From NCBI GenBank assembly GCA_964106645.2, contig OZ067043.1: a stretch of 64,000 nucleotides of DNA; one strand, given 5' to 3'. Each line of letters begins with the position of its first letter. Position 1 is the first letter of the stretch. This document shows positions 1 through 64,000 of this stretch, piece by piece. Under the pieces are notes generated by a model. That model was not told the DNA's origin. It was given only the letters and a program-made list of their open reading frames with translations, and made no database searches. Both the position numbers and the translations under genes were made by a program. The DNA is from Podarcis pityusensis (lineage: Eukaryota).

Positions 1-666
1 CTCCTCCCACCCTCCTAGCCCAAGCTTAATCCTGTGTAGACTAAAAAAAAAAAGGGGTCCCACAGAGCAACATTATGCACTAGGAGGGTAAACATAAGGA
101 AGTAACCCTTCCTCAACCCTGTAAATGCAAGCGACCATGTTTAGGCTCCATGTAGCGTTTTACCAGCCCCAGGACACACGGTGCAAACAAAGCTGCATCT
201 CATTTTTCATGAACACATACATGAATCCAGCTTCACTCATGCACCATTTTACGTGTTGTGATCTGTGTATATGTGCAGCTTTGAGAACAGCCTGAAGCAG
301 TCATGTCACACGTGTAAGGGTTGAACAGAAGCAGAACTACAGGTCACAAAAGGGGAAAGTTAAGCTCAATATTATTTTAGAAGATTACAGGTCTAGTAAA
401 TTTGCCCACAAGGCTTCAACCATAAATGGGGATATTTACCAAATAATGGGCTCATCCACACTGGAGTTTATTCTGGATTCGAAGCTGCTTGTGTCTTTAT
501 ATTTTGTATGTGTGTTGCATCCACACAATAGCATCCTCACCCAAGTAGTAACCCTCACTTCCCTCCCCCTGTGAAATCCAGATTTTACTGATCTGTGTCT
601 AATCCAATAAAGGAACATATGATTCTATATTGAATTTTATTCCTTTATTGGATTAGACACAGATCA

Positions 667-670
<4 letters not shown>

Positions 671-715
<45 letters not shown>
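671..715. repeat. (TA)n microsatellite
   Basis: Direct reading. Confidence 0.98.
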
Positions 716-718
<3 letters not shown>

Positions 719-1877
719 CATGTGTGATGATGTTTCACTGGGTGCCATTCATTGCCCTACCCTTCCATTTTGTTTCCATCAGCCCAAAGAAAAGGATGCA
801 GTCTGCCTTTTCCCACCAGTGTGTTGCTGAACTCACAGTATGGAACATAGGTGGTCATATTAATTTCAGTTACTGCTTTACTTGAACCCAAGGTCATCTG
901 GAGCAGTGTTTCCAGACTGTAGTAATATATGTTTTAAATATTTTTAGAGATTTATTTTATTTTATAATTTGCTATTGCTACTTTGGACCTCCTTCAGGAG
1001 GAAGGATGGGATGATGATGATGATTTATTATCTGCCCTTCACTAGCAGGTCCCAGAATGGGTTGCAATAACTTAAAATTTAGTATTTTTAAAAGTTAAAA
1101 AAATTAGTCACAGAAACATCACAGGTTTCAAAGGTGTGCATTCAGCATTTGCAGAAAGCTGTGTAGTGAAGTTACCAGACACATCTCTGTGAGGAGGGAA
1201 TTCCACAAAATCTTCACCACCGTTATCATCATCCTATAAAACCTTCAGCAGGTACTGACCTCTGTTTAGATCATATTGACATCATAGTTATTTGGTCATG
1301 TGAACTGACCCCTGAGAGTGTTGGGAAAGTACATCTTTAACAGGTTTGTTTGACTTGGCACAGAAGAGGGTCATCATCCCCCTCTCCCCATTGATAACTC
1401 GGTGGTACATGAGTGAACCTGGCTGATCCACAAATGATGGTTGTGCACAACAAGACAGGCTAGAACTTAAGGCAGTACTGCCCATCCGTTGTGATCTGCA
1501 TGTCTCTGGTTTCCTGTAGTATGTAAAAAAAGTTGCATAGCACTGCTGTAATCACAGCCATGCACAACTTCCAGAGGCGGACAGTTCCCCGGGCTGTAGA
1601 TTAATCAACTTCAGGACTCCATGATACCTTCTTTCCTCAGCAACTGTAAACTGTTGTTCCTGACTAGGATCTAAAGAGACAGAAAGAAAACCACTTCTCT
1701 CCCAGACTGGGAGCAGCTTGTTCCTTAGCCTTGGATTTGGAAAACATGACTAAAGGGAGTTTCTTGAACCCTGAACACCAGTGGAGTGTCTCTTCATTTC
1801 AAGCCTCTCTCCATTGGGAGCTCAGTCCAGCAACCTCCCAGTGCATTGCTTCCTCCTGCAGGAGCAAGAGACAGGCA

Positions 1878-2553
1878 AGGAACAATGGGTGGAGAGCAGG
1901 AAATGGTGCATGGGAAACAGGATTTCATGTCATTGCTGTGCTGTCTGTGAAGGCCTCTAAGCATCCCTCCCCCAACAGACTCCATTCCTGCTCTGGCTGA
2001 ATCCCAGCCAAGAAAGCTCTTCCCACTGACTCACAGCTCTTGCTGTGCCCAATCCATTCTCACTCTTAATCAGTTCCTGAACTGCCCAGAGGTTGCTTGT
2101 GTGTGCGTTTGTGCACCCCAGGCTGAAGCACCCCAGGAAGGCTTTCCAAGCAAGCATGGAAGAAACAGGCAGGTCATAATCTCTTCTGCAACAACATGTG
2201 GCAGTGAACAAAGCGCTGGAACGGGTGGAAGGGCCTTGGAGGGGACAATCTGAACTCCCAAGCAGGTGGACCGAAACTCAGCCAGAGTTTCTTTTCCTGA
2301 GGCTCGTAACATACACTTCAGAAAGCAGAAGTGGGATTTTCTAAACCAGAGAACCAGAATCTGTCTTCCTCATGGGGTGTGTGTGAACTTTCTCCGAGCT
2401 ACTCTGACCCATTCAAAGCAATGGAAGACACAGGAGCATCAAACATAGAGGACACACTCTGCAAATGAAAAACAACGCAAATGCCCCCATCATCTTTGCC
2501 TTTTCTGGATCCGTGATGTCTGAGCTCTCCTGACACTGTGTATACTCAGGAAA
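1878..2553 (+). promoter_or_regulatory. Putative TIE1 proximal promoter / 5' UTR
   Basis: Directly upstream of the ATG; SOX-type AACAATG (1881), several ETS-type CAGGAA/TTCCTG (1897, ~1985, ~2134, ~2295), octamer-like CTGCAAAT (2459) and ACGCAAAT (2475); motif inspection only. Confidence 0.45.
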
Positions 2554-26300
<23,747 letters not shown>

Positions 26301-28708
26301 GAGACTTGAGCACTGACCCCACCAACCTGTGGACCCAAACAGGGCAATAGAAGCCTCCTGTACATATGTCTCATGGTCATGCCACCATCTTTTTACATAG
26401 AGCACAGAACATAGCTGAACTTGGCTGGTCCAGAGGATCCTTCATGAACCCATTCCTCATGCCATCTTCTTCCCCGACCAGAAGGGCATGGACAGCACAC
26501 AGCACAATCCAAGACTCTGCCAAACTTAAAGGAAATATATGGAGTTCAGAGAAGTGACACACAGCTATAACTTGTGCTAGGGGAGCATCTATGCTCAGTA
26601 GCCCTATATATCACAAACGCCATGTGCCGATTCCAGCCTGCCTCCAAGATGGACAGTATGGGACCCATGCATGAATGGAGGACATGGTTTGCATGTGGAG
26701 CAGCCTTCGACTTGAAACAGAGTGCCTCTTGGTCTTGGAATTTGGCATGGGGAGGAGAGGAGAGGAGAAAAAGGCAAAGCATTACGAAAGCAAGAGATTC
26801 TGCATCATCTATATTCATGCATACATACACCACAACCATTATCTCGCCTCGCAGGAAGGCGGAGGGCAGATCCTAGCCAAAGATTACGTGCTACCTGCAT
26901 GGAAACACACTTCTTTACACTCCCTGGTCCAGGCTTCATTTCTGCAGAACAAGGCAGCAATGTGGAGATAGCAGCAATTTTCAAAGCCAGCCACTAGGAA
27001 GGAGTTTAAATGCTTTCACACTGACCCTTTTCATGTCATCTGCTGCTGCTGCTAAAAGCATTGGCCTGTGCCGTTTGCAGTTCATCTCATATCCTTTCCA
27101 AAATAGCCCACTTTTCCTGGGTTCTTTATCACAGCCTGCTGCTTTTTTTTTGAACAGGTGCAAGTACTGCACAAACTTGTTAAGCAAGTCCTCCATAATG
27201 TTCTGAATAGTAACACCTTTGAACACCTGTCCCAGGAGCGAGTCCTCCAATTTCCCTCTTTTTCTCCCGTTTTGGCAACTTCCTCCTGCTCCTTGTCTAG
27301 CAGGCCCGTGCGTGTGCTGATTCCAATTAAGCCTGCTTCTAAAACTAAGAGAGTGTGTTTGCGCAAAAGAAGCATTGCACAGGACTGGATATACCCTTGG
27401 TTTAATCTACCAAGGCCCTCCTTGTGTACAGCATTCAAGCGACACGTTATACAACAGAAGGGACCAAAGCTCAGAGCAGTCACATGCATACTAGAAAGTT
27501 CTAGGTTCAATCCCTAGGCATTTCAGTTAGAAGGATCAGATAGCAGGCAATGGGAAATACATCTTCCTGAGACCCCGGGGAGCTGCTGTAATTTGAAAGA
27601 GAAAATACTGATCTAGATGAACAAATAATCAAATCTGGGTTGTGTGCACATTATTGGCTTAAACACAGCTAGGTGGTTCTTTTTCTCAATTCAAATCAAA
27701 GCTGGTTTGGGGGGAAACTCATCAAAACACAGTATTATATTAAAAAAAACCCAGCAGGATAGATCTGGATTGTGGCTAATGTTGTGTATATACCACTTCC
27801 CAAATAAGCAGTGGGAGCTCAGTGGGTGCAGAGTGAATGGGAGTGTGTACACAGCCTTAGTATAAGGCAGCTTCCTATGCATATAATGTCACCTGGATGC
27901 TTCTCCAAACATTTGCTTTTCAACAAATATCATGAGGAGTTTTTTCCACCGGGCATAACAGTGTGGACAGGGATTGTTCATGGAAGCAGACACAACTGTC
28001 CCCTCAATGATCTGGCGCAATCCACATGTTGTGAGACCAGTTGCTGGCTGAGAACTGCAAGTCTCTTGTCATTATAGGATGCCACTAAATAAGGTTTCCA
28101 AATCTTTTTATTGAGCCTTCATCCTGATTTGTTTACACAAAGTTTTCAGGGAGGTTTTATGATGTTGGCTGTTTATAGAGCATTCGTTCTGATTTGTTTG
28201 CAGGGAGATTATATGATATTAGGTCAAGCAATTGTTGTTACACATTTTCTAGTGCATTTTCATGCCACTTTCCTTACTGAAAAAAGCGAATGTGTTTTTG
28301 TGCAGGGGTATGTGGTTTTGTCAGTTTTTTTTGAAGAGTTTCTTGTGCAAGAGTGACGAATCCACTTTAATTCTTGAATCTTAACTTTGCCGATATGCAG
28401 TTAACTCTCACTCACAAAATAGTGATAGTCTGGAAATGCCCATGTATGAATGTCTTATGAAACAAAGGAAATTGGTAGGGGAAAAGGAGCTGAACTTCAA
28501 AGGGTTGCTTTGAAATTCTCCTAGAATCCCTTGGAAGCAATTCTAGCATTGCATGGAAATGGGAATGTCAACGAGGAGAGCAATTGGTTTTGCTGTGTGG
28601 TGGATCTAACCCATGGACCATATGCTTTCAGACAGGTGCAAAATTAGCAGTACATGACTGTATAGGCCTCTAGCAGTTCTATGCTGCCTCTGTGTTAGAT
28701 TTGTACAT

Positions 28709-28714
28709 AATAAA
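28709..28714 (+). terminator. Candidate TIE1 polyadenylation signal AATAAA
   Basis: First AATAAA I found after the stop codon; ATTAAA follows at 28721; alternatives near 29413 and 29689. Confidence 0.4.
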
Positions 28715-31694
28715 GGATGCATTAAAAGGATGAAGTTGTGAAATGGGGTATGGCAACCTTCCTTGTGTTTTAACAGAAATCAAGAGGTACTCTCTAGCCT
28801 CCATCCTCTTACAAATGAATATAAACTGTTTATTTTTGTATGTGCCTCTCAGTAACTTTGGCAGCCATTTTAACAGCCATAAAGGGCTGCTTCTCCCACT
28901 CTGCTGTAGGAGGCAGTCCCCCCCCCCCTTCAAATACTAGCAGTCAGTACTGTTTGCATATTCTTTACCAGAGAATTCAGTGTAGGCCTTTGCCCTGCAG
29001 GGAATGCTGGCTCCACTCCAGACATTGCTGACAAACTGTTTTGGTAAGAACAAGGAAGGGAGTGAAAAAATCAACTGAATCAAGAAATAACTCATTGGCA
29101 TGAGAAGGTAATCAAGTACCACTATAACTATTAACTTGGATTTAATAGCCAGGGCGGTACAAGTTCACAGAAATATGCCCAAAGGGTTCTGCGTCTGTAA
29201 GTGTTGCCAAGGCAACAAGCGAGTTATAGATCCCTGATCCCTTCTCCTTCAGGAAAAAAATGTCACCATTCCAGGTGGTGTGTTTCCATTTCCTGAGAGT
29301 AAACCATGAGGGCCCTTGTGAGGTCATGCCACCATTTCATTCAAGTCTGTTTGTATATTTATGAGACATCTTAGTTTAGCTACCATGTGTGTGACAGATA
29401 TTTCCGCTTACAAATAAATAAGATGGTGATTTCCTGAGTAGGCCATCTTCAGACTGTCAAATTCACAGCCATATTTGGCACATTCAGCTCCATGGGATTA
29501 GTATTTCGTATACTGATGCTATCTACAAAATAGTGCTTTCTGCTCATGGGCAACCAGTTATAGGATATGGAAGGGAATGTACAGAATTTATGAGAATTGA
29601 AACTTGAAACAGCAGATTCGCTATTCCACGCACATGCAGCGACCAAAAATCATGCAGAATGTTGCAGGGAAGGAAGATTCTCTTCAGCAATAAATTCATT
29701 TTTCTGTAGTTAAAAACTGTTACGGAGCACTAAATAAATAGTGTTCCAACCAGGTTTTCGTACAAACTACATCAGCATTTCCCAGCAGTATCAAGAGTGA
29801 GGCACTGCTACAAACATTTGCTTGGTTGCTTGAGGGCACAGTTTTGTGTTTATCCATGTTTTGAACTCTGTGGAGAAAAGCCACAGGGAGGGAAGTTGAA
29901 GTAGAGAAATGGTCGCTGAGGGAAGGGTTGGGACATCTTCCTCTTTCTCTATTAAAAAATTTCCCAAAGTTTTATGTTCTAAAAAAAAGATGGTAGGGCT
30001 TCATAACATGTGTTTGCACTAAGGATGGCTATGTTCTGGTTTGCATAGGTAAGCTCTCCTTTAGATGTGAACTAAATCAAATTCTCTGCTATTCCTAGTT
30101 TGCATATAACATATAATAATAATAATATAGTTAAGACCTTCATGGTATCGTTTTAAGAATCACTTTTAAATTGTGGAGTGTTTTTCTCTTGCATACATGT
30201 GCAGATTTTGAATGTTGTTATTTTATTTATGATTGTCCCAAAGTGATTATAATACAATGAAAACATGCACAGAACAGCTGCATATATAAAAACAGCTGAC
30301 ATCTGCATACATAAAAATTATATATGCACACACTAATAATAATAATAATAATAATATCATCTTACCCATCAGGCTGGGTTGCCCCAACCACTCTTAAAAC
30401 AACAAGGCATATATAAAATCAATTCAGTTCTGATACTGATAATAAATGACACCAAAGATTTACACTTGGAAGGCTTGTTATAAAAGAGAATCATCTTCGA
30501 CAGGCACTAAGAGGGCAATGCAAAAGGTGCCTGCTTGTCAGTTTCTCCTTAGGTGCTCAGTAATGTATGATTTTTTTTTAGCCTTTACAGTTTCTTCACT
30601 GCTTGAATTGTTATCTGTTGCATACTTCCTCGTGCCTGAGAAATAAAATGAAAAGCACCTCTCTCACACCCTCTCCACCACATTTGCACTCTCCCACATT
30701 TGACCTCTAGTTTGTTATCTTCGAGCCTTTGGTTAGCTGTAATCAACAATCTCTTCTGTGGTGTCCACTTTAGTGATGGTTGTCCCAGCAGCCATATCTA
30801 TGGTAACAGGTGGACTTTACTCGGATCAAATGCATTGAGACATGAGTGTATTCTGCTATTCATTTAGCCAGGAAGAGCAAACACTGTCTTTAACTTGGTA
30901 CTTTGCCAAAGGAGTATCTTAAGTAGCTTTTATGGGTTGCTCCAAACCACCTGTTTATTCAGCATTCATCCTGATTTGCTTGCAAAAGCTTATGTGGTGG
31001 TTAGGCCACACTATGCGTTTATAGCACATGGCTTCCCCGCAAAGAATCCTGGAAACTAGTTTGTTAAGGGTGCTGGGATTTGTAGCTCTGTGAGGACTAA
31101 ACTACCAGATGCTGGCTTTATAGAGGATTAATTCTTATTTGTTTATTAGGCAGTTATATTATAATGAGCAGACATCCAGCAAGCATGCTGATTTGCTTGC
31201 GGGGTGTTTAGTCATCTTCCTGACTATTGTTTGTTCATCCCATAAATTTCAATATCCTGTCATCTTATCACTTTCCTAAATCCAAAGAGTCCTTTGTTTT
31301 TAAAGTGTTACGGCAACAGTTTTTAAATCCACTTTAATTGCACAAACCTTTTGTTCCGGTGTGTGCTTGAATCCGTCCCACAAAATAGTGACAGCCTGGA
31401 GGCACTTTTAGTGATCTGGTCCTTGAGTTACATGTTGTGGTGAAGCAAATAAGGGGTGGTCTCAGTACCCATCCGCTGCTTGAAGATTTGCTTGGGCCTC
31501 ATTCCCAGATGCTCCTCACAACTTGTGGATGTGAGTGCCTGTTGACTGTTTTCTCCCACTGGTTCCAACAAGAGTTGTTTTCTTAATGTTAACTGTCACA
31601 CATGGAAGAGGGATATCACAGGAATTGTGGCTGGGAGGGCTACGGTCTTGATAACAGTTGCCACCCACCTCTCTCTGCACCTAGTGGTATTTGT

Positions 31695-31700
<6 letters not shown>

Positions 31701-31731
<31 letters not shown>

Positions 31732-31740
31732 TGTCTGTCT
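31701..31740. repeat. (GT)n + (CTGT)n microsatellite
   Basis: Direct reading. Confidence 0.95.
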
Positions 31741-31859
31741 CACATAAACTTGCTAATCACATTATTGGCATCCCCTTGCTGGGTCTGAGAAAAAAAGGCT
31801 CATCAAGTGTAGCATTCTGCTCTCAGTGTCGCAACAGGATGTCTATGGGAAGCCCGCAA

Positions 31860-32226
31860 AGGACCCCTGGACGGTTAAGTCCAGACAAAGGTGACTATAT
31901 GGTTATGGCACATATCTCGCTTTCAGGCCGAGGGAGCCGGCATTTGTCCACAGACAGCTTTCCGGCTCGTGGCCAGCATGGCTAAACCCTTCTGGCACGA
32001 TGGGACACCATGATGGAAACCAGAGTGCATGGAAACACCTTTTACCTTCCCGCCACAGTGGTAGCGATTTATCTACTTGCACTGGTATGCTTTTGAACTG
32101 CTAGGTTGGCAGAAGCTGGGACAGAGGAACAGGAGCTCACCCCATCGTGTGGATTCGAACCGCCGACCTTCCAATCAGCAAGCCCAAGAGACTTTGTGGT
32201 TTAGACCACAGCGTTACCCGCTCCCT
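31860..32226 (-). mobile_element. Sauria SINE (older copy) upstream of MPL
   Basis: Homologous to 59758-60106; 14-bp TSD TGGGAAGCCC(G/A)CAA. Confidence 0.85.
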
Positions 32227-32464
32227 TGGGAAGCCCACAAGCACCATGAGGGTGCAATACCACTCTCCCATTTAGCAAGTGCAACCACAGAGCCATTTCT
32301 CCCTTACCCCACACTCGAATTCCCAGACCAGAGCCACCCTCATTTGCTTGGAGCACCCACCCCACAATTCACAACATTCACAGACTATTCTTCTGAGAGC
32401 ACTGCCAGCTCCTGCCAGTCCTCTACGACATCCAGTGCTTCCTGCCCAAAGGCCCTGTCCTTAA

Positions 32465-32650
32465 GAACCACCACCACAAGGGCAAGACATACTGCCTATC
32501 TGATCATAGCAGCCTCCAGCCAATGCTGCCACTCTTGCAGGCCATGGCGCAGTGGTTTTGGGCTGGGGAAGTGGTGGGGCCCAGGACTGGAGGAGGCCTT
32601 TACCCAGGCTTCCTGAGCAGCTGGCCTGGCACTTCCCAGATAAGCTTCCC
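32465..32650 (+). promoter_or_regulatory. Putative MPL promoter with ETS, GATA and RUNX motifs
   Basis: ACTTCC (32631) next to AGATAA (32638), CTTCCTG (32609), E-box CAGCTG (32618), ACCACA (~32473); mammalian MPL promoter is GATA1/ETS driven. Confidence 0.5.
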
Positions 32651-32856
32651 TTGCACAGGTCCAGCAACAAAGGTTCAGAGCTTACGTTCACTGGAACAAA
32701 AAGCCAAGCAGTCCCTGTCTGCTACCTCAGCAGGAGTGCAGGCCACTGATGTATCCATGTGTCCAATGTTCTGCCAGAGCATATACTGTCGACACCAGCA
32801 GTGCGGAGGGACAATATTTTGACTTGGGTCTGATCCTGGATGTACCCTCCAGTAGG

Positions 32857-32950
32857 ATGGCAGTTCCTCTGTGCCTGGTGAGGCCACTGCTTGCCATACT
32901 CCTGCTCATCTCTTTGCCTGTGCTGAACTGTGTCTACATCACAGATGAAG
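32857..32950 (+). CDS. MPL: MPL exon 1 (signal peptide)
   Basis: MAVPLCLVRPLLAILLLISLPVLNC...; G|gtaaga phase 1; an in-frame upstream ATG also exists at 32749. Confidence 0.8.
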
Positions 32951-35900
32951 GTAAGATTACAAACTGCTACTACTGTCCATGGTTTAGGGCAGAGCTTTCC
33001 AAACTTTTCATGTTGGTAACATACTTTTTAGACATTCTTCATTTCACAACACAGTCATTCAGTTTTACTAGCAAACCAGAGATTAAACTAGCCCCTTTCC
33101 TGCCCTGGGAGGAGCTTGGGGTACATTAGCAGAACACACCTACACGCTGCAGCCGACACACTAATGTGTCGCGACACAATTTGGAAAGCTCTGGTTTAGG
33201 GGAAAAGGTGAGGATGAAGCATGGCTTTTGTTACTTTTTTTGTGGCCCTAGAAACCTCATTAGGAAAGCCAGGCAGGTGAACATTCTTGTGGACGAAAGG
33301 CATCTGGGCAGGGGGGATGGGATGGGGCTTTCTGGAAGCACCACAACAACCAGCTTTCCTGGATTAGGGTTTCCAATTTCTGATCAAAAATGCCCTCTAG
33401 GCTTTTGATCACTGTGGCATGCAGATGTCATCAGGCAAGGCTTCTCACAATGCAGCGATGAAAGAAGACACTCTTTTCAAACTATTCTCTACCATGCCCT
33501 TATTAAAACATAACTCTGGACTGTACCATGTGGGATCAGGAAACTTTGGAATAAATGAAGCTCTTCCATACTTGTGGATCAAGGTCCACCTTGGCTGCTG
33601 CAGAAGGAGGGTTAGGAGAAAACCCTTTCATGTCCTATGCCAGGACGAGGCCCAGCACAGAAAACTATAGATCCCAGAACTATAAGTGCTGAAAATTGTA
33701 GCTCTGTTGAGATAAACTACAGTTCCCGGGATTCTTTGGGGAAAGTCCTGTGCTTAACATGTATGGTATATTCACAGCCTCAGAGATCTACCTGCACACC
33801 TCCACCAAAGCGTTTCCTCTGTACATTATTCAGGGCCACCAGTCAACAGAAGAGCAAGGAACATTGGTATGTGGAAAGATGGAATAGGTTACGAAGGCTC
33901 AAAGTGAATGTGGGTACCGAAAGTGCCAAATTGTTTCCTGTCCAGATCAATGCAGTTCTTTACTAGGATCAGCTATTAAGTGCAGTCTTTCCAGATGATG
34001 AGAATTTTCCTCACCACAGCTCTCAATTAGGGAGAAACAAGATCTGACTAGAATTCAGGTTTGTTTTTCCAACACCCGTTATTCTTCAATGTCCTTTGTA
34101 TAGAGTGGTTGTGTTTCCTCCCTTCTTCTGTGGGGGCACCGGGGTGGGGGGACAGGGACATAAAAAAGACACTGACCAAGAGTGCTGTCTATGTTCAAAA
34201 CTTGAATAGCTCATAAGCAGATACACATAACCGCTTGATCAGTGAGCTTTTCAGCTTTTGCTGATGGATATGATACTGTTAGAAATACTACAAGGACAGA
34301 AACCAAAATCTAAAGAAATTCTTCTTTGACTTAGCATGAATCATAAACCTCAAATTGTTTAAGGGTAAGATGTAAAATTATTGACTAAATATATACAGCG
34401 GTACCTCGGGTTACATACGCTTCAGGTTACATACGCTTCAGGTTAAAGACTCCGCTAACCCAGAAATATTACCTCGGGTTAAGAACCTTGCTTCAGGATG
34501 AGAACAGAAATCGTGCTCCGGCGGCACAGCAGCAGCAGGAGGCCCTATTAGCTAAAGTGGTGCTTCAGGTTAAGAACAGTTTCAGGTTAAGAACGGACCT
34601 CTGGAGCGAATTAAGTACTTAACCTGAGGTACCACTGTATAGTATTCAGATTTCACAGATATCCTATGTCCTGCAGTGTTACTTCCCGAACCCTTAATTC
34701 TGATGGTATAATTCATTTTACCTTCTTGCATTGTTTGTTCCTACAGAATTATTGATCCCCTTGATTTCTTTGTTTCCCTCTCAAATCTTTTAAAATTAGG
34801 GCTCCCTCCAGATGTCCTTTTTATTGTGTATTTGTCATTACCCATGATTCTGCCTGCAAAAGTGTCATGGTGAACCTATACTGCTTTGTTTCCAGTCAAT
34901 GCATGTCCCATAGTCTCCTGCTTTCCTTTCTCACTGGGATTCTAGATACAATATTTACCCTTATAAGACACTCCTGAAACACTGTGGGAGGGAAAAGCAG
35001 CTAGTGAATTATTTTCGTGGGGATGGGTTAATGAACCCTGTTACTTCTCCACTCAAAATCTTAGCGTCTTGAGACTACTTTTTTTAAAGTCATTGTTTTC
35101 ATTGCATTTGCGTATAATGTGTAGTTTGCTCCCTTATCTTGCTTCCTCCCACTGTCACTGGGAGTTCTATCTCCCTGGGACAGGAAGCTGCTCCCCCCGC
35201 CCCAAGTTTGCCACAAAACCACATGGCTATTTTGGGATGTTTGTGAACACTTCCTGGCAGCAAATACTTTGGGGTGGTGGTAATCATTAGCTCCCCCTTT
35301 CCCTAATCCTTTCCCAACCCACTCAAACAACTGTGTGGCCAATATGGATGTTCACATAAAAAAACAGAAACAGAATGACAACATTTAGGGTCAGTACCGT
35401 TTGCATTTGTGGGTTAAGAAAATCAGTACTGTTAGATGGATGTGTGGTGTACAAAAATGAAAATACATTATAGAAGGGATGAGGAACCTATGGCCAGGTT
35501 GTTGGACTACAACTCCCATCAGCCCTAAACATTGGCCATGCTGGCTGAACTAATGGGAGGTGGAGTACAACAGGTCCTCATTCTTGCATTATAGAGAAAA
35601 TTAATACTGTTGGGGGGGGAATTTTAATGAGCCACTAAGCTTCACGGCAGAAGGGGGTCATAACAGGGCCAGTGACTGCAGGCTGCACCACCCACCCACC
35701 CCAAGATGCAGGGCAGGGTCTTTGCATGTTACCTGGTACGTACTTATTCAGAGAACTGCACCCAAACATTCAGGTTGGTGCCAAAGAATGAGAGCGTGGA
35801 GGTGCACTTTGAATAACCACAGCCAGCCCCCCACCTTTATTGAGCAACTTCTTGCACCTCACCCCACACCCACTTAATTCAAAATTAACCAACATTATTT

Positions 35901-38900
35901 GATCCCTTCATGTGGCTAACTTTTATCTAGATCATCAGCCGTTCTCCTCAACAGAAACTAGTTTGTCAGCTTCTAAGACTGTATGAACCCCCCACCCCTC
36001 ACCCCATTTGCTCTGCAGTCATCATTATACTCCCACTGCTTGTTTGGGAAGAGGCAAAGCCCACATTATCCACAATCCGTATCTCTCTTGTGGTTTGTTA
36101 TGAAATAAATACTGTGTTTTGGTGCATTTTCCCACACACCTGCTTTGAACCAAATTGAGAAAAAGAGCCACCTAGTTGCATTTCAAGCCAGTGATGTGTA
36201 CACAGCCTAACACACATTTCTCTCCACTGCAGTGTGTCTTCTGGAAATTCTGTCATGCATTTGATAAGGATATTTGATTTTATATCCCTTCCCTCCCCAT
36301 TATCATAGCTACCTCACCCATGTGTTGGCAAACAGGATCTCTGCCCCCCCCCCCCCAAGGCTAACTGTAGCATGGAGTGGGGAAAATTCTGTTGTAATCA
36401 CTAAGGGGAGAAGGGTTAAATTTCACCACCACCACCCCAGCATGCTGTGTTCCCAATGAACATTGCTGCTTGGCACTTGCAATTTTTTAAAAAAACAATG
36501 TTAGAGAAACCATTAGCATCATGCGTAGTTACAGGTAGGTAGTTGTGTTGGTCTGCCGTAGTCAAAACAATTTTTTTAAAACAAATTCTTTCCAGTAGCA
36601 CCTTAGAGACCAACTAAGTGTATCTGAAGAAGTGTGCATGCACATGAAAGCTCATACCAATAACAAACTTAGTTGGTCTCTAAGGTGCTACTGGAAAGGG
36701 GAAAAAATTATTTTGTTTCATCGTGTGTAGTTAGGCTCCTAGAAACATAAGAAGTTTCATTAGAGTAGGCCAAACTATTGGTCTATCTGGCCTGGAACTG
36801 TCCAAAAGTGAAGAAGCATTTCACATCATGCACTACCTGATTTTCTTAGCACACTGAAGAAAGGCCCTACAGGAGTGGTGCCTTCTCCCCTTCTGAAACT
36901 TCCTCACACCCAAAGACTTGAGCATGGCTATAAAACTCTTATTCCAAGCTGACTGGAGCCCTGGAGAGAAGCACAACCCGTGACAGGCTGTGGTGACTTA
37001 CTGGCCATTTCTTACAGCTTGTGCTTGTACAAACACTTGTATTAATCTCTATGACCACAGTTCTATTTGCCATGCACTTGCTTCCTCTCATCTCACAGTC
37101 CAGATGACTTTGGGTATTTGTGGTTACAATTGTCACCCTATTCAGCTNNNNNNNNNNNNNNNNNNNNNNNNNNNNNNNNNNNNNNNNNNNNNNNNNNNNN
37201 NNNNNNNNNNNNNNNNNNNNNNNNNNNNNNNNNNNNNNNNNNNNNNNNNNNNNNNNNNNNNNNNNNNNNNNNNNNNNNNNNNNNNNNNNNNNNNNNNNNG
37301 ATCTATTGGCTGAAACAGCTCAGGACATCTTCTGCTTTTCTCGCACTTTTGAGGATCTCACTTGCTTTTGGGATGAACCAGCACATGTGGATGGGGCATA
37401 TCGGCGCTTCTTCTATACATACAAAGGGTGAGAGGTTTTTATACATAGCTATGATCCATAGTCCAGGCTGTCTGGAAAGTTTCCAGTAGAAGAATACTGC
37501 AGCTCCTTGAGGTTTCCCACTGCCCACTCTCTTCATCTCCACAGAGACAGAAGCCGAGAATGCACTCTGAGGTCAGCAAAGCACAGTGATGGAGGCTGGC
37601 GCCATGTCTGCATCTTCCCCAGGAACCATCAGGATATTCTGCTCTTTGCAGAACTCCACATCGAGGTGTTAGACACCATTAGTAATCACACCACTCGCTC
37701 TCAGGATCTCTCTGTGGCGTCTGTTGGTAAGCCTTCCTTCGGATTTGAGAAGCAAGGAAATGTGGCGTGACATTAAAAACAATTTTTAAACACTTAACAA
37801 TCACAAAACATGTGATGGCTCCTGAAAATATGTATCTCAGGTGTCATCCTTAGGACATGGTCCTAAATCCCACCCACCACTGGCAGGGCTTGTTGAGTGG
37901 TACAGCCATCACTGCATCAGGATTCCACCACTCACAGATATACCATTAGCAAGCTTCCTGTCTGCACACACATTTAGAGGGCAAAAGGGGGACAGCTGAG
38001 TGAAGGGACACCTCTGCCTAATCCAGCCCCCAGCCTGGCAAACAACAACAACCAACAGTACTGAGGATGAGGCCATATGTATCTCCCTGGGAAGGAAGTT
38101 CAAAGGGGTGGGGCACTGGCACCTGCCAGCCAAACAACTCTTGCTGGTGGATCAGGGAGCAGAGCCTGCCCTAAGGATCTCACAGTAAAATCTGAGCATG
38201 AGGAGGAAAGCCAGAGGCAAAGGGAAGGGTGGATAAAGTGGAGGTCACATAAATAAGAAATGAAGTTACACCTACTTAAGCTTCACACTTGAGGATGTGA
38301 CACCATCAAATTCTTGCAAACTTTCATTTCTACATTTGGCTCTGTCCATATGGCTGCCCTTTTCCTAGAGGCTAAGAAGTAGTGCATCCGGCCAGAATGC
38401 GGATGCCTAGATTGACATACCTGTCCCATACCACCAGAGCTTGCCCTTGCTAGCTGGAGAACTGCAGCCCACCTTTCTGCTGCTTTGTTGTTGCGTGCTG
38501 CAGTCCCAAGAAAGCAACCTTGCAGCAGACGCAGCCAAGTCCCCAGCATTCTTGCTTGCCTCTGCAGATTCCTGCACTCCCAGTTGTGACTACCACACAG
38601 AGAAGCATTCCACTGTAAATATATTGCATATACAGGAGAAATGTAACAAATCCACATATTATGTATTTATTAGAACACTACTTGGGGATTTACTGTTGCT
38701 TCAGAGATTGAAACAATGGTAATATTTACTGCACCACTTAAGTGTTGAAATTATATCTTCATCTGTCTTTGTTTGTAAATCCCATAGTTTTCTATCTACG
38801 TTTGTAAATCCCACAATTGTCTATCTATGCTTAGGTCTGATTGCTCCACCAATGAATGTAACAGTGGTGTGGCCTGGAGTGGCACGACAGTTGCACGTAG

Positions 38901-41900
38901 CCTGGACCCCCCCACCTTTCCACTATGCAGACTTCTTGGCCTATGAGGTTCTTTACAGTGCTGAAGGCTCCACAGAGCCACCATCCAGGGTATGGCTTAT
39001 ATGGGGCAGGGGAGGTTGTGGTGTATGACACCTGCAGGGCAGCTGGCTGTGTCTAAAACTCTAAGCAGGACACCAAGCTCTGTGGCTATCAAGTAGGGGT
39101 GAAGGAGCAGTTCAATGCGGTTTGCATTTATAGGTGAGCCTACTTATTTTGCACATTCTGCAACACTACACGAACCTTTGAACTCTACAATTCTATGATC
39201 CTATGAAAACACAGACATCCTTCCAAATTCAGAATTCTCTGAATTTTGCAGTGCAGTTCTCCAGCCAAATAGTGTGTACAAAAACACAAATACTAGGATA
39301 AAATGTGCCTACAAATGCACATATTACTGAAAATAGCATACAAAAATGCATTAGATAAGGGAAAACACCTTTGCCAAAATGTGTGTATTATGCAAATGAA
39401 GCAGCGTAAAAGGGGAGAAATTTGCAGTAAAATGTTGCTAAATTTTCATGAGCACTTGTTGTTAAACAATTTGCAAACAGATGAGCTATCGGGGGAAACT
39501 ACTTCCACTAATCCTTACATGTGCCTGATTCCATCCCTCATAGATGGAAGTGAAGAACAGCCATACATGCCGCCTCAGAGACCTGCTCCCTGGGCACTGC
39601 TACCACATCCAAGTGCGCACCAAGCCTGATGGCCTCTCTCTTGATGGGCTCTGGGGAACATGGTCTCCAGTAGTATTAGCAGAGACACCCCATCTCCCTG
39701 GTAAGTGTCCTGTTGTTTGGTAAACAGTTGTCATGGGGATCTTAGTTGCATTACTTTCGAACAATGCACTATGACTGCATACATATTGTTGCACGCCACC
39801 CCAATCTCCAAGCAGTGAGAGTTTCAAGTTGTTTCAGGTGCTTACCCGGGGTTTGGTTTCCTCAGAATGAGGGACATTGGAGGGACACAATTTCTCAGAA
39901 TGAGGGACATTGGAGGTAATATGAAATGCTTCCAAGAAGCACTTGTTAAATCTTCAGAGCTTTATTGCTTTACAATAAAGAGCAAACACCAGAATATGCC
40001 AATCACAAAAAAGAAATGCTTATTAAACTATGAAAGGTAATATATGAAATGCTTCCAGGAGATGCTTGTTGAATTATGAAAGGTAATAAGCACCTGGACT
40101 AATTAAAACAGCATACATCTCCCTTGCAAAATAAGAGATGAAGAGCAATAGGAGTATCTAACTGAATCTTCACTGACTTCCTCAGAGGAAGGTAAATCTC
40201 ACTGCGGTTGTAATCTGTATTTTGACCCAATAAAGTTTTTCATTAGATTTCTATCCCACTCTTCCTCCCCAAGGAGATCTGGGCAGCTCCTTTTAAGAAA
40301 TAGAACCCCATAAAAAGAAGTGTCCAGGCACCAGAAATCCTAGAGGCATATATCTGAGCACCTGTTGCCATCAGGGTGGAACCTATGCCTTCCCCACCGT
40401 ATTTTAGCCGTCTCTTTGTATTGTAAATAGTTGTTTCACCAATGCTGACATAAATTGATATGTGCAAAAAGCAACAACCATTTATTTCCGTCAGGGAGGT
40501 GGTAGTGGCAGTAGTAGCTGATCTCTAGTAAGGCAAGGGGAGCTGAGGTGGCCTTGGTAGGAACAGGGGCCTGAGGAAAGAGGAGCAGACTGAGAGGGAG
40601 GAAAAGGCCATCCATCTTGGGTGTGCCACAGTGGCCAGGTGAAGGCCAGGATCTGTCTTTAATGTGAGGGTGCAGAGGATGTCCATGTGTTGTCTATGAA
40701 GGCAGGGTGGTGTGGAGGCAGAGGATTGGTTTGGGAAGAAATGGGTAGAGGCAGGAACCAGTAGCAAGCAAGCAAGCAAGCAAGCAAGATCGTCACTGTT
40801 GCAACAGAGTCCCCCACCCCTGTCCCGCTGCAGGAAGGTAAGGACCTAGAACAAAAGTGTATAACAGCTTTTAAAGGCTTTAGAAATTGCACAACCCCTT
40901 AGCCAAAGACCACCCAAAAGCATCATACAACCGTCACAGAAACAGGCAGTCTACAACATAAATTTGAGAGTTTGGCTTGTCTCCTGTTTCTCAAGATACC
41001 TGATAATGCTTGCTGACTTGCATTATCTTTGCCAGTTGGGGCCATCTTGTGAAATAGTATGTACCCTAGTTTCTGAAACCATTGTCACAGACCTCTCCCC
41101 TATTCATAAACAAAGTGTGCTCTTTTGAGTGAATTTGAAGGATTTGTAAGTGAAAAGAACCATTGGGGAAGGTTTTTCCATGGTATTTCCTTCTGCAGAG
41201 AAATATTTGGGGTCTGAAATATCTCAGGCATGTGGTTTATGTACTTAAGTTTTATTTATGACACCTTAGAATTCTTATGACAATTCCACATTGTATTTAA
41301 AAGATGCTGTCTTACTCCTGATTCCTCTCACTCTCTGTTCTGCCAAGAGGAAATTGGCCTGCAGTGCTTCACTCCTGACCTACGCCAATTGCACTGCTGG
41401 TGGAAGTGGGAGACCACAGAACCTGGCCCCTCTCAAAGCATATTGTACTGGGCAGAAGAGAACAGCAGAAATTCAAGGTGACACAACAACACTCCGCCCC
41501 CAAATCCTGGGCTGTCCTGCTGCCGTAGTTATGATTGCTGGTGTCCACAGTTCATCCTCCAAAACACCCCTGCCTCCCCCTCAACTCTCACATGTCCACA
41601 ATAGGCAAAGCTCTGAATCAGCCTTGCCTCTGAAGTCACCCAAGGCTGCCCCCAAATATTCATATCATCTAGTCCAACCCCATACCAAGCAGGGAAATGA
41701 GGTGGGTCACTTTTGCCTATGTGGTCTTGCACATGTCCAGGGACTTTCTTTTTTAAAGATGTGTACGCAAGTACCTGTGTAAGAAGTAAAAAGGTAGTGG
41801 AGGCAGAGGAGGAAGAATGATTGAGAGGAGGGACAAAAAAGAAATCCTGGGTATTTTTCATCAGGCTCTGCCCATTAATGCATACGGCAAGCACCAAAAT

Positions 41901-44900
41901 AGCAATGAATCTATTGACTGGGAGGAAACTGGAGTGTGCGGGCATTTGTGAGCCAACCATACATGCAAAAAGAAAAAATGAGCTTCAAATGACCTGTTTG
42001 CAAGATAATGCCTCTGTGTGGACATAGCTTCTGTTGATATAGCTGACTCCATCCTCACTCTTGGTTTCCAGAATGCAAACCTGGCAGAAGTGTGAGGGGA
42101 AAGAAGAGGAGATTAAGCCCCACTATGATCGCCATAACCAGACATGCACCTTCCAGCCTAGCAACACAAGTTATATCTCTGTCCTGGTGATTCTCAGCCA
42201 GGGACAGCAAGAAGTCAACTACTTGAAAGAGCCATTCCAAATGCACCATGTTGGTAAGAATCTCCAACATGTCTGGGCCACGGCACCATGGCTGCTGTCA
42301 GTCTGCATTTTGGGGGTAGCAAACTGTCCTGAAGAGCAGGAGCATCAGGCGGTGTATAGTGCTGTTTGCACTGCATTGGGCCTCTGCCGCTTCTGCAAAC
42401 TGAGCTGACTTGACCAGCCATCTCTCTCCCTCTGATTACAGTACTCACTGCCCCACCAAGCATCCTGCAAGTCACTGTAGACAGAGGTGTGCTAAAGCTG
42501 GAGTGGGCACCACCACTGGAAGAATTAGCTGAACATATGGTGTATCAGATACAGTATGCAGAACAAGACATCTCAAAATGGAAGGTAATATAAAAATGTA
42601 TGAGGAATGCATGAGAGAGTATTAGGACCACACATCTGTTGCATTAGATACCCTTTTTTCCCCTTTCAGTACTAGAGCACAACTGGAAACATAAGGGAAG
42701 TGCCTTTGATAAAAACACATAGCTTTTCCCAGGAAACACTCCCTGGCAACAGCTGAAAAAAAGGAAAGGAAAGAAAGGCTAATCCAGTTGCAGGCTGCAT
42801 TAATAGAGCCATAGTTTCCAAAATGAGAAGCAATAGCTCCACTTTATTTTGCACCAGGACCTCATCTGGATTACTGTGTGCAGTGCTGGGCTCTTCACTT
42901 TTAAGCTATAGACAAAATGTAATGAGTTCAGTGGAAGGCAATGAATCAGTGTCAATAGCATGAATTATGCTCCACCCCCAGCCATCACCATTGGTCTAGG
43001 AGACAAGCACAAGCTGAAGGGATGTGTGTCATTGTTGGAATGTTCAGTCACCAAACTGATCTCTGTTTATACATGTCCTGAGGCATGTGAGACCACAGAA
43101 AAGAGCTAAGGCTATAAAACAGCTTTTATAGAACATGTTATTTTTGCAGCTCAGATAGAGTGGCTATGGGGTTCTGACCCAGTTCTTCTGAAGTAGCCAA
43201 TTATATATAAAGGAGCTCACCTGATCCTGCCTCACCCAACAGGGCCCAAACTTCCATCTTCCAGTCTATGGTGCCCTTGGTCTTTCACTCAGTTCCTCCA
43301 GCCTGTTCAGCGTTTTGGGGTGAGATGCAATCACATACTGGCAAAATCAAGTTGCACAGTTCAAGTGAATTTGGTGTGCTGGAAAGGGTGGGCTAACAGT
43401 TGTTTGATACAGTGTCATCTGACCTCTCTGCAAACAAATTGGGATGAATATTCAATAAATAGCTAATATCATCTAACCTCCATGTAAATCACTGATCTTC
43501 AACTGGTAGGTCAGGACCCTGCGGTTCAGCCTTTCTCAATGTTCTCAAAGATGTTGAACTACAATTCCTATGATTCCTAGCCAGTGTGGCCAATGGTCAG
43601 GGATGAGGGGAGTTGTAGTTCAAGAACATCTGGGGACTCAAGGTTGAGAAAGGCTGTTTTAGTTGACAATGGACTGATCCAAGGTGGGTCACAACAAGAG
43701 CACTCCCACCTTGCAAATATATGGCAAAAGATTAAGAAATGGGTTCTCAAATGCATTTTGGGGTTAAAAGTGGGTCCTGAGTCTGATAAGGTTGAAGATA
43801 CTTGCTGTAAACAATTCAGAGAGAATGCTAAATAAACAGGTTGTCTGGAAGCAACCCAGGTCAATTATCTTTTATAATTCCACTGCTCCATTTTGTCATT
43901 AAAAAGCCTTTGATCAACATGCCAGGCTTTTCCAAAGAGGTTTGTGAACTTTCTGATACAATTGCCCTCAACCCTTGTAGAGCTGTCTTCTGGCAGCAGG
44001 ATTTCTGGCAAGTTCATGAAAAAACCAAGAGATGCTGCTTTTTTTTGTTTTTTGTTTTTTGTTTTTTTGTTTTTTTTTTGCCCTAGTTGCAATTTGCGGA
44101 CCATCTTCAAGGACAGTGTCACATGCCATACTGCCATATCTGGCTTATGAATTCAAGGCAATCAGCCAGATGGGAAAAGTTAGGGACTTAAAGATGCTAC
44201 ATCCTCCAGTTTTTCAACACAAACAAAGCCTTTCACAAAGTGGGGGAGTGAGTGTGAGAAAGAGACCCATGTTAGAAGTTTGTACTGGGATCAGATGAGT
44301 GATGCTTGAGGACCAGCAAATACAGAGCAAAAGCAGTCTCACAGCTCTGACCCAGATAGCACAACTGCTCTAGGTTCTGGATGTGAATCTAACCAGCTAA
44401 GCACACCTAATGGGGCTATTCTCTGGGCAGACTCTGCAGGTGCAGTACTCAAACAGCAGTGAAATTCATCTGGCAGCCAGGGGCCACTGCTGCCTTCAGC
44501 TTCGTGCTCAGCCAGATGGACAGAAGTTCCAAGGGAACTGGAGTGTGTGGTCAGAACATGTGTGCACTGATGTCCCACCTGATTCAGGTAAGAGACCACA
44601 AATAGAAATGTAGGGTTGGATACAGGCAGTGTTTTTTTTCTAAAAAGAAATGTTTAGGGGTACTCTCATTTTCCTACTCATATTGAAATACTGCCCCTCA
44701 AAGAGGCCAAACTTAAATTCACAAAACGTTTAGGGTTATGCGTACCTCTGCATCCCCTGAGGCCCAAATGGGCATTTAGAAAAGAGCTGACATAGTTTGG
44801 TAACACAGCTTCACCCTTTGTATCTTCCCTAGGTTCAACCATCTTAAATGTGACACCTGCTCTGTTGCTCTGTGCAGGGCTTGTATTGGGGCTGGGCTGC

Positions 44901-47188
44901 ATCTTCCTGTCCATTCACAGGTAAATTTACATCATCTAGCATTCACCTTCAATACTTAGTTTTATTTTGGGAGCTAGTTGCAAATTGGAGAAACTGTTAT
45001 GGACACCATGCACAGACAATAATCACAACCATGCACATGAATGTATAGTAAACACACACACTCCCACCTTCACCAGCAATTAGGCTTGGAAAAAACCATT
45101 TTTGCTCCCCTGCCTCCCACATCAGAGATATCTTCCTAGAGTGCAGCTGGAAAGGACGTTTGTACACATGCATCCAGGAAGTTCACTCACATACACATAT
45201 CCTGCAACAATTAGGTTTGAGCAAAGTCTCCTATTGGAGCCAAGAGAGGACTTTTTCCATTCCTGTTTGCAAAATGTCCCTCCCCTGATGCAATTAGGCA
45301 TGAAAAAAGCCCTCTATTAGCTCTAGTCTAGTAGTAGACTTTGTTCAAACCTAATTGCAGAGGAGGTTCTACTGGGGGAGGAGGTTTAAAGCTGGGGAGA
45401 ATTAACTCCCCTCCCCAGCTATCACCCTCAACATTGAAAGCTCACCTCACCCCACCGGTGGTGCCATGATTAGGCTACTATTAGCTACAATAGTAGGGTT
45501 CTTTCAAATTGCTCAGGGTTGGGGTGGACTGGGGTTGATGTAAGACCAGGGGTAGGAAACCTAAGGCCTGGGGGCCGGATGTGGCCCAATCACCTTCTCA
45601 ATCCGGCCCACGGATGGTCTGGGAATCAACGTGCTTTTATGAGTAGAATGTGTGCTTTTATTTAAAATGCATCTCTGGGTTATTTTGGGGACCTGCCTGG
45701 TGTTTTTACATGAGTAGAATGTGTGCTTTTATTTAAAATGCGTCTCTGGGTTATTTGTGGGGCATAGGAATTCGTTCATTACCCCCCCCCCCAATATAAT
45801 CCGGCCCACCACATGGTCTGAGGGACAGTGGACCAGCCCACGGCTGAAAAAGGTTGCTGACCCCTGTGTAAGACCAAAACAAAAAACCACACTTTGGGAT
45901 GGGGCTGTGATAGAGGCAGATTTGCTTCTGTTGAGATCAGCTGGGTTCCCTGAATTTCACATGCTCATTGTTCCTTGTTAAGCAGTCTGAAACAAAAGCT
46001 CTGGCCGCCCATCCCAGACCTTCACCACATCCTGGATGGATTCCTTGAGGACAATGGAAAGCACCAGGTGAGGCCTTCCTCTTCCATACAGGCACCAACA
46101 CCAATGTTGTTGGTGGATAGGACAGGAGACCAGAGTAATCATTTTTAAAGGTGGTGAACAGTATGGCTGCCTTACTGTCTTCCAGTTCTGTTTTGATGGG
46201 AGCCTGCTTCAAGTTTGCAAGGCTTCATGACTGACATGAAAACATCAGGCATAAGTTTCATAACTCTAATTAGTCTTTTCCTTGATGCAGATTTATAAAT
46301 CCTGAATTGTGATTTGTAAATGTTGTCATAGTGGAAGTTTAAGAGACAGCATACTTTGTCTGAAGCAGCATTAAGAGTCATTTTAACGTGGCGAGTGAGA
46401 ATACACCAAAATAGGGTATCTAACAGTGACAAAGAGGGCTATAAATACAGAACCATGAAACTGACATTTCTCTCTGCCTTATTTCTTATAGTTTCCAGCA
46501 GAATTGCATTAATTCCCATAACAAAATCTCATGCTGATGTTGCTTCTGTCAGCTATCCTCTCCCCAGGGAGATTTTCTGTCTGAAGTTGGGATGGCAAAT
46601 ATGTGCCCCCAGGTATTTTGTAATAGGAGTGTTAACATGTACACAGAGATAAGTATGCATGTACACATTTACCTCCACACTGTAGATTGGAGAGGGTGAA
46701 GCCCAGGGACATTTTTGTGTTTCTGATGTTGCTTCCTTCCCATCTTCCAGGTGAATGCTTTCTTCTGCAACAAAACTTTAGAGGACACACCTTTGACTTG
46801 CCTGCTGGAAGTCCTGTCTGAGATACCCCTGGAAACACGTAGCAGTAGCCCTCTCCTAGATAGTACTCAGCTGCACCAGACAGAAAGGGACACCCAGGCT
46901 TCTTCACACTTGTACTACATGGTGCCAAGTCCTAGCAATCCCCAAGGGAATAATAATGAAAATGAGTATTTTGGTGTCACTGATGATGGACATGACACGC
47001 TCTCACTGCCCTTGGAACATGATCTACACATAACTTCGGAACTGAAGGTCCAGCTAAGTATCTTCACCTTGTTCAGCACACCACTTTTGGCTCCTGACAC
47101 AAAAGAGGAAAGAAGATGGGAAACTTCTGGGGACGAGTCTGTGTCTGCCACACACATATCAAACCAGTCTTACCTGCTTGTGGGCTGA
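32857..47188 (+). CDS. MPL: Thrombopoietin receptor MPL, whole gene, 12 exons (~647 aa)
   Basis: CFSRTFEDLTCFWDE, WGTWS and WSVWS motifs, TM, Box1 LWPPIPDL, Box2 LLEVLSE, C-terminal HISNQSY; exon phases consistent; synteny. Confidence 0.96.
32990..33193. mobile_element. hAT-type MITE at the start of MPL intron 1
   Basis: TIR CAGAGCTTTCCAAA; exact 8-bp TSD GTTTAGGG. Confidence 0.88.
34396..34637. mobile_element. Tc1/mariner-type MITE
   Basis: TIRs CAGCGGTACCTCGGGTTA/TAACCTGAGGTACCACTG, TA flanks; same family as 49193-49410. Confidence 0.88.
36588..36698 (+). mobile_element. Penelope-like element remnant: 32-bp inverted repeat enclosing a hammerhead motif
   Basis: CTTTCCAGTAGCACCTTAGAGACCAACTAAGT (36588-36619) and its exact reverse complement (36667-36698). 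Confidence 0.7.
36620..36657 (+). ncRNA. Minimal type-I hammerhead ribozyme motif
   Basis: GTAT-CTGAAGA-A-GTGTGC-AT-GCACAT-GAAA-GC-TC-ATAC: stem I GTAT/ATAC, core CUGANGA and GAAA, UC cleavage site. Confidence 0.7.
37148..37299. other. Assembly gap (152 N)
   Basis: Run of n. Confidence 1.
37300..37427 (+). CDS. MPL: MPL exon 2 (5' edge probably in N-gap)
   Basis: DLLAETAQDIFCFSRTFEDLTCFWDE; GG|gtgaga. Confidence 0.92.
37545..37726 (+). CDS. MPL: MPL exon 3
   Basis: RECTL...RHVCIFP...LSVASV. Confidence 0.92.
38835..38989 (+). CDS. MPL: MPL exon 4
   Basis: GLIAPP...QLHVAWTPP...DFLAYEVLY. Confidence 0.9.
39544..39700 (+). CDS. MPL: MPL exon 5 (WGTWS)
   Basis: QVRTKPDGLSLDGLWGTWSP. Confidence 0.93.
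41348..41477 (+). CDS. MPL: MPL exon 6
   Basis: aag|EEIGLQCFTPDLRQLHCWW. Confidence 0.88.
42072..42253 (+). CDS. MPL: MPL exon 7
   Basis: WQKCE...CTFQPSN...YLKEPFQMHHV. Confidence 0.9.
42442..42584 (+). CDS. MPL: MPL exon 8
   Basis: VLTAPP...LKLEWAPP...YQIQY...WK. Confidence 0.92.
42800..42945 (+). mobile_element. Degenerate CR1 LINE fragment
   Basis: Similarity to the CR1 ORF2 3' region (CCTCATCTGGA.TACTGTGT.CAGT.CTGGG). Confidence 0.5.
44431..44587 (+). CDS. MPL: MPL exon 9 (WSXWS)
   Basis: LQLRAQPDGQKFQGNWSVWS. Confidence 0.92.
44833..44920 (+). CDS. MPL: MPL exon 10 (transmembrane)
   Basis: GSTILNVTPALLLCAGLVLGLGCIFLSIH; phase 1 to phase 2. Confidence 0.88.
45547..45866. mobile_element. 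hAT-type MITE in MPL intron 10
   Basis: TIRs CAGGGGT.../...ACCCCTG; exact 8-bp TSD TGTAAGAC; internal ~47-bp duplication. Confidence 0.88.
45983..46067 (+). CDS. MPL: MPL exon 11 (Box1); alternative start 45986
   Basis: SLKQKLWPPIPDLHHILDGFL; tandem AAG/CAG acceptor. Confidence 0.9.
46751..47188 (+). CDS. MPL: MPL exon 12 (Box2 and cytoplasmic tail)
   Basis: LLEVLSE...THISNQSYLLVG-TGA. Confidence 0.9.
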   Translation: MNAFFCNKTLEDTPLTCLLEVLSEIPLETRSSSPLLDSTQLHQTERDTQASSHLYYMVPSPSNPQGNNNENEYFGVTDDGHDTLSLPLEHDLHITSELKVQLSIFTLFSTPLLAPDTKEERRWETSGDESVSATHISNQSYLLVG

Positions 47189-48084
47189 CTGTACATGCTC
47201 ATTAGAGGGTGGCAACAAGAAATGATGTGGTTCTGTAGATTTTTGCAGAAGATATTCTCAGCTGCTGCAGGGAAGGCATTTTGCCAATTCCTGCACATTG
47301 AATCTGTTTCCTGTCCTTAGCAGCTGATTGCATTAGGCTGAGGGATAAAAGTAAAACCTGATTGGGAGATATACCCACATGGTAACTGGTACTCAAGGCC
47401 CATCATATATATTTCCAAATGCAGTGCAATTCCTAAGAAACTACACCCTACTGATTTACCCATTTGATTTTTATAGCACGAGAGCCAGAGATAGCTGCAA
47501 AAAGCCATTTAGGACTTTCCACAACATGGAGAAGTAAACTGGCCGTTGCATGGGATGTTATGCCGATTATGAGAGCCAATCACAGCAATACGTGGTGAGC
47601 ATAGAAATGCATATAATCTGTGGCTACTTAGTCTTAATGTGGTAACTCACATCATGTTGATAGGCCACACTGTAAAAATCAACTTAATCTATTCTGCCTT
47701 TGACTTCATTTTACATCACGAGCCACAACTCTCCTACAGCCGGGGAGTCACTATAATTACTGGCATTTGCATTGTGACCAGGTATTAGTGCATAGAATAA
47801 TGTTTAGTAGTGCAACTTTTGTAAAAGCACACTCACTGTGGTCCCCTCAGTGCAAAGCCACGGAAATATGTAGGAGGTGGAGTTTTTGCAAGAGTATTCA
47901 GGATGAGATGGTTTTGAAACATAACACACAGGGCTTTCCAAAGGGACTCATTGCTCAAACGCCTCTTAAAATGTAAGGGTGTGGCTGAGCTTAGCATTTC
48001 GCCTTCAGACATGTATATACTACCTTGTTCTTCCCTGTATATTGCTTTGTACAGTCTGTGTTGGTGATTATACTATAGGTAAAG

Positions 48085-48090
48085 AATAAA
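48085..48090 (+). terminator. Candidate MPL polyadenylation signal
   Basis: AATAAA ~900 nt after the stop. Confidence 0.45.
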
Positions 48091-49067
48091 ATCCCATTGG
48101 CTCTGAAGAGGTTTTACTTCATGAGATTACAAATTGCTTACACTGAAAATAACCAGTCTTGCACCGCACAACACCTTAAAAAGCATTGGTCTGTTTGTGT
48201 CAAGCCTAACATTCTGGGAGCAATCTATCCTGGCCAATATTATCCCACTTCCAACCGTAGAGGCTAATTTAGTGCAAAGCATAAGAGCTTACATTTATTC
48301 CCAGCAATTAACCATATCACTAATGCTCAAACTGACTTTCTTGCACTTCAGGTCTGTCTACTGTTAAAATCAAAAGGCCTGTTAGTTTAAATGCAAACAG
48401 CTGGATTTAAGCAATTTGTGGATCACAGCATGCATTGCACAACTGGTTATTCAGATCTTCCTCAACAAGGCAGCCTGCAATCTTCCCCAGTCTACTCAAG
48501 GTTGGGGACAAGACTCTGGTTTTTTTGAGGTGTGATGCCAGAGTTGGGTTCCCAGGCCAGAGTTGAAAGCGCAGCAGTCTTTGTTGTTTTTATTCCACAG
48601 GCATGGAACCCTCTAGTTACTAGTCTAGTAGGTACTTGATGGCATTTGAAGGTCAGAAGTCAAGCACATCTTGTACTAGAGATCAAATGCAGCATTTAAC
48701 CCTCACTGCTACAGGGGCAGTAAGGGGCAGACAGATTTATAAGTGCCAGTGCTTGACAATCTTGGCTAAGCTCTGCTACTATCCTTGCAGCTTTGTCTTA
48801 ATAGGTGGTGCAACTCAGAACTTTGAGGGGTGGCATTCCCTGTTGAAAAGTCGGAGCCTGTCCTGAGGATCTCTTTAGTGAGCTCTCGGCACAGGAACCA
48901 ACTCCTAGGGGCTGAGGTCCCTTTGCACTCCTCCCAAGTCGATGGGCATTGCCATTCAAATGGTGGGCGTGTGCTGCATCATGTGATTGATTAGGTGGGG
49001 TGGGGCTTACCTAAGCCCCCCACAGTATTTTAGTCAAGTTGCCACCCCTGGCTCTCAGGAAGCGTTC

Positions 49068-49457
49068 CTGTGGTAGAGCACATGCGATGCATGCAAGAGG
49101 TCCCTGGTTCAATTGTTGCGAATTCACGTTGGGCTGGGAAAACACTTCGTCCTCGAACTCTGAGGAGCCGCTGCCAGTAGTGTAGACCAGTACAGTGGTA
49201 CCTCGGGTTACATACACTTCAGGTTACAGACTCCGCTAACCCAGAAATATTATCTCGGGTTAAGAACTTTGCTTCAGGATGAGAACAGAAATTGTGCAGC
49301 AGCGGCAGCAGGAGGCCCCATTAACCAAACTGGTGCTTCAGGTTAAGAACAGTTTCAGGTTAAGAATGGACCTCCAGAACGAATTAAGTTCTTAACCCGA
49401 GGTACCACTGTACTGCGCAAGGTGGCCCAACGGCCTGAGTCAATACAAGGCAGCTTT
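49068..49457 (+). mobile_element. tRNA-derived squamate SINE (Squam3-like) interrupted by a MITE
   Basis: GTGGTAGAGCA A-box, GGTTCAAT B-box, GAGCCGCTGCCAG...AAGGCAGCT body; related copies ~27468-27630 and ~58294-58625. Confidence 0.6.
49193..49410. mobile_element. Tc1/mariner-type MITE nested in a SINE
   Basis: TIRs CAGTGGTACCTCGGGTTA/TAACCCGAGGTACCACTG, TA flanks. Confidence 0.88.
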
Positions 49458-49559
49458 CTCCTGTTGCATTTTTCCCCCGGGGGGTGGGGGAAAGAAGAGA
49501 CGACCAAAGGCAATCACTTTCCCGAATGGCCCTGTATAAATTGGAGAGTTGGGCAGGAT

Positions 49560-50540
49560 CCGCCCTACGAATTCCACCACGTTGCTCAGAGTCCTCAGCC
49601 GCAGACGCAGGCGGCTCATTAGGGAAGGAGCTCTGACCGCACCACACGCACCCGCCCGGGATGCCTCGGCGGGCGATGCGCACGCGCGAAACATTCCGCG
49701 GCCCTCTCGCGACTGAGCCGTAGCGGACGTGCGGTTCCAAGCCTCGGTTGGAATTTTGGAACGTTACTGCGGCGTCCGGCGCCATGGCAACCCCGCTGCC
49801 CTCTTCTCTCCCTCCTCCTCACCCCGCCGCTAGGCATCATGGGAAGCGCCCGCGCTCAGGAAAACGCCCCTGCTTTATCCATGGAGCCGCACGGCTCCCT
49901 CCCAGAGACCTGCCCTAGCAGAGCCCCGCCTCCTCGCCGTCGGAGAGCCAATGAGAGAGACGAAGGCTGCCCGTTGGCCTCGGCTTCCCGGCAGCCGGCG
50001 CGTTCGAAACGGCCAATCGCTGCTCGGAGAGGCGAATTTAAATCGTGAATGGCGGAAGGGCTCGGCAGAGTTTCCTCCAGATCGAGAAAAAAGGTGAGTC
50101 CGGTTTGTTTGCCTCTAGGCGGCTCGCTGCGTCGCTGCTGTGGCTCTTGGAGCCTCTCCGCACCCGCCTGGCTTCCCTCGATCTCCTCGCCGCCTGTAGG
50201 GCTTTTTCCTGCCCCCCATCTCCGCCGCGTGGCCCGGGGTGGGGCTGCCCACCCTACACGGGGAGCTTCCCGGGACTGGGGCTGGGTGGATGGGTGGTGC
50301 AGTAGACCACGCCGAGATAGAAAGAAGGTACCCCTGCCACTCTTTTTAGTGCCGCCGTTGAAAACGGCTGGGGTCGCAAGGCATCTTATAAAAGCAGTGC
50401 ACCCTTTCAGGAAACCTCCGGGGGTCGTAAAGTACGAAGAAACTTCCTTATTGCTACGTCGTTTCCACTTAGATGCAGAACCTGTGTCTTCAGGTGGAGG
50501 CTCCCATGGGTCGATGCTGTTGCATGGGGCGCAGAGTCGG
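49560..50540 (+). promoter_or_regulatory. CpG island / CDC20 G2-M promoter
   Basis: CpG-dense; CCAAT at 49948 and 50013; CHR-type TTCGAA (50003) and TTTAAA (50037); GC boxes; X-box-like GGCGCCATGGCAAC (49778). Confidence 0.85.
50043..50093 (+). other. CDC20: CDC20 exon 1 (start approximate; 5' UTR or N-terminal extension)
   Basis: Strong donor AAG|gtgagt at 50093/94 just after the CHR; next acceptor cag|CGC at 50818. Confidence 0.7.
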
Positions 50541-50829
50541 GGGGTTCCTTTGCATTCAGAAAAGTAAATTTTGATGGGAATGGGGTGCAATATGGCCTTT
50601 CTTGAAAAACGCAGCTTTCTATATAGAGGAGCATTCAAATGTGTGAACCTCCATATGATCCGAATTTAGACTTGCTAGCTTAGGGCTAGGCCAAACTGAC
50701 TGGGAATGGGGAATAACACGCGTGCTCACCCAACCCTACTGCAGATGTGTATTGCATGGTCTCTGTTGGCCTTTTGTTTGCAGCTGCTATTTATTTTATC
50801 TGGCTTTATCCTCACAGCGCCCTATTCAC

Positions 50830-51037
50830 ATGGCACAGTTCCTGTTTGAGAGTGACTTGCACGGGCTGTTGAAGCTAGATGCCCCTATTCCCAATGTCCC
50901 TCCTGCCCGATGGCAGCGCAAAGCCAAGGAGGCTGCTGCCGCCAGCTCTGGACATACCCCAGATGCTACAGCTCCTTCACCCATGAAGCCAGCTAACAGA
51001 CCTCACAGCACAAGCAAGACCCCCTCCAAGACACCAG
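50830..51037 (+). CDS. CDC20: CDC20 exon 2 (coding part)
   Basis: MAQFLFESD...PARWQRK...SKTPSKTP. Confidence 0.96.
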
Positions 51038-53526
51038 GTAAGACTCCTGTTGTATCTTATGAGGGTGAGGACACATCTTAATGTTTGAGGCTATGGGTTG
51101 ACCTAGCATATGTCATTAGCTTGTCTTGTGGTTTTCCCCCAACTAGATGTTGGGAGTGGCCTATCCACTACAGTGGTGCCCCGCAAGACGAATGTCTCAC
51201 AAGACGAAAAACTCGCTAGACGAAAGGGTTTTTTGTTTTTTGAGCTGCTTCGCAAGACGATTTTCCCTATGGGCTTGCTTCACAAGACGGAAACGTCTTG
51301 CAAGTTTGTTTCCTTTTTCTTAACACCGTTAATACAGTTGCGACTTGACTTCGAGGAGCAACTCATAGAACGCGGTGTGGTAGCCTTTTTTGAGGTTTTT
51401 AAAGACTTTGGTGATTTTTGAAGCTTTTCCAAAACTTTCCTGACACCGTGCTTCGCAAGACGAAAAAAATCGCAAGACAACAAAACTCGCGGAACGAATT
51501 AATTTCGTCTTGCGAGGCACCACTGTACATCCCTTGATGGCACTGTGGAATAGTCACAGAAGTACTCCTTTCTATGAATCAAAACTTATCTATCAATAGA
51601 TGCAATAGATTTTTTGCTGTTTCTCCATCTTGTAGGCAAGTCTGGTTCTAAAGCACAAAACACTCCAAACAAAACTGGAGGGGACAGATACATTCCTAAT
51701 CGCAGCGCTATGCAAATGGATGTAGCCAGCTTCCTCTTGACAAAAGAGGAGTCCTCTGATGATACTCCCACCAAGAAGGTGAGTTTGTGATATTAAAGAA
51801 CTGTTCCTCGTGCAAGCCATATAGAAATGGTACAGGGAGATATTGACACCCAATAATTGGCAAAGCTGGCTTCCTGACAGTAGGTTAGCAGCTGTAAAGA
51901 GACAGGTGATAATACATGCTAGATTTCTGAAACCCAGCTATTATACAGGCCATTTTGCTCATATTAGCTACAAAATCAAGAATGACCAGTACACAATCCT
52001 AGGCTGTGATTTATGAGTAGCTAAGTAAATAACTCAAGCTATGTGATACAGGGCAGGAGAGCCTATTTCAGCCCAAAGATTGGATTTGAACTTGTCCACA
52101 TTTCCAGGGGTTGCTTTCTAGCAGTAGGAAGGGCAAACCAAACAAATTCCACAAGAGAGAAAATGCATGTGCCTCTTCTCTCCCTTGTCACAAGCAGGTA
52201 GCACACATGTATGCTTGCACCTCTGCTAGCTCTTTAGAGAGGATCTCTTAAGTTCATGCAGAGAGATTGTATATCCAATCTTAGTGTTAAGCATCACATC
52301 CAAGATCAGAGTTTTTAGGTAAAAGGTAGCATTTCTCCTCATGCCCCCTCCAGTGCCAGTGAGGGTGGATGGAAATGCTGCCCTTTACTCTTATCTCCAA
52401 TCTTAGGATGGTGGTGTTTAGCGGATAAAATTACAGAAGACTGACAAATCTTCACCTGCTTCCTGCTTTACAGTATATTGGCTTGTGTGGGTGACGATGA
52501 GGTAAGATGTTATGCCATACAAACCTTCCAGCTCTGATTTGGCTCTTGTTGCTCATGTCAGCCTGCAGGCATATAATTGCTTAGCTGTCTATACTGTAAG
52601 AGCAAGGGAGCTGGGAACCTTTGGCCTTCCAGATGTTATGGGACTCAAAACTCCCATAAGTCCCTGCCAGCATGGCATGTGGCTAGGGCTGATGGGAATT
52701 TGAGGTCAGCAACATCTGGAGGGATAATAGGTTTTCCATTCCTGTTGTATGACAAACTACTAATTCATTTTTATTTTTTTAATGGGACTGCTTTTCCAAC
52801 CCAAGGAGCATCAGAAGGCCTGGGCAATGAACCTGAATGGCTTTGATGTAGAAGAGGCAAAAATCCTGCGACTGAGTGGAAAGCCTCAGAATGCCCCTGA
52901 AGGTAGGACCAGATGCTTTCCTTGTGGGTGAAAGACACTGAAGGTATTTTTGTTGTTTAGTCGTGTCTGACTCTTCGTGACCCCATGAACCAGAGCACGA
53001 CAGGCACTCCTGTCTTCCACTGCCTCCTGCAGTTTGGTCAGACTCATTTTAGTAGCTTCGAGAACACTGTCCAACCATCTTGTCCTCTGTCATCCCCTTC
53101 TCCTTGTGCCCTCCATCTTTCCCAACATCAGGGTCTTTTTAGATGGTAGAAATAGCAAGGATTCTAAAGGGATGCCCTAAATGGCTTTGGCCCAGTATAC
53201 CTAAAGGAGCGTATCCACTGCCATCGTTCTACCCGGACACTGAGGTCCAGCTCCCAAGGCCTTTTGGCAATTCCCTCCACGCAAGAAGTGAGGTTACAGG
53301 GAACCAGGCAGAGGGCCTTCTTGGTGGTGGCGCCCATCCTGTGGAAAGGCCTCCCACCAGATGTCAAGGAAATAAACAACCATCTGACTTTTAGAAGACA
53401 TCTCAAGGCAACCCTGTTTAGGGAAGTTTTTAATGTTTGATGTTTTATTGTATTTTTAATGTTCTGTTGGGAGCCGCCCAGAGTAGCTGAGGAAACCCAG
53501 CCAGATGGGTGGGATATAAATAAAAA

Positions 53527-53577
<51 letters not shown>

Positions 53578-56500
53578 TTATTATGCTATGGTGGTGCTTC
53601 CTGATAATCTAGTTCATGCGGATGGCACCCTCGCCCTGCTATGCTGTGACTTCAGAGTGAGAATTGTTCAAGGCAATTATGCCTTCCTGAGTGGTAGGAA
53701 AGTAGTATTGCCAGTCTGCAGCCTAGCAGTGACTCCGGTTTATAGGCTGCCACTTGTGTAATTCTGTATTATGCTAGTAAAACAAGGTGGTTTGCTTGCA
53801 TTTTGTTCAAGCTATTAGGATTGTGCTGGTTCAGGTCACCAACCAGAACCCATAGTCTTTCGCATGAAACAGCAGCAGGGAAGTCCTTTCTTGAATTAGG
53901 GTTCTCCTTTTTTAAAAAAAAAAAAAGAATTAACCTCCTTGATGCAGTGCGGTCTTGTACATGTTTATTTGGAGGTTCCATTTTCCTCAGTGGAGCTCTC
54001 TCCTACATATGTATGCAAAGGGTTGCACCCTTAGCTTGAAAGAGCAGCATACCTCAAGTGCAGTGCCTGTGAGGAGGAAGCTTCTCTTGCAGATGGTTTG
54101 ATCTGTTCATGGTGTGGTGGTGGCCTACCGCAGTTGCTTTGCATTTTGACAGAATTAGCTGAAAACCCAGATGTGTTAGAAGACTTATTAGGCCTTTCAG
54201 CAGCTGGGGTAAATGAGTTGAAACTAGATCTATGTCAACTACAGTGGAAGCAAATACATGGTTGACTTTGGTTTGGGCTGCGTAATCATGGTCACTCTTC
54301 TCCACCCCAGGATACCAGAACAATCTCAAAGTGCTCTACAGCCAGAAGAACACACCAGGCTCCTCTCGGAAGAATGGTAGATACATAGCCTCCATGTCAG
54401 ACCGTATTCTGGATGCCCCAGACATCCGCAACGACTACTGTAAGTAGCTACAGTGCTTGTATTTTATAGGATCCCTGTCAGTTCTGCGATGATGTAACGT
54501 GTTGCAGAAGACTTATGCCTCCATGTGGTATTTGCCTTGGCTACTGTGGGTGGAGAGGGAGGGGTTGTTAGAGGAATCGGAGCCATGTCAGGCCTTACAA
54601 TGGGGGGTGGGGAGGTGCGCAGAGGAGGAAGGGGCTAGTGGCGATTCATCTATTGTTTTAGATCTGAACCTCATCGACTGGAGCGCCCTCAACTTCCTGG
54701 CTGTGGCTCTGGATAAAACAGTGTATCTGTGGAACTACGAGTCCCGAGAAATAATCCAGCTCATGCAGATGGAACACCCAGATGACTACATCTCCTCTGT
54801 GTCTTGGATCAAAGAGGGAAACTACCTTGCAATTGGCACAAGTAACGCAGAGGTTCAGGTAGGGGTTATGCCTCTTTAATGACTTGATTAAGCATTGTTG
54901 ACTTGACTACTTGCCAAGGGGCATGGTTTACAGAGATACTCATGATCTCTACCAGAAGTTCATAGAATCTTAAGAGTTGGGAGGGACCCAAGGGTCATCT
55001 AGTCCAACCCCCTGCAATGCAGAAATCTGTGTTATGTGGTTACTCTTTGGGGCCACAAGCTACCAGCAGGTACCTGGCAGGTTGTGGGAACTACTGAAGT
55101 GTGGGTATGTTCGTGGTTGAGGCATGACTGAGCCTCCTTGAGGCATGACTTTGAGGGCCATGGCTTGGTTGCATTTCTCCAATTGATTTTAAATGGTTTT
55201 GGCAAAGTGGGCTTGTCTTGGTATATAGTCTTATCCATTTCCAACCCCCCTGGCAATACTCGAGTTTAGCCAGATGGTTGTACTAATTATTGTCTGTGGT
55301 GATTCTAGTTATGGGACATCCAGCAGAAGAAGCGTCTACGAAACATGGTCAGTCACTCATCCCGTGTGAGCTCCCTGAGCTGGAACAGCCACATTCTATC
55401 CAGGTATGGCCCAAATCCCAGACAAAGGGATTCATGAGAGCATTACTTGCTTAGGCTCAGCCTATCTGCAGGACTGTATTCTTCTATACAAACCTGGCTA
55501 TGCTCTGAGATCTTTGAGGGAGGCCCTTCTGTCACGCTACCCTCACAAGCATGTTTGGTGGTGATGCGGGTGGGGCTTCTTGATGGCTGCTTGCAGACTT
55601 TGGAGCCCCCTTCCTAGAGAGGCCAGACCTGGCTCCCTCCTTGTCCTTCTGCTGGCAGGTGAAGACTTTTACTCCAGTAGGCTTCCGAGAACTGTTTTTT
55701 AGGAAAGGGCTTTTAATAGTATTGTTGTTTCTACTAGTTTTTTAAAAATATTTTTATGTAGTTTAATATTATTGTTTAATTTCCATTTATTATCTTTTAT
55801 GTGTGTATCACTTTATTGTCTTTATTCATGCTTGAGGCCTGGTTCTGGGGGGAAAGGCAGGATATAAATATAACAGCAGGAGTACAGCAAAACTGCCTTC
55901 TCTGGAACTTTTTTTTCTTAAGTGAAGAGGTGATATTGGTTGTCCTTAGCACTTGAGTTTGGGTTTATATACTAAATCTTATGCCTCTCTTAACAGCGGG
56001 TCACGGACCGGTCACATTCATCATCATGATGTTCGTGTGGCAGAGCACCATGTGGCAACACTTGCTGGCCATACGCAAGAAGTGTGTGGGCTCAAGTGGT
56101 CACCTGATGGTCGCTATCTGGCCAGTGGAGGAAATGATAACCTGGTAAATGTCTGGCCAAGCATCCAAGGGGATAGTGGATCATTTCAGCCTGTGCAGAC
56201 TTTCACGCAGCATCAAGGAGCTGTTAAGGTAAGTAGTTCTTTATGTAGGAGGCACTTGACATCTTGCTGTCAATAGGGAAGATTAACCTAAGACACCTTT
56301 CTTCTAGGCTGTAGCTTGGAGTCCATGGCAGTCCAATGTGCTGGCAACAGGAGGTGGAACAAGTGACCGGCATATAAGGATCTGGAGTGTGTGCTCAGGT
56401 ACCTGCCTCAATACAGTGGATGCACAGTCTCAGGTAGGTTCACCTAGTAGTCTCAATGGAAAATAAAGAGCAGTTCAGCATTGGATACTAAGCTGATGCT

Positions 56501-57020
56501 CAGTCTCTTCAATTTATACATGAGCATGTATTTGGGCTCTTGGTACTCACTGTTTTATGTCTGACAGGTGTGTGCAGTACTTTGGTCTACAAACTACAAA
56601 GAACTTGTGTCTGGTCATGGCTTTGCCCAGAACCAGCTCGTGGTATGGAAATACCCATCCATGTCCAAGGTCACAGAGTTAAAAGGTGAGTTCAGATAGA
56701 TGGTATGGAAATGGCTGAAGTACCAGATTTAGCCAACTTCTAATTTGTGGGTATTGCTGCCTTCATATAATGGAAACAGCCACACATGCATTGTTCCTTC
56801 CACTTGTCTGCTGGAAATGGCACACCTTTCTTTTTAATATTCCCCAGGTCACACAGCTAGAGTGCTAAGCCTGACTATGAGTCCAGATGGGTCCACAGTG
56901 GCATCAGCAGCAGCAGATGAAACACTGAGGCTCTGGCGGTGTTTCGAGCTGGACCCAGCCCGTAAGAAGGAGAAAGACAGCAGCACCAAGAGTAGCATTA
57001 TCCATCAAGGCATCCGCTGA
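50830..57020 (+). CDS. CDC20: Cell division cycle protein 20 homolog (APC/C co-activator), 10 coding exons, 505 aa
   Basis: [15 protein letters not shown]-box DRYIPNR, KILR, WD40 repeats, IR tail; spliced CDS 1518 nt. Confidence 0.98.
51171..51525. mobile_element. Tc1/mariner-type MITE in CDC20 intron 2
   Basis: TIRs CAGTGGTGCCCCGCAAGACGAA/TTCGTCTTGCGAGGCACCACTG, TA flanks, internal CAAGACG repeats. Confidence 0.88.
51636..51778 (+). CDS. CDC20: CDC20 exon 3 (C-box)
   Basis: [25 protein letters not shown]. Confidence 0.96.
52806..52902 (+). CDS. CDC20: CDC20 exon 4 (KILR)
   Basis: [32 protein letters not shown]. Confidence 0.96.
52950..53140 (-). mobile_element. BovB/RTE LINE 3' fragment
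   Basis: Minus-strand translation [38 protein letters not shown] with short CAA tail. Confidence 0.85.
53176..53580 (+). mobile_element. LINE (L2/CR1-like) 3' fragment ending in (TTA)n
   Basis: GCCCAGAGT(A/G)GCTG.GGAAACCCAGCCA motif shared with 8255-8340 and reverse copies near 17040 and 30360. Confidence 0.6.
54311..54439 (+). CDS. CDC20: CDC20 exon 5
   Basis: [12 protein letters not shown]...[13 protein letters not shown]. Confidence 0.96.
54662..54858 (+). CDS. CDC20: CDC20 exon 6
   Basis: LNLIDWS...[24 protein letters not shown]. Confidence 0.96.
55309..55403 (+). CDS. CDC20: CDC20 exon 7
   Basis: [13 protein letters not shown]...LSWNSHILS. Confidence 0.96.
55997..56228 (+). CDS. CDC20: CDC20 exon 8
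   Basis: [14 protein letters not shown]...LASGGNDN...HQGAVK. Confidence 0.97.
56308..56433 (+). CDS. CDC20: CDC20 exon 9
   Basis: [26 protein letters not shown]. Confidence 0.97.
56568..56685 (+). CDS. CDC20: CDC20 exon 10
   Basis: [21 protein letters not shown]. Confidence 0.97.
56848..57020 (+). CDS. CDC20: CDC20 exon 11 (IR tail)
   Basis: GHTARVL...[14 protein letters not shown]...IIHQGIR-TGA. Confidence 0.97.
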
Positions 57021-57067
57021 GCCCACTCTCTAACCTATTGCTTTGTGTACAGAATTTTAAACAATTT

Positions 57068-57073
57068 AATAAA
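57068..57073 (+). terminator. CDC20 polyadenylation signal
   Basis: AATAAA 47 nt after the stop; further AATAAA at 57200 and 57209. Confidence 0.65.
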
Positions 57074-58416
57074 TATTTCACTCTCACTTAAGAAATGGGG
57101 TTGGTGCATGGGGTTGATATCTAGGATAGGATAAAAGCAACAGACTGATATATCAAAGTGGATTTAATTGTTGCTGGCTATCTGGCCTGTATCATTTGTA
57201 ATAAACCAAATAAACTACTGATGGAAGACCAGAGTGCTTATCTTAAATCTAGTGTTTCTGATGTTTCCCAAGAGAATATGCAGCCCTAGCCTATACAGAC
57301 AACAGATACACAAAGTATGAGGTGTGTTGAAAATGAGGCTTTTAATGTTTTGAAGTAAACAAATGATAAGGTATCTAGTACTGTGCATCAAGGTGTATGG
57401 AAATAGTCATGAGCAATTATCTTGGGTGTAGCTAAGGTGCCCATCAGTAGCTGGGCTACTGACAGTGATACAACATGCACTTTCTACCAAGGGCTGTTTA
57501 ATTCCTTATAGGGCTAAGAAGTGGCTACAAAAGCACTTATGGGGGCTGTAAGACCTTATTGTGGCAGAGTAGTTGGATCAAGCTACTCTGATAATCTGGT
57601 TTCTAGATTGTATTCTTGTTCAAATGCTTGCAGTATATATTCTTTCTCCCATACAAATACTGTTCTTCTCAATTAAAAAAGGATCCTTGCTGCTGTGTAC
57701 TAAAACTTTGTAAGATTTGAGGATAAACAGTGTATGGTGAAACGTATATAATACTTGGTGATTGAATCCTATTGGATTCAATCACCATCTCTTTAGATTC
57801 CCCACCCACACCCAAAAGCTTAAAACTATTTAATAGAGTAGCAGGAAGTAGAAACTGTTTGATATGTGCACATAGCTGAAGATAGGAAACATGGGCCACT
57901 TAGCTAGAATAAATATCAGAAAGTAGGGAGGGCAACGGGCTACCTTTGTTGTGCACTTTATAGGATTGGATATTGGAAGGAGGTTGTGCTTCTGGGCCTG
58001 GGATGATAGTAACTAAGAATGCCTGTATTTTACTGCGAAAAAGCTGGAGCTGAATTAGTGGAAGGCAGTTTGCTACCAGGAACTGAGCTGTGCAGGCAGG
58101 CCCTGACAGTGAGGAATGTTTCTGTCTGCCTCATTCCCTTTACAATTTTCCCCCATCCCCAACTATAGACCAAGGAAGTAGATGCATCCATGAAGTTTTA
58201 AAGTCCTTGTGCATCTCTCTTTACAGCATATTTTAATACATGTAACCTGTCACTTCCAGCATATAAACAGATGAGATAATGATTAAATCCAGAGGATGGG
58301 TTGCAGCTCCATGGTAGAGAATCTGTTTTGCATGCATTGGTGCTGGGTTCAACTGCTGCCATCTCTAGCTAGGGCCTGTCTGAAACCACAGAGAGCCACT
58401 GCTGGTCAGTGTATAT

Positions 58417-58577
58417 CAGTGGTTCACAATTGGTGGCCTGTGGATGATAGAGGGTCCGCAGCTCCATTCGCGTAACAAAAACTACCAGAGATATCAAAAT
58501 TTTCAATGGTAGGGGGTCCATGACTTGGCTTTTGAAAAACAAGGGATCTGCAGTACTTGGCTAATTGGATATCACTG
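58417..58577. mobile_element. hAT-type MITE nested in a SINE
   Basis: CAGTG...CACTG ends; TSD GTGTATAT/GTGTAGAT. Confidence 0.65.
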
Positions 58578-59757
58578 GTGTAGATAATGGTTTGATTAAA
58601 ATCATCACAACTGGGTAGCTTCTTATACTTTAAAAGCTAATTTAGGTGCCCCCTCACAGTGTGATCCTATACACATCAGCTATACACAGCTCTTTTTAAA
58701 TGGGACTTGCTGCCATAGCCTGCCTACAAGCAGGAACACTTGCAGGATATCTGCAACTAAACTTCCTGTTGTATTTTAGGAGGTATATAGTATTTGAAAT
58801 CTGTAGATTATCTCAAAAGGTTCCTTCTGCCAATGATTCCATGAAATACAGAATGGCTCTCTGTCACAACTTCAGATGGTAAGAGAAGCTAACTTCAGTA
58901 ACGGGAATTTGCTTCTGCGGCCTTATCTAAATTGGGATGGACAGCAGTCTCTTGGTCTGTGTCTGAGATATGAAAACTAGGGCTTGTGCATATTATTGAC
59001 TAATTAAAATAGGTAACCACATTGACCCCTACAGATGCTCTTTGTCATGGAGAACTCGTTACCTGTAATGAAGGAATAGTACAGGAGTAGCGACTGTTGC
59101 TGTTATGCCCTGGAATGGGCAGACTTAAGTCAGAACTTGTGTTCCAAGTTCTGGCTTGGTAGAAAGTCTGAGCCACACAGGCTGCTGTGGTTAGTAGAAC
59201 TTAAATGTTCTAGATAAAAGGCAACATCAAATAATTGTTGGTTCAGCTGTACTGCTGCCTTCCAGTTAAACTCACCTGGCCAAATTGGGGCTGCAGTTAA
59301 AACTGAGGATGTTTTCTTAAACTTCACTAAGAGGAAGACTTTTTGCAAACGAAACAGTTGTTATAATATATAAAACTAGTGCTTTGTTCCTGATCCTAAA
59401 CAAGACTTGAAGCAACTACTCAAGTTTGGAGTGGCTGTTCTAAAACAACTAGAGAAGCATGGCGCTTCCATAAGGACACTTAACAAGAAGACATACTATC
59501 CAAAATGTTTACACTTGTCAAATTTGAATAAGCTGCTGTGAGCACTTGTGTCAAGATAGGATACATATGTTGAGCAGTAAATGCTGTTGCCTGTTCAGTA
59601 GGGAGCACATGAGAACAGCCTATAGTTTTTAATCATAAGACCACGGAGCTCATTATCCCATATTTGCGAATAGACTGGGCAAGGCCAAACAGTTCCAATA
59701 GAAAGCCATACAGGTAAAGTCTCATTTGGAATACACTGTCCCATCTTCATTTCATTA

Positions 59758-60106
59758 AAGTAAAGGGACCCCTGACCGTTAGGTGTAGTCGTGGACGACT
59801 TTGGGGGTTGCGGCGCTCATCTCGCTTTACTGGCCGAGGGAGCCAGCGTACAGCTTCCAGGTCATGTGGCCAGCATGACTAAGCTGCTTCTGGCGAACCA
59901 GAGCAGCACACAGAAACGGTGTTTACCTTCCCGCTGGAGCGGTACCTATTTATCTACTTGCACTGCATGCTTTCGAACTGCTAGGCTGGCAGGAGCAGGG
60001 ACCAAGCAACGGGAGCTCACCCCATCGCGGGGATTCGAACTGCCGACCTTCTGCTCAGCATGCTGTAGGCTCTGTGGTTTAACCCACAGCGCCACCCGTG
60101 TCCCTC
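59758..60106 (-). mobile_element. Sauria SINE, full length
   Basis: tRNA-like head with B-box GTTCGAATCC on the minus strand, CTTTA tail; 13-bp TSD CTTCATTTCATTA (59745/60107). Confidence 0.9.
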
Positions 60107-60590
60107 CTTCATTTCATTACTCCTGCATTATTAGTAACCAGGTGTTAAACCATAGCAAAAGAACAGCAAGAACAGGCATGCATAGTAGAATAAGCATCTT
60201 TTACTATTGCTGAGTAGTATATCCCTAAATTCCCTTGCATCATAATAAAATACTAATTCAGAACAGTGGTGTAAATGTAGAATGCTGTCATAAGCATTAG
60301 TCGAAAGTTTCTCACACATGCACTGAAGGAAGAAGGCAGGACACAGCAAGGGATCAGCAGTGGAGAGATTTAAGTGTTACAAAACCTTGTAATTCAATCT
60401 AACAATAAACTTTGCTTAAAAGTTTTTAAAACAGGACCATCCTATCTGAAAACTGGCTAAAATAGCTGGTGGTAAAAGCTGTAGTAGTACATCTAGCATT
60501 GCTTATGGCACATAATCCAGGTTATGTATTAGTCTAGCCCTAGCACTGAGGTAGAGAAAGACACTTACGTAACCAAGTCACTCTGCAAGA

Positions 60591-60596
60591 TTTATT
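60591..60596 (-). terminator. Candidate ELOVL1 polyadenylation signal
   Basis: AATAAA on the minus strand; another at 61297-61302. Confidence 0.4.
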
Positions 60597-62119
60597 CCAA
60601 CAAAATACGCATTCTGCCATGCCTTGGATAATTCTATCCAGCAACACTTGTAGCCACATTTAGCACTATCTATAGGATACTGCACAGATCAAAGATCTGC
60701 CATTGTTGGCCAGTTCTAACACAGGCCTATTTTGGGTGTGACACACAGTAGCAACAGCAGCGCCACTTTTCAGGCTACAGACAAATAGCACAAAGCAATA
60801 GGGCTTCAGGCACAGGATATTTCGCAGCAGCTGGAGCTTGGACAAGAACGGAAATCAGTAAAAAACAGAAAGGCAGCTGGCCTAAAACTTTCCATGTAAG
60901 GAAAAGAGAATATGCATTCAGCCTGGCAGGGAGAAAAGAAAGGAGCCTAGGAAACAAATGCACAAAACCTTTGAGCAAAGTTAGCTTTGCTCAAGTCGTG
61001 GTCCTCTAGCAGAAGTCACCTGAGGCACGACACTACACTGGGCAAGCCAGAATGTGGCCACTACAATACTTCATAGGTTTTTGATCTGAATTTTTCAGTT
61101 ATCCCCACTCCTTAAACTAACCCCAACTAAGGCACAAGGTGACTGAAGGGGAGCACCTCATTGGAACTGAATGTCAACATCTGTTTTATAGTCAATATGG
61201 CCCATGGAAATGTTTGTTCTTCTCACCCAAGCCTGACCAGTCATGGGTCCAAAGCCTTGAAATCAAGAACAAGAATCACTACTCTCTTTCTGTCCATTTA
61301 TTTCTGTGAATACAAGTGAGAAACTCAGGTAGAAGGGAGGCACCTCTCCTGAGTCCTCCCCAAGGCTTAGAATACAGGGAGCGTCTGCTCCTTGGAGCAG
61401 ATCCAGTAATAATAATAATAATAAAAAGGCACACAGAGCAACAGCATGCAAGCTGGAAAAAGGTCCTTCTCCCTGGGCTTCAGTGCAGCAAAAGTATCTG
61501 TGGTCATCAACCCATGGGGAGCAAGAGCCCAGAGTTATTGCTAAGGTTGTGGGATCAGAGCAACCAAAAACTGGGGAGTTATGTGGAAGGATGAACACTG
61601 AGGCCAGCCAAGGCAGCAAGAATGAAGCCCTCGGCCTATAGCACCCCACCTGCATACAGAGCAGGAATAGATCTCTCTGGGGGAGTCAGACCCACAGCAA
61701 CAAGGGACCACTCACATTCAAGTATGAATGGCAGGGCTCCAATGGGGTAAAGAGAATGAACAGCGGGCAACACAAACTTAGGGAAAGCAGAGGAACAAAA
61801 TTCCCACCTGGATCACATGGAGTACATAGAACTAAATGGAAAGGTGTGTCCCATCTGGCAGAGTTCTGCTTTGGTCCAGCTCTGGAGGGAGCCCAGCCCA
61901 GGGCAGACACAGGCACTTTGAAGACCTTAGGCTAAAACCAGCACCAACAGCCCAATCAGCCTCTCTCCCCTGGGACAGCTGAAGGCCAGGTGTGAGGGAT
62001 ATAGAGCAGTTGGGAAGGTGGCTTGGAACTGCAAGACAACAGTCTTTAGGCACTTGGTCTTGCTAATGGGCCCAGACATGGGTTCGGTTGGTCCGAGACA
62101 CCTTGATCCCACCCACCTC

Positions 62120-62365
62120 CTAGTTGGCTTTGGCTTTGCCGTTAGAAATGGCACCATTCTCATGAAAGCCATTCTGCTGAGGTTGTGTCATGACCTTGGG
62201 CAGACGCTTGCCTCTGGTGTACGAATGGTACCAGAAGTTGGAGAAGAGGAGGAAGAAGATAACGCCGTAAATCCAGATGAGGTGGATGAAGATTGGGTAC
62301 TGGTAGTCACAGCTGGGCATGAAGTAGTACTGGGAGACGTGGATGGAGACGAGCACAAACTGCAA
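62120..62365 (-). CDS. ELOVL1: ELOVL1 last coding exon
   Basis: LQFVLVSIH...[17 protein letters not shown]...KAKAN-TAG. Confidence 0.96.
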
Positions 62366-63285
62366 CTGTGAGTGGAGGCAAGAGAAAGTTATGGAGTAAA
62401 GAAGGCAGCTATATCCCGTTCCCCTACCCACGGGAGGAAATAGACAGCCCTAGGGACAGGTAGTTCAAGCTGGGAGAGGGAGAACACAGAAAGTCTAGCA
62501 CAGGAAACAATTGCTACATAAGTTCCTGTAGCTCTTGCCAAGAGAAAGGAAATAAGTCAGACCAATGCCCCAGGCTGGTTGTACCATCGAAAGTTGGGAG
62601 TTGTTGGCATGAGTGGCCTGGTCCTCTCCCTTTCCTACTCACCAGTTGAATGGCAGTGATGTGCTTCTTCCACCACAGGTACTTTTGATAGGCAGGCCCT
62701 GCAGCTGACAGCGCATAGTAAAAGTACATCACCACATGTACTATCGAGTTCACTAAAGCATGAAATGAGCCCATTCCTCCTGCAGGCCAACAAATAAGAG
62801 AAAGATTAAATTCAAATGGTAAAGGAAGAGCTGAGATATGACCAAGTCCTACATACATATAGCAAGACCAGAAAGGAATTCTTCTGGAACATCAGGGACC
62901 ATGAATATGGTGGTTATGGTGGTAATAGAGTAAAAGAAGTCAGAAATGTTTGTTATTGTTGTCTTTGTGGGGCTTTTTTTGGGGGGGGGGGTTCCTAATC
63001 ATCTCCAGTTAGTATTCTGTGAAATGCTATTTTGAAGTGCCCACGACAAATTTAGATTTCCAAATGAGCCCCCAGGCCCCAAAAAGTTGAGAACCTTTGA
63101 TATAAAAATTATACAATATTAACTTTTACCATTCTAAAAGCTCTGTACTTTATTCCAAAAGTTAACAATTCATCACCATCATCTTTCACTATGCAGAGAC
63201 TCAAGGTGGCTTACAGATAAAATAGAAACAGCTAAAAGCATAGATAGGCCCATTAAAAATCAATTAAATGTTAACAGAATTTACA

Positions 63286-63329
<44 letters not shown>

Positions 63330-63882
63330 ATACATGCCTTCCCTAAATCTCACCTGGGCCAAATTTGGCACCCCACCACCAGCTCCAGGGAAGCACTGAA
63401 TGGTGGAACACATGCAGGAAGGTCACCTGTTCATTCTTCTTTCTTAGGATGAAGATCACCTGGAAGCAAGAGATTAGAGTGAGATGGGCTTTTCATTTTG
63501 GCCAGTGGGCCATTACTCCAGAATGTATAAAAGAGAGGAAGCACCATTGCAGACTCCAAATAGTAACAATCCAATCATTTTCAGTGAGCTAATAAATATC
63601 AACTGTACATACTGTAAGAAAATGAACAAAAACCACCCTATCCCAATGAAATACCTACTAGTGTTAGTAGTTAGTCACCATTAATTTGCACAAATGATCC
63701 ATGTCAGAATAAGTAGGGCTGTCTGACCACATCTGGTAAGTGTTGTTAAGGCCAATACAAATGTGTAGCCATACCCATTTCTGCTCCAAACAAGATACTG
63801 TAGGCCTCAAAAAACAAGCACTTACTGTGTCAAGCAGTTCAATGTACTTGGAGATGATGAAGACCCAGGCTACATGGACCAT
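62120..63882 (-). CDS. ELOVL1: Very-long-chain fatty acid elongase 1, last 4 exons (5' part outside window)
   Basis: [16 protein letters not shown] (HxxHH), [14 protein letters not shown]-terminal KAKAN ER-retrieval motif; synteny. Confidence 0.95.
62643..62779 (-). CDS. ELOVL1: ELOVL1 penultimate exon
   Basis: [22 protein letters not shown]...TAIQL. Confidence 0.96.
63283..63329. repeat. (AC)n(AG)n compound microsatellite in an ELOVL1 intron
   Basis: Direct reading. Confidence 0.95.
63354..63459 (-). CDS. ELOVL1: ELOVL1 exon (HxxHH)
   Basis: [30 protein letters not shown]. Confidence 0.96.
63826..63882 (-). CDS. ELOVL1: ELOVL1 exon ([19 protein letters not shown])
   Basis: tag|ATG...ACA|gtaagt, 57 nt. 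Confidence 0.94.
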
Positions 63883-64000
63883 CTACCAAGAAAGAGCAAT
63901 GTCAGAAATCCTAGTCATCAAAACATAAAGCTCCACCCTACTTTTCTACCCTCATTTTTTCTTCCTTCTGAATCCCCATTTCTCATCTTGAAGTAATCCC

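Follow-up and report, generated by a model that had tools for sequence, protein, structure and literature searches.

A hammerhead ribozyme motif seated on a perfect hairpin inside MPL, the thrombopoietin receptor gene, raises the question of whether it acts on the transcript in which it lies or is a by-product of the event that placed it there. The initial annotation of this locus took the motif for a Penelope remnant and proposed that it could affect MPL processing. We addressed this question by comparing the copy in the 64-kb window (the whole stretch of DNA analysed) with its relatives in the same genome.

Two inverted ends of a Penelope-like element in MPL

The peptide encoded by exon 2 identified the host gene, the thrombopoietin receptor being its top match (E=2e-10, vs 3e-4 for EpoR). 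A signal-peptide-like exon upstream places the motif, as far as can be read from sequence, in intron 1 and on the sense strand, in agreement with the initial annotation. A GATA-like site flanked by two ETS-like cores lies ~220 nt upstream of the MPL start codon (window 32629-32648); GATA/ETS pairs are typical of megakaryocyte promoters. The stretch at window 31855-32225 resembles a Sauria-type SINE. A separate repeat at window 34395-34640, which has inverted termini and carries internal repeats of 16-17 nt, also occurs beside copies of the family described below (e.g., L026 and L033), and we take it to resemble a small non-autonomous DNA transposon.

Table 1. Features of the MPL locus and of the insertion; +1 is the first base of hammerhead stem I in family numbering.
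Feature	Position	Strand	Remarks
Likely MPL exon 1 (signal peptide)	32857-32950	+	ATG, hydrophobic frame, GT donor; phase 1 donor at 32951; read from sequence
Left target-site duplication, 15 bp	36517-36531		13/15 identical to right copy, both differences of CpG type; 14/15 in organisms B and C
Inverted arm, tail-bearing	36532-36619	-	Family ~+130 back to +48; includes first codons of parent ORF; aligned to family majority
Perfect inverted repeat, 32 bp	36588-36698		Stretch common to both arms
Sense arm, tailless	36620-36718	+	Family +1 to ~+97, likely transcription start to T-rich tract
Minimal type I hammerhead	36620-36657	+	Stem I 36620-23/36654-57, CUGANGA 36624-30, extra A 36631, stem II 36632-45, GAAA 36646-49, palindromic AGCU
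C11.1 to U (G10.1-U11.1 wobble)	36645	+	CpG-type change; C in 39/46 arms; computed cost 1.5 kcal/mol
Right target-site duplication	36719-36733		Compared with left copy
MPL exon 2	37301-37427	+	Pfam EpoR_lig-bind; thrombopoietin receptor is best PDB match; ~580 nt downstream of insertion

The motif is part of a 187-bp insertion (36532-36718), in which two end pieces of a Penelope-like retroelement lie head to head. The feature first annotated, which corresponds to the perfect inverted repeat in Table 1, is real, but the true extent is larger and includes the whole insertion and the target duplications. As expected of an EN+ Penelope-like element, a 15-bp target-site duplication is present, with 13/15 positions identical. 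The last 6 nt of its left copy (window 36526-36531) also match the tail end of the element, and at loci L002-L029 the target often has a few bases in common with that end. This sharing of bases suggests primer-template pairing at the site where the tail starts.

The two arms of the hairpin (36588-36619 and 36667-36698, 32 nt each) are 100% complementary on re-reading, and enclose the hammerhead as had been described. The long helix does continue stem I, although across a 9-nt bulge (36658-36666) and not flush with it as first thought. The hairpin region is more stable than all of 200 shuffled sequences (folding z-score of -11.9). However, 27 of 50 other two-armed copies also carry a perfect repeat of at least 32 bp, and the hairpin is therefore a by-product of insertion, of ordinary quality. 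Contigs from the flanks enter the element from both sides in three related organisms, A, B and C, so the insertion is common to them and predates their split, which indicates age and not function. Contigs from four DNA runs break within the repeat, none spanning the ribozyme in organisms A, B and C, and no empty-site joint was seen among 15 of the 36 joints listed for them.

The parent family

Searching the same genome with this stretch yielded 2,615 candidates (40 scored), and exact matching found 1,039 copies of the intact 34-nt core and 1,544 of the 3′ segment, with none in reversed controls. The Penelope origin proposed by the initial annotation was borne out: in copies reaching further upstream, the sequence enters a GIY-YIG frame, and the parents carry both RT and GIY-YIG. 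Long copies are organized as pLTR-ORF-pLTR (pseudo-LTRs), with a direct spacing of 3,010 nt in the six fetched (6/6), and full-length parents have a second hammerhead. The parent ORF comprises 910 aa from the Met and matches RVT_1 (E=5e-12), then GIY-YIG, the latter match falling just under the Pfam cut-off in one scan and above it in another. The frame of L214 contains a single CX4CX2C linker, at residue 771, which fits the CX2-5CxxC motif described as the mark of Neptune and Nematis between RT and endonuclease. By its linker, the family is probably an EN+ Penelope-like element of the Neptune/Nematis type; Neptune would be preferred over Nematis because the clades stated to occur in vertebrates are Neptune and Poseidon.

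The ORF starts ~65 nt below the cleavage site, and its first 11-12 codons form the segment that we call the tail. Apart from these first codons, the window copy retains no part of the ORF and is made of pLTR and tail. Pseudo-LTRs are direct in the long copies, and form inverted arms in the window copy and in L194, which has the same two-armed layout with arms of 962 bp. Among the matches listed, all 150 protein matches that were scored show 99-100% identity, which makes one subfamily young; this subfamily (L214-L219), which includes several complete ORFs, is likely still active. In its stem II loop, TT replaces AT and breaks the palindrome. The window copy belongs to an older subfamily. A further, common subfamily (loci L240-L289) has U for C at the cleavage position (window 36653; 11-25% of depth), which yields a longer dimer-helix palindrome. 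The family may already bear a name in Repbase or Dfam, and may be included in the reptile hammerhead alignments of the PMC4209133 supplement.

Arm layout suggests two priming events

Penelope elements have already been described as having inverted 5′ copies, a tail at one end only and a pLTR with a TATA box. To characterize the layout in this family, 87 head-to-head pairs were collected, from which 29 pairs of the best-hit sample (including the window copy) and 8 with anchors more than 260 nt apart were left out. In the 50 remaining pairs, two near-duplicates among them, arm ends were placed by gapped junction fit. The 3′ ends of the arms are bimodal, clustering near +85-100 and +130-140, and the interval between the two clusters is the tail. 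The tail is present in exactly one arm in 47/50 pairs, as it is in the window copy. Among the one-tail pairs, 31/47 are non-nested, 11 are nested and 5 are tied. As the tailless arm extends further 5′ in the 31 non-nested pairs, neither arm is a plain copy of the other; in the window copy as well, each arm holds sequence absent from the other. One-tail, non-nested arms match the behaviour in vitro of the anole Poseidon element PAc, in which both target strands are extended from two start sites.

The strongest alternative would keep the same origin and the same neutrality, and explain the inverted arm by self-priming or fold-back with subsequent trimming, the template possibly being antisense, as proposed for rotifer Penelope elements. 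Palindromic junctions are taken as self-priming in PMC3846280. In our sample, the 11/47 nested pairs fit fold-back as well as they fit double priming, several junctions lie inside the stem II palindrome, and letters departing from the family majority are common to both arms in 10/50 pairs. However, fold-back does not account for the private sequence held by each arm in 31/47 pairs and in the window copy, and folding on stem I predicts a T before the TG, which is seen in 6/30 loci only. We judge this route unlikely, also in view of the arm 5′ ends described below.

Arms stop at the first base of the hammerhead, often after an extra G

We mapped 5′ ends in the first 100 arms with an anchor between +48 and +80, with the proviso that ends placed at palindromic junctions can overshoot. 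Thirty-eight of them begin at -1 to +6, 14 run beyond -138 and one begins at the cleavage site. The commonest stop is +1, the first base of the hammerhead, 31 nt below the TATA box (TATATAAG starts at -31 of the family). For the 39 arms that stop exactly there, a set partly chosen by intact core, the preceding letter is G in 25, A in 10 and C in 4 (p=8e-5), vs G in 5/28 before other stops. Genome-wide, G precedes +1 in 1,177 copies (621 + 556) vs A in 439, G and A being the letters counted and the A count covering cases not preceded by T.

An extra G marks capped, full-length ends of L1, according to PMC11702581. By analogy, the extra G here would be cap-derived and the template a sense, capped RNA. 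Since some of the Gs derive from the target or from the opposite arm (possibly so in L052, L132, L136 and L161), we only infer a cap, and the window copy itself lacks the extra G. The pile-up of stops at +1 below a TATA box, together with the extra G, nevertheless points to a sense, capped template and speaks against fold-back. Searches of open-access text found no title on a cap signature or on twin priming in Penelope elements.

Other sources of the G were considered and rejected: a sister subfamily with G before +1, as 20 + 30 loci have no common upstream sequence, and a splice acceptor at the CAG located just above +1, as those 50 loci have no common upstream exon. In L032, L035, L040, L046, L063, L093 and L244, stuttered short copies of +1 to +12 immediately precede +1, the pattern expected if the polymerase jumps templates repeatedly at the 5′ end of an RNA.

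A small excess of arms starts at the cleavage site

We then asked whether the arms retain a trace of ribozyme cleavage. The best-hit sample had suggested the cleavage site as the usual end point of inverted arms; this was rejected, with 1/100 anchored arms and 3/100 arm ends at this position. Pattern matches for arms starting at +35, the first base after the predicted cut, numbered 62, compared with 26 at +37, 30 at +33 and 22 at +31. At +35, +37 and +33, respectively, 60, 26 and 29 distinct arms were examined, of which ~48, 25 and 23 are truncations. The excess at +35 (p=2e-4) includes 12 junctions with stem I microhomology; without these, p rises to 0.03 and, with a tandem array taken as a single case, to 0.06. 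Both arms end at +35 in four loci (L224, L229, L231 and L349), two of which fit a short palindromic overlap. This small excess may record rare cleavage in vivo, and is to be taken as a hint only. Ends at +35 amount to at most a few percent of those at +1, a scarcity that accords with uncleaved RNA as the main template. The tandem array at L235 (G000:C2:30803740-30803836) consists of ~36-nt units that begin at the predicted cleavage site; a similar repeat at L242 begins at +1.

The hammerhead of the MPL copy is probably inactive

Within the window copy, the motif reads as the initial annotation claimed: the CUGANGA and GAAA boxes, the NUH triplet and stems I and II are all present, and the cut is predicted after 36653. 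It is a minimal type I hammerhead that agrees with the four features described in PMC4209133 except for the G10.1-C11.1 pair, there termed highly conserved. This closing pair is G-U here vs G-C in 39/46 family arms, which supports the earlier proposal of CpG decay at this position, makes an active ribozyme less likely and leaves descent from the family motif unaffected. In these 46 arms, picked regardless of core state, the CpG across C11.1/G12 is altered in 16/46, nine of them at G12, the position described as the general base of the hammerhead. Core positions outside the CpG are slightly less mutated than the rest (5/454 vs 36/1,407, p=0.07). The Rfam scan returned no hammerhead family at E<=10 for this copy, nor for the intact parent, and so has no discriminating power here.

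In PMC4209133, minimal Penelope hammerheads were inactive as monomers and showed little activity as dimers. The motif is the sole hammerhead-pattern match in the window on both strands, and no second hammerhead was found on either strand within these 64 kb with up to 7 mismatches allowed. The four-base AGCU dimer duplex contributes -2.5 kcal/mol. The slightly lower mutation of the non-CpG core points the other way, as does the computed fold, in which stems I and II form with a probability near 0.65, stem I being held by the long helix at 0.57-0.66 and the core largely open. The hammerhead in the MPL intron is likely inactive and neutral. As the 64 kb contain no partner and the G10.1-C11.1 pair has decayed, an effect of the insertion on MPL is unlikely.

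One may instead suppose that this copy was kept or co-opted, the helix propping up a hammerhead that cleaves MPL pre-mRNA with the help of the element's protein or of a partner RNA, or that its stem is edited, so that MPL output is tuned. The sense orientation, the complete core, the stem I held by the helix and the presence of the insertion in organisms A, B and C are compatible with such a role. Moreover, young, ORF-bearing parents could supply the protein, and the protein of PMC11167929 switched on its ribozyme; together with the open core and the held stem I, this makes some cleavage of the intronic copy possible. However, the missing partner, the weak AGCU duplex, the decayed conserved pair and the ordinary repeat all speak against co-option, as does the position of the site in intron 1, ~580 nt before the acceptor and 3.6 kb past the donor. 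We regard co-option as very improbable. The role in MPL processing put forward by the initial annotation is thus not upheld, given thousands of copies, loss of G12 in 9/46 arms, an ordinary repeat and no partner. That annotation had itself stated that many decayed copies with no positional conservation would make the motif neutral debris, which is largely the situation found.

Readings of the hairpin as a precursor of a microRNA, or as a unit spreading like a MITE as a fixed palindrome, can hardly be right: Rfam microRNA models do match the stem (mir-559, 47 bits) and L023 and L025 have a junction identical to that of the window copy, but the matches are those of a generic hairpin, far under gathering thresholds (best 47 vs 95), junctions vary between copies with target duplications of ~10-17 bp, and the arms of long copies continue into RT and GIY-YIG sequence.

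A model for the insertion

The preferred explanation, in which we have good confidence, is a two-armed insertion likely formed by priming of both target strands on a capped RNA, with a hammerhead that is likely inactive and neutral in MPL. Transcription of the parent would begin with the first base of stem I, driven by a TATA promoter located in the pseudo-LTR. The GIY-YIG domain would cut the target with a 15-nt stagger, and the two 3′ ends would then prime at different sites, one at the tail (~+135), the other in the T-rich tract (~+95). The second cDNA would run off the 5′ end of the RNA, the first would halt at +48, and the two cDNA ends would join, possibly through a 3-nt AGT overlap, leaving the 32-bp repeat where their sequence is common. 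Formation of the hairpin and of stems I and II is predicted in the MPL pre-mRNA, whereas stem III would need the second hammerhead that is absent here. Overall, the family junctions speak for double priming on a capped RNA rather than for self-priming on an antisense one, and contain a hint that templates cut by the ribozyme are occasionally used.

A wider reading, which we put forward tentatively and to which we give somewhat less than an even chance, is that the thousands of short copies preserve, as fossils, the course of the Penelope cycle in vivo. The mRNA would start on the first base of the hammerhead, and this capped RNA, still uncut, would serve as template two times, once for each target strand and from two start sites; RNA that the ribozyme had already cut would account for a few percent of the copies. 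If true, this would explain why the ends are inverted, why the tail is found on one side only and why lone hammerheads are so abundant in vertebrate genomes, and would provide the first genomic trace of a Penelope hammerhead firing in vivo. For MPL, the insertion is probably without importance. Perfect hairpins with hammerhead cores are routine insertion products in such genomes, which should serve as a warning. For Penelope biology, this young family, with its thousands of junctions, offers a test bed for the origin of inverted ends and for the part played by the hammerhead.

Comparison with known systems

The motif resembles the minimal metazoan hammerheads of Penelope-like elements (Cervera and De la Pena 2014, PMC4209133) in its 4-bp stem I, the extra nucleotide before stem II, the palindromic 15/16 region, the lack of a stable stem III and the occurrence mostly as single, dispersed copies. 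It departs from them in the window copy, where G10.1-C11.1 is G-U and stem I is lengthened by the insertion-made 32-bp helix. With non-LTR retrozymes (bioRxiv 2026.07.22.740005), it shares a Penelope-related type I hammerhead in a non-coding repeat; these are direct tandems with at least two hammerheads, in contrast to the single hammerhead and inverted arms of the window copy. As direct tandem units each bearing a hammerhead are absent from this copy, identity with a retrozyme was rejected.

As in LINE-1 5′ inversions, head-to-head arms lie within one target duplication. The arms of L1 twin priming are not known to overlap, whereas those described here share sequence, which gives the hairpin, and lack a poly(A) tail. 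The extra G is likewise found at the full-length 5′ junctions of LINE-1 (PMC11702581).

The family also resembles the Neptune/Nematis EN+ elements (bioRxiv 2021.04.23.441226, PMC3846280), which have one ORF with RT then GIY-YIG, a CX2-5CxxC linker and pseudo-LTRs, as well as inverted 5′-truncated copies with a tail of 30-40 bp at one end and a target duplication; compared with their full elements, the window copy has only 187 bp of pLTR and tail. PAc (Frangieh et al. 2024, PMC11167929) belongs to a clade described as having no linker motif, in contrast to the present family. Its ORF starts inside the hammerhead and its RT starts lie 111-118 nt into the ORF, whereas the family ORF begins below the cleavage site. 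In vitro, two RT start sites bound the PAc tail and both target strands are extended, as we infer for the family, and uncleaved RNA is the main template in PAc, as it would be here.
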